NCBI GenBank assembly: GCA_964655115.1 | Contig: CAZZKM010000002.1 | Span: 14,333 to 78,332 of the forward strand | Length of the DNA: 64,000 bases | Direction of reading: 5' to 3' | Source: an uncultured Bifidobacterium sp. | GTDB taxonomy: Bacteria; Actinomycetota; Actinomycetes; S36-B12; UBA5976 | Shown: piece by piece, positions 1 through 64,000 of the stretch | Position numbering within the stretch: the first letter of the stretch is position 1 | How the letters are laid out: every line of letters begins with the position of its first letter | Notes under the pieces: model-generated | The model's database searches: none | What the model saw: the letters and a program-made list of their open reading frames with translations, nothing else | Told to the model about the DNA's origin: nothing | Position numbers and translations under genes: made by a program

Positions 1-1446
<1,446 letters not shown>

Positions 1447-1551
1447 ATCCTTTGTGGGATTTGTTAAGTTAAATTCCTCTATAAACGCGCCATTGCGTGA
1501 AGGAACAAGATAAGTTTCGACTACAAAAGTTACAGCATACGAATTATTGTG

Positions 1552-1974
1552 TTACAAGACTGTTAAATCTTGTAACAAATGAGAAGAATATAACGCAGGA
1601 TTTGTCAAACTAGAATTCATAAATACATCAGCAGTTGCCCGATTACAAGCAGTAGGCACATCTTTCAACACTGCAATTCTTAATAAAGCTTTCACATCTG
1701 GATCGTGAGGTTGGGGTTCAAGAGGATCCCAAAAAAATATTAAAAAATCGATTAAACCTTCCACCATCATTGCTCCAATTTGAATATCGCCACCTAAGGG
1801 ACCACTTTCTACGGTGTTTACGTATAAACCTGACTCGTTGCTAATTAGTCGACCAGTTGTTCCAGTGGCATATATTTCAAAAGTGGTAAGGGCTCTTTTA
1901 TTTAAAAATACCCAATCTAATATTTGACTTTTTTTCCCATCATGGGCTATCAAAGCAATGCGTTTTTTCTTCAC
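1552..1974 (-). CDS. mgsA: Methylglyoxal synthase
   Basis: 140 aa. N-terminus KRIALIAHDGKK, then ATGTTG and GPLGGD, which match the MgsA family pattern. Confidence 0.88.
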   Translation of the reverse strand: MKKKRIALIAHDGKKSQILDWVFLNKRALTTFEIYATGTTGRLISNESGLYVNTVESGPLGGDIQIGAMMVEGLIDFLIFFWDPLEPQPHDPDVKALLRIAVLKDVPTACNRATADVFMNSSLTNPALYSSHLLQDLTVL

Positions 1975-2029
1975 AAACTAAAATTACAATAATTGAATCA
2001 ATTATCAGTTAATTTAAAATATCTTTAAT

Positions 2030-3007
2030 CTAAATTTTAAACTTCTTTTCAGTAAACCACACATATTCCATTTTAAATTCTTGACTAATCTCTCTTTTGA
2101 AATTGTTTTTAAAAACTAACAGTTTTTCCTCAAACAACTCGACCAAAACAAATTCAATGAAAATTTTTAATCTTAATGCATATTCTACCGATCTTGAACT
2201 TCTCTTTACAAAATCTTGAACAATTAAAAAAATTAAGGCTGGAAATAAATCTATACTTCTTCTGGCTAACCACTTGAATGCATTTGTAAAAAGCCAAAAA
2301 GCTCTAGATGATTGAGATTCTTCTGTTATAGTTGGCAATTTACTTGATGATCGACGAGGTAAAGATAGTTCTCGTCTTACGATGTCAGAAATTAACTGAT
2401 GACCTATTGCACTGGGATGCATTCGATCAATATGCCAATTCTGTTTGTCATAAATTTTTTGACGCTGAATTGTGTGCACCACAAACGCGTTTGTTTTATT
2501 AGCCGCCCAATCTATGGCGACATTTACCTGTAGCACCCTTTCCATTAAAACCCGTTTTACAGCAGAAGGGGCTGGAGTAATTTGAGATGGGTCGTGAAGG
2601 GCAAGTATGACAACAAAAGTGCCAATTTTTTCAAAATCTTCGATTATCTTTAAAAGATTCAAAGCAACTTTAGTTGCATCAAAATTATTTCGAAGTGCAT
2701 CGTTGCCACCTACGCAGATAAGAGCCAAATCTGGTTGCATTGCTAATGCCGCTGACAATTGCTTTGCTTCTACATCAGATGCACGAGCACCGTTGGTGGC
2801 AAGATTAATGAATCTTTTTGCACCTAAATCATGAGCTAATCTGGCGGCCCATCCGTAACCTTGATCTTGAGAATTCTCCCCAATATCTCCAACTCCATAA
2901 ACGGAACTATCACCTATGGCAACAATTTTTAAATTTTGGGTTAATCTAATCTGAAAGATTCTTTCTTTATTCGTTTTATCTTTTAGAAGTAAATCTGTTG
3001 GCTTCAA
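2030..3007 (-). CDS. SGNH/GDSL-family hydrolase with a ~90-aa hydrophobic/charged C-terminal extension
   Basis: SGNH blocks are visible: GDSSVYG (block I), GGNDA (block III), DRMHPS (block V, DxxH). The C-terminal part has no recognisable domain. Confidence 0.8.
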   Translation of the reverse strand: MKPTDLLLKDKTNKERIFQIRLTQNLKIVAIGDSSVYGVGDIGENSQDQGYGWAARLAHDLGAKRFINLATNGARASDVEAKQLSAALAMQPDLALICVGGNDALRNNFDATKVALNLLKIIEDFEKIGTFVVILALHDPSQITPAPSAVKRVLMERVLQVNVAIDWAANKTNAFVVHTIQRQKIYDKQNWHIDRMHPSAIGHQLISDIVRRELSLPRRSSSKLPTITEESQSSRAFWLFTNAFKWLARRSIDLFPALIFLIVQDFVKRSSRSVEYALRLKIFIEFVLVELFEEKLLVFKNNFKREISQEFKMEYVWFTEKKFKI

Positions 3008-3010
3008 AAT

Positions 3011-4114
3011 TTATCCTTTCGACAGTTGAGATTCATATATGTTTAATAACTTTTGAGAACTTTTTTGCCAAGAATAATTAAGTGAATTTTTCCAAGAATT
3101 CTCTCTATAATTGGGATTCGAGACAATTGACTCAATTGCACCTATCCAGTCATTCACGTCATCACTTACCACGAAACCGCTATCTTTAGCAATAATTTCT
3201 TTTAATGCACTTTTCGCTGAACCAACAACTGGTGTTCCACTTGCTTGAGCTTCTAGTGCTGTTAAACAAAATGTTTCATGTTGACCAGGAGCCAACAAAA
3301 CATCAGAGTTTGCCAAAATGTTCGAAATTTGATTCTTATCACTGACATAGTCCAAAAATTTAATAGAAAAATCTTTATATTTTTTTTGTAAGCCCTTTTT
3401 CATGGGTCCAGAACCAATCACTGTTAGATTTACTCTAGTTTTTGATTTGTTCATGGTCTTTACGACTAAAAAAGCTTTTTCAGGATTTTTTTCTTTTGAT
3501 AATCGACTGCACAAGGTCAAACTGATTAAATCTGGATCAAATTTTCGAGTTCTTTTTTCAGGAGTAAAAATCTCTCGATCAACACCGAGTGGCACTATTT
3601 CTATGCGAGCATTTTGGCAATTTTCGAATTCTTTAGCGGCAAAAGTTGTGGTTGCAATTATGAGATCAACATTTCTTACCAATTTTAAGTTCAGCAAATT
3701 AACGATTGCATTTAACCCTGGAAGTCCGTTGAAAAAAATTTTTGCAACTAAATAGAGTCTTTCGTGGGCAAAAGCGATTGTTTTTATTCCCCTATTTCGA
3801 GCCCATTTGGCAACGGGAATTAGTGTTAATCGGTCATGCATTTCAACTAAATTTGGTTCAAATTTTTTCAACACTTTTTTTACTGCCTTGAGGTTAAGAA
3901 TCAGTCGATAACCGCCACTAAACGGAATCTTAAAACTTTTAATTTTGTGTATTTTGTATATCCCGTTGTCCAAAACTTCATTTTTTGAACCAGGGATAAT
4001 TTGAATGCAAGAAATTCCTTGTTTTGAATACGAGGTTGCAAGTTCATTCATAACAGTTTTTAGTCCACCAGATTTTGGTCCATTAAAATTTGCAATCATC
4101 GCAATTTTCATCAT
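3011..4114 (-). CDS. Glycosyltransferase family 4 (GT-B fold)
   Basis: GT4-like C-terminal half with an E-x7-E motif (ETFCLTALEAQASG). I place the start at ATG 4114, which gives an ATGA overlap with the upstream GT4 stop. The track start at GTG 4126 is the alternative. Confidence 0.8.
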   Translation of the reverse strand: MMKIAMIANFNGPKSGGLKTVMNELATSYSKQGISCIQIIPGSKNEVLDNGIYKIHKIKSFKIPFSGGYRLILNLKAVKKVLKKFEPNLVEMHDRLTLIPVAKWARNRGIKTIAFAHERLYLVAKIFFNGLPGLNAIVNLLNLKLVRNVDLIIATTTFAAKEFENCQNARIEIVPLGVDREIFTPEKRTRKFDPDLISLTLCSRLSKEKNPEKAFLVVKTMNKSKTRVNLTVIGSGPMKKGLQKKYKDFSIKFLDYVSDKNQISNILANSDVLLAPGQHETFCLTALEAQASGTPVVGSAKSALKEIIAKDSGFVVSDDVNDWIGAIESIVSNPNYRENSWKNSLNYSWQKSSQKLLNIYESQLSKG

Positions 4115-5238
4115 GAGACTGCACACAATTGACTTTTTGAATTTAAAACTTCAAAATAATAATTCAACAACGACAGGCATTTTGAATCCCAAGTATTATC
4201 AATAACTAAAGCTCTATTACTTTTTGAAATTGACTCTAAATATTCTGGATAATTAATAAATGTGGTGAGTAATTTATTGATTTCAAAACTTCTAGTTGAA
4301 TCATAAATCATTCCTGATTGACCATGAATTATTAATTCTTTTGTTGCACCCTGGCTAGGTGCAAAAACATATAGTCCTGCGGCCAAAGCCTCTTGAGCAA
4401 CCTGACAGAAAGTTTCATTTTCACCTGTGGCAAACAAAACGTCTAACGATGCATAAGCTTTGGATAACTCAGTGCCATTTAAACGACCTGTAAATATAGC
4501 ACGGGGAAATTTTTTTTCAAGTTTATTTTTATCTGGTCCATCCCCAACAATTACAATTTGAATCTGTTCATCATCATGAATCAAAGATAAATTCTCTATA
4601 TTTTTTTCAGGCGCTAATCTGCCAATGAATCCTACAAATAATTTTGCATGTGGGTTCCAAGTTTTTCGAAGTGCTAGATCTTTAAATTTAGGGTTGAAGT
4701 TTTCAATATCAACACCCCTTCCCCAGATTTCTAGATTTCTCACTCCCAGCTCAAACAATTTTTCCCAAGCCCATTGAGATGGAACTAGATTTAAATCTGC
4801 TAATTGATGAATCTTTTTGATCCAATAGTCAGATAATTTATTTAGACCACCCAATCCATAAAATTTTGAAAAACCTGAAACATCAGTTTGATAAACAGCA
4901 ACACTTGGAATAGATAGTTTACGAGCTAACTTAAGAGCGTAATAGCCTAGGACAAATGGCGAGGCTACATGAACTACATCAAAATTAGTTGATTTAAAAA
5001 TTTGTTCTAATTTTTTATTAGGAAAAATAGGCAAATCATAATCACTTATTTTTGGAATCTCAATTGAATTTAATCTAATGATTTCGTAAGGCTTGTTGTA
5101 GAGGATATTGGTTTTACCAGCCGCGATTACTGTGACTTCGTGGCCATTATTTACCAAAAACTGGGCTATACGATCAATGGAATTACTTACGCCATTTACT
5201 CTTGGTAAAAACGATTCCCCAATAATCCCAATTTTCAC
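4111..5238 (-). CDS. Glycosyltransferase family 4, MgtA/PimB-like (alpha-mannosyltransferase-like)
   Basis: N-terminus MKIGIIGESFLPRVNGVSNSI...GHEVTVIA resembles actinobacterial MgtA-type GT4 enzymes (from memory). ETFCQVAQEALAAG is an E-x7-E motif. Confidence 0.78.
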   Translation of the reverse strand: MKIGIIGESFLPRVNGVSNSIDRIAQFLVNNGHEVTVIAAGKTNILYNKPYEIIRLNSIEIPKISDYDLPIFPNKKLEQIFKSTNFDVVHVASPFVLGYYALKLARKLSIPSVAVYQTDVSGFSKFYGLGGLNKLSDYWIKKIHQLADLNLVPSQWAWEKLFELGVRNLEIWGRGVDIENFNPKFKDLALRKTWNPHAKLFVGFIGRLAPEKNIENLSLIHDDEQIQIVIVGDGPDKNKLEKKFPRAIFTGRLNGTELSKAYASLDVLFATGENETFCQVAQEALAAGLYVFAPSQGATKELIIHGQSGMIYDSTRSFEINKLLTTFINYPEYLESISKSNRALVIDNTWDSKCLSLLNYYFEVLNSKSQLCAVS

Positions 5239-5358
5239 ACTCCAATTAACTCAACTCAAAATTAACTGACTGTTAATTGAAGTTAAGTGTTGATTAATTA
5301 TTAATGAAATCATTAATTTGTAGGGTCTGACTTGCCTTTTCAATGAAAAAATTCATGT

Positions 5359-6039
5359 ATGACAGTAGCATTTTTTGACTTAGATAATACTTTGGTCAAA
5401 GGCTCTTCCCTTTTTTATTTTGCAAAATATTTAGTAAAAAATGAAATTCTCACAAAAAAAGAACTAGCAAAATTTGCCACCGCTCAGGCAAGATTCATAA
5501 GTTCAAGAACCGAGGATCCCAAAATTCAAAATGAAATTAAATCGAAAGCTCTTGAAATTGTGAAAGGTAAATCTCAAGATGAAATACTAAGACTTTGCGA
5601 AAATTCATTGGCAGAAAATCTCTATGAATCGTTATATCCCGAAGTTTTACAATTTTTACATTGGCATCAAGAAAGAGGACATTTAACTTGGATCGTCACA
5701 GCAAGTCCCGTTGAGATTGCCAGTGGTATAGCGAAGAAATTAAATATGACTGGAGCTCTTGGAACCATCTCTGAGGTAAAAGATCGACAATATACAGGAA
5801 AACTATTGACCGAAATTTTGCACGGAAAAAATAAAGCAGATGCTATTAAAACCCTTGCTAAATCGATGTCTTTAAATTTGGATAATGCATTTGCATATAG
5901 TGATTCTTTAAATGATTTACCACTTTTATGCTCTGTAGGAACTCCTGTAGTTGTAAATCCGAATAAAGAACTAAAAAGAATCGCGAGAAAAAACAAATGG
6001 CAAGAAATAGAAACCCAAAATAGGGACAAAGTAGCGTAG
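5359..6039 (+). CDS. HAD-superfamily hydrolase, subfamily IB (SerB-like phosphatase)
   Basis: DxDxT motif at the N-terminus (FFDLDNTLV), then TASP and GKNKA...YSDSLNDLPLL motifs typical of HAD-IB. Confidence 0.8.
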   Translation: MTVAFFDLDNTLVKGSSLFYFAKYLVKNEILTKKELAKFATAQARFISSRTEDPKIQNEIKSKALEIVKGKSQDEILRLCENSLAENLYESLYPEVLQFLHWHQERGHLTWIVTASPVEIASGIAKKLNMTGALGTISEVKDRQYTGKLLTEILHGKNKADAIKTLAKSMSLNLDNAFAYSDSLNDLPLLCSVGTPVVVNPNKELKRIARKNKWQEIETQNRDKVA

Positions 6040-6052
6040 ACTTTTCCTTACT

Positions 6053-6796
6053 ATGGTTTATGAATATTTATTCTTAGCAGGCTTATCTTTCCTAGCTGGT
6101 GGTCTTACTCTTTTCACAGGTTTTGGACTAGCTACATTATTGTTGCCGGTTTTTTCCCTGTTTCTGCCTATCCCCATTGCAATTGCATCCACAGCAGTAG
6201 TACATCTAATAAATAATTTATACAAAGTATTTATATTTTTTAAAAATATTAATTGGCAAATTGTAGTTAGATTCGGGATCAACGCAGCGATAGCAGCAGT
6301 AATATGATCTCTAACTCTTAATTTTTTGTCCAACCAAAATGAGAATTTAAAAATAATAATTGGGGTGATCATAATTCTTATAGCCTTAATTGAAATATCT
6401 CCTTTAAAGCAAATTCAAATTAAACCAAAATACATTCCTTTAGGAGGACTTCTTTCTGGATTTTTTGGTGGTTTTAGTGGACACCAAGGAATGTTTCGAT
6501 CAATCTTTTTAGTCAAAACTGGTTTAGATACCACAAAATTTATAGCAACAGGTGTTGCAATTGCTGTTCTGGTAGATGTAACAAGACTTATAGTTTATGG
6601 AAGTACAATTTTTGATTCTTCACTTCAAAATTTTCAACAATATTTATTTCCAATTTTTATCTCTACTTTGAGTGCAATTTTTGGAGTTTGGATGGCAACC
6701 GATTTAGTTGTCAAAATGAACATAAAAATTATTACAAATTTCATAGCAGGCCTTATGATAGTTATAGGTTTATTACTTATTTTTCAAGTAATTTAA
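6053..6796 (+). pseudogene. TauE/SafE (DUF81) family anion exporter interrupted by a single in-frame TGA at 6305-6307
   Basis: Track ORFs 6053-6307 and 6326-6796 are in the same frame (both start at positions equal to 2 mod 3). Together they give about 247 aa of Gly-rich TM helices typical of TauE. Reading through gives ...AAIAAVI*SLTLNFL... Confidence 0.7.
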
Positions 6797-7320
6797 TCTT
6801 TATAATCATTTGGTAGTGATTTAGAAGTTTCTTCTGGAATACTTAATCTTTCTAAATAATCTTTTAAATTTGGATAATCTTTAACTAAATCTTTAAAGTG
6901 ACCACCTTCAAAAGAATTTGCACTAAAACCTGGAGCCATAGTGCAGCCAAATAATCCCCAATCTCCCCCCGGCACAATTTCTCCTGCTTGCCAAACCCCT
7001 TTGGGAACTACAAATTGAATTAATTCACCATTCTTAAAATCACTTCCTAAGATAACTATTTTGGTTTCTTTATTGGGATAAAGAAGAATTAATCTTATGG
7101 GATCACCTGAATAAAAATGCCAAACTTCATCTGACGTCAATTTATGAAATAGTGAACAACTTCTAGGTTCATCGGAATAAAGTCCAAGAATTGCTGTTCC
7201 ATCGGGCCCCCCAGTTGCATGTATTGAACTACTTTCATATGTCTTAGAAAAATAAGTTCCTTCTATGGGAAGAATTGTCATTTTAAAATGTTCAATAACT
7301 TCTTTAGTCGAAATCTTCAA
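6793..7320 (-). CDS. Cupin-fold protein (DUF985-like)
   Basis: 175 aa. The N-terminal ...LPIEGTYFSKTYES... and the later beta-rich region resemble the DUF985 cupin family. 4-nt overlap with the ftsY stop. Confidence 0.65.
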   Translation of the reverse strand: MKISTKEVIEHFKMTILPIEGTYFSKTYESSSIHATGGPDGTAILGLYSDEPRSCSLFHKLTSDEVWHFYSGDPIRLILLYPNKETKIVILGSDFKNGELIQFVVPKGVWQAGEIVPGGDWGLFGCTMAPGFSANSFEGGHFKDLVKDYPNLKDYLERLSIPEETSKSLPNDYKD

Positions 7321-8222
7321 TTCAACAATCCTTCAACAAAATCATTTGCATCAAACTCAACTAAAGCATCAATTGATTCACCAATTCCTACGAACTTAAC
7401 GGGAACGTTTAACTCTTTTTGTACTGCAATAACTATTCCACCCTTGGCCGTCCCATCTAATTTGGTTAAAACTATTCCTGTCACATCAACTGCTTCTGTA
7501 AATACTCGTGCTTGGATTAATCCATTTTGACCAGTTGTGGCATCAATAACTAACAGAATTTCTGTAACTGTGGCATGTTTTTCAATAACTCTTTTAACTT
7601 TTCCTAATTCATCCATGAGTGCATTTTTGGTGTGTAATCTTCCTGCAGTATCAATCAAAACCACATCTGCTGATACTGATAAACCTTTTTGAACTGCGTT
7701 GAATGCAACTGTGGCAGGTTCTGAATTTTCTTCACCCACTACTACTTCGACATTACTTTTTTGTCCCCAAGTTTGTAATTGCTGACTTGCTGCTGCTCTG
7801 AATGTGTCTGCAGCACCTAAAACACATTTCTTACCTTGTTTAGTCAATAAATTTGTTAATTTTCCAACGGAAGTAGTTTTACCTGTGCCATTTATTCCAA
7901 CCATCATTATTACCGATGGTTTTGCATTTAATTTCAGATCTCGATTAGTTGATTCTAAGGATTTTATTAATTGATCTTTTAAAACATTTTTACCATCTTC
8001 AGCAGTATGTGCTGTTTTTAAGACTGCGTTCTGCTTCAGATCAGAAATTATTTCTTTAGTAGTTTTTACTCCTACATCAGCCAAAATCAATGTATCTTCA
8101 ATTTCTTGCCAAGCTTTTTCATCTAAATTGGACTTAGAGAAGATGTTTAACAAACTACTTCCAAAATTAGATTTTGTTTTAATTACATTTTCTTGCTTTT
8201 TATTTCTAGAAAATATACCCAT
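7317..8222 (-). CDS. ftsY: Signal recognition particle receptor FtsY
   Basis: SRP GTPase motifs GINGTGKTTS, DTAGR and TKLDGTAKGG. Synteny with smc. Confidence 0.95.
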   Translation of the reverse strand: MGIFSRNKKQENVIKTKSNFGSSLLNIFSKSNLDEKAWQEIEDTLILADVGVKTTKEIISDLKQNAVLKTAHTAEDGKNVLKDQLIKSLESTNRDLKLNAKPSVIMMVGINGTGKTTSVGKLTNLLTKQGKKCVLGAADTFRAAASQQLQTWGQKSNVEVVVGEENSEPATVAFNAVQKGLSVSADVVLIDTAGRLHTKNALMDELGKVKRVIEKHATVTEILLVIDATTGQNGLIQARVFTEAVDVTGIVLTKLDGTAKGGIVIAVQKELNVPVKFVGIGESIDALVEFDANDFVEGLLN

Positions 8223-8235
8223 GAAAAAAGATTAG

Positions 8236-11200
8236 TTAAGCAGGTTGATTTTCGCGAACTTCACGAAGACGTTGGCTAACCACTGTAGAAATACCATCGC
8301 CTCTCATTGAAATTCCATATAGAGCATCACAGATTTCCATGGTTCTCTTTTGATGTGTAATAACAATCAATTGAGAATTTTCTCTTAGTTCTTCATACAA
8401 AACTAATAATCTACCAAGGTTGGCATCATCCAATGCAGCTTCAACCTCATCCAATATATAGAAAGGTGAAGGCCTTGCTTTAAATAAAGCAACTAAGAAT
8501 GCCACTGCAGCTAATGATTTTTCACCACCAGAAAGTAGTGAAAGTTTTAAGTAACGCTTACCAGCTGGTTTTACTTCAATATCAATGCCAGTGGTGAGCA
8601 TGTTGTCTGGTTCAGTTAAAGACAAACGACCTTCTCCACCAGGAAATAGTCGTGGTAGAACTTTTTCAAATTCCACAGAAACATCTTTGTATGCTTCGTT
8701 AAATACTTGTTGAACTCTTTCTTCAACTTCTGCAATAACAGCTAAAAGATCTTTTCTAGTCTTTTTAACATCTTCAAGTTGTTCGGTTAAGAATTGATTT
8801 CTTTCTTCTAAGGCTTGGAATTCTTCGAGTGCTAGTGGATTAATTCTTCCTAATAATGAAAGTTTCTTTTCTGCATCTAGCGCTCTTTTTTCTTGCTTTT
8901 CTCTCACATATGGTTCTGGATCTTTTGGTGTAGGGACTGGGTCTTCAGGGTTTGCATCCTCATCAATATGAACTATTTGAGGCACTAATTGATCTGGGCC
9001 ATATTCACGAAGCAAAGATTCAGAGTCAATTCCATAATCTTCTAAAGCTTTAATTTCCATTTGTTCAATACGAAGTCTTTGTTCCATTCTTGCCACTTCG
9101 TCTCTATGAACTGTGTCTACAAGTCTTTCCAATTCACTTGCTAAATCTCTTAAGGCATGTCTTACCTGTTGTACTTCTTGTTCCATTGCCTGTTGATGAC
9201 TGGTGGCTTCATCTCTTTCTTTCTCAGCAATTAAAAGAGAATTTTCCAAATAAGACATGGCAGTTTCTACACCTTGAAATACTGCATTGGCAATGTATGC
9301 CTCGCGACGTCTTTGCTCTCTTCTTTCTAAAGCTTTTGAACGGGCAATTCTTTCACTTTGGGCTGTTTTTTCTAATTGTTCTGCTCTTTGCACAACTGCT
9401 GCTAGACGCTCTTCTGCAGTTCTCATTGCAAGACGTGCATCAACTTCGGCAGCTCTGGTGGTTTCCAAAAGATTTGTTAAGCGAATTAATTCAGCAGCAT
9501 CTACTGATGCTTCTTCAACAGGTTCTGTGTCTGACTCATTTAGTCTTAACTCAAGTTCTCTTAAGACTCGTTCATCATCTGCTCGTGCAGTATGACTTGC
9601 TCTTAATAAAGAATCTAATCTTTCAGCTTCTGCCTGAGAGGAACGTGATTGTTCTCCAAGTGCGGCCAATTTCTCAGCAATTGCAGCTAATTCTGCATCT
9701 GATTCATATAGAAGGGCAAGAGCAGCATCTACTTTTTCTTGTGCTCTTTTTTGTTCTTCTTTTGCAGTTTGTAATTCAAACTTTAATTGATCAGCAACCA
9801 TACTTGCTTGGTCTTTTTCTTGAATTGCTTTTTCCACATTTGCTTTTGCTTCAATTCGAGAACGTGAATTTATAGTTCCACCAATTACGTAATAAGTGGT
9901 TACTTTGTCGCCATCTCTGGTAACTGCAGTTAATCTTGGTTGCAACTTAATTGCTTCTAGACCTTCTTCTAATGTTTCAACTACAACTGTGTCCTTTAAC
10001 AATTTCTTTAATGCATTTTGTAATTCATATGGTGCATTCACTAATTCGATTGCATTTCTAGTAAATGGTGGTACGGCAGGTGAATTATTTTGTTCATATT
10101 GAGTATCAGCTAATAAGACTGCTGCTCTTCCAGATTTACTATTTTTTAATTTATTAACTGCTCTTATTGCATCACTTACAGACTTAGCAGCAATTGCATT
10201 TGCTGCATCTCCTAATGCAACTGCAATTGCAGTTTCCCAACCATTTTCAATTCTTAACAAAGTTGCTAAAGAGCCAATTAGTGAATCATCACCAGAATTT
10301 AATAAAGTTTCTCCACCATCAATTTCTTCTAGTAAAGATTGTTCCAAAGCTTCTGCTCTGGCATTAAGTGCAGCTTTAGTTCTGGATGCTTCTTGTGTTT
10401 TAGTTTCTAATTCAGAAACTTTTTCTTGAGCAAGTTGTAATTCTTTAGCAACTTGTTCATATTGAGTATCGAGTCCTTTTTCTCCAGCATTTAATCCAGC
10501 AATTTGAGATTCAAGTGTTAAATATTCACTTTTTGCTTTTTCAGCTCTTTCTCTTGCTTCTCTTACTTCAACTTCTAATCTGGTTGCTTCACTTGCTCTT
10601 GCTTCAATTCTTGATTTAGCAGCATTTACTTGACCAACAAGTCTTGCTAATTCTTCTCTTTTATCAGCGGCTGATTTAATTGCATTGTTGTGACGGGCTT
10701 GCTCTGTTTGGAACAGTTGTTCAGTTGCAGTTCTTTCTCCAGTTGATTTGTGTAAAAAGTTTCTTGCAGTTTCAACATCTTTTTGTAATTCATATGAGTT
10801 TTCTCGAACTTGTTTTGCTTCTTTTTCTAAAGCTTCAGGATCAGCACCTGTGGTTTGTTCTTGAATTTCTTCTTCAACAAGTTTTGCTCTCTCAACTGCT
10901 AAAGATCGGGTGCCAAAAAATCTTTCTCTTAGTGAAGCTAATTTAAACCAAGTTTGTTGAGCAGTTTGAACTCTTGGAGTTGCTTCTAGTAATAATCTTT
11001 CTAATTCTGATTCTCTTAATTTTTTTTCATTAATTTGTGATTCAACTACTGCTTGTTTTTCACGCAAAATTGTTTCATCAGCGACTTCTTTCATCATGAT
11101 TTCTCGCATTTGAGTTAAATCATCAGCAAGAATTCTTAACTTCGCATCTCTTAATTCTGCTTGAATTGTTTGTGCTTTTCTTGCCACATCTGCTTGTCTA

Positions 11201-11817
11201 GCTAATGGTTTTAATTGTCTTCTAATTTCAGTAGTTAAATCTTGCAAGCGAAGCATGTTTGCTTGAGTGGCTTCTAATTTTCTTTCTGCTTTTTCTTTTC
11301 TTCTTCTATGTTTTAAAACTCCTGCTGCCTCTTCAATGAAGCCACGTCTTTCTTCAGGAGTTGCAGTTAAGACCGCAGAAACTTGTCCCTGGCCAACAAT
11401 TACGTGCATTTCTCGACCGATTCCAGAATCGGCTAACAATTCTTGAACATCTAATAGTCTTACTTGATTTCCATTAATCGCATATTCAGATCCACCATTT
11501 CTAAATAAAGTTCTAGAAATAGTTACTTCGGAATATTCAATTGGTAATGCACCATCTGAATTATCAATTGTTAAAACAACTTCTGCTCTGCCAAGTGGTG
11601 CTCTTCCTGCTGAACCAGAAAAAATAACGTCGTCCATTTTTCCACCGCGTAATGTTTTTGCACCTTGTTCACCCATTACCCATGCAATTGCATCAACGAT
11701 GTTTGATTTACCAGAACCATTAGGACCAACAACAGCTGTAATTCCAGGTTCGAATTCTAAAGTTGTGGCAGAAGCAAATGATTTAAATCCACGTAAGGTC
11801 AGACTCTTTAAATACAT
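8236..11817 (-). CDS. smc: Chromosome segregation protein SMC
   Basis: 1193 aa. N-terminal Walker A GPNGSGKSN, long coiled coils, hinge, C-terminal LSGGEK signature and Walker B (FYILDEVEAALD). Confidence 0.97.
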   Translation of the reverse strand: MYLKSLTLRGFKSFASATTLEFEPGITAVVGPNGSGKSNIVDAIAWVMGEQGAKTLRGGKMDDVIFSGSAGRAPLGRAEVVLTIDNSDGALPIEYSEVTISRTLFRNGGSEYAINGNQVRLLDVQELLADSGIGREMHVIVGQGQVSAVLTATPEERRGFIEEAAGVLKHRRRKEKAERKLEATQANMLRLQDLTTEIRRQLKPLARQADVARKAQTIQAELRDAKLRILADDLTQMREIMMKEVADETILREKQAVVESQINEKKLRESELERLLLEATPRVQTAQQTWFKLASLRERFFGTRSLAVERAKLVEEEIQEQTTGADPEALEKEAKQVRENSYELQKDVETARNFLHKSTGERTATEQLFQTEQARHNNAIKSAADKREELARLVGQVNAAKSRIEARASEATRLEVEVREARERAEKAKSEYLTLESQIAGLNAGEKGLDTQYEQVAKELQLAQEKVSELETKTQEASRTKAALNARAEALEQSLLEEIDGGETLLNSGDDSLIGSLATLLRIENGWETAIAVALGDAANAIAAKSVSDAIRAVNKLKNSKSGRAAVLLADTQYEQNNSPAVPPFTRNAIELVNAPYELQNALKKLLKDTVVVETLEEGLEAIKLQPRLTAVTRDGDKVTTYYVIGGTINSRSRIEAKANVEKAIQEKDQASMVADQLKFELQTAKEEQKRAQEKVDAALALLYESDAELAAIAEKLAALGEQSRSSQAEAERLDSLLRASHTARADDERVLRELELRLNESDTEPVEEASVDAAELIRLTNLLETTRAAEVDARLAMRTAEERLAAVVQRAEQLEKTAQSERIARSKALERREQRRREAYIANAVFQGVETAMSYLENSLLIAEKERDEATSHQQAMEQEVQQVRHALRDLASELERLVDTVHRDEVARMEQRLRIEQMEIKALEDYGIDSESLLREYGPDQLVPQIVHIDEDANPEDPVPTPKDPEPYVREKQEKRALDAEKKLSLLGRINPLALEEFQALEERNQFLTEQLEDVKKTRKDLLAVIAEVEERVQQVFNEAYKDVSVEFEKVLPRLFPGGEGRLSLTEPDNMLTTGIDIEVKPAGKRYLKLSLLSGGEKSLAAVAFLVALFKARPSPFYILDEVEAALDDANLGRLLVLYEELRENSQLIVITHQKRTMEICDALYGISMRGDGISTVVSQRLREVRENQPA

Positions 11818-11866
11818 GAATCGACCTCCCTGAATTAATCATTTGTTTTTCTACTACCTTCCAACT

Positions 11867-12739
11867 CTATCTATGAGCCTTAAGTCGAGGTTGGCAATTT
11901 GGGCAAATTGTTGAACTTCTGTTGTTAGAAAACGCTTCTTTTTCCATTTTGAATTCACACCTGTAACACCTTTCACCTACACGACCATAAGCCTTTAAAT
12001 CGTTTTCGAAATAACCACTTTCACCATTGACGTCAATATAGAGATCATCAAAGGAAGTGCCACCTTTTTTTAGAGCTTTTTTCATGACTTTTTTAGCCGC
12101 TTGAAGTATTTCAATTATTTTTTCTTCACTTATATCTTCGCAAATATTTGCCCAATGCGTTTTTGCTTCCCATAATGCTTCATCAACATATATATTTCCG
12201 ATACCAGAAACTAATTCTTGATTTAAAAGAGCTAGTTTAATACCTGTTTTTCTTCTTTTTATATTTGAAACTACTTCATTTAAATTAAAACTTTTTTCCA
12301 ATAAATCAGGAGCGATATGAAAAGCAGATTCGGGTACTAATCTTTTATCTTTTGCTTCAACTAGTTCCTCTAAATTCATCCATCCGAAAGTTCTTTGATC
12401 ACAAAAATGAAGAGATTTTTTGTAATTTTTAAAATCAATAACTACCCTGGCATGCTTACTTGGCTTTTCATTTTTATCAATTAAAAGCATTTGACCACTC
12501 ATTCCCAGATGAGCACTTAGTGCAAGATTTCTACCCTTAATTTCTAACCAGAAAAATTTTCCTCTTCGCTCAACTGACTTGATAGTCATTCCAACTAAAG
12601 TATTTTCAAATGTTTTTATACTTTTAGAAAAATTTCTCAGTGCTCTTTTATTTCTTACTTTTGCTTGACTTATGGTCTTATTGATTAAGAATTTTTCTAG
12701 ACCTTTTCTAACAACTTCAACTTCTGGTAATTCAGGCAT
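11867..12739 (-). CDS. mutM: Formamidopyrimidine-DNA glycosylase (Fpg/MutM)
   Basis: MPELPEVE N-terminus, H2TH region, C-terminal zinc finger CYRCEF...CPNCQ. Confidence 0.93.
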   Translation of the reverse strand: MPELPEVEVVRKGLEKFLINKTISQAKVRNKRALRNFSKSIKTFENTLVGMTIKSVERRGKFFWLEIKGRNLALSAHLGMSGQMLLIDKNEKPSKHARVVIDFKNYKKSLHFCDQRTFGWMNLEELVEAKDKRLVPESAFHIAPDLLEKSFNLNEVVSNIKRRKTGIKLALLNQELVSGIGNIYVDEALWEAKTHWANICEDISEEKIIEILQAAKKVMKKALKKGGTSFDDLYIDVNGESGYFENDLKAYGRVGERCYRCEFKMEKEAFSNNRSSTICPNCQPRLKAHR

Positions 12740-13414
12740 TTATTTTTGTTTTAAGTCTTGAAATGCTAATGCTGCAGCTTTTTGTTCAGCTTCTTTTTTA
12801 CTTTTTCCCAATCCGTGAGCAAAAACTAAGTCACCAACTTTAACTTTGGCGCTAAAACTTTTATCGTGATCAGGGCCTGATTGTTCAATTAAATATTCAA
12901 TAGAGCCTAAATTTTTACTTGCCACAAGTTCAGTCAAACTTGTTTTCCAATCAAGTGCTTCACCAAGTTCAGCACTTGCAGCAATTATGGGAGCAAATAA
13001 TTGCAAAATAACTTCACTTGATTTTTCAATTCCGTGTTCTACATAAATTGCACCAATTATTGCCTCTAGTGCATCTGCCAAAATACTTGATTTATCTTTT
13101 CCTCCAGTTGCTTCTTCACCTTTGCCTAAAAGAAGAAATTCTCCCAGTCCAAGAGTTCTTGCCACATCCGCTAAAGCTTTGGCATTCACAACTGCTGCTC
13201 TTAATTTAGCTAGTTGACCCTCTTCAGCATCTGGATTTTTTCTATAGAGTTCATCTGTAACAACTAAACCTAAAACTGAATCACCTAAAAACTCTAAACG
13301 TTCATTAGTAGGGATTCCGCCATTTTCATAAGAAAAAGAACGATGAGTAATTGCTTGTTTTAATAATTTTTCTGAAACTTCAACGCCTAAGCGCGTAACT
13401 AATTCGCGCATCAC
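12740..13414 (-). CDS. rnc: Ribonuclease III
   Basis: RNase III signature [11 protein letters not shown] plus a C-terminal dsRBD (GPDHDKSF...[12 protein letters not shown]). Confidence 0.95.
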
Positions 13415-13425
13415 AACTTACTTAT

Positions 13426-13599
13426 TTATGGATTTGTAACTTGACGTTTTGCATATGTTCCACAGTTTGGACAAGCTCTGTGTGGAACTTTTTCAGTTCT
13501 GCAACGATCACATAAAACTAAAGTTGGAGCAGTTGCTTTCCATTGAGAACGGCGATGACGAGTATTCGCACGAGACATTTTTCGCTTTGGTACTGGCAC
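13426..13599 (-). CDS. rpmF: 50S ribosomal protein L32
   Basis: Not in ORF track (57 aa). Manual translation from GTG 13599: (M)[56 protein letters not shown]. Lies 6 nt after the DUF177 stop, the usual yceD-rpmF arrangement. Confidence 0.87.
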
Positions 13600-13605
13600 T
13601 TTGGT

Positions 13606-14145
13606 TTACATCTCTTTCTTTAACTGCGACAGTATTGACCATCGCGGATCTATTATTTCATGCTTGTGTTCTGGATTCTCATCGAGACGAATTCCACACT
13701 GGGCACAAAGTCCAAGACAATCATCTTTGCAAAGAGGTCGTGTTGGTAATTCAAGTACCACCGCATCTATGAGGGCCGGCTCAAGATTTAGCAAATCACC
13801 TTGCAATTGTCTAACCTCATCTTCTTCATTTTCATTTAATTCTTTATCTTCATAAAGATAAAGCTCCGTAATGTATGGACTAATTTCGAAATGGATTGGG
13901 TCTAAACACCTTGAACATTCTGCTTCGAATTCTAAATTTATATTTCCGGTAACTAAAACACCTTCCACAACAGATTCTAAAAATAAGTCAAGTTCTACTT
14001 CATGTTCTTTTTCAATTACCACAGGACCATTGCTCAAAGAATTTGGTAATTTAACTTTTAAATTTATTTTCTTTGATTCACCAGCTCTTCTAGGTAATTC
14101 GTGCACATCAAGAACTAGTGGATCTCTTGGATCCAATTTCTTCAT
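13606..14145 (-). CDS. DUF177 / YceD-family protein
   Basis: 179 aa, acidic, with C-terminal Cys pairs (CSRC...CKDDCLGLCAQCG) typical of YceD. Sits immediately upstream of rpmF. Confidence 0.85.
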   Translation of the reverse strand: MKKLDPRDPLVLDVHELPRRAGESKKINLKVKLPNSLSNGPVVIEKEHEVELDLFLESVVEGVLVTGNINLEFEAECSRCLDPIHFEISPYITELYLYEDKELNENEEDEVRQLQGDLLNLEPALIDAVVLELPTRPLCKDDCLGLCAQCGIRLDENPEHKHEIIDPRWSILSQLKKEM

Positions 14146-14148
14146 TCT

Positions 14149-14613
14149 TTATCTCAAATCTTGGGGATAATTGCTACTTATTTTTTCTCTTCCCCGTCTT
14201 ACAACTTGAATTGTTTTTTGCAATGATGCTTCAAAATTTGCAAGTCGAGCATCAATATATTGATCAGTTTCTAATCTCATTTTTGATAATTCTTCATCTA
14301 CTTGTTTCAAAATATCTTGTGCTCGTAAATTTGCTTCCTGCACAATTTCAGTTTGAGAAATGAGTCTATTTGCTTCATGCTTTGCCTCATCAATAATGGC
14401 TTGTCCTGCTAATCTGCCCTCATTCATTACTGCTTCTTTGTTTTCTAATAAATGTTGAGCATGCAAAATATCTGGTGGCAGTTTTGCTTTTAATTCATTC
14501 AAAAGATTAGTCATTTCTTGTCTATTAACTAAAGCACCGTCTCGAGATAATGGCACAGAACGAGCTTCTTGAATTTCGTTCAAAATTCTTTCAATTATTT
14601 CTAAGGATTCCAT
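14149..14613 (-). CDS. DivIVA-like coiled-coil protein, SepIVA (Rv2927c)-like, short form
   Basis: 154 aa. N-terminal ...IQEARSVPLS... and C-terminal ...DQYIDARLANFEASLQKT..VRRGR resemble mycobacterial Rv2927c as I recall it. It occupies the same position between DUF177 and coaD-side genes. Confidence 0.55.
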   Translation of the reverse strand: MESLEIIERILNEIQEARSVPLSRDGALVNRQEMTNLLNELKAKLPPDILHAQHLLENKEAVMNEGRLAGQAIIDEAKHEANRLISQTEIVQEANLRAQDILKQVDEELSKMRLETDQYIDARLANFEASLQKTIQVVRRGREKISSNYPQDLR

Positions 14614-15090
14614 TTACTTTTTATACTTCTTTCTTAATTCTTCTTGTACTTTTTGAGGAACTAAATTAGCAATATCTCCTCCATGTCTTGCTACCTCTCG
14701 GACCAGACTTGAGGAAAGGAATGAATATAAAGGATTGGTTGCTACAAAAAGTGTTTCAATTTCGCCTAATTGGTAGTTCATTTGTGACATCTGTAATTCA
14801 TAATCAAAATCACTGACTGCGCGTAGTCCTTTAACAATGGCGGTGACTCCATTATCTTTACAAAAATCAACTAAAAGCCCATCAAAAGTAGCAACTGTGA
14901 CGTTGTTCAAATGTTTAACAGAATCCTTGATTAATTCAACTCTTTCTTCAATTGAAAACAAACCATTCTTTGAATGATTGACCAATACCGCCACCACGAC
15001 TTCTTGTGCTAAATCTGCAGCTCTTTTAAAAACGTCTATGTGACCATTGGTTACCGGATCAAATGATCCTGGGCAAACTACTTTTTGCAT
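14614..15090 (-). CDS. coaD: Phosphopantetheine adenylyltransferase
   Basis: CPGSFDPVTNGH motif. I prefer ATG 15090 (MQKVVCPGSFDP) over the track's TTG 15105. Confidence 0.93.
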   Translation of the reverse strand: MQKVVCPGSFDPVTNGHIDVFKRAADLAQEVVVAVLVNHSKNGLFSIEERVELIKDSVKHLNNVTVATFDGLLVDFCKDNGVTAIVKGLRAVSDFDYELQMSQMNYQLGEIETLFVATNPLYSFLSSSLVREVARHGGDIANLVPQKVQEELRKKYKK

Positions 15091-15647
15091 ACTTGACCGT
15101 ACCAAACTGTTGTGTCGCCATAAGATTTATCTCTCAAACTTTCGAAGCCATCTGGCCAAACAAACTCTTTTATGGCTTTACTAGTTTCAACCACCAAGAT
15201 GGCATCGGCAGAAAACCAAGAATTTTTTAAACCTAGATTTAAGACTTTTGAAATATCGCTTAAAGAATAGTCATATGGTGGATCCATAAAAATTAAATGA
15301 AATGGTGCATGAAATTTATGTGCCGGTGGTGTATTTAATAGTGTTTCAACTTTAACTTCGCTTACATTTGCTTCAATATTTAAATCTTTTAAATTTGAAG
15401 AAATTATCTGGCATGCCGATTTATTGGAATCAACAAATAAAGCATTTTTTGCCCCCCGTGATATTGCTTCAATTCCCAAAGCACCACTTCCTGCATAAAG
15501 ATCTAAAACATTTAATTCTTCAATAGCGTCAAGTGAAACTAAGGATGAAAAAATTGCTTCTCTAACTCGATCAAGAGTTGGCCTTGTTCCTGATTCAGGA
15601 ACTTTAATTCGTCTGCCTCGATATTCTCCGGCAATAATTCTGGTCAT
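15078..15647 (-). CDS. rsmD: 16S rRNA (guanine966-N2)-methyltransferase RsmD
   Basis: MTRIIAGEYRGRRI N-terminus, SAM-binding LDLYAGSGALGIEA, DPPY motif. Confidence 0.9.
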   Translation of the reverse strand: MTRIIAGEYRGRRIKVPESGTRPTLDRVREAIFSSLVSLDAIEELNVLDLYAGSGALGIEAISRGAKNALFVDSNKSACQIISSNLKDLNIEANVSEVKVETLLNTPPAHKFHAPFHLIFMDPPYDYSLSDISKVLNLGLKNSWFSADAILVVETSKAIKEFVWPDGFESLRDKSYGDTTVWYGQVCKK

Positions 15648-17852
15648 TTAATTTTTCTCCAAAAACTCTGTTTCTGCTTCTTTTTCAATATCTAATACTG
15701 CTTTTTGCAGAGCAGGAGCGTTATTTAAAGTCATATCTTGTTCAATTAACTTTTTACAAGCATCTCTTGCCTTTTCAACAATTTCTATATCTTTTACAAC
15801 TTGGAGAAGTTTTAAAGAAGATTTTTTACCAGATTGCCTTGAGCCTAAGACATTTCCTTCTCTTCTAATTTCTAAATCTAATTGAGATAATTCAAAGCCA
15901 TTTGTTGTTGCAGCAACTGCTGTTAAACGATCGCGAGCAAGAGAATCTTCTGGACTTTCAGTTACAAAAATACATAAGCCAGGATTATTTCCTCTACCAA
16001 TTCTTCCTCTTAATTGATGAAGTTGACTTACTCCAAATCGATCAGCATCAAGAATTATCATCATCGTGGCATTAGGAACATCCACACCTACTTCAATTAC
16101 TGTGGTTGAAACTAAAACGTCAAGTCCATCTTTACTTGTTGGACCTAAGTTAAAACGTCTCATGATGTCATCTTTTTCTTCACTTGACATGCGTCCATGC
16201 AATATTCCAACTTTGACATCTTTTAATGGACCACCACTTAACATCGGAGCAACTTCTAAAACTGCTAAAGGTGGACGTTTTTCATCTTCACTATTTATAT
16301 TTGTGTCTTCTTCTCCAACTTCACCACCAATTCTTGGACAAACTATGTAAACCTGATGACCTTTCTTAACTTCTTCGACTGCTCTTTGCCACGCTCTTTC
16401 TAAATGTGTTGGTTTTTCTAATGAATAAACCACATGAGTTGTGATTGGACTTCTGCCTTTTGGTAATTCTTCTAATGAACAAATATCTAAATCACCAAAT
16501 ACAGTCATGGCAACAGTTCTTGGAATTGGAGTTGCAGTCATTACTAATACGTGTGGTCTTTTATCTCCAGGAGATTTTTGCGCTAAAGCTGCACGTTGTT
16601 CCACTCCAAAGCGGTGTTGTTCATCAACTACGACAAGAGCTAAATCTTTAAATGAAACTCCTTCTTGAATTAATGCATGAGTTCCTACCACAATTCCTGC
16701 ATCACCATTTTTTACACTTGCCAAAACTTGATTTCTATTTGCTCCCGTAACCGAACCTGTAAGTAATTCAACTTTGGTTCCCTCTTGATTACCACCTAAT
16801 TCACCTTTTGTTGCTAAATCTCCCAGTAATTTTTTTATTGTTCGAAAATGTTGTCCAGCTAAAACCTCAGTAGGAGCAAGTAACGCAGTTTGGCCTCCTG
16901 CATCAACTGCGGCAAGCATGGCTCTTAATGCCACAATTGTTTTTCCACTTCCCACATCTCCTTGCAATAAACGATGCATGGGGTGAGTTTGGTTAATTTC
17001 TTTAAAAAGTAATTCCCCAATTTCAATTTGACCTTGAGTTAATTCAAAGGGAAGTTTTGCATCAAATTTATCTAAGATTCCATCTTTTTTAGCTTTTCGA
17101 GCAGTTGCAGGAAGTAGTGATTCTTTTGCTTTTCTTTGCATTAATACTGTTTGCAAAACAAAAGCCTCATCAAATTTTAACCTTTCTAATGCTTTTGAAA
17201 CTTGATCCAAAGTTTCAGGTTCATGAATTGAATAAATTGCCTCTTTAAAAGAAATTAAATCTAATTCATCTTGAATATCTTGTGGTACTACATCATCTTC
17301 TGGTTTTAATTCAAGTTGATTAAGGACAAATTTGATTGCTTTACTAGTTCTCCAACTGGGCACATTAGCACTTGCTGGATACACCGGAATTAAAGCTTTT
17401 GCAAACATCTCAATCACATCAGGATCTGTTTCTTCACCTTGTTGAGCTGTCAAAATATATTCAGGATGAATTAATTGTTTTCGTCCTTTATACTCTTGAA
17501 CTTTTCCAGCAAATAATCCTTGAACACCTTGGATTAATCTTTTTTTATGCATACTGGCCATCGCAAAAAAAGCTAAATCAATAGTTCTTCGACCATCTGT
17601 TACTACTACTTCTAATCTGGTAGTTCTTTTGCCTTTCATAGGAACTTCTTTAACACTTGCAATTTCTGCTAAAACTGTGGCATGTTCACCAATTTTTAAA
17701 GATTTTAAATCTGTTAATTCACCACGTTTGGCATATTTTCTTGGATAGTGACGAACCAAATCTTCCACAGTTTCATAACCAAATGCTGTGGACAAAAGTT
17801 TTGCTGATTTTCCGCCCATGACATCAACCAGCGAGGTTTTTAGTGAGACCAT
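15648..17852 (-). CDS. recG: ATP-dependent DNA helicase RecG
   Basis: 734 aa. Wedge domain plus SF2 helicase motifs GDVGSGKT, DEQHRFG, QLHQLRGRIGRG. Confidence 0.96.
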   Translation of the reverse strand: MVSLKTSLVDVMGGKSAKLLSTAFGYETVEDLVRHYPRKYAKRGELTDLKSLKIGEHATVLAEIASVKEVPMKGKRTTRLEVVVTDGRRTIDLAFFAMASMHKKRLIQGVQGLFAGKVQEYKGRKQLIHPEYILTAQQGEETDPDVIEMFAKALIPVYPASANVPSWRTSKAIKFVLNQLELKPEDDVVPQDIQDELDLISFKEAIYSIHEPETLDQVSKALERLKFDEAFVLQTVLMQRKAKESLLPATARKAKKDGILDKFDAKLPFELTQGQIEIGELLFKEINQTHPMHRLLQGDVGSGKTIVALRAMLAAVDAGGQTALLAPTEVLAGQHFRTIKKLLGDLATKGELGGNQEGTKVELLTGSVTGANRNQVLASVKNGDAGIVVGTHALIQEGVSFKDLALVVVDEQHRFGVEQRAALAQKSPGDKRPHVLVMTATPIPRTVAMTVFGDLDICSLEELPKGRSPITTHVVYSLEKPTHLERAWQRAVEEVKKGHQVYIVCPRIGGEVGEEDTNINSEDEKRPPLAVLEVAPMLSGGPLKDVKVGILHGRMSSEEKDDIMRRFNLGPTSKDGLDVLVSTTVIEVGVDVPNATMMIILDADRFGVSQLHQLRGRIGRGNNPGLCIFVTESPEDSLARDRLTAVAATTNGFELSQLDLEIRREGNVLGSRQSGKKSSLKLLQVVKDIEIVEKARDACKKLIEQDMTLNNAPALQKAVLDIEKEAETEFLEKN

Positions 17853-17974
17853 TGTTAGTTCTTAGCCTAGAGTCAGTGGGTGGATTCTAGGTGCATTCAA
17901 TGCCTTAGATAGGCTTTTTCAAGGTTAAATAAATAGTAAGAAAATAATTAATTTTTAAGGAGTGAAAAAAACTA

Positions 17975-18160
17975 GTGGCTGCTAAATGTGATATCTGTGG
18001 CAAAGGCCCAGGTTTTGGTCATAAAGTTTCACACTCAAACATCAAAACTAAAAGACGTTTTAATCCAAACATTCAAAGAGTAAAAGCTTTAATCAAAGGC
18101 ACTCCTAAACACGTTAATGTTTGTACTTCTTGCCTTCGCGCAGGAAAAGTAACTCGTTAA
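17975..18160 (+). CDS. rpmB: 50S ribosomal protein L28
   Basis: 61 aa, (M)[36 protein letters not shown] start preceded by AAGGAG at 17958-17963. Confidence 0.93.
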
Positions 18161-19123
18161 TTAATACTTAAAATGATCATGGCCTTTAGGGCCTAAAAAG
18201 TGTTTGCCATCAATTGTTACTTCTGGTTTTCCTTCAAAAACTTCTCCAATAACTTTAAATCCATCTGGAATTTGTCTTGACCTTGGCAAAGTTGCCACAA
18301 ACGCATGATCATCTCCCCCGGTCATAACCCAAATCATGGGATCAACATTTAAAGCAGCTGCAACATCAAGTATTTCTTGTTCAGGAATTAAGGCAGTTGT
18401 TTTTAAATCAATATGAACTTCTGATGCTTTTGCTATGTGACCTAAATCTTGCATCAAACCATCAGAAACATCAATCATTGATGAAACAAAATCTTTAGCA
18501 ATCATTCCTGCGAAGTAGTTAACTTTTGGTCGTCGATGTGCATCACAAACTACTTTTGGAGATTTAAATCCTTTTCTTAATGCGTTTAAACCTGCTTCGG
18601 CCCAACCAAGTCGTCCTGCCATGATTACTAAATTTCCAGATTGCGCTCCACTTCTTTTTAGTGGTGCTTGCGATAATCCTGAATCATTAATGTTTCCAAG
18701 GGCAGTAATTGATATAACTAATTTTTCTGATTTAGTGGTGTCGCCACCAACTACTGCAGCATTAACTAACGCAGCTTCTTCACAAATTCCATCTACTAAT
18801 TCAAGTAACCAATTAACTTTTGTGTGAGCTGGAATTGCTAAACCAATTAATAAAGCAGTTGGAGTAGCACCTGTTGCAATTAAATCTGCCAAGTTAGCAG
18901 CACTTGCTCTATGGCCAATATCTCTGGCACTTGACCATTCTGTTTTGAAATGCATACCTTCAACCAACATGTCTGTTGAAGCAACAACTTGATTGTTATC
19001 TAAACGAACAATTGCGGCATCATCGCCTAAACCCAAAATCACTTGAGAGGCAGGTGCAAGACGAGATTTAAGTAATTCAACAAAGCCAAATTCGCCTAAT
19101 TCGCCAATTGTTTCATCACTCAT
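18161..19123 (-). CDS. thiL: Thiamine-monophosphate kinase
   Basis: 320 aa AIR-synthase-like fold with N-terminal GEFGFVELL...GDDAA and DMLVEGMHF motifs. Confidence 0.9.
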   Translation of the reverse strand: MSDETIGELGEFGFVELLKSRLAPASQVILGLGDDAAIVRLDNNQVVASTDMLVEGMHFKTEWSSARDIGHRASAANLADLIATGATPTALLIGLAIPAHTKVNWLLELVDGICEEAALVNAAVVGGDTTKSEKLVISITALGNINDSGLSQAPLKRSGAQSGNLVIMAGRLGWAEAGLNALRKGFKSPKVVCDAHRRPKVNYFAGMIAKDFVSSMIDVSDGLMQDLGHIAKASEVHIDLKTTALIPEQEILDVAAALNVDPMIWVMTGGDDHAFVATLPRSRQIPDGFKVIGEVFEGKPEVTIDGKHFLGPKGHDHFKY

Positions 19124-19198
19124 CTAGATTCACCTCTTTTCAATTATCCAACTTAAATGTATGTTAAGTCCTTAAACACCTGAAAGAAAGTTGCACAT

Positions 19199-19435
19199 AT
19201 GAGCGTACAAGCCTACATTCTTGTCCAAACTGATGTTGGAAAATCTAACGAAGTAGCAAAAGCAATAAATGAAATCCAAGGTGTCATGAATGCCGAACAT
19301 GTAACAGGTCCATATGACGTAATTGTTCGAGCAGAAGCAAAGGACATGGATCAGTTAGCAAAAGTTGTCTTGACAAAAGTGCAAACTGTTAAAGGTATTA
19401 CTAGAACCCTTACTTGTCCAATAGTTAACTTGTAG
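19199..19435 (+). CDS. Stand-alone Lrp/AsnC-type ligand-binding (RAM) domain protein
   Basis: 78 aa, AYILVQTDVGK...VTGPYDVIVRAEAKDMDQL..., which fits the AsnC C-terminal domain pattern. No HTH domain. Confidence 0.72.
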   Translation: MSVQAYILVQTDVGKSNEVAKAINEIQGVMNAEHVTGPYDVIVRAEAKDMDQLAKVVLTKVQTVKGITRTLTCPIVNL

Positions 19436-19438
19436 AAA

Positions 19439-20518
19439 TTAATGAAGACCTAGTGGTCTTTCTAATGCTTCATTGATTAAGTAATCAATAAGATCGGCAT
19501 ACTTTAATCCTGTTACTTCCCACATTCTGGGAAACATTGATATTGAAGTAAATCCAGGCATGGTATTTATTTCATTTACTAAAACTTGCTCATCTTTGGT
19601 AATGAAGAAATCAACTCTTGCTAAACCTTCACAATTTAGTAAGTCAAAAACTCTGGTGGCAAGCATTTGCACTTGATCTTGAAGTTTTTTATCTAATTTT
19701 GCCGGCACTATTAGTTCTGCTGAATCATCCAAATACTTTGCTTCAAAGTCATAAAATTCGTGATCTTTTTTGACAATTATTTCAGCAGGCAGACTTGCTC
19801 TAGCCGCCTTTTTACCTTCCCCGCTTATTACTGAGCATTCAATCTCTCGAGCATTTTCAATACTTTTTTCCACGATTACTCTTTTGTCAAACTTTCTTGC
19901 TTCTTCAATTGCTTCTTCAAGTTTTGAAAATTCTTTTACTTTAGTTATTCCAACAGAGCTGCCAGCCCGAGCTGGTTTAACAAAAACAGGAAAACCCATT
20001 TCTTTTATTTGATCTAGGACTTTACTTTTATTTGTCTTCCATGAAATATCAAGAATTGAAACAAAATCCCCCACTGGAAATTCTGTAATTTTTAATAATG
20101 CTTTAGTTGAAACTTTATCCATACCAATTGCACTGGCTAAAACACCTGCGCCCACAAACGCAATTGCATGCATATCAATTAAGCCCTGAATAGTTCCATC
20201 CTCACCATAAGGACCATGAAGAACTGGAAAAATTACATCTAGTGAGATTAACTCTTCTGGCGGAAATTTAGAAACTTTCACAATTTTGTTGTCTTTTAAA
20301 CCACTAGAAGTAACTTCGGGTAAATCTTTTTTTTCTAACTTTAAAAAGGGACTTTTATCTTCAAAAATTACCCATTGATTATCTTTTGTTAATCCAATTG
20401 GAATTACTTCATATTTATTTCTATCAATTACATTAATTATGGAATTTGCTGATATGCAAGAAATTTCGTGTTCAGAAGATCGACCTCCAAATAAAACACC
20501 GACTCTAATTTTTTCCAT
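19439..20518 (-). CDS. ddl: D-alanine--D-alanine ligase
   Basis: 359 aa ATP-grasp protein. N-terminal VGVLFGGRSSEHEIS and C-terminal EINTMPGFT motifs. Confidence 0.95.
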   Translation of the reverse strand: MEKIRVGVLFGGRSSEHEISCISANSIINVIDRNKYEVIPIGLTKDNQWVIFEDKSPFLKLEKKDLPEVTSSGLKDNKIVKVSKFPPEELISLDVIFPVLHGPYGEDGTIQGLIDMHAIAFVGAGVLASAIGMDKVSTKALLKITEFPVGDFVSILDISWKTNKSKVLDQIKEMGFPVFVKPARAGSSVGITKVKEFSKLEEAIEEARKFDKRVIVEKSIENAREIECSVISGEGKKAARASLPAEIIVKKDHEFYDFEAKYLDDSAELIVPAKLDKKLQDQVQMLATRVFDLLNCEGLARVDFFITKDEQVLVNEINTMPGFTSISMFPRMWEVTGLKYADLIDYLINEALERPLGLH

Positions 20519-20527
20519 GTTGAAAGT

Positions 20528-21529
20528 CTATTCGTGTTCGGCTGTGATTGGTTGTTCAAGTAATGCAGTCATAACTTCATGAGCATCATCACCATCTCTG
20601 ATAACTCTTAATACTTGAGCAGCAATTGGCATATCCAAGTTAAATTTCGCAGCAATAGCTAAAAGTGGCGCCAAACTTTTTGATCCTTCCACAGTTCCAT
20701 GCGCTTTTTCTTGCGCTTCTTCAATCGTTGCTCCATGACCGAGTGCTTCACCAAAAGTTCTATTTCTAGATAACGGAGATTGACTGGTTGCAATTAAATC
20801 TCCAATTCCTGCTAAACCTAAAAATGTTTCAGTTTTTGCCCCTAATGCAACACCAAGTCTTGTCATTTCCGCTAAACCTCTGGTGATTAAAGCCGATTGA
20901 GTATTTTCACCAAGTCCAAGTCCTACTGCTATTCCGTTTGCAATTGCAACAACATTTTTAATAGCTCCTGCTAATTCAGTTCCAATAACATCTGTTGTCC
21001 AAAAAACTCTGAAATAATTTGTTGCAAGTGCATTTGCGATATCTGCTGCCACATCTTCATCAGCGCAAGCAACCGTTGATGCTGTGGGTTGTCTATGAAT
21101 TATTTCGCCAGCTAAATTTGGACCACTAAGTGCTGCAACTCTATTTTCAGAACAACCAAAAACATCCATCATCACTTCTGTAATTCTCATCTTTGTTGAA
21201 TTTTCAATACCTTTTATTAAAGAAACAAAAACGGCAGTTGGCGAAACATATTTTTTCCAACTTTCTAAGTTTTGTCTTAAAGATTGAGCAGGCAAGGCAA
21301 AGAAAACTAATTCTTTATCTTTCAATACTTCTTCTGCACTTGAACTTGCTTTGATGCGAGAAGACAGTTTTACATTTGGATGAAACTTAGAATTATGCCT
21401 ATTGTCATTTATATCTTGAACAACTTTTTCATCTCTAGCCCATAAATAAACTTCATTCCCAGCATCAGCTAAAACTTGAGCACAAGCAGTCGCCCAAGCT
21501 CCTCCACCCATAACTGCAACTTGTCTCAT
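20528..21529 (-). CDS. gpsA: NAD(P)H-dependent glycerol-3-phosphate dehydrogenase
   Basis: Rossmann motif VMGGGAWATA, then the NVVAIANGIA region. ATG 21529 gives an ATGA overlap with the plsC stop; the track start at 21547 is the alternative. Confidence 0.93.
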   Translation of the reverse strand: MRQVAVMGGGAWATACAQVLADAGNEVYLWARDEKVVQDINDNRHNSKFHPNVKLSSRIKASSSAEEVLKDKELVFFALPAQSLRQNLESWKKYVSPTAVFVSLIKGIENSTKMRITEVMMDVFGCSENRVAALSGPNLAGEIIHRQPTASTVACADEDVAADIANALATNYFRVFWTTDVIGTELAGAIKNVVAIANGIAVGLGLGENTQSALITRGLAEMTRLGVALGAKTETFLGLAGIGDLIATSQSPLSRNRTFGEALGHGATIEEAQEKAHGTVEGSKSLAPLLAIAAKFNLDMPIAAQVLRVIRDGDDAHEVMTALLEQPITAEHE

Positions 21530-22248
21530 GGTCTTTCCTTTGTCCATGGCATTCTTTGTGCAGGTGGAGTTTCATTTCTTAAGTCAGCTAATTCTTTAGT
21601 AATTGCATCCATAATTCTTGAAGTGGCTTTTTTTAGTAATTCACCAGTTATTTCTTGATCATATAAATCAGACAATTCAACTGGAGGTCCTGCTTTTACC
21701 ATCATAGTTTTTCTAGGTAATAATTTTAATTTTTTTGAATATGGAGCTAAAACTAGTTGAGCTCCCCAATGTGCAACTGGAATTACTGGAAGTTTTGTGG
21801 CAAGTGCAATTCGTGCCGCTCCAGTTTTTCCTTCCATAGGCCATAAATTTGGATCTCTGGTTAAAGTTCCTTCAGGACTTAGTACTACTGCTTCACCTTT
21901 TTCTACTGCTTTGATTGCACCTCTAACAGCAATTTTTGCATGTCTTGATTCTCTATAAACAGGAATTTGTCCTGCTAACCAAACAAGTTGTCCAATAACT
22001 GGAATCCTAAATATTCCAGATTTTGCTAAAAATTTTGGAGGTCTGTTGTTGTCCCACATAAATTGTGCAACCACAAATGGATCAAACCAAGAATTATGAT
22101 TCATGGCAACAATAATTCCTGAATCTTGAGCTAAATTTTCAACACCGCGATAATCGCGTTTAGTAAATAGAACTAAAAGTGGGCGAAGCACTCCAGCAAT
22201 GAAACGATAAACAAAACCCAGTTTTGACTTACGAGTAACAAAAGCCAT
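21526..22248 (-). CDS. plsC: 1-acyl-sn-glycerol-3-phosphate acyltransferase
   Basis: HX4D acyltransferase motif (NHNSWFDP) and a PEGT motif. Confidence 0.87.
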   Translation of the reverse strand: MAFVTRKSKLGFVYRFIAGVLRPLLVLFTKRDYRGVENLAQDSGIIVAMNHNSWFDPFVVAQFMWDNNRPPKFLAKSGIFRIPVIGQLVWLAGQIPVYRESRHAKIAVRGAIKAVEKGEAVVLSPEGTLTRDPNLWPMEGKTGAARIALATKLPVIPVAHWGAQLVLAPYSKKLKLLPRKTMMVKAGPPVELSDLYDQEITGELLKKATSRIMDAITKELADLRNETPPAQRMPWTKERP

Positions 22249-22268
22249 AAAGAGTATCCAATCAGCAT

Positions 22269-22301
22269 GATGCCCGATAGCAGAATCTGCTACCGGGCAT
22301 C
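22269..22301 (-). terminator. GC-rich hairpin downstream of hupB (no U-tract)
   Basis: 33-nt near-perfect palindrome gatgcccgatagcagaatctgctaccgggcatc, with 15 of 16 arm positions complementary. It starts 21 nt after the hupB stop and is followed by CAUGCUGAUUGG rather than a U run. Confidence 0.4.
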
Positions 22302-22321
22302 AACTCGCAAATGCTTATGTT

Positions 22322-22669
22322 TTAGCGCTTTTTCTTTCCTGCTGCTTTTACTTTCTTAGCAGTAGCTTTCTTTGCTTTTTTAGCAGCTCTTTTGCCACCC
22401 AAAACAATGTTTTTGAAATCTGCTGCTGGTCTAAATTTTGCAACTGTTTTTGCAGGAACTTTAACTGGAGCACCAGTCATTGGGTTTCTGGCAATACGTG
22501 CTGCACGAGTTTTCTTTTCCCAAATTCCAAATCCTGCGATTGAAACTTTTTCACCTGATGCAACTGCATTGGTGATGGTATCGAAAAAGATGTCGACAAA
22601 ATCAAGAGCTTGACGACGGTTTGCTTCAAAGTGTTGTTGCACTAAGTCTGCTAAATCTGGTTTCTTCAA
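22322..22669 (-). CDS. hupB: HU-family nucleoid protein with short Lys/Ala-rich C-terminal tail
   Basis: HU core ...GFGIWEKKTRAARIARNPMTGAPVKV...FRPAADFK plus tail KRAAKKAKKATAKKVKAAGKKKR. Alignment to HU N-termini (MNKAELI..) favours the TTG at 22669 ((M)KKPDLADLV), with AGAAAGG 8 nt upstream. The track's 28-aa extension looks spurious. Confidence 0.85.
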   Translation of the reverse strand: MKKPDLADLVQQHFEANRRQALDFVDIFFDTITNAVASGEKVSIAGFGIWEKKTRAARIARNPMTGAPVKVPAKTVAKFRPAADFKNIVLGGKRAAKKAKKATAKKVKAAGKKKR

Positions 22670-22782
22670 CTGGGGAACCTTTCTAAAGTTCTCTTTTGCC
22701 TTTAAAAAAGGCGTGTAATAAAAGTTTTTTATTACGAAGTTAAAATTACGCAATGAAATAAGGGTTTTTCTTCCGACACGCC

Positions 22783-22805
22783 AAAAAATCCTTATAAAAT
22801 AAGGA
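22783..22805 (-). terminator. Rho-independent terminator after leuCD
   Basis: Minus strand UCCUUAU-UUU-AUAAGGA (7-bp stem) followed by UUUUUUGG, about 60 nt after the leuD stop. Confidence 0.6.
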
Positions 22806-22865
22806 AAATTTTTTTAAAACCTTAAAAATAAAGGAATTTTGTGTAACTGGTGTGACTTAAGTTAA

Positions 22866-23453
22866 CTACTGAGTAACAGGTTTAAAACTTGGTCTGGTTT
22901 TTTCAAATTCTGTAATTTTTGATTCATGTCTAAGAGTTAAACCAATATCGTCTAGGCCTTCCATAAGTCTCCAACGAACATAGTCATCAATTTGAAAATC
23001 TGCTTCGATATCTTTTGCTATAACTTTTCTTTTATCTAAATCAACAGTTATGGAAGTTTTAGGATCACTTTCAACTAAAGCCCATAATTTTTCAATAACG
23101 TCTTGAGAAACAAGTGCGGTAACTAATCCTGCTTTTCCGGAATTTCCTCGAAAAATATCGGCAAATCTTGATGATAAAACTACTTTAAATCCATAATCCA
23201 TCAACGCCCATACAGCGTGTTCTCTTGAGGAACCAGTTCCAAATTCAGGACCTGCAATAAGAATTGTTGCTTCTTTATATTCTGGTTTGTTTAAAACAAA
23301 ATTTGGATCTTCACGCCAAGCTTTAAATAAGGCATCTTCAAATCCATGACGGGTAATTCTTTTTAAATATTCAGCAGGAATGATTTGGTCGGTATCAACA
23401 TTGCTTCTTCTAAGTGGGGCTGCAAAACCTGAGTGTGAAATAAATTTATCCAT
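22866..23453 (-). CDS. leuD: 3-isopropylmalate dehydratase small subunit
   Basis: 195 aa. Motifs DTDQIIPA and [13 protein letters not shown]. Abuts leuC. Confidence 0.95.
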
Positions 23454-24851
23454 TTAAATGTCATCCGGAGTTGTGATTGAACCTTTAATTGCAGTGGCTG
23501 CTGCAACTAATGGTGAAACTAAATGGGTGCGCCCACCTGGACCTTGTCTTCCTTCAAAGTTTCTATTTGAAGTTGAAGCTGCTCTTTCACCTGGTTTTAA
23601 TTTGTCAGGATTCATACCCAGACACATTGAACAACCAGCACTTCGCCAATCAGCACCTGCATCTTTAAATATTTGAGGCAATCCTTCTTGTTCTGCTTGT
23701 ATTGCAACTTTGGCACTTCCAGGAACTACCATCATTTTGACACTTGAAGCTACTTTTTTTCCTTTCAAAATTGCAGCTGCTGCTCTTAAATCTTCAATGC
23801 GACCATTTGTACATGAACCTAAGAAAACGGTGTCTACTTTTATATCTCTAATTTTTGTGCCCGCTTTTAAATCCATATATTCCAAAGCTCTTTGTGCTGC
23901 AGCTTTTTCTGTTGGATCATTAAATTGTTCAGGACTTGGCACTACATCATCAATTGATACACCTTGTCCAGGATTAGTTCCCCAGGTAACAAATGGTGTC
24001 AAAGTGGATGCATCAATAATTACTTCTGCGTCAAATTTTGCATCGTCATCAGTTTTTAAAGTTTTCCAATATGAAACAGCTTTTTCCCAATCTGCACCTT
24101 TTGGTGCATGGGGACGATCTTTCATGTAAGCAAAAGTAGTTTCATCTGGTGCAATCATTCCTGCTCTTGCACCTGCTTCAATACTCATATTGCAAATCGT
24201 CATTCTTCCTTCCATGGATAAAGAACGAATTGCTTCACCGCGATATTCCAAAACATAACCTTGGCCACCACCAGTGCTTATTTTTGCAATTACTGCCAAA
24301 ATTATGTCTTTTGCAGTTGAACCTTTTGGCAATTGTCCATTAACAGTTATGGCCATTGTTTTAAATGGTTTTAAAGGCAAAGTTTGTGTGGCAAGAACAT
24401 GTTCAACTTCACTTGTACCAATTCCAAAAGCAAGTGCACCAAATGCACCATGAGTTGAAGTGTGGGAATCTCCACACACAATTGTCATTCCAGGTTGAGT
24501 TAATCCAATTTGTGGACCAACAACGTGCACAATTCCTTGTTCAACATTTCCTAGCGAAAAAATTCTTAATCCAAATTCTTTAGCATTATTTCTTAATGCA
24601 TCAACTTGTGCTCTAGAAACTAAATCTGCAATTGGTTTATCAATATCAATAGTTGGAACGTTGTGATCTTCTGTAAGAAGTGTTAAATCTGGACGTCTTA
24701 CTTTTCTGCCTGATGCTCTTAAACCATCAAATGCTTGAGGCGAAGTTACTTCATGAACTAAATGTAAATCTATAAATAATAAATCAGGTTCACCACTTGC
24801 TTGGTGCACAATATGTGCATCCCAAACTTTTTCTGCAAGTGTCTTTCCCAA
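23454..24851 (-). CDS. leuC: 3-isopropylmalate dehydratase large subunit
   Basis: 465-aa aconitase-family protein: [39 protein letters not shown] start with AAAGGAG upstream. Confidence 0.96.
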
Positions 24852-24896
24852 TTTATTTACTCCTTTAATTAGTAAATGAAATCTTTTTTGGCCCTT

Positions 24897-24971
24897 TGGT
24901 AGCCCCGACGGGATTTGAACCCGCGTTACCGCCTTGAGAGGGCAGCGTGCTAGGCCGCTGCACTACGGGGC
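24897..24971 (-). tRNA. tRNA-Glu (anticodon CTC), CCA encoded
   Basis: Reverse complement GCCCCGTAGTGCAGCGGCCTAGCACGCTGCCCTCTCAAGGCGGTAACGCGGGTTCAAATCCCGTCGGGGCTACCA. 7-bp acceptor stem, anticodon loop CU-CUC-AA, T-arm GGGTTCAAATCCC. Confidence 0.9.
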
Positions 24972-25027
24972 CAAAGATTTTCATTGCCTTAAAAAAATCT
25001 TAACAGCGAAAAGAAATATGGAAAATT

Positions 25028-26248
25028 TTAGTTACGAATTCTCACACGATCTGGTGTAAGTTCTTCTAACTTTGTGATTCCTAAGAGTCTCATCGACATT
25101 TCAATTTCTGACTTAAGCAATTGGACAACTCTTTCTACGCCCAATTCTCCCCCAGCCATAAGTCCATAAAGATAAGCTCTTCCAACTAAAACTGCATTTG
25201 CACCCAATCCAATTGCGGCCAAAATATCTGTGCCAGACATAACTCCACCATCAATTAAAACAGTCATATCTTTTCCAACTGCTTTTCTAACTTCAGGAAG
25301 TAGCTCTAATGGCACAGGTGCTTTATCCATTTGTCTTCCGCCATGTGTGGAAAGAATAATTCCATCAACTCCTGCATTTTTTAACATCACTGCATCTTCA
25401 ACTGATTGCACACCTTTAATTAATAATTTTCCATTCCAAATAGTTTTTAGCCATTTAATGTCTTCTAAAGTAATTGAGGGATCAAAAATTTTGGATAATA
25501 AATCAGCAACAGTTCCACCACTATCGTTCATATCAAGTGAAGCAAAAACTAAAGGTTCAGTGGTTAATAAGTTTCCCCACCATTTTGGATATTTAGCCAT
25601 ATCGAGCAAGGTTTTTAAAGTAAGTTTTGGAGGAATGGTTAAACCATTTTTAACATCTCGATATCTAACTCCACCAACTACTGTGTCAACTGTTAATACA
25701 ATTGCTTCGAAACCTGAATTCATTACCCGTGCAACTAACTTTTCATTAGGTTCTCTTTCACGTCTTACATATAACTGATACCAACGTCTAACATCTGGCA
25801 CTTCTTTAGCTAAATCTTCAGGAGATGTTGTTCCTAAAGTTGATAAACCGTACAAAATTCCATATTTTTTAGCAACTCTTGCAACTGCAGGTTCACCTTC
25901 ATAACCCATCATTCTGGTGAAACCAGTTGCAGCAAAAGCAAAAGGAAGTGAATTTTTTTGACCTAAAATGTCAACGGAAGTATCAACGTTTGTGACATCC
26001 CTTAAAACTCGGGGAGAAAATTCAACTTTAGAAAATACTTCTCTTGCTCTATTTAGACTTGCTTCTGAACCAGAAGCACCATCGGTGTAATCAAATACTG
26101 ATCTAGGAGTTCTTTTAGAAGCTTGCTCTCTTAAATCCCATAAATTTGTAGCTTTTGAAAGTCTTACTTGTTTTCTATTTAAGTTTGGCCATCGAAATCC
26201 TATTAAAGAAATTACCTCTTTAGGTCTAGGAAATCTGCGCTTAACCAT
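25028..26248 (-). CDS. lldD: FMN-dependent alpha-hydroxy-acid dehydrogenase (L-lactate dehydrogenase LldD-like)
   Basis: 406-aa TIM-barrel FMN oxidoreductase with STHGGRQMD and DGGVMSGTDILAAIGLGA motifs. The substrate is inferred only from the family. Confidence 0.82.
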   Translation of the reverse strand: MVKRRFPRPKEVISLIGFRWPNLNRKQVRLSKATNLWDLREQASKRTPRSVFDYTDGASGSEASLNRAREVFSKVEFSPRVLRDVTNVDTSVDILGQKNSLPFAFAATGFTRMMGYEGEPAVARVAKKYGILYGLSTLGTTSPEDLAKEVPDVRRWYQLYVRREREPNEKLVARVMNSGFEAIVLTVDTVVGGVRYRDVKNGLTIPPKLTLKTLLDMAKYPKWWGNLLTTEPLVFASLDMNDSGGTVADLLSKIFDPSITLEDIKWLKTIWNGKLLIKGVQSVEDAVMLKNAGVDGIILSTHGGRQMDKAPVPLELLPEVRKAVGKDMTVLIDGGVMSGTDILAAIGLGANAVLVGRAYLYGLMAGGELGVERVVQLLKSEIEMSMRLLGITKLEELTPDRVRIRN

Positions 26249-26286
26249 TTAGTTCCTCTTTAATTGTTAATCAAAAATTACTACAT

Positions 26287-26300
26287 ACTTGTATACAAGT
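26287..26300. promoter_or_regulatory. Perfect 14-bp palindrome ACTTGTATACAAGT upstream of lldD (candidate GntR-type operator)
   Basis: Read directly. It ends 39 nt upstream of the lldD ATG, between the tRNA-Gln 3' end and lldD. The GT..AC core resembles GntR/HutC/FadR-type operators. Confidence 0.35.
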
Positions 26301-26322
26301 AAGAGGTGGCGTTTACTTTTTG

Positions 26323-26394
26323 CTGGGGTACTAGGACTCGAACCTAGACAAGCGGATCCAGAAACCGCTGGGCTGCCAATTACCCCATACCCCA
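26323..26394 (-). tRNA. tRNA-Gln (anticodon CTG), no encoded CCA
   Basis: Reverse complement TGGGGTATGGGGTAATTGGCAGCCCAGCGGTTTCTGGATCCGCTTGTCTAGGTTCGAGTCCTAGTACCCCAG. Anticodon loop UU-CUG-GA. Starts 12 nt after the gltX stop. Confidence 0.9.
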
Positions 26395-26406
26395 CTGGCA
26401 TTTAAA

Positions 26407-27885
26407 TTATTTTTTAATCTGCTGTCGAATTCTTGAAAGAACTTTTTCTTTACCTAAAAGCTCCATTGATTCAAATAACGGTGGGGATACTTTTCTGCCA
26501 GTTACAGCAACTCGAATTGCAGTAAATGCAACTCGTGGTTTTAGGCCCATTTGTTGCACAATTACTTTGTTAAATTCATCATGTAATTTTTCAGTTTTAA
26601 ATTCATCAATTGCTTCGATTATTTTTATGGCTTCTTCTAAAACTGGTAAGTTTTCATGAGTTAGTGAACTTTGTGCATCTTCATGATTTACTTTAAAGTC
26701 TTTTTCTTCTACTAGTAAAAAGCTAAGCATGCCTTGGGCTTGGGATAGTTTTTCTAATCTTTCCTGTACTAGTGGCGTGGCTTTTAAAATCATGTCAATT
26801 TGAGAATTTGTTGGAGAATCCATAAAGAATTTTTCTGAAATTAGTTGATTGGTAATTCTTTGAGCCAATTCTTCTGTGCTTAATTTTCTAATCCAGTCCG
26901 CATTAATTGCAGTGCACTTCTTAATATCAAATCTTGCAGGATTTGCACTAACTCTTTTTATATCAAAATTGTCTGCCATTTCTTGCATCGAGAAAAATTC
27001 AATGTCATCACCAAATGACCAACCAAGAAGAGCTAAATAGTTGAGTAATCCTTCGGGTAAAAATCCTTCTTTTCGATACATTAAAAGACTTGATTCAGGA
27101 TCTCTTTTTGAAAGTTTTTTATTGCCTTCACCCATTACATAAGGTAAATGTCCAAAAACTGGAGTAATTCCTGTGCCAACTCCAATTTGTTTAAAAGCTT
27201 CATAAAGAGCAATTTGTCTTGGAGTTGAAGATAACAAATCTTCTCCTCTTAAGACATGCGTTATTTGCATCAAAGCATCATCTGAAGGATTTACCAAAGT
27301 GTAAAGCGGATCACCATTTGCTCTTACTAAAACATAATCTGGAATATGTTCTGGATCAAAACTTAATTCGCCTCTAACTAAGTCATTCCAGATAATAGTT
27401 TTATCCGGCATTCTAAATCTTAAAACTGGAGATCTGCCTTTATTTTCAAAATTAATAACTTGTTCACCAGTTAAATTTCTACAATGCCCGTCATAGCCTG
27501 GAGTTTGACCTTTTTCTTTTTGGGCTTTTCTTCTTTCTTCAACTTCTTCTTGGGAACAATAACAATGATAAGCAAATTTATTTTCTAATAATTTTTTAGC
27601 AATATCTGCATAAATTTCTAATCTTTCACTTTGTCGATACGGTCCAAAAGCACCACCAATCACTGGTCCTTCATCCCAATTAAGTCCAAGCCAATTCAAA
27701 GAATCTATAAGTGCGTTATAGGACTCTTCACTATCTCTTGCAGCATCGGTGTCTTCAATTCGAAAAACAAAAGTTCCTTTGTTGTGTCTTGCAAATGCCC
27801 AATTAAATAAAGCAGTTCGAATCATTCCCACATGTGGATCTCCAGTTGGAGAAGGACAAAATCTAACGCGAATGTTATTTGACAT
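26407..27885 (-). CDS. gltX: Glutamate--tRNA ligase
   Basis: Class I synthetase with a HIGH-type motif (PSPTGDPHVG) and a KMSKS-type motif (KLSKR). The ATG lies 11 nt inside the cimA 3' end. Confidence 0.95.
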   Translation of the reverse strand: MSNNIRVRFCPSPTGDPHVGMIRTALFNWAFARHNKGTFVFRIEDTDAARDSEESYNALIDSLNWLGLNWDEGPVIGGAFGPYRQSERLEIYADIAKKLLENKFAYHCYCSQEEVEERRKAQKEKGQTPGYDGHCRNLTGEQVINFENKGRSPVLRFRMPDKTIIWNDLVRGELSFDPEHIPDYVLVRANGDPLYTLVNPSDDALMQITHVLRGEDLLSSTPRQIALYEAFKQIGVGTGITPVFGHLPYVMGEGNKKLSKRDPESSLLMYRKEGFLPEGLLNYLALLGWSFGDDIEFFSMQEMADNFDIKRVSANPARFDIKKCTAINADWIRKLSTEELAQRITNQLISEKFFMDSPTNSQIDMILKATPLVQERLEKLSQAQGMLSFLLVEEKDFKVNHEDAQSSLTHENLPVLEEAIKIIEAIDEFKTEKLHDEFNKVIVQQMGLKPRVAFTAIRVAVTGRKVSPPLFESMELLGKEKVLSRIRQQIKK

Positions 27886-29473
27886 GAGACTTTAATAATC
27901 CATAAGTGACTGCATCAGAAATTGCATTCCATGAAGCAGCAATAACATTTTCATGCACGCCAACTGTGTCCCATTGATTATTTCCATCACTGGTTTCAAT
28001 GAGCACTCTGGTTACTGCCCCTGTTCCTTTAACTCCTTCAAGGATACGAACTTTATAATCGATTAATTCTAAATTTCCAATTTCTGGATAGATTTTTTCC
28101 AAAGCCGCTCTTAATGCTTTATCTAAAGCGTTAACTGGACCATTACCTTCGGAAGTTTGTAAAATTCTTTGCCCATTTGCCACAACTTTTACAGTTGCAT
28201 CAGTAGCTACTTTTCCATCTTGAGCTTGTTCAACTGTTACTTTCCAAGATTCAACGGTGAAGTATTTGGAGGTGTTTTCTCCTAATTCATCTCTTAAAAG
28301 TAATTCAAATGATGCATCTGCTGCTTCAAATGTGTAGCCACGTGATTCCATGTCTTTAACTTTTTCGACCACGTTGGTTAAAACTTCCTTGTTACCAGAT
28401 AAATCAATTCCTATTTCTTTTCCTTTTAATTCAATAGAAGCTCTGCCTGCCATATCAGAAACTAAAGTTCTCATGTCATTTCCAACTAAATTTGGATCAA
28501 TATGTTGATAAAGCATTGGATCAATTTTCACAGCACTTGCATGTAGTCCTGCTTTATGAGCAAATGCTGAAAAACCAACATATGGTTGATGTTGATTAGG
28601 ATTGATATTTGTAATTTCACTTACCGCGTGAGCAATTCTAGTCATTTCTTTAATAGCATCACTAGGAACAACAACTTTTCCTTTTTTTAATTGCAAATTT
28701 GCAACGACACTAAATAAATTTGCATTTCCACTTCTTTCTCCATAACCATTTGCAGTTCCTTGAACATGTGTTGCTCCAGCATCAACTGCTGACAAAGTAT
28801 TTGCCACAGCACAATTGGTGTCATCGTGGCAATGAATTCCAATACGAGCATTTGTTGCATTTAAAACATCATGTACGACTTGACCTAATTGATCAGGTAG
28901 CATTCCACCGTTTGTGTCACACAAAGCGACAAGTTCTGCACCTGCTTGCATTGCAGTTTTAACAACTTCCAATGCGTAATTTTTGTTGCTATGGTATCCA
29001 TCAAAAAAATGTTCTGCGTCAAGAAAAACAGTTCTACCTTCTGAAACTAAATATGAAATGGTGTCTTGAATCATATTTAAGTTTTCATCCAATGTTGTTT
29101 TCAAAGCAAGTTCAACGTGTCGATCAAAAGATTTTGCAACTAAGGTAATGACTTTGGCATTTGAATCAAGTAATGCTCTTACTAATTGATCATCTTGAGC
29201 TTTGACATTAGGTCTTCTCGTGCTACCAAAAGCTGCTAACGTGGCATTTTTTAGTTTTAATTCAGTTTGAGCTTTAGCAAAAAATTCTGTGTCTTTAGGA
29301 TTTGCTCCAGGCCAACCACCTTCAATAAAACCGACACCTAAAGAATCTAAATGTTTTGCAATATTTAGTTTGTCTTGCACAGAAAGATTTAATCCCTCTT
29401 GTTGAGCACCATCTCTTAAAGTTGTGTCATAAATATGAAATGCAGCAGGATTAAGTGAATTATCTTTACTCAT
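27875..29473 (-). CDS. cimA: Citramalate synthase (LeuA-related, CimA clade)
   Basis: From ATG 29473: MSKDNSLNPAAFHIYDTTLRDGAQQEGLNLSVQDKLNIAKHLDSLGVGFIEGGWPGANPKD. 532 aa with a C-terminal LeuA-dimer-like domain. AAAGGA lies 7 nt upstream. The track's extra 29 aa run across a terminator hairpin. Confidence 0.85.
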   Translation of the reverse strand: MSKDNSLNPAAFHIYDTTLRDGAQQEGLNLSVQDKLNIAKHLDSLGVGFIEGGWPGANPKDTEFFAKAQTELKLKNATLAAFGSTRRPNVKAQDDQLVRALLDSNAKVITLVAKSFDRHVELALKTTLDENLNMIQDTISYLVSEGRTVFLDAEHFFDGYHSNKNYALEVVKTAMQAGAELVALCDTNGGMLPDQLGQVVHDVLNATNARIGIHCHDDTNCAVANTLSAVDAGATHVQGTANGYGERSGNANLFSVVANLQLKKGKVVVPSDAIKEMTRIAHAVSEITNINPNQHQPYVGFSAFAHKAGLHASAVKIDPMLYQHIDPNLVGNDMRTLVSDMAGRASIELKGKEIGIDLSGNKEVLTNVVEKVKDMESRGYTFEAADASFELLLRDELGENTSKYFTVESWKVTVEQAQDGKVATDATVKVVANGQRILQTSEGNGPVNALDKALRAALEKIYPEIGNLELIDYKVRILEGVKGTGAVTRVLIETSDGNNQWDTVGVHENVIAASWNAISDAVTYGLLKSHVK

Positions 29474-29495
29474 AAATAAATCCTTTCTGCCAAAC

Positions 29496-29525
29496 AAAAA
29501 ACCCCTCGCAGTTTTGCGCGAAGGG
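29496..29525 (-). terminator. Rho-independent terminator/attenuator 22 nt upstream of the cimA start
   Basis: Minus strand CCCUUCGC-GCAAAACU-GCGAGGGG (8-bp stem including one G-U) followed by UUUUUUGUUU. Confidence 0.65.
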
Positions 29526-29569
29526 CTGGCACACATTCGTGGGGCATCTGGCCCGCACAACTTGTGCGC

Positions 29570-29596
29570 TTATCTAATAATGATCTGGTATGTCAT
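29570..29596 (-). promoter_or_regulatory. Candidate Ile-rich leader peptide ORF MTYQIIIR*
   Basis: ATG ACA TAC CAG ATC ATT ATT AGA TAA, read codon by codon. The stop abuts the palindrome cgcacaacttgtgcgc (29554-29569). The SD is weak or distant (GAGG 14 nt upstream). Confidence 0.5.
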
Positions 29597-29645
29597 TGGT
29601 TCTAAGTTTGCCTCATCCTCTAACTTAAGATTAAATCTGGGGGTC

Positions 29646-30731
29646 TTAACCTACGTTTAAGGTCCATTGGTGTTCATCTTTTGCTACACCAGTTTGAATA
29701 TCTAATAGAGCATCGCGAAGTTTGGAAGTTAAAGGACCAGTTTCTCCTGAGCCAACTTGGAAAATGCCATCTTTAGATTTAACAGTTCCAATTGGGGTAA
29801 TAACAGCAGCGGTACCGCAAGCAAAGACTTCAGTTATTTCTCCAGATTCGCAACCTTTTTTCCAATCTTCAACACTTATTCTTGCTTCACTTGAAGTTAA
29901 ATTTAAATCTTTTGCCAAAGTTAAAATTGAATCTCTGGTAATTCCTGCAAGTAATGATCCTGTTAATTCTGGAGTGATAATTTTATTTTGTTTTCCATAA
30001 ACAAAATACAAATTCATGCCACCCATTTCTTCAATCCAGCGTCTTTCAATTGCATCTAGCCACACAACTTGATCGCAACCTTCTTGAGCAGCTTTAGCTT
30101 GAGCAATTAATGACGCTGCATAGTTACCAGCAAATTTTGCTTCCCCTGTTCCACCAGGGGCTGCTCTTACATATTCGGTACTTAACCACACAGAAACTGG
30201 TTTTAATCCTTTTGGAAAATAAGCTCCTGCAGGAGAAGCAATTAACATAAATAAATATTTGTTTGCAGGTCTAACACCCAAACCAACTTCTGTGGCAAAC
30301 ATAAATGGTCTTAAATATAAAGATTTTTCTCTATCTTCTGGAACCCAATTTTTATCAACTGAAATTAATTCTTTAATTGCTTGCACAAACAATTCTTCAG
30401 GCATTTCAGGCATAGCCATTCTTTTAGCACTTCTAGCAAATCGTTTCGCATTTTCAAACGGTCTAAAAGTTTTTATGGTGCCATCTTTATGTCGATATGC
30501 TTTTAAACCTTCAAATATTGCTTGCCCATAATGAAGTGTCATATTTGCCGGATCAACTTCTAATTTTGCATAAGGCACAACTCGGGGATTTGTGAATCCT
30601 TTATCTTGTTCCCAATCAATTAACACCATGTGATCGGTGAAATATTTACCAAATCCAGGATTTTCTAAGATTTCTTTTCTTTGATCTTCAGACTTACTTG
30701 AATTATTTTTTGTAACGCTAAAATTTGTCAT
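29646..30731 (-). CDS. ilvE: Branched-chain amino acid aminotransferase
   Basis: 361-aa class IV aminotransferase (long actinobacterial type), [14 protein letters not shown] motif. ATGA overlap with leuB. Confidence 0.95.
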
Positions 30732-31759
30732 GAATTAACCAATTTAGCGATGGCATCTCCTATTTCAAAAGTGCTTCGCTTAGTTTGCCCTCTACTTGCC
30801 AAGTCTTTTGAAACAGCGTCTTCTATTTTCTTTGCTAATAAATCTTGACCTAGATGAGAAAGCATCATCGATGCACTCATGATTGCAGCTGTTGGATCTG
30901 CAATTGCTTTTCCAGCAATATCCGGTGCTGAACCATGAACTGGTTCAAACATAGAAGGAGAAGTTTTTTCAGGATTTATATTTCCACTTGCAGCAAGTCC
31001 AATGCCACCAGCAATTGCTGCACCAATATCAGTCAAAATATCGCCAAATAAATTATCTGTTACTACAACATCAAATTTTTCAGGATTTGTGACAAAAAAC
31101 ATTGATGCTGCATCTACGTGTTGATATTCAGTTTTAACATCAGGAAATTCTTTCGAAACTTTTTCAAATGTTCTTTTCCAAAGATCTCCTGCAAAAACTA
31201 ATACGTTTGCTTTATGAACTAAAGTTAAATGTTTTCTTCTTTTTTGTGCACGATTGAATGCATCTCTGATTACTCTTTCTGCACCTTTGGCAGTATTTAA
31301 AGATTCTTCGGTTGCTACTTCGTCTTTAGTGTTTTTTCTTAAAACTCCTCCAGAGCCAACATAAGCTCCTTCGGTGCCTTCTCTTACAACAACCATGTCA
31401 ATATCTTTTGTAGTTTTACCTGCTAAAGGAGTAGTAACTCCTGGAAAAAGTTTTACAGGTCTTAAATTGACGTAGTGATCAAGGACAAATCTTAGTTTTA
31501 ATAAAAGTCCACGTTCTAAAATTCCTGGAGCCACTTTTGGATCACCAACTGCACCTAACAAGATTGCATCAAATTTTCTTAATTCATCAATTACTGAATC
31601 CGGTAAAGTTTCACCAGTCTTTAAATAACGAGCAGCACCTAGATCGTAAGTTTGTTTTTCAAGTTTTACACCAGTTGCATCTAAAACTTTGCATGCTTCA
31701 TTAACCACTTCGGATCCAATTCCATCACCTGGAATTAACGCAATTCGAAAGGAAGACAT
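30728..31759 (-). CDS. leuB: 3-isopropylmalate dehydrogenase
   Basis: 343 aa. [11 protein letters not shown]-terminus and NLFGDILTD signature. Confidence 0.95.
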
Positions 31760-31817
31760 AATAAATACAAGCGTAGGGCTGCACTACTTTTTTATCTCCT
31801 GCTACCCTTTACTAATA

Positions 31818-31924
31818 ATGATTCGTTGCTTACTACTTCATAGCCGCAGCGAGGCCTAACGACTGGCCTCCTCGCTGCGGGAGTTAGTCATTTGCTGGTC
31901 GCAAAAGATTTTTTCCGACTAGCC
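31818..31924 (+). promoter_or_regulatory. leuA leader: LLL leader ORF (31818-31859, MIRCLLLHSRSEA*) plus GC-rich hairpin (31844-31880) and competing downstream pairings
   Basis: Codons ATG ATT CGT TGC TTA CTA CTT CAT AGC CGC AGC GAG GCC TAA. Hairpin CCGCAGCGAGGCC/GGCC(UCC)UCGCUGCGG. Repeated complementary boxes at 31860-68, 31883-89, 31895-901 and 31916-24. Confidence 0.5.
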
Positions 31925-31937
31925 ACTAAAGAGGTAA

Positions 31938-35245
<3,308 letters not shown>

Positions 35246-35249
35246 ATAT

Positions 35250-35405
35250 CTAGCCTACTTTGTTAGATTTTTTCTTTTTACAAGCATTAGAACAATACTT
35301 AACTTCATCCCAGTTCTTAGCCCACGATTTACGCCATGTCATTTTTCGACCACAAGCAACACAGATTTTTTCTAATTTAGGATGTCTAGAAATATGTTGG
35401 CCCAT
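35250..35405 (-). CDS. DUF2256-family small zinc-ribbon protein
   Basis: Not in ORF track (51 aa). Manual translation: MGQHISRHPKLEKICVACGRKMTWRKSWAKNWDEVKYCSNACKKKKSNKVG*. The CxxCGR..WRK.W...WD.V.YCS..C pattern matches DUF2256 as I recall it. The stop lies 4 nt before the serA ATG. Confidence 0.72.
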   Translation of the reverse strand: MGQHISRHPKLEKICVACGRKMTWRKSWAKNWDEVKYCSNACKKKKSNKVG

Positions 35406-35432
35406 TTAATAATTATTTATTAAATGGGCCAA
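35397..35432 (-). terminator. Perfect 16-bp inverted repeat after ilvC that also covers the DUF2256 start codon
   Basis: ttggcccatttaataa-ttat-ttattaaatgggccaa, with exactly reverse-complementary arms. It starts 15 nt after the ilvC stop. The 3' arm contains the ATG at 35405-35403. Followed by CAUAUUUCU, only weakly U-rich. Confidence 0.5.
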
Positions 35433-35447
35433 TTACGCTATTTGAAA

Positions 35448-36479
<1,032 letters not shown>

Positions 36480-36511
36480 TTACTTTCCTTTTCTTTTTGG
36501 TTGGTTATTGT

Positions 36512-37018
36512 CTAGCGTAATGTGCGCTCAGAGGCAGATTTTGCTCCGCGTCCAATTGCCACCATGCCTGATTGAACTAGTTCCTTGATTCCATAGTCTT
36601 CTAATACTTTTAAAAGAGCCTGGATTTTGTCGTGATTTCCAGTTGCTTCAATTGTTATTGCATCACTGGAGACATCAACGACTTTTGCTCTAAAAAGAGA
36701 AACTGTTTCTAAAATACTTGAACGATTTTGAGCATCTGCTTTAACTTTTACAAGTAGTAATTCTCTTTGTACAGCTGCTGTGTTATCAAGTTCCACTATT
36801 TTTAAAACATTGACTAATTTATTTAATTGTTTAGTCACTTGTTCAAGTGGAGATTCTGCAACATTTACCACAATGGTCATGCGGGAAACTCCGCTTGTTT
36901 CAGTAGGTCCTACTGCTAATGATTCAATGTTGAATCCGCGTCTTGCAAATAAACTTGCAGTTCTTGCTAAAACTCCCGGTTGATCTTCAACTAAAACACT
37001 TAATGTGTGTCTACTCAT
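36512..37018 (-). CDS. ilvN: Acetolactate synthase small (regulatory) subunit
   Basis: 168 aa. N-terminal ACT domain ([31 protein letters not shown]). Confidence 0.95.
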
Positions 37019-38760
37019 TCGTCATCACTTCGCATCCATTTTGGTGCCATATCGCGAGCAAATTTGATTTCAGAATTACTCATGCCAGCTGCAACCATTG
37101 GCCAAACCATGGCATCTTTATGAACTACGAAATCAATTACTACTGGGGCATCATTTAGTCCAAGTGCTTTTTCGATAACTACATCAACTTCATCTTTGTT
37201 TTCGCAACGCAATCCATGACAACCATACGCATCAGCAAGTTTCACAAAATCTGGAATTCTGTTGGTATGAAGATCTGTATTGGAATATCTATTGTTATAA
37301 AACAAAGATTGCCATTGTCTAACCATGCCCAGTGCATTGTTATTAATCAATCCAACCTTGATTGGAATGTTATTAATTGTGCAAGTGGCTAATTCTTGAT
37401 TAGTCATTTGGAAACAACCATCACCATCAATTGCCCAAACATCTTTATCAGGTGCTCCAACTTTTGCACCCATTGCAGCAGGAATTGCATAACCCATAGT
37501 TCCTAAACCACCTGAGTTAAGCCAAGTTCCTGGATTTTCATATTTAATAAATTGAGCTGCCCACATTTGATGTTGACCAACACCTGCTGCATATAAAGCA
37601 TCAGGTCCTGTGATTTCACCAATTCTTTGAATTACATATTGAGGGGAAAGAGAACCATCATGTGGTTCGTCATATCCAAGTGGATATTCATTTCTTAATC
37701 TATTTAAATTGGCCCACCATGCCTCATAATTCCCAACTCTTCCTGCTTTATGTTCATCTTTCAAAGCAGCAATAAGTTCAATCATGGTTTCTTTGGCATC
37801 ACCCACAATTGGCACGTGAGCAAATCTATTTTTACCAATTTCTGCAGGATCTATATCAATATGAATTACATCTGCTTCTGGAGCAAATGATGAAAGTTGA
37901 CCAGTGACTCGATCATCAAATCTTGTTCCAATAGCAATTAATAAATCACTTTGTTGTAAAGATCCAACTGCAGCAACTGTGCCATGCATTCCAGGCATTC
38001 CTAAATGTTGTGGATGAGAATCTGGAAATGCTCCTCTAGCCATCAATGTTGTGACAACAGGAATTTGAGTTAGCTCTGCTAATTGGAAAAGTTCTTTATT
38101 TGCCTCAGATTTAATAACACCTCCACCAATGTAAAGAACTGGCTTTTTAGCATTAACAATTCTTTCGGCAGCTTCCTTGACTCTTTTAGCATTTGGTTTA
38201 GCAGTTGGATGATAACCAGGTAAATTCATAACTGGTGGCCAATTAAATTGAGTTTTTGCATTTAGGGCATCTTTAGAAATATCAACTAAAACAGGTCCTG
38301 GTCTTCCAGTTGAAGCAATGTGAAATGCTTCTGCAATTGCTCTTGGAATGTCATCTGCTTTGGTAACTAAATAATTATGTTTTGTAATTGGAAAAGTAAT
38401 TCCTCTAATATCTGCTTCTTGAAATGCATCAGTACCAATTGCATTTGATGGAACTTGTCCAGTGATTGCAACCATAGGAACAGAATCCATGTGTGCATCA
38501 GCTATTGGTGTTACCAGATTGGTTGCTCCTGGTCCACTTGTTGCCATACAAACTCCAACGCGACCAGTTGCAAGTGCATAACCTTCAGCAGCATGACCAG
38601 CACCTTGTTCATGTCTAACTAAAATGTGGCGTAATTTTTTTGAATCCATCAATGGATCGTATGCAGGAAGAATTGCTCCGCCAGGAATTCCAAAGACTGT
38701 ATCTACACCTGCAAATTCCAAAGATTGAACTAAACTTTGCGCACCGGTGATCTCGGTCAT
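37015..38760 (-). CDS. ilvB: Acetolactate synthase large subunit
   Basis: 581-aa ThDP enzyme. [24 protein letters not shown]-terminus and ThDP motif [16 protein letters not shown]...DGDGCFQM. Confidence 0.96.
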
Positions 38761-38837
38761 GAATTATGTTTCCTTTAAATCGGGGAAGAATTCTTTTTAA
38801 GGAATCCTTCAATTGTTTCAGTAGCCTTTAGCCCACT

Positions 38838-38873
38838 AAAAAACCCCCCGGCCTTTTTTAGGCAAACGGAGGG
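38838..38873 (-). terminator. Rho-independent terminator/attenuator in the ilvB leader
   Basis: Minus strand CCCUCCG-UUU-GCC-UAAAAAA-GGC-CGGGGGG (7+3 bp with a 3-nt bulge) followed by UUUUUU. It lies about 77 nt upstream of the ilvB ATG. Confidence 0.65.
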
Positions 38874-38894
38874 TGGCGCGTGGGCTAATTCTTG

Positions 38895-38936
38895 CTAGCC
38901 GACGCGCTCGCTAACTACCACGAGTGCATTTCTCAT
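38895..38936 (-). promoter_or_regulatory. Candidate Val/Leu-rich leader peptide ORF MRNALVVVSERVG*
   Basis: ATG AGA AAT GCA CTC GTG GTA GTT AGC GAG CGC GTC GGC TAG, read codon by codon. Its 3' end is the 5' arm of the hairpin at 38876-38907 (GCGCGUCGGCUA/UAGCCCACGCGC, 11 of 12 paired). Confidence 0.55.
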
Positions 38937-38943
38937 TGAAAAA

Positions 38944-38972
38944 ACTTTATCAGCCTATTGATGATTGGTCTA
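38944..38972 (-). promoter_or_regulatory. Possible promoter giving a leaderless ilvB leader-peptide transcript
   Basis: Minus strand TAGACC-N17-TAAAGT, then 7 nt to the leader ATG. TANNNT -10 boxes 6-7 nt from a leaderless AUG are the known actinobacterial pattern. Weak evidence in AT-rich DNA. Confidence 0.3.
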
Positions 38973-39034
38973 GTCCTGTCCCCTTTGAACTAGTCGAACT
39001 TAAGAATTAACAAAGAATTAAACTTAGAAACATT

Positions 39035-39943
39035 ATGGATCTAGATAAAGTCATTCTCTATTACGCATTCACACCTGTAAATGACCCACAAGCTTTAATG
39101 CTGTGGCAAAAAACTTTATGCCAATCCTTAAACATAAAGGGCAGAATTTTAATTTCTCCTCATGGAATAAATGGAACCCTTGGTGGAAAAATGGAAGATT
39201 TAAAAAAATACATTAAACAAACCAGACTTTATCCAGGTTTTAAAAAAATAGATTTCAAATGGTCAGAAGGAACAGGCAAAGATTTTCCAAAATTAAAGGT
39301 AAAAGTCAAAGAAGAATTAGTTCCATTTGGAAATACAGATGAAATTAAAGTTGGCGATAACGGAATTATTGGTGGCGGTACTCACTTAAAACCTGAACAG
39401 GTTCATAAATTGGTTGAAGAGAGAAAAGATGAAGTTGTTTTCTTTGATGGCAGAAATACTTTCGAAGCTAAAGTTGGAAAATTTAAAGATGCCGTGGTCC
39501 CTCAAACTTCAACCACTCGAGATTTCATAAATGAACTAGAAAGTGGTAAATATGACCACTTAAAAAATAAAGCCATAGTTACTTATTGCACCGGTGGAAT
39601 ACGTTGCGAAATTTTATCAGTGTTGATGAAAAATAGAGGATTTAGTGAGGTTTATCAAATAAAAGGTGGAATTGTTCGTTACGGAAATAAATTTGGTGAT
39701 GATGGTTTATGGGAAGGATCTTTATACACCTTCGATGATCGATTAACCATTGATTTTAGTGATCACACAAAATTGATTGGATCTTGTGCAAGATGTAGTG
39801 CTAAAACAAAATCATTTAGAAATTGTCAAAATCCAAATTGTCATCAACTAGTTTTACTTTGTGATAATTGTTATGCCACACACGTTGGAATGCCTTGTGT
39901 GCATGATCGCGAAACAAAACAAAATCACGAACTTGTTGGTTAA
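39035..39943 (+). CDS. trhO: Rhodanese-domain protein UPF0176/YceA (tRNA U34 hydroxylase TrhO-like)
   Basis: 302 aa. N-terminal ..[11 protein letters not shown].. and rhodanese active-site loop YCTGGIRCE, then a C-terminal Cys-rich tail. Confidence 0.83.
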
Positions 39944-41625
39944 TTACAAACAGCACCTTTAGCTGAAGTTCCCACTAAGCGCGCATACTTACCCAAAACT
40001 CCAGTTGTATATCTAGGTTCTGCTGGTTTCCAATTAGTTTTTCTTTTTGCCAAAGTTTCTTCATCAACTAATAAATCTAATCTTCTATTTGTTAAATCTA
40101 ATTTGATTTTGTCACCAGTTTCAACCAATGCAATTGGTCCACCATCTGTAGCTTCTGGTGCAACATGTCCTATACAAAATCCTGCAGTTGCTCCACTAAA
40201 TCTTCCATCAGTTACGAGCATTACATCTTTACCAAGACCTGCACCTTTTATAGCTGCAGTTACAGCTAACATTTCACGCATACCAGGACCACCTTTTGGT
40301 CCCTCATATCTAATGACAACAACGTCACCTTTAACAATTTTTCCTTGAGTTAGTGCTTCCATAGCAAATTTTTCATCATCGAAAACTTTTGCAGTTCCTT
40401 CAAATATTGGAGATTCAACTGAAGCTGCTTTGATAACAGAACCTTCGGGAGCTAAAGATCCTTTAAGAATTACTAAACCACCAGTTTTGTGAATTGGATT
40501 ATTTACTGCATAAATTATTTTTCCATCTGGATCTGGAGGATTTATTTCTTTCAAATTTTCTGCCAAAGTTTTTCCAGTAACAGTTAAAGCATCACCGTGT
40601 AACAAACCTGCATCAAGTAATGCTTTCATTACCACTGGTACTCCACCAATTTTGTCTAAATCATTCATTACATATCGTCCAAATGGTTTAACATCTGCTA
40701 AGTGAGGAGTTTTATCGCCAATTCGATTGAAATCATCAATTGTTAAATCAACTTTTGCTTCATGAGCTATAGCTAGTAAATGTAAAACTGCATTTGTTGA
40801 TCCACCAAGTGCCATCAAAACGGTTATCGCATTTTCAAATGCTTTTTTGGTCATGATGTCTCGAGCGGTTATTCCTTTTCTAATCAAATTAACAACGGCT
40901 TCACCTGCGGCAAATGCATCTGCATCTCTTCTTGAATCAATTGCTGGAGCACTGGCACTTCCAGGAAGTGCCATACCTAAAGCTTCTGCGGCAGAACTCA
41001 TTGTGTTTGCGGTAAACATTCCGCCACATGCACCTTCTCCAGGGCAAGCTGCTCTTTCTATTTCACCTAATTCTTTTTCAGTTATTTTTCCAAGTGCACA
41101 AGCTCCTACACCTTCAAATACATCTTGGATAGTTAAATCTTTTCCATTTAAATTTCCAGGCATGATAGAACCGTTATAAATAAATACGTTTGCTAAATCT
41201 AATCTGGCTGCAGCCATCAACATTCCAGGCAGTGATTTATCGCAACCTGCCAAAGTAACACTGCCGTCTAATCTTTCAGCATGCATAACACATTCAACAG
41301 AATCTGTAATTATTTCTCTACTTACTAAAGAGGCACGCATTCCTTCATGACCCATAGAAATTCCATCAGAAACAGAAATTGTGGAAAATTCCATTGGAAA
41401 TCCACCTGCTGCAAAAACACCTGCTTTTGCTTTTTCAGCTAAACGCCTAAGTGACATGTTGCAGGGAGTAATTTCATTCCAAGAAGAGGCAATACCAATT
41501 TGAGGTTTTTTAAAATCTTCATCTTTCATTCCAACCGCTCTTAACATTGCGCGAGCAGGGGCTCTTTCAATACCTTCAGTTACATCTTTACTTCTTGGTT
41601 TTAAATCACCTGGTTTAGTAGCCAT
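39940..41625 (-). CDS. ilvD: Dihydroxy-acid dehydratase
   Basis: 561 aa. IlvD/Edd signatures [31 protein letters not shown]. Confidence 0.96.
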
Positions 41626-41658
41626 ATAAATACTGTATCTATATCAATTCTTTTTGAT

Positions 41659-43155
41659 CTAACTACCTAATGTTTTCAAGATTAATTCTCTTACTTTGGC
41701 AGCATCAGCGCTTCCACCAGTTGTTTTCATAACGGCTCCAACGATTACCCCAACAACTTGAACTTTTCCTTCTTTAATTTTTGCAGCGGCATCTGGATTT
41801 GCTGCTATTGCTTCATTTATAGCTGGCAGTAATGCAGAGTCATCTGCTACTACGACTAATTTTCTATTTTCCATAACTTGGTCAGGATTTCCTTCACCAA
41901 GCAATATTCCATCAATTACTTGACGGGCTAGTTTGTCAGTTAATTTTCCTTCGTTTACTAATTGATCAATTCTTGCTACATCTTCTGGACTAATTTTTAA
42001 AGTTGTTAATTCAACACCTGATTCACTTGCTCTTCTCGCTAATTCTCCTGCCCACCATTTTCTTGCAGCTGCAGGTTTAGTTCCTTTTGAAATCGTTTCT
42101 GAAATTAAATCAACTGCACCTAAAGTTGTAACATCTCTCATTTCTAAATCTGTAAAACCCCATTCTTTGGCAAGTCTTACTCTTCTAATGGAAGGTTGTT
42201 CAGGAAGTTCAGATTTTAATTTTTCAATCCAATTTTTATCAGGAGCAATAGGAACTAAATCAGGTTCTGGAAAATATCTATACTCTTCTGCTACTTCTTT
42301 ACTTCTTCCACTTCTAGTAGTTCCAGTATCTTCTTGGAAATGTCTTGTTTCTTGTTTTATTTTATTACCTTTATCAAGTTCAATTCCCTGTCTTTCAATT
42401 TCACTTCTAATTGCTCTTTCCACACTTCGAAGTGAGTTAACGTTTTTAGTTTCAGTTCTTGTGCCCCATTGTTTTGCCCCTTTTGGAGTTAAAGAAAGAT
42501 TTACATCGCAACGCAAGGATCCTTCTTCCATTCGAACATCAGAAACTTTTAAACCACGAAGTAGATCTCTTAATTCAGTTACATAAGCTTTTGCTACTAA
42601 TGGTGCAAATTCGTTTGTGCCAGCAACTGGTCTAGTCACAATTTCAACTAGTGGAATTCCTGCACGATTGTAATCAACTAATGAATAATCAGCTCCATGA
42701 ATTCTTCCAGTTGATCCACCTGCATGAGTTAGTTTTCCAGTGTCTTCTTCTAAATGAACTCTTTCGATTTCAACTCTGAATGTTTTTGATCCATCATCAG
42801 TATCAACAACTACATCCAAATACCCATTTGAACAAAGTGGTTCATCGTATTGACTAGTTTGAAAATCTTTTGGCATGTCAGGATAAAAATAATTTTTTCT
42901 AGCAAATCTAGAAAATGCAGCAATACTGCAATTAAGAGCTAAACCAATTCGAATAGTTGATTCAATTGCTGTTTCATTTGCTACCGGAAGAGATCCTGGA
43001 AGACCCAAACAAGTTGGACAGGTTTGAGTATTAGGCTCTGCACCAAATTCAGTAGAACAAGAACAAAACATCTTTGATTTTGTAGATAATTCAACGTGGG
43101 TTTCTAATCCGATTACTGGATCATATTTTGCGATTGCTTCTTCAAAATTACCCAT
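41659..43155 (-). CDS. gatB: Asp/Glu-tRNA(Asn/Gln) amidotransferase subunit B
   Basis: 498 aa. [16 protein letters not shown]-terminus and C-terminal YqeY-like domain. Follows gatC and gatA. Confidence 0.96.
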
Positions 43156-44656
43156 GTGAGGCCACCTTCAAATCAGGAATTGAATCTATTAATAAGCCAT
43201 TCCATTTATCTTTCAAACTTGCTTCTAGAGTTGCTGCAACTTTATACATTCGATCATCTTGCATAAATGGAGCAATTATTTGTAAACCAACTGGAAGTTT
43301 GTCTTCATCGGCTAAACCAATTGGAATACTCATGGCAGGAATTCCTGCAAGAGATGGTGGAAGTGTGGCTAAATCTGCCAAATACATTGCAAGTGGATCA
43401 TTTACTCTCTCACCTAATCCCCACGCGGTTGTAGGAGAAGTAGGAGAAATTAATACATCAACTTCTTTAAAGGCATTTTTTAAATCTTGTGCAATTAATG
43501 CTCTAACTTTTTGAGCTTGAGCATAGTAAGCATCGTAATAACCAGAAGATAAAGCATAAGTACCAATCATTATTCTTCGTTTTACTTCTTTACCAAATCC
43601 CTTAGCTCTAGTTTTATTCATTACTTCTTCAGCACTTAAATTTTGCTCATCAACTCTTAGGCCATAACGCATGCCATCAAATCTGGCTAAATTGCTGGAA
43701 GCTTCACTTGGGGCAATTAAATAATAAGTTGCAAGTGCATAAACAGAATGAGGAATTGATATTTCTGTGACATTGGCACCTAATGATTTTAAAGTTTCAA
43801 TAGATTCGTTAAATCTATTTATTACTCCTTTTTGCCATCCTGAACCACCTAATTCTTTGATGTAACCAATTTTTAAACCTTTTACATCTAAAGTTTTTGC
43901 AGCTTGCACTACATCTGGACTTTTCTCATTAATACTTGTGGAATCTAGTGGATCATGTCCTGCCATAACTTCATGTAACATTGCGCAATCTAAAACAGTC
44001 CTTGCAAATGGTCCTGCTTGATCTAATGAAGATGCAAATGCGACTAATCCATAACGTGACACCGCTCCATAACTTGGTTTGGCTCCGACAATTCCTGTTA
44101 CAGATGCAGGTTGTCTAATCGAACCTCCTGTATCTGTGCCAATTGAAAGGGGTGCAAAAAATGCAGCCACCGCAGCAGATGAACCACCTGAAGATCCACC
44201 AGGAATTTTATTTAAATCCCATGGATTTCTAGTTGGAAAATAAGCACTGTTTTCAGTAGATGAACCCATGGCAAATTCATCCATATTGGTTTTACCCAAA
44301 ATAATTACTCCAGAGTTTTTTAGATTTTTTACAACTGTTGAGTCATATGGTGGAAGCCAATTTTCTAATATTTTGGATCCACATGTAGTTGGAACATCTT
44401 TTTGTGTCAAAACATCTTTTAACGCTAGCGGAACACCAGCTAACTTACTTAATTTCTTATTTTCTTTTCTCGATTTATCAACATCTTCAGCCTGCTCCAA
44501 TGCGCCTTTTTTGTCTAAGTGTAAAAAAGCTTTAACTTTGTTATCTAACTCTTCAATTCGTGAAAAATGAGCCTTAGTTACTTCAACTGCACTAATTTCT
44601 TTTTTATCGAGTTTTTCACTTAGTTCTAACGCTGTTAATTTAGTTAAATCTGACAT
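43148..44656 (-). CDS. gatA: Asp/Glu-tRNA(Asn/Gln) amidotransferase subunit A
   Basis: 502 aa. Amidase signature [13 protein letters not shown] and a Ser-cisSer-Lys region. Confidence 0.96.
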
Positions 44657-44952
44657 TATTCTTCATCCAATATTCTTGGCACTTTAAATTTGTCATCTTC
44701 ACTTGCTGGGGCAGATTTTAAAATTTCTTCACGTTTTAAGGATGGTTTTGTTTCATCTTGTCGAAAAATATTTACAGCTCCTGTGGCATGTGACATGGGC
44801 TGAATATTTTTAGTGTCAACTTCTCCAACTTTTGCAACAGATTCCAAGATAATTTCTAATTGTTTAGCATATTCATCTAATTCGGATTCTGCTAAATCTA
44901 ATCTGGCTAGTTTTGCTAAATTAGCAACTTCTTCTTTAGATATTTTTGACAC
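44656..44952 (-). CDS. gatC: Asp/Glu-tRNA(Asn/Gln) amidotransferase subunit C
   Basis: 98 aa. ..[20 protein letters not shown]... matches the GatC pattern. 1-nt overlap with gatA. Confidence 0.93.
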
Positions 44953-44969
44953 GTTTATTATCTTATTAT

Positions 44970-48222
<3,253 letters not shown>

Positions 48223-48226
<4 letters not shown>

Positions 48227-49398
48227 GACTTCACTGCTGGTTTTCCAGCTCTTCTTGCTCTTTCAACAACAGCAGGTAAAACATTTATTACATCTGTTAC
48301 ATCATCTGGAGTTGAAGTAGTTCCAAATGAAAATCTGATTGAACCTCTTGCAGTTTGTTCGTCTCTTCCCATTGCAAGTAATACGTGTGATGGTTGAGGA
48401 ATACCTGCAGAGCATGCAGAACCAGTTGAACATTCAATTCCTTGAGCATCTAACAACATTAATACAGCATCGCCTTCGCAACCTTTAAAAGTAAAATGAA
48501 CATTTCCTGGTAATCGATTTTCAGGATCTCCATTTAAAACCACATCTGGAATAATTTCTTGAACTTTGTTGATTAAATCTTTTCTTAATGAAGTTAATCT
48601 TGTAGCACGATTAAATCTTTGGCTTACGGCAACTTTTATAGCTGCTGCAAATCCAGCAATTTGAGGCGCAGCTAAAGTTCCAGATCTAACTTCTCTTTCT
48701 TGTCCACCTCCATGTAAAACTGGAGTTAGTTCAATATCTCTTTTAATAACCAAAACACCAATTCCTTGGGGTCCACCAACTTTGTGTCCACTAACGGTTA
48801 ATGCATCAAGCCCTGAATCTTGAAAGTGAACTTCTAAACAACCCACTGCTTGAACAGCATCTGAGTGAATTGGAATTTCAAATTCTTTTGCAACTTTTAC
48901 TAAATCTTTAATTGGTTGAACAGTACCTACTTCATTATTTGCCCACATCACACTAATAAATGAAACGTCTGCTGGATTTTTTTCGATTGCTTTTTTTAAA
49001 GTTTCAGCACTTACTCTGCCAAATTCATCTACTGGTAATAATTCAACAATTGCTTGATCATGTTCTTTAAGCCACAAGACTGGATCTAAAACAGCATGAT
49101 GTTCAACTGCTGAAATCAGAATTCTATTTCGCTTTGAATCTTTTTTAATTCTTGACCAAAACAAACCTTTAATTGCTAAATTATTGGATTCAGTTCCACC
49201 GGAGGTAAATATGACTTCAACAGGTCTTGCGCCAAGAGCTGCAGCAATTACTTCGCGGGATTCTTCAACAACTTTTCTAGCTCTTCTTCCAGAAGTATGT
49301 AATGATGAAGGATTTCCAGGTTTAGCCAATTCTGCTGTCATCGCAGCAACTGCCTCAGGCAACATTGGAGTTGTGGCTGCGTGATCTAAATAAGTCAT
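48223..49398 (-). CDS. Cysteine desulfurase (NifS/IscS family)
   Basis: 391 aa. YLDHAATTP N-terminus, PLP-lysine region SGHKVGGPQGIG, active-site GSACSAG. Confidence 0.92.
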
Positions 49399-49417
49399 AA
49401 CCTCAAGTTTAGACGAT

Positions 49418-50344
49418 TTAGAACAATGCGCTTGCGAGGTCTCTTCGAGCCTTTAATACGTGAGGATCATTGTCGCCTACCACGACAAATAATTCTAAAA
49501 GTCTTTCTCTCAATTTATCTCTGTCTTGCCCGCTAGTTATTTTTATAACAGCAATTAAAGCATTAAATCCTGCTTCTGGATTTCCTTTCATAAGCTCTAA
49601 ATCTGCTAATTGTAATTGCGCATCAACATTTTTCTTATCACTTGCATTTTTTCTAATCTCATTTTCATTTAAAGTTGTAGATCTTTCTAGCAATCCAACT
49701 TGAGCAAGTCCTGCAATGGCCATTTCATCTTTTGGGTTCTGATTAAGCATTTCTTGATAAATTGTTTTTGCTTGTCCAAAATCTCCTTTTTCAATAGCAT
49801 TAAATGCTGCTTCAAGTTTTGGATCAGTTTTTGGTTCCTCTGTTTGAACTTCTGGTTGTTCTTCAGTTTGATCTTGTGCAACTGTGCCTTTAACACCTTG
49901 TTCATTTGCAATTCTGATTACTTCTGTTAAAACTTGTCGCACTTGTGCTTCAGGCATTGCCCCTTGAAATAAAGGTGCAGCAGATCCTGCAATTATTGCA
50001 AAAACTGCAGGAATAGATTGAACTTGAAAGGCAGCAGCAATATTTTGATTTTTATCAATATCAACTTTTGCCAAAATAAATTTTCCATTAAATTCTGCAG
50101 CTATTTTTTCTAAAACTGGGGAAAGTTGTTTACAAGGACCACACCACTCAGCCCATAAATCAACAACAACTGGAACTTGATTTGATGCATCAATTACTTT
50201 TTGTTGGAAATCACTTTCATCAACGTCAATTACAACTCCGCTAGGTGCATTTGCCAAAGCAGAATTAGCTGCACTTTGTGCTTGTCTTGCTTGGGCAAGA
50301 GCGCCTAAATCAATCGCGCCACGCATTGGAATTGAGCCAGCCAA
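49418..50344 (-). CDS. Thioredoxin-domain plus TPR-like protein (YbbN/Rv1324-like)
   Basis: 308 aa. WCGPC motif (WAEWCGPCKQL) followed by a helical TPR-like C-terminal half. The start is uncertain (TTG 50344 or ATG 50326). Confidence 0.8.
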   Translation of the reverse strand: MAGSIPMRGAIDLGALAQARQAQSAANSALANAPSGVVIDVDESDFQQKVIDASNQVPVVVDLWAEWCGPCKQLSPVLEKIAAEFNGKFILAKVDIDKNQNIAAAFQVQSIPAVFAIIAGSAAPLFQGAMPEAQVRQVLTEVIRIANEQGVKGTVAQDQTEEQPEVQTEEPKTDPKLEAAFNAIEKGDFGQAKTIYQEMLNQNPKDEMAIAGLAQVGLLERSTTLNENEIRKNASDKKNVDAQLQLADLELMKGNPEAGFNALIAVIKITSGQDRDKLRERLLELFVVVGDNDPHVLKARRDLASALF

Positions 50345-50387
50345 AATTTAATTCACCTTCAAACTTTTTAATTAACTCTAAGAATAG

Positions 50388-51125
50388 TTAAATGTCATTC
50401 CACTTTTCCATTGGACCATCCCAATTTGTGGGCAGAGGAACTTTATTTGGTGCAACTAAATTAATTATGTGATTCAAAACCTTTTGCACGCTAGGTTCTC
50501 CAACCCATAAGTGTTTAGCACCTGGTTCTGCAATTATTTTGATATTTGGACAAATCGCAAATTTTTCTCTTGCTTCATCCGGTTTTAAATAATCATCTAA
50601 TTCAGGAATCAATGCAATTACTGGAAAATTAACATTTTTCCATCTTGCTAAATCTTCTTGTGTAGTAAATCGCAAAGGTGGAGAAATTAAAACCACACCA
50701 CTTAATTCTTGGTCATAAGCATGTCTCAAAGTCACATCAGTACCAAATGACCAACCAACTACAAAAGGTTTTCCTAGATTATTTTTTTTCACATACTCAA
50801 TTGCGGCTAATAAATCTTTACCTTCATCATTTGAGGAGTCAAAATTTCCTGTGCTTCTACCTAATTTGGAACAAGTTCCTCTGGTATTAAATCTAATGAC
50901 ATTTATTCCTGCTAGAGCTGGAAATCTCCAAGATATCTTTCGCAGTAAATGACTATCCGTATTTCCGCCATGGGTTGGTAATGGATGAACCGTAATAATT
51001 GTGGCAATTGCTTTTTTGTCTATTGGAGTTGCAATTTCTCCCACTAAAGTTTGACCATCAGTTGTTTCTAAATGAATTAATTCTCTTTTGGCAGGTAAAA
51101 CTGAATTAGAAACTATTTCTGTCAT
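50388..51125 (-). CDS. Alpha/beta-fold hydrolase, function unknown
   Basis: 245 aa. Nucleophile-elbow-like GWSFG and the overall alpha/beta hydrolase length and pattern. Confidence 0.65.
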   Translation of the reverse strand: MTEIVSNSVLPAKRELIHLETTDGQTLVGEIATPIDKKAIATIITVHPLPTHGGNTDSHLLRKISWRFPALAGINVIRFNTRGTCSKLGRSTGNFDSSNDEGKDLLAAIEYVKKNNLGKPFVVGWSFGTDVTLRHAYDQELSGVVLISPPLRFTTQEDLARWKNVNFPVIALIPELDDYLKPDEAREKFAICPNIKIIAEPGAKHLWVGEPSVQKVLNHIINLVAPNKVPLPTNWDGPMEKWNDI

Positions 51126-51416
51126 TTAATCTTCTCTTTTATATTTCTTTCTGTTTGTGTTCCAGCAAGGAGTGTGCCAATGTCTTCTATCTTCCAACTG
51201 ACCTGTTATGTATGCAACTGTATGAGGAGTAGCAGTTCTAATTTCTTGATCACAACCTGGACATCTATACGGCTTTGTAGCAGCAGAACCTGTTACTCGT
51301 CTAACTATCCAATCTCCGTCATTCCAACTCTCACTTTTTTCAATGCCCATCAAACGATTAACGTCAAAACTAGTATCTAGTTTTTTAGTTTTTTTATCTT
51401 TATTTCTTCTTGGCAT
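51126..51416 (-). CDS. Conserved actinobacterial small basic protein with CPGC...H..C pattern (Rv1322A-position homologue)
   Basis: 96 aa. ..YRCPGCDQEI....HTV.....RRHWHTPCW. Directly follows nucS. No assignable function. Confidence 0.6.
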   Translation of the reverse strand: MPRRNKDKKTKKLDTSFDVNRLMGIEKSESWNDGDWIVRRVTGSAATKPYRCPGCDQEIRTATPHTVAYITGQLEDRRHWHTPCWNTNRKKYKRED

Positions 51417-51425
51417 TGTTCTATC

Positions 51426-52097
51426 CTAAAACAATCTTTCATCTTTTCGATCAAAACCACGTAATGCTTCATAATCAACAACCACACATCTGATTCCTCT
51501 ATCTTCAGCCAATATTTTTGCTTGTGGTTTTATTTCTTGTGCTGCAAAAATTCCACTGACTGGTGCAAGTAATGGATCTCTATTAAGTAGCTCTAAATAT
51601 CTAGTTAATTGTTCTACTCCATCAATTTCTCCACGTCTTTTGACTTCTATTGCTACATTTTTTCCATTTTCGTCCTTGCACAAAAGATCAACTGGACCAA
51701 TCGCTGTTGGATATTCGCGTCTAACCAGATGCCAATTTTTTCCAAAAGTTTCCAAATGAATTGCTAACAATTCTTGAAGATGAGCTTCTACGCCATCTTT
51801 AACTAATCCTGGATCCACTCCTAAATCGTGAGTGGAATTATGAATAACTTCAGAAACTGTAATAATTAACTTTTCTTGTGCTTTATTTTCAACAGTTATT
51901 ATCTTTTTATTTTCTTCATTTATCTCTTTTATGACACATGGTGGACTCATCCAATTAAGTGGCTTGTATGCACGATCATCTGCATGAATAGAAACAGAGC
52001 CATCTACTTTGAAAAGAATAAGTCTTGTGGCTTCTGGTAAATGAGCAGTAAGTCTGCCCACATAATCAACTGTGCACTTGGCCACGAGAAGTCTCAT
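51426..52097 (-). CDS. nucS: Endonuclease NucS (EndoMS), non-canonical mismatch repair
   Basis: 223 aa. [22 protein letters not shown]-terminus and a RecB-like nuclease C-terminal half (D...EVKR). Confidence 0.93.
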
Positions 52098-52142
52098 AAC
52101 TTGATGATGCCGGATTGCTAAAAGTGCGCAACAATTGCATAC

Positions 52143-52472
52143 ATGATGACTTGGGGCAGTACTACTTATTTACTTCTTCCCTTAATGGTGGGATTTGGAA
52201 TTTTAATTTTGGTGGCAATTTTAAAGTGGGCCTATAGTCCTAAAAAATCTTCATTGATTGAAAGACCAACAAAAGCAAGCTTTAAAGATGATTATGGAGT
52301 GTTAGTTCCTATTGCAAATCCTGAAAATTATGCAGATGGTGAAAAATTACGACAAAAATTAATAGCAAATAACATAAAAGCAACATTAGCTTTTACTCTA
52401 GAAGGACCTCAAATTATGGTTTGGCCAAAAGATGAGAAAATTGCAAAGGAACTTTTAAAAAAGTTAGTTTAA
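52143..52472 (+). CDS. Hypothetical membrane-anchored protein
   Basis: 109 aa. One N-terminal TM helix, then a small soluble alpha/beta-like domain. No confident family call. Confidence 0.5.
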
Positions 52473-52473
52473 A

Positions 52474-53046
52474 TTATCTGTTTGCACCAGGAACCCATAA
52501 AACATCTCCTTGGTTCCTATTTGCATATCGAGCAAGCACAAACAATAAATCCGATAAACGATTCAAATATCTTGCTGGAGTTTCTGTCATAACAATCTTA
52601 TGAGCAGTTAAAGCTGTCCAAGTTGATCTTTCCGCACGTCTGACAATAGTTCTTGCCACATGAAGTAATGCAGCACCTGCAGTTCCTCCAGGAAGAATAA
52701 ATGAATTAAGCGGTTGTAAAAATGAGTTGTAATGATCAATTGCTTTTTCTAAAGCATCAACATAATTTGGTAAAACTCTTAATTGAGGCATATCGTTTTT
52801 CTTGCCTACTGGGGTTGCTAAATCTGCACCCACATCAAATAAATCATTTTGCACTCTGGTTAATAAATCTTTTACATCTTGATCAAGATCACCCATCGCA
52901 ATTGCTACACCGATTGCAGAATTTGCTTCATCAACATCTGCAAAAGCTTCAAGTCTTAAATCTGTTTTTAAAGCTCTAGACATATCTCCCAAAGCCGTGG
53001 TTCCATCATCACCAGTGCGGGTATAGATGCGAGTTAAATTAACCAT
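52474..53046 (-). CDS. ATP:cob(I)alamin adenosyltransferase, PduO type
   Basis: 190 aa. N-terminal IYTRTGDDGTT motif. Same position as Rv1314c next to murA. Confidence 0.88.
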   Translation of the reverse strand: MVNLTRIYTRTGDDGTTALGDMSRALKTDLRLEAFADVDEANSAIGVAIAMGDLDQDVKDLLTRVQNDLFDVGADLATPVGKKNDMPQLRVLPNYVDALEKAIDHYNSFLQPLNSFILPGGTAGAALLHVARTIVRRAERSTWTALTAHKIVMTETPARYLNRLSDLLFVLARYANRNQGDVLWVPGANR

Positions 53047-53105
53047 GAGTAGAGCCTATGTCTGAACTGCAGTTTGCACACTTTGGTTGGGTACTCTGGT
53101 GAGTC

Positions 53106-54368
53106 ATGGAAGCGTTTAAAGTTGAAAAGTCTGGTCCACTTAAGGGTGATGTCTTTGTGCCTGGTGCAAAAAATAGTGTTTTAAAACTAATGGCTGCATC
53201 CCTTATGGCTCAAGGAACCACAACTTTAACAAATGTCCCAAATATTTTAGATGTAGAAATAATGGCTGAATTACTTAGACGATTAGGTTGCCAAGTAATT
53301 CATGATTCAAATTCTTCAACTTTAGAAATTGCTGTACCAGAAAAAATTGGACACAAAGCAGATTATGACTTAGTAAGAAAAATGCGAGCATCTATTTCAG
53401 TTTTAGGACCATTAGTGGCACGTTGTTTCGAAGCAGACATAGCACTACCTGGTGGTGATGCAATTGGTTCACGTGGTTTAGATATTCATTTGCAAGGTTT
53501 AGAAAAATTAGGTTGCGATGTACGAAGTGAACATGGTTATTTAATTGTTAGAGCAGAAAATGGTTTATCTGGAACAAATATTGCCTTAGATTTTCCAAGT
53601 GTTGGAGCAACAGAAAATGTGGTTATGGCGGCAACCCTTGCTAAAGGGACTTCCACAATTGAAAATGTTGCCCGCGAACCAGAAATTGTTGATCTGTGCC
53701 AAATGTTAGTAAAAATGGGCGCAAAGATTGATGGTATTGGTTCAAGTGTTTTAGAAATTACTGGTGTAGAAAAATTAAATCCCACTAAGCACGATGTGGT
53801 GCCTGATCGAATCGTGGCAGGAACTTGGGCAATTGCAGCTGTCATGACGCAAGGTGACATAACAATTCATGGAGTACGTCCAAATGATATGGAATTGGTT
53901 TTAGAGAAATTACGCGATTGTGGTGCAGAAATTAAATCTGTGGAAGATCGTTTACATGTCACAATGCGTCAAAGACCAAGCTCGGTAGACATAGTCACAC
54001 TTCCCTACCCAGGTTTTCCAACAGATTTACAACCTCAAATGATTGCTCTTAATTCAATTGCTAATGGTTCTTCTATGGTTACAGAAAATTTATTTGAAGC
54101 AAGATTTAGATTTGTAAACGAATTAGCTCGACTTGGCGCGGATGTAAAAATAAATGGACATCACTGTTTAGTCAGAGGTATTGAACATTTATCTGGAGCA
54201 CCTGTTGAAGGAACCGATGTAAGAGCTGGTGCTTCATTAGTTTTGGCAGGACTTGTCGCAGATGGCATAACTTATGTTCATGAAGTTCATCATGTTGATA
54301 GAGGCTATGCAAATTTTGTTGAAAACTTACAAAACTTGGGAGCTAAAGTCTCTCGAGTTCAGATGTAA
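53106..54368 (+). CDS. murA: UDP-N-acetylglucosamine 1-carboxyvinyltransferase
   Basis: 420 aa EPSP-synthase-like fold. [13 protein letters not shown] near the N-terminus. Confidence 0.95.
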
Positions 54369-55092
54369 AACTTGATAGATAACTAATTAATTCTTCCCTA
54401 TTTCTGACTGCTAATTCAGAATAAATTTTACTTATTTCTTGCTTGATAGTTGAAATACTATAGCCAAGAAAATCTGCTATTTCGGTATTCGAATTATCTT
54501 GCATTAAAAGATTTACAATCTGTTTTTGCCTTCTAGTTAAATTTTTCACTTTATTATTTTCGACTAAAGAATCAATTCTTTTCTCATAATCTTGGTCAAG
54601 TTTGATGCCAGATAAATTACTTAATATTTGAATCAAGGATTCAAAGACTGGACTTGGGGACAATTCTCGATCAGAAAATAAACCTAGAACAACTTTAGGA
54701 TATTTTAAGCTTGAATACGGAACTGCAATAAAAGTCTTTGATCTATTGTCTAATTCAAAATTTGCTAATTCCCTATATTCTTCAGACCAGTATGGAAGAG
54801 TATTAACCCACACAATTTTGTTTTCTTTTATTGCATCGGTAACAGGCACTTTTCTCTCAATTGGAAATTCAAGCCACTCACTTCCAAAGGTTTTAGTAAT
54901 TCCGAATTGGCCTGAAGTTTTTACAGTGCCTTTATTGGTTGTATGCACAATAAAGGAAGAAATAATTCCATAGTTTTTTAATGAGTTGGTTACTAAATGA
55001 TGACAAATATCTTGTTCTGTTAAATTCGGATACTTTAAAAATTCAATGAATTCTTGGATTATGACAATTGAGTTTTGCCAATCATCTAACAC
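54343..55092 (-). CDS. LuxR-family transcriptional regulator with N-terminal GAF-like sensor region
   Basis: 249 aa. C-terminal LuxR HTH ([40 protein letters not shown]). The N-terminal ~170 aa are uncharacterised. GTG start with AGAAGAGG upstream. The 3' end overlaps murA by 26 nt. Confidence 0.78.
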
Positions 55093-55184
55093 AAGAGACC
55101 TCTTCTAGTTAAGTAACCTAATTAAACGCCATCAAGTATTTATAGGTCAATAATTTTTAGAAATGTCCGATTTTTGTGGTGAGA

Positions 55185-55388
55185 TTAAATGAAGATAAAA
55201 AGAAATACTAAAAGCACTTTAGGAGAATTCTTAATCATTTCCATTATGTAATCGAAATCAAATCTGGCATGACCACCAGGTGTCGTGATGGCTTTTAATT
55301 TATTTGCCTGGACCCATCTTTTTACAGTTTTTGGATTTACCTTAAAAAGCTCTGCGACCTCACCAGGTCTTAACATTCTCTTTGACAC
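55185..55388 (-). CDS. Small MerR/excisionase-type HTH protein, BldC-like
   Basis: Core LRPGEVAELFKVNPKTVKRWVQANKLKAITTPGGHARF resembles Streptomyces BldC (from memory). I prefer GTG 55388 (GGGAAG 8 nt upstream). ATG 55376 is the alternative. The track's longer N-terminus looks spurious. Confidence 0.65.
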   Translation of the reverse strand: MSKRMLRPGEVAELFKVNPKTVKRWVQANKLKAITTPGGHARFDFDYIMEMIKNSPKVLLVFLFIFI

Positions 55389-55530
55389 GTTTACTACTTC
55401 CCTACAAACTTCAATGAAACAAATATTGCTACGAGAGTCAAAGGATTTGCTAGGCCAAAAGTGGACAAAAAAGTTCAAAAATAACTGCCCTAAAACACTT
55501 AACTAGTTTTATGTGAGGCAGAATGTCACT

Positions 55531-55992
55531 ATGACAAGTTTAAAAGATCAATTAAAACAGGATTTGACTCAAAGTCTAAAAGATCAAGATGCCATAAAGT
55601 CTTCTACCTTAAGAATGGCATTAACTGCAATTACAAATGAAGAAGTTTCTGGAAAAGAAGCGAAAGTTTTATCTGATACAGAAGTTTTAAGTGTGCTAAC
55701 TAAAGAAGCTAAAAAAAGAAAAGAATCAGTTGAAGCATTCAATCAAGCAAATAGAAAAGATTTAGCTGACAAGGAAGCTCAAGAGTTAACTGTTTTAGAA
55801 AAATATTTACCAACTGCACTAACAGAAGATGAATTAAACAAAATTATTGATGAAGCAATCGAGGAAGCAAAAGCAAGTGGTGCCGAAGGCATGAAAGCAA
55901 TGGGAGTAGTTATGAAAATTGTTCAACCTAAAACTGTGGGAAGAACAGATGGTGCGCTTTTAGCAGCTAAAGTTAAAGAAAAACTGAATTAG
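55531..55992 (+). CDS. GatB/YqeY-domain protein
   Basis: 153 aa from ATG 55531 (MTSLKDQLKQDLTQSLKDQD...), a typical YqeY pattern. The track start at GTG 55513 is the alternative. Confidence 0.82.
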   Translation: MTSLKDQLKQDLTQSLKDQDAIKSSTLRMALTAITNEEVSGKEAKVLSDTEVLSVLTKEAKKRKESVEAFNQANRKDLADKEAQELTVLEKYLPTALTEDELNKIIDEAIEEAKASGAEGMKAMGVVMKIVQPKTVGRTDGALLAAKVKEKLN

Positions 55993-56354
55993 TTTCCAGT
56001 TATTGCTAAACGAGATTCGGCACGTTTAAGTGCTTCTTTATCTCCTGATTTAATTGCTTCTTCTTTTGCAATTTGCGCACGTTTGATATCAATTTGACTT
56101 GCTAACTCTGCAGTTTCAGCTAACACGATTACGTTATTGCTATCAACTGTGACAAAACCGCCATGAATTGCTGCTTTAATTTCTTCACCCTCTAAAGGTT
56201 TAATACTGATCGGGCCATCTGCCAAGGAAGCAAGCAAAGGTGAGTGTCCTGGAAGTAAACCGATTTCACCTGATTTAGTTCGTAACACAACTCTGCTTGC
56301 TTCGCCTGACCAAACTTGTGAGTCAGTTGCAACAACTTCAACTTTTAATGGCAT
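55989..56354 (-). CDS. atpC: F1 ATP synthase epsilon subunit
   Basis: 121 aa. Last gene of the atp operon, beta-sandwich N-terminus (..VVATDSQVWSGEA..). Confidence 0.92.
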   Translation of the reverse strand: MPLKVEVVATDSQVWSGEASRVVLRTKSGEIGLLPGHSPLLASLADGPISIKPLEGEEIKAAIHGGFVTVDSNNVIVLAETAELASQIDIKRAQIAKEEAIKSGDKEALKRAESRLAITGN

Positions 56355-56363
56355 CTGTATTTT

Positions 56364-58741
<2,378 letters not shown>

Positions 58742-58750
58742 TTTTAGTCT

Positions 58751-60385
58751 TTATGCTCTCTTCTGAATTTTGATTTGTGCTTGTTCAACATCTTCTTCAG
58801 CTAATGCTTCAACATCTGTGTCGACTAATAGTGGTTGGCCATTAGCTTTCACAAATTGTTTTTTGAAGTTATTAATTGATGTTTTTAAAGTTTCTATATC
58901 TGAATCACTTAGATCTCTAGTTTCTCTAATTGATTTCAATACATCACTTTGTTCACGATCTAGATAGTTATGGAATTCAACTTCGAATCTAGAAATGTCA
59001 TCAACTGGCACATCATCTAAATTTCCAGTAGTTCCAGCCCATAAAGATGCAACTGCTTTTTCCATTGGAAGTGGTGCGTATTGACCTTGGATCAATAATT
59101 GAACCAATCTTGATCCTCTTTCCAATTGTTGTTTTGATGCAGCATCAAGATCAGAACCAAAAGCTGCGAATGCTTCTAATTCACGAAATTGAGCCAAATC
59201 CAAACGCAAACGTCCAGCAACTTTTCTCATTGCTTTTGGTTGAGCAGATCCACCTACACGAGATACAGAAATACCTACGTTGATTGCAGGTCTAATACCT
59301 GAGTTGAATAAATCAGTTTCCAAAAATATTTGTCCATCAGTAATAGAAATTACGTTGGTTGGAATATAAGCAGAAACGTCATTAGCTTTAGTTTCAATAA
59401 TTGGCAATCCTGTTAAAGAACCTGCACCTAATTCACTAGATAATTTGGCGCAACGTTCTAATAAACGAGAGTGTAAATAGAAAACATCTCCAGGATAAGC
59501 TTCACGACCTGGTGGACGACGAAGTAGTAAAGAAACTGCACGATAAGCCTCTGCTTGTTTTGTTAAATCGTCAAACACAATAAGTGCAGCTTTTCCTTCA
59601 TACATCCAATGCTGACCAATTGCAGAACCTGCATATGGGGCAATGAATTTAAAACCTGCAGGATCAGATGCAGTTGCAGCAACAATTGTGGTGTATTCAA
59701 GTGCACCGTATTTTTCTAAAGTTGCTCTAACTGATGCAATAGTGGAACCTTTTTGTCCAACTGCTACATAAATACATCTAACTTGTTTCTTTGGATCTCC
59801 TGATTTCCAATTTTCTTTTTGATTGATGATGGCATCAATTGCTAATGCAGTTTTACCTGTGCCACGATCACCAATAATTAATTGGCGTTGTCCTCTACCA
59901 ACTGCAGTCATTGCATCTACTGCTTTGACACCAAACTCTAAAGATTCTTTTACAGGTTGGCGTTCCACAACAGTTGGTGCTTGTAATTCCAAAGCCCGAG
60001 ACGCTGATGCTTTGATTGGACCAAGTCCATCAATTGGATTTCCCAGTGGATCAACTGTTCTTCCTAAAAATGCTTCACCTACTGGAACTTCTAAAACACG
60101 GCCAGTTCTTCTAACTTCTTGTCCTTCTTGGATGCCTGAAGAATCTCCAAGAAGTACTGCGCCGATTTCTGCTACGTCTAAGTTAAGTGCTACACCTAAT
60201 AAACCATTTTCAAATTCAAGTAATTCACTTGTCATTGCGGATGGCAAACCTTCAACACGGGCAATACCGTCACCAGTTTCTGCTACGCGTCCTACTTCAT
60301 CCTTAGTGGTCTTTGGATTGAAGTTGGCAACATTTTTTTCGATAGCACTCCGGATATCTTCAGGTTTGATCTGGAGTTCAGTCAT
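58751..60385 (-). CDS. atpA: F1 ATP synthase alpha subunit
   Basis: 544 aa. Walker A GDRGTGKT. Confidence 0.98.
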
Positions 60386-60413
60386 TTTGGTTACTGCCTT
60401 TCTTCTCTTTTTT

Positions 60414-60440
60414 CTGTTCTTACAAATTTTGTAAAAACAG
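60414..60440 (-). other. Intercistronic inverted repeat between atpH and atpA
   Basis: ctgttcttacaaattttgtaaaaacag. 13-nt arms complementary, with one G-U on the minus-strand RNA. Confidence 0.3.
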
Positions 60441-60448
60441 GAAGTTTC

Positions 60449-61255
60449 TTATACTGCTAATTCTTTTTTTATTTGAGCAATTCGGTTAGAAACTGTGCCA
60501 TCGATAACTTCATCACCGATTCGAACAGCTACTCCCCCAATTACTTTCTTATCGACAACTTTTTTAAGTTGGATATCTTGTTTATAAATTGCTTTTAAAG
60601 CACTTACCAATCGTGTTTCTTGATCAGCAGAAAGTGCAATAGCGGTTGTGACTTCTGCTAGAAGTCTTCCTCTTCTATCTGCTGCAAGTTTGGAAAGATC
60701 TTTCAAGGTTGTGGTAATTGATCTTGAATGACGATTACCTAGTGCGTAATTAACTAACTCGATCGAGGTTTGAGTAAAGGTTATGCCAACTAAATCATTG
60801 ATTATTTTTAATCTAGATTCACTGGTGATATTTGGATCCGCAAGCATTAGTTCTAATTCACCACTTGCTGCAATTGCACGCTCGAAGGCAAAAATTTCAT
60901 CTTCGACTCTGTCTAGTTCATTGCTATTTTCACTACCTGCAAAAGCTGCTCTAAAACCACTAGCCTCTAGAGCTTGGATTAAATCTTCGGGATCACTCCA
61001 GCGAAGAGTTACTGCTTGAGCAATTAATTCAATAGCTGATTTTGAACCAATTTGAGTAAGTAAATCTTTTGCAATACCTGATCTTGCTTCATTTGATAAA
61101 CCTGAATCAGTCAAAGTATTTAGAAGAGATTTATTTGTAGCAATTATTTTTGCAGCAACAAGTAAACTTTTTGCATCATTAAAGCTTTGAATTCCTTTAT
61201 TGGAATCAACGGCCTTAATTAATGCAGTGTAAGAATTCTTGCTTGCACCTAACAT
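60449..61255 (-). CDS. atpH: F1 ATP synthase delta subunit (OSCP)
   Basis: 268 aa, between atpF and atpA. OSCP-like C-terminal half (..GGVAVRIGDEVIDGTV..). Confidence 0.9.
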   Translation of the reverse strand: MLGASKNSYTALIKAVDSNKGIQSFNDAKSLLVAAKIIATNKSLLNTLTDSGLSNEARSGIAKDLLTQIGSKSAIELIAQAVTLRWSDPEDLIQALEASGFRAAFAGSENSNELDRVEDEIFAFERAIAASGELELMLADPNITSESRLKIINDLVGITFTQTSIELVNYALGNRHSRSITTTLKDLSKLAADRRGRLLAEVTTAIALSADQETRLVSALKAIYKQDIQLKKVVDKKVIGGVAVRIGDEVIDGTVSNRIAQIKKELAV

Positions 61256-61804
61256 TTATTTACCTTTTACGCCTTCTAGATCTTTGATGAATTGATCTAT
61301 TACCGCTTTAGCTTTTGCATCATCAGACAATGAAGCACCCACGATTTTTTCAGCAAGTCCTAATGCCAAATTGGAAACATCTAAACGCAGTTCATTTACT
61401 GCTTTAGTTTTTTCAACTTCTATTTGAGCATTAGCTTGTTGGGTAACAACTTGAGCTGCTTTTTGTGCTTCATTTCTTGCTTCACTAATCAAAGTGGCTC
61501 GTTCAGATTCAGCACTGGAGCGAATCTTTGCAGCCTCTGATTTTGCTTCGGCAAGATTTTGACGATATTGGCTTAATGTGGTGGCTGCCTCTTGCTGTAG
61601 TTTTTCAGCTTTTGCAATTCCACCTTCAATTGCTTCTGTTCTTGCTTCTAATGTTTTTCTAATATTTGGCAATGCAAATTTAGATAACAAAAAGAAGATA
61701 GTAAAGAAAGCAATTGTGCCAATTACTAGTTCATAAGTTGGTGGCAATAAAACATTGCTACCACCTTCTGCACCCTCTGCTGCGAGGATCCAGTTCATAT
61801 TCAC
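61256..61804 (-). CDS. atpF: Fo ATP synthase subunit b
   Basis: 182 aa. Single N-terminal TM helix, then a long Ala/Glu/Lys-rich helix. Confidence 0.92.
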   Translation of the reverse strand: MNMNWILAAEGAEGGSNVLLPPTYELVIGTIAFFTIFFLLSKFALPNIRKTLEARTEAIEGGIAKAEKLQQEAATTLSQYRQNLAEAKSEAAKIRSSAESERATLISEARNEAQKAAQVVTQQANAQIEVEKTKAVNELRLDVSNLALGLAEKIVGASLSDDAKAKAVIDQFIKDLEGVKGK

Positions 61805-61827
61805 TCTCCGTTTTTCTTGTTGTTAAA

Positions 61828-62107
<280 letters not shown>

Positions 62108-62114
62108 ACCTTTT

Positions 62115-62969
62115 TTAATGCTCCGCGTGCAACGAACTGGAAATAAATACAGCCGTTAGCAACGTGAAGATAAATGCTTGTAAAGCTTGAATAAACATTT
62201 CAAATCCGGTTAAAACTATGGTGACAAAGAAAGAAACTGCTGAACCGAAATAGCCAATTACTGAAACAATTCCCACAAAATTAGAAAGATTTAATAAATA
62301 CCACGCAGAAACTGTAAACACGGTAATAAGTAAGTGTCCCGCAAACATGTTGGCAAACAAACGAATTGCGAGAGTAACAGGTCTAATAATTATTGTTGAC
62401 AATAATTCAATTGGGGTTAGAAGTGGATAAATTCCAATTGGCATGCCTGGTGGAAAAGCTATGTTTTTAAAGTAACCAACCACACCTTGATTCTTCATAC
62501 CTAAGAACATATAAATTAGCCAAACAATTACCGCTAAAACTACGGGAAATGCAAACTTAGAAGTGACTGGAAATTGCGCCACAGGAATTATGGCCATTAC
62601 GTTCATAGTCCAAACAAAAAAGAAAATAGAAGTTAAGAAAGGTACGAAGCGATCACCATCTTTACCCATGATCTCTCGAGCAATGTTGTCTCTAACAAAT
62701 AAATAACCAACTTCAACCACATTTTGTAAACCGGTTGGAACTAATTTTGGTCTGGAAAAAGCTAGTAAGAAAACTACTGAAACAATAACTGTAGAAATTA
62801 ATGCCAAAATAACTGGTTTAGTTATATCGATTGTGGTGATACCTAAATTTAAAGATGTGATTGGTTTCCAAACAAAAATTCCAGCACCTGGTGCTGGGAA
62901 AGGACAAGCAGTATCGCCAAATTTGCAAGTAACTTCAGCTAAAGAAATAAAGTTAGCCAAGAAAATCAC
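62115..62969 (-). CDS. atpB: Fo ATP synthase subunit a
   Basis: 284-aa polytopic protein with the conserved Arg region (..LAIRLFANMFAGH..). GTG start. Confidence 0.95.
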   Translation of the reverse strand: MIFLANFISLAEVTCKFGDTACPFPAPGAGIFVWKPITSLNLGITTIDITKPVILALISTVIVSVVFLLAFSRPKLVPTGLQNVVEVGYLFVRDNIAREIMGKDGDRFVPFLTSIFFFVWTMNVMAIIPVAQFPVTSKFAFPVVLAVIVWLIYMFLGMKNQGVVGYFKNIAFPPGMPIGIYPLLTPIELLSTIIIRPVTLAIRLFANMFAGHLLITVFTVSAWYLLNLSNFVGIVSVIGYFGSAVSFFVTIVLTGFEMFIQALQAFIFTLLTAVFISSSLHAEH

Positions 62970-63004
62970 TAATCTTTTCTGGCAACATTTATTAAAACCT
63001 TTCG

Positions 63005-63226
63005 TTAATTCTTCATATTTAATTGCTTGTAAGTCATATAAAGAGCTAAACCAATTCCAAAAATCGATCCAGCAGCAACAAACATTTCAACTTTGTTAAA
63101 CCACGAACCGATTAACCAACCTAAACCTCCGTAAATTAATATTCCGGAAATTAGACGACCCACAATTGCCCAAGGATCATCTGAGGTTGTTTTGCGGTTT
63201 CGAAAGTTTTTCTGTTCGCTCACCAC
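63005..63226 (-). CDS. AtpZ/AtpI-family small membrane protein
   Basis: 73 aa, two TM helices. ..DPWAIVGRLISGILIYGGLGWLIG.. resembles the AtpZ/AtpI family. Sits immediately upstream of atpB. Confidence 0.7.
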   Translation of the reverse strand: MVSEQKNFRNRKTTSDDPWAIVGRLISGILIYGGLGWLIGSWFNKVEMFVAAGSIFGIGLALYMTYKQLNMKN

Positions 63227-63234
63227 TTAAAAGG

Positions 63235-63660
63235 TTAGCCGTCTTTTAACTTTTTTAAAACTTCAGGGGTAACCGGTTCAATCACAGTTGTTTTATGTTT
63301 TGCCATCACCCAAACCGAGCCAAATGTCCAAGCTAGTGTGCACGCAAGAATTGAGATGCCAAAATATTGTCCATTAAGCCAACTTGCATCTCTTAGTAAC
63401 ATTATTAACACTAGTAACACAATTAATTGAGTTAAATACACCAGCATGGCCACACCAAGTCCTAGTTCAGGCTTGGTCAGAAGCACTCTGCCAATTATGT
63501 ATTGTCCAAAAACAAAAAAAGCCAATGTTAAAAATAAACCACCAAAAGAAGACCATCCTGCTTGTGCATCTGTGAAAAATGCTGATCCAATGGAAAAACC
63601 AATTCCCACAATTGAGGTAGGAATAAAACCTGCGACAATGATTTTTGTTTCAGTCGTCAA
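63235..63660 (-). CDS. Integral membrane protein of the atp-operon leader region (ATP synthase protein I-like position)
   Basis: 141 aa, about 4 TM helices. Lies between wecA and atpB, as Rv1303 does. No sequence motif that I can name. Confidence 0.55.
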   Translation of the reverse strand: MTTETKIIVAGFIPTSIVGIGFSIGSAFFTDAQAGWSSFGGLFLTLAFFVFGQYIIGRVLLTKPELGLGVAMLVYLTQLIVLLVLIMLLRDASWLNGQYFGISILACTLAWTFGSVWVMAKHKTTVIEPVTPEVLKKLKDG

Positions 63661-64000
63661 TTAATTCACCTCCACAACTTTTGGATCTCTTCTTCTTCCA
63701 AAATAAATCAAAGATGACAATCCTGCAATCAAAAACGATAAAGAATATAGAAATGGGATAAATGCTGTGCTTACCGTTGCAAAAGCGAGTAAGGCAGTTC
63801 CAGCATGCATAAGCATCACTGCTCTTCTATGTGAATGACCTCTCTCTAAAAGTCGGTGATGTAAATGCTCCTTATCAGGAGTAAAAATATTTGCACCTCT
63901 TCTAGTTCTTCTTAATACTGCTAAAGCCAAATCAATTAATGGCACTGCAATAACGGCTAGTGGTAGAAGGATAAGTAAAAAGCTAGGTAATACTGAAGTT
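63661..64000 (-). CDS. wecA: MraY/WecA-family glycosyl-1-phosphate transferase, C-terminal part (gene continues beyond the window)
   Basis: The frame stays open to position 64000 (...TSVLPSFLLILLPLAVIAVPLIDLALAVLRR...). The C-terminal ..FTPDKEHLHHRLLERGHSHRRAV.. is the typical WecA/Rfe motif. Synteny matches rfe-atp in mycobacteria. Confidence 0.85.
   Translation of the reverse strand, partial: TSVLPSFLLILLPLAVIAVPLIDLALAVLRRTRRGANIFTPDKEHLHHRLLERGHSHRRAVMLMHAGTALLAFATVSTAFIPFLYSLSFLIAGLSSLIYFGRRRDPKVVEVN

What the first reader, a model, noticed from the sequence alone, without database searches (positions are those of the whole stretch)
29474..29645. Ile-Ile-Ile leader peptide with terminator/antiterminator in front of citramalate synthase (cimA)
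On the minus strand, between the ilvE stop (29646) and the cimA ATG (29473), there is an 8-codon ORF: ATG ACA TAC CAG ATC ATT ATT AGA TAA = MTYQIIIR (29596 to 29570).
- Its stop codon abuts a 16-nt perfect palindrome (GCGCACAAGUUGUGCG, 29569-29554).
- About 30 nt further lies CCCUUCGC-N8-GCGAGGGG followed by UUUUUUGUUU (29525-29496). That is only ~22 nt before the cimA ATG, with an AAAGGA SD in between.
- The 3' arm of the first hairpin (GUUGUGCG, 29561-29554) can instead pair at 7 of 8 positions with CGCAAAAC (29518-29511), which spans the terminator loop and the base of its 5' arm. This is the 1:2 / 2:3 / 3:4 layout of classical attenuation.

CimA commits pyruvate and acetyl-CoA to the threonine-independent route to 2-oxobutyrate and isoleucine, so three Ile codons are the matching sensor. 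Leader-peptide attenuators are known for actinobacterial ilvB, leuA and trp. I am not aware of one described for cimA. The region is GC-rich relative to its surroundings, and the ORF track hides it inside a spurious 29-aa N-terminal extension of cimA.
Basis: partly seen in the sequence, partly recalled or inferred. Interest (0 to 1): 0.72.

Follow-up and report, generated by a model that had tools for sequence, protein, structure and literature searches.

The report
Isoleucine-sensing leader before citramalate synthase
A tiny eight-codon gene with three isoleucine codons, a hairpin and a transcription stop signal sits in front of the citramalate synthase gene and recurs in many actinobacteria, so it most likely turns this isoleucine-pathway gene up when isoleucine runs short; it is a sister copy of the known ilvB leader, not a new kind of switch.

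Summary
The mini-ORF MTYQIIIR (29596-29570, minus strand), a hairpin straight after its stop codon and a strong intrinsic terminator 22 nt before the cimA ATG are all real.

**Conservation.** The same unit lies just upstream of cimA in 49 of 160 related loci, with locus G+C from 36% to 73%. It is present whatever gene lies upstream. Each aligned copy has a start codon, an 8-15 codon frame, usually two or three Ile codons, a GCGC-based hairpin (P1) and a covarying terminator. A -10-like hexamer lies 6-10 nt before the start codon, which suggests a leaderless leader ORF.

**Codon choice.** High-GC leaders use the rare AUU for 58% of Ile codons, against 1.8% in the adjacent cimA.

**Relationship.** A covariance model built from cimA leaders hits only one other place in the window: the ilvB leader (MRNALVVVSERVG). 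The element is therefore an Ile-specific paralogue of the actinobacterial ilvB attenuator.

**What failed.** No conserved or thermodynamically competitive antiterminator was found.

**Open.** The ribosome-position geometry is conserved, but how readthrough is achieved is unresolved. I found no description of a cimA leader in Rfam or in the paper library.

**Verdict:** new member of a known kind.

The parts
29605..29610 (-). -10-like hexamer CAAACT, 8 nt upstream of the mini-ORF ATG; the inferred promoter of a leaderless or near-leaderless leader transcript
   Evidence: A hexamer with A at position 2 and T at position 6 ends 6-10 nt before the start codon in 19 of 22 cimA leaders. In the high-GC copies it is usually preceded by TGn (TGGCAGACT, TGCCACAAT, TGTCACACT). 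There is no SD before the mini-ORF. Streptomyces and Corynebacterium leader peptides are reported as leaderless. The transcription start is not mapped here.
29570..29596 (-). Leader mini-ORF ATG ACA TAC CAG ATC ATT ATT AGA TAA = MTYQIIIR*
   Evidence: All 39 aligned cimA copies begin with ATG, GTG or TTG and have an in-frame stop after 8-15 codons. Chance expectation is 0.0007.
29576..29584 (-). Three consecutive Ile codons, AUC AUU AUU; the presumed sensing codons
   Evidence: II or III is present in 37 of the 39 aligned cimA leaders. The other two read V-I-T. The last Ile codon starts 8-11 nt before the base of P1 in all 21 diverse leaders measured. High-GC leaders use AUU for 22 of 38 Ile codons, against 9 of 507 in the adjacent cimA CDS.
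29529..29569 (-). Hairpin P1 (41 nt): basal stem GCGCACA/UGUGUGC, apical stems UUGUG/CACGA and GGGC/GCCC. It starts immediately after the stop codon.
   Evidence: MFE structure. The P1 segment has z -4.1 in the window and z below -2 in all 21 homologues, mean -3.9, with divergent interiors. The basal GC/CG pairs are invariant in 40 sequences. Four P1 pairs change on both sides among 7 close relatives.
29554..29568 (-).
   Evidence: Not in the MFE. 74% of cells paired, no covariation, broken in L004, L081 and L082.
29492..29527 (-). Intrinsic terminator: 11-bp stem AGCCCUUCGCG/UGCGAGGGGUU (29527-29500), with the run U6-G-U3 extending to 29492
   Evidence: Across 40 sequences, 97% of cells are paired against at most 70% in slid controls, and 5 terminator pairs change on both sides. 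The P1-to-terminator spacer is 0-3 nt in all 21 homologues.
29481..29486 (-). AAAGGA Shine-Dalgarno sequence of cimA
   Evidence: 7 nt before the ATG at 29473.
27875..29473 (-). cimA, citramalate synthase, 532 aa; the regulated gene. Its end overlaps the gltX start (27885).
   Evidence: TIGR00977, 680 bits against a cutoff of 450. ORF table.
38837..38936 (-). Paralogous ilvB leader: MRNALVVVSERVG*, a GCGC-based hairpin, and the terminator CCCUCCG..CGGGGGG-U6
   Evidence: It is the only other hit of the cimA-leader covariance model in the 64-kb window: 29.2 bits, E 1.5e-5, full length.

Best explanation
This is a ribosome-mediated (leader-peptide) transcription attenuator of cimA that senses charged tRNA-Ile. 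It is a paralogue of the actinobacterial ilvB leader.

**Proposed sequence of events**
1. A promoter in the ilvE-cimA spacer (-10 CAAACT) starts a transcript at or a few nucleotides before the AUG of an 8-codon ORF.
2. The ORF is followed at once by hairpin P1 and, 1 nt later, by a strong intrinsic terminator. By default the roughly 100-nt leader RNA ends there, and cimA (with the overlapping gltX) stays low.
3. The Ile codons sit 8-11 nt before P1. A ribosome waiting for Ile-tRNA parks with its leading edge at the foot of an intact P1.
4. A ribosome that is not delayed runs on to the stop codon and unwinds the basal half of P1.
5. In the homologous ilvB leaders, the hairpin that forms when the ribosome stalls is the anti-terminator. 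By analogy, the stalled state (P1 intact) should give readthrough and more CimA when Ile is scarce.

**Shown here:** the parts, their conservation, their geometry, their codon bias and their paralogy with the ilvB leader.

**Inferred:** the promoter and leaderless start, the sign of the response, and how an intact P1 interferes with the terminator. No base-paired antiterminator is visible. The constant 0-3 nt abutment of P1 and the terminator suggests interference at the junction, as in the 'fast attenuator' proposed for C. glutamicum ilvBNC.
For: - **Anatomy:** confirmed.
- **Distribution:** covariance model R1 finds a full-length copy just upstream of cimA, on the cimA strand, in 49 of 160 cimA loci. 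Locus G+C ranges from 0.36 to 0.73.
- **Independent of the upstream gene:** the unit is kept where the upstream gene is not ilvE (L005, L006) and where it is divergently oriented (L024). It is therefore not merely the terminator of ilvE.
- **ORF properties:** all 39 aligned cimA copies have a start codon and an in-frame stop. The flanking residues vary, while II or III is kept in 37 of 39.
- **Codon bias:** rare AUU makes up 58% of leader Ile codons against 1.8% in the adjacent cimA CDS of high-GC loci.
- **Structure:** P1 has z below -2 in 21 of 21 homologues, with different sequences. The terminator covaries.
- **Geometry:** the Ile-to-P1 distance (8-11 nt) and the P1-to-terminator spacing (0-3 nt) are constant.
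- **Paralogy:** R1 hits the window's ilvB leader at E 1.5e-5 and nothing else in the window. The window's ilvB peptide MRNALVVVSERVG, the cimA long form MFYGLLIIGRRAG and S. lividans IlvL MRTRILVLGKRVG share one pattern.
- **Experimental precedent in the ilvB relatives:** in M. tuberculosis ilvB1, changing LVVI to AAAA abolishes induction, and a transcript of about 120 nt ends in the leader. Terminator mutations in C. glutamicum raise expression 7-8 fold.
- **Matching codon specificities:** the same window carries a V-rich leader for ilvB, an L-rich leader for leuA and an I-rich leader for cimA.
Against: - No antiterminator was found. Masking the footprint of a ribosome stalled at the Ile codons leaves all terminator pairs in the MFE in all 16 homologues tested.
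- Duplex energies between P1 and either terminator arm are no better than shuffles.
- Pairing between the ORF and the P1/terminator junction is lineage-specific, with a mean z of -0.15.
- From sequence alone, the sign of the response is not established.
- Two homologues keep only one Ile codon (V-I-T).
- In S. coelicolor, mutating the ilvB leader codons reportedly had no effect on regulation (cited).
- There is no transcription-start, 3'-end or expression data for this organism or any carrier.
- Many of the 49 copies come from closely related Streptosporangiales, so they are not independent observations.
Confidence: 0.7

Rival explanations
1. The hairpin and U-run are simply the terminator of the leuB-ilvE operon. 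The mini-ORF is a chance reading frame, and cimA is transcribed from a promoter of its own overlapping or downstream of the terminator.
For: The terminator lies 120 nt after the ilvE stop and is a canonical, strong one. It very probably does also end ilvE transcripts. Transcripts read through from ilvE would carry the mini-ORF without an SD.
Against: - The whole unit (ORF, P1 and terminator) goes with cimA where ilvE is absent upstream (L005, L006) or where the neighbouring gene is divergent (L024).
- It is missing where ilvE and cimA overlap.
- Only 22 nt, holding the SD, separate the U-run from the cimA ATG, which leaves no room for a promoter.
- The chance of such an ORF is 0.0007.
- Start codon, frame and Ile codons are conserved.
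Confidence: 0.04
2. It is a leader-ORF attenuator, but it reports general translation capacity or several amino acids (stringent or ppGpp-type signals) rather than Ile specifically. The Ile codons would be inherited from the I/L/V-rich ilvB-type ancestor.
For: - The long forms read LLII or LVII, mixing branched-chain codons.
- S. coelicolor ilvB leader codon mutants kept their regulation.
- No antiterminator was found that would translate a stall into readthrough.
Against: - The window's lineage has purified the run to Q-I-I-I.
- Every leader keeps at least one AUU, even at 70% G+C where AUU is 1.8% of Ile codons.
- The ilvB leader in the same genome has VVV and the leuA leader has LLL, so codon identity tracks the pathway.
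- The M. tuberculosis codon mutant lost induction.
Confidence: 0.13
3. The conserved AUCAUUA, the P1 base and the terminator form an RNA element bound by a protein or small ligand (riboswitch- or RNA-binding-protein-type attenuation). The ORF would be incidental.
For: - There is nucleotide-level conservation of (A/G)UCAUUA and of the invariant GCGC base of P1 across 36-73% G+C.
- In many homologues the Ile codons sit in the loop of a small upstream hairpin, P0.
Against: - Start codon, reading frame and stop are kept in 39 of 39 cimA copies, while the other codons drift.
- The interior of P1 is not conserved in sequence, so there is no aptamer-like core.
- No Rfam family matches.
- The ilvB-II relative showed no structural change on adding the one ligand tested (ppGpp) and behaves as a uORF.
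Confidence: 0.06
4. The terminated leader transcript of about 100 nt is itself the product: a trans-acting small RNA (as with rnTrpL of Sinorhizobium), or an RNA encoding a functional micro-peptide.
For: Attenuator-derived small RNAs with trans functions exist (paper listed). The leader would be abundant under Ile-replete conditions.
Against: The peptide sequence is not conserved apart from Ile. No target complementarity was examined or suggested. This would add to cis attenuation rather than replace it.
Confidence: 0.04

Closest known systems
Actinobacterial ilvB / ilvBNC leader-peptide attenuators (IlvL): M. tuberculosis ilvB1 uORF 'LVVI' (PMC13236596), C. glutamicum ilvBNC / ilvB-II motif (PMC10272879, PMC11857589), Streptomyces IlvL MRTRILVLGKRVG (PMC8079986), and the comparative prediction in PMC1262725
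   Same: - A leaderless short ORF with a run of branched-chain codons.
- A hairpin straight after or around the end of the ORF, then a G+C-rich intrinsic terminator with a U-run.
- The cimA long form has the same 13-codon pattern M-x3-[ILV]4-G/S-x-R-A/V-G-stop.
- The cimA-leader covariance model detects the window's own ilvB leader at E 1.5e-5.
- Antiterminator and terminator are adjacent or barely overlapping, as in the C. glutamicum 'fast attenuator'.
   Different: - It sits in front of cimA, not ilvB.
- The codon run is Ile only: III in this window, II in most copies.
- In about half of the lineages, including this window, the ORF is cut to 8 codons by a stop placed 2-4 nt before the hairpin, instead of ending in the hairpin loop.
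- No mutually exclusive antiterminator/terminator pair could be predicted here.
Classical enterobacterial attenuators (trp, his, leu, ilvGMEDA, ilvBN)
   Same: A leader peptide rich in the cognate amino acid, a rare codon at the sensing position (as reported for the E. coli leu leader; recalled, not checked here), and an intrinsic terminator before the first structural gene.
   Different: - Those have an SD-led leader ORF and four segments, with a clear 2:3 antiterminator that overlaps the terminator.
- Here the ORF appears leaderless, there are two (or three) abutting hairpins, and no 2:3 pairing survives testing.
LEU element / leuA leader of Actinobacteria (PMC1262725) and S. lividans LeuL1
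   Same: A short leaderless ORF with a run of the cognate codon ahead of an isopropylmalate/citramalate synthase family gene. The window's own leuA has MIRCLLLHSRSEA followed by a long hairpin.
   Different: - It has a different RNA structure and no typical terminator.
- The cimA-leader model does not hit it.
- It is Leu-specific rather than Ile-specific.
Mycobacterial poly-Cys leaderless sORF attenuators (bioRxiv 10.1101/834739)
   Same: A leaderless short ORF whose cognate codons sense amino-acid supply for a downstream biosynthetic operon in Actinobacteria.
   Different: PMC13236596 describes those genes as regulated by translation attenuation, and the 2005 comparison saw no terminator hairpins upstream of the cys operons. 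Here a canonical terminator is the most conserved part.

Membership tests
Leader-peptide (ribosome-mediated) transcription attenuator | A short translatable ORF in the 5' leader of the regulated gene | tested here: met
   8 codons with ATG and TAA. All 39 aligned cimA copies have a start codon and an in-frame stop. Translation itself is not shown.
Leader-peptide (ribosome-mediated) transcription attenuator | A run of codons for the amino acid made by the regulated pathway, conserved in relatives | tested here: met
   III in the window; II or III in 37 of 39 cimA leaders. Rare AUU is enriched, 58% against 1.8%. cimA is assigned by TIGR00977.
Leader-peptide (ribosome-mediated) transcription attenuator | An intrinsic terminator between the leader ORF and the structural gene | tested here: met
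   11-bp stem plus U6GU3. 97% of cells paired, and 5 pairs with compensatory changes across 40 sequences.
Leader-peptide (ribosome-mediated) transcription attenuator | An antiterminator structure mutually exclusive with the terminator and favoured when the ribosome stalls | tested here: not met
The terminator survives every footprint mask in 16 homologues. P1-versus-arm duplexes equal shuffles. A non-base-pairing or junction effect of P1 is not excluded.
Leader-peptide (ribosome-mediated) transcription attenuator | Readthrough rises when the cognate charged tRNA is limiting | not testable with these tools
   This needs Term-seq or reporter assays under Ile limitation.
Actinobacterial ilvB leader (IlvL / ilvB-II-type) family | Shared sequence and structure: a leaderless ORF, a GCGC-based hairpin, and a CCyyyC..GGGG terminator | tested here: met
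   R1, built only from cimA leaders, hits the window's ilvB leader full length at 29.2 bits, E 1.5e-5. It is the sole other hit in 128 kb of searched strands. The peptide pattern is shared with S. lividans IlvL.
Actinobacterial ilvB leader (IlvL / ilvB-II-type) family | Located in the 5' leader of ilvB (ilvBNC) | tested here: not met
   It lies before cimA in all 49 loci. The window has a separate ilvB leader at 38936-38837. It is therefore a paralogue, not a member in the strict sense.
Any Rfam family (riboswitch, T-box, known leaders) | A covariance-model match | tested here: not met
   No relevant match at E up to 10 in 29300-29800. Nothing but two tRNAs at gathering score in the whole window.

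The most novel reading that the evidence does not exclude
This family of attenuators, the cimA leader and its ilvB sisters, works without a base-paired antiterminator. The ribosome only decides whether hairpin P1 stands or is unwound. An intact P1, which abuts the terminator with 0-3 nt between them and has a stalled ribosome at its foot, would block completion of the terminator stem. It could do so sterically or by stacking at the RNA polymerase exit channel, or by bringing the ribosome into contact with the polymerase. That would be a distinct way of coupling codon sensing to intrinsic termination.
Probability: 0.2. Interest if true: 0.7.

Novelty: new member of a known kind. Interest (0 to 1): 0.5.

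Why it matters
- **Pathway control.** It would give the threonine-independent (citramalate) route to isoleucine its own end-product sensor at the RNA level, conserved from streamlined freshwater actinobacteria (36% G+C) to Streptosporangiales (about 70% G+C).
- **Evolution.** A regulatory leader appears to have been duplicated from ilvB and retuned, from V/L/I codons to pure Ile and with rare AUU, so that one genome runs separate V-, L- and I-specific leaders.
- **Annotation.** It corrects the cimA start and adds an 8-codon ORF that gene callers miss.
- **Mechanism.** The constant ribosome-to-hairpin-to-terminator geometry without a visible antiterminator bears on an open question about how actinobacterial ilv-type attenuators work.
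- **Essential gene.** gltX overlaps the end of cimA in this window, so the element may also gate an essential tRNA synthetase.

Tried and rejected
1. **Rfam.** Searched the region at E up to 10 and the whole window at gathering score. Nothing relevant.
Rejected in favour of the 41-nt P1.
It is not in the MFE. 68.8% of cells are paired, 238 of 500 shuffles do as well, and the register slid by -2 does better.
4. **My own alternative,** UUGUGCGGG with UUCGCGCAA (9 bp, 3 of them G-U). I noted it by eye. It competes with the stable apical part of P1 and never appears in constrained folds.
5. **A freed P1 3' arm pairing with the top of the terminator 5' arm on truncated transcripts.** This gives only a weak 5-bp hairpin. 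The paired probability of the 5' arm rises from 0.28 to about 0.37 in the window, is inconsistent across homologues, and would act in the wrong state.
6. **Complementarity between P1 and either terminator arm, against shuffles.** No signal.
7. **Pairing of ORF codons 4-6 with the P1/terminator junction** (GGUCUGC:GCAGACC). This is real in Streptosporangiales (z about -2.6) but absent elsewhere, and it would be covered by a stalled ribosome.
8. **A relocated leader in acI genomes where ilvE and cimA overlap.** None found within 2-3 kb upstream.
9. **Literature searches** for cimA or citramalate synthase with leader peptide, uORF or attenuation. Nothing found. One cited paper (PMC10122055) is not held.

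Full report
**What is in the sequence**

On the minus strand the gene order is leuB (31759-30728), ilvE (30731-29646), a 172-nt spacer, cimA (29473-27875; TIGR00977, 680 bits) and gltX (27885-26407).

The spacer holds the following features:
- ATG ACA TAC CAG ATC ATT ATT AGA TAA, which translates to MTYQIIIR* (29596-29570).
- A hairpin directly after the stop codon.
- An 11-bp G+C-rich stem followed by U6GU3 (29527-29492). Both the terminator scan and RNAfold report it.
- AAAGGA, then the cimA ATG at 29473.

The spacer is a G+C island, 0.53 against about 0.35 in the flanks. It folds better than shuffles, z -3.4. A short ATG-started ORF with three consecutive Ile codons appears in 0.07% of shuffled spacers. 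Only three places in the whole window, both strands, hold such a mini-ORF.

**Corrections to the observation**

The "16-nt perfect palindrome" is a 6-bp stem with a 3-nt loop. It lies inside a larger 41-nt hairpin, P1 (29569-29529), with basal stem GCGCACA/UGUGUGC. P1 is the MFE structure.

I tested both on seven close relatives:
- P1 plus the terminator pairs in 88.9% of cells, against at most 64% for slid registers. Four P1 pairs change on both sides.
- The small hairpin is broken in three of the seven and shows no covariation.
- That structure was derived from the window's own fold, which biases the count somewhat in its favour.

**Conservation**

The organism is a 36% G+C actinobacterium near the Nanopelagicales. 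Its closest record is L001, with a 99% identical CimA. I fetched 160 cimA loci from genomes and metagenomes.

In the acI/Planktophila type, ilvE and cimA overlap. There is no spacer and no element. Wherever cimA has its own upstream region, the same unit is present.

A covariance model (R1) built from 17 diverse leaders finds a full-length copy on the cimA strand, just upstream of cimA, in 49 loci with G+C from 0.36 to 0.73.

The unit goes with cimA whatever the upstream gene:
- ilvE in the window, L001-L004 and L007-L010.
- Unrelated same-strand genes in L005 and L006, where tblastn finds no ilvE.
- A gene on the opposite strand in L024.

This excludes the reading that it is merely the terminator of ilvE.

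**The ORF behaves like a sensing leader**

All 40 aligned sequences (39 cimA leaders and the window's ilvB leader) begin with ATG, GTG or TTG and reach an in-frame stop. There are two discrete forms:
- **Short form, 8-9 codons:** MTYQIIIR, MKYQIIIR, MTNQIIIS, MFNQIIIS, MSQQIIIS, MKNQEIIS, MTVRQIIF, MAVRQIIP, MHSPLIIS, MYRTLIIS, MYSIVIIT, MQSSRVIID, and also MLGHVITQ and MSTAVITP.
- **Long form, 13-15 codons:** MFYGLLIIGRRAG and variants in Streptosporangiales, MRHSLVIIGWRAG, and MWTRPIISRGASAQG.

Only the Ile position is kept; the other residues drift.

In high-GC loci the adjacent cimA uses AUU for 9 of 507 Ile codons (1.8%). The leaders use AUU for 22 of 38 (58%), and each has at least one. 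This is what selection for a slowly decoded sensing codon would give.

No Shine-Dalgarno sequence precedes the mini-ORF. Instead a -10-like hexamer ends 6-10 nt before the start codon in 19 of 22 cimA leaders. It is CAAACT in the window. In high-GC copies it reads TGGCAGACT, TGCCACAAT or TGTCACACT, that is, with an extended -10 TGn. The S. lividans leader peptides are reported as leaderless, and the C. glutamicum ilvBNC transcript is reported to start one nucleotide before the leader start codon. A leaderless or near-leaderless start is therefore the likely reading. It is not mapped.

**RNA structure**

P1 exists in every homologue, with widely different interior sequences. All 21 measured have z below -2, with a mean of -3.9. 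Its base is an invariant GC/CG.

The terminator pairs in 97% of cells across 40 sequences, against at most 70% for slid controls. Five of its pairs show compensatory changes.

The geometry is constant:
- The last Ile codon starts 8-11 nt before the base of P1.
- P1 and the terminator are separated by 0-3 nt.
- The stop codon lies either 2-4 nt before P1 (short form) or 10-17 nt inside it (long form).

**Relationship to the ilvB leader**

Upstream of ilvB in the same window (ATG at 38760) lies MRNALVVVSERVG*, followed by a GCGC-based hairpin and the terminator CCCUCCG..CGGGGGG-U6.

R1 was built only from cimA leaders. Across the 64-kb window it hits just two places: the cimA leader, and this ilvB leader at full length, 29.2 bits, E 1.5e-5.

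The cimA long form, the window's IlvL and S. lividans IlvL (MRTRILVLGKRVG) share the pattern M-x3-[ILV]4-(G/S)-x-R-(A/V)-G-stop. The cimA leader is therefore best seen as a paralogue of the actinobacterial ilvB leader, retuned to Ile. In the window's lineage it has been truncated by a stop codon at the foot of P1.

The window also carries a Leu leader before leuA: MIRCLLLHSRSEA, followed by a long hairpin. One genome therefore has V-, L- and I-specific leaders for ilvB, leuA and cimA.

**Mechanism: what is and is not supported**

- Its 2:3 helix pairs in 68.8% of cells. 238 of 500 shuffles do as well, and a slid register does better.
- Masking the footprint of a ribosome with an Ile codon in the A site leaves every terminator pair in the MFE in all 16 homologues tested.
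- Duplex energies between P1 and either terminator arm equal those of shuffles.

Two further candidates were also rejected:
- On transcripts cut before the terminator 3' arm, only a weak, inconsistent 5-bp hairpin appears.
- A pairing of ORF codons 4-6 with the P1/terminator junction exists only in Streptosporangiales, and a stalled ribosome would cover it.

What the conserved geometry does say is this. A ribosome waiting at the Ile codons stands at the foot of an intact P1. A ribosome that proceeds to the stop codon unwinds P1.

The same logic has been proposed, with supporting experiments, for M. tuberculosis ilvB1. There a stalled ribosome lets the anti-terminator form, and a ribosome at the stop codon masks it. 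Changing LVVI to AAAA abolishes induction, and a transcript of about 120 nt ends in the leader.

In C. glutamicum ilvBNC the antiterminator and terminator overlap by only a boundary trinucleotide, described as a "fast attenuator". Terminator mutations there raise expression 7-8 fold.

By homology I take the P1-intact, stalled state to be the readthrough state. How P1 interferes with a terminator that it merely abuts is not shown. Interference at the junction is the leading idea.

**Novelty**

Rfam has no family for it. The 2005 comparative study of Actinobacteria reported ilvB, trp, cys and leuA elements and stated that nothing was found for other pathways. The S. lividans catalogue lists eight leader peptides, none of them for cimA. 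Full-text searches pairing cimA or citramalate synthase with leader peptide, uORF or attenuation found nothing relevant.

I cannot exclude a description in a paper outside the library. It is a new member of a known kind: a new target gene, a new codon specificity and a shortened ORF, but the same principle and ancestry as the ilvB leader.

**Verdict**

The antiterminator detail is not supported. Interest is moderate at 0.5. It is a clean, conserved and apparently undescribed Ile attenuator with a neat evolutionary story and an open mechanistic question, but it is not a new principle.

Noticed in passing
window 38837-38936 (-): ilvB leader: the ORF MRNALVVVSERVG*, a GCGC-based hairpin and the terminator CCCUCCG..CGGGGGG-U6, about 75 nt before the ilvB ATG (38760). 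With a few downstream bases included, the MFE instead pairs UAGCCCAC with GUGGGCUA around the terminator.
   Followed up: partly
window 31818-31946 (+): leuA leader: MIRCLLLHSRSEA* (UUA CUA CUU), followed by the long hairpin CCGCAGCGAGGCC..GGCCUCCUCGCUGCGG. The region has z -5.2 and no clean U-run directly after the hairpin. It resembles the LEU-element type of leuA leader. Neither Rfam nor the cimA-leader model hits it.
   Followed up: partly
window 27875-27885 (-): The cimA stop and the gltX start overlap by 11 nt. The Ile attenuator would therefore also gate glutamyl-tRNA synthetase unless a promoter lies inside cimA.
   Followed up: no
window 35397-35432: A 36-nt A+T-rich perfect palindrome (TTGGCCCATTTAATAAATAATTATTAAATGGGCCAA) lies between ilvC and serA. 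It is flagged as terminator-like. It also produces a spurious plus-strand mini-ORF, MLAHLIIIY.
   Followed up: no
L016, L024, L029, L041 and other Streptosporangiales loci, about 25-55 nt upstream of the -10 (e.g. L029 2815-2845): A conserved block, GTGAGATCGATGTGCCAGATGGTGAAT, lies upstream of the TGGCAGACT -10. A related ATGRTGAGAC occurs in L010, L031 and L058. It may be a transcription-factor site acting on the same promoter.
   Followed up: no
L012-L080 and L088-L160 (acI / Planktophila type), e.g. L020 1-4575: The upstream ORF, leuB, ilvE and cimA are packed without spacers. The ilvE stop overlaps the cimA start, and there is no leader within 2-3 kb upstream. cimA there is presumably controlled from further upstream.
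   Followed up: partly
L016, L024, L029, L087 leaders (e.g. L029 2879-2885 with 2929-2935): ORF codons 4-6 (GGUCUGC) can pair with GCAGACC at the P1/terminator junction, z about -2.6. This would enclose P1 and take the first 5 nt of the terminator. It is lineage-specific. In many high-GC leaders the Ile codons also sit in the loop of a small hairpin, P0, that abuts P1.
   Followed up: partly
L078 2880-3010: This ilvE-cimA spacer holds no leader. It holds three tandem copies of GGCCGAGCCCGCGGCCTGACCCCCGCCCC.
   Followed up: no
window 24900-24972 and 26323-26394 (-): Two tRNA genes flank the lactate-dehydrogenase-like ORF downstream of gltX. They are the only Rfam gathering-score hits in the window.
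   Followed up: no
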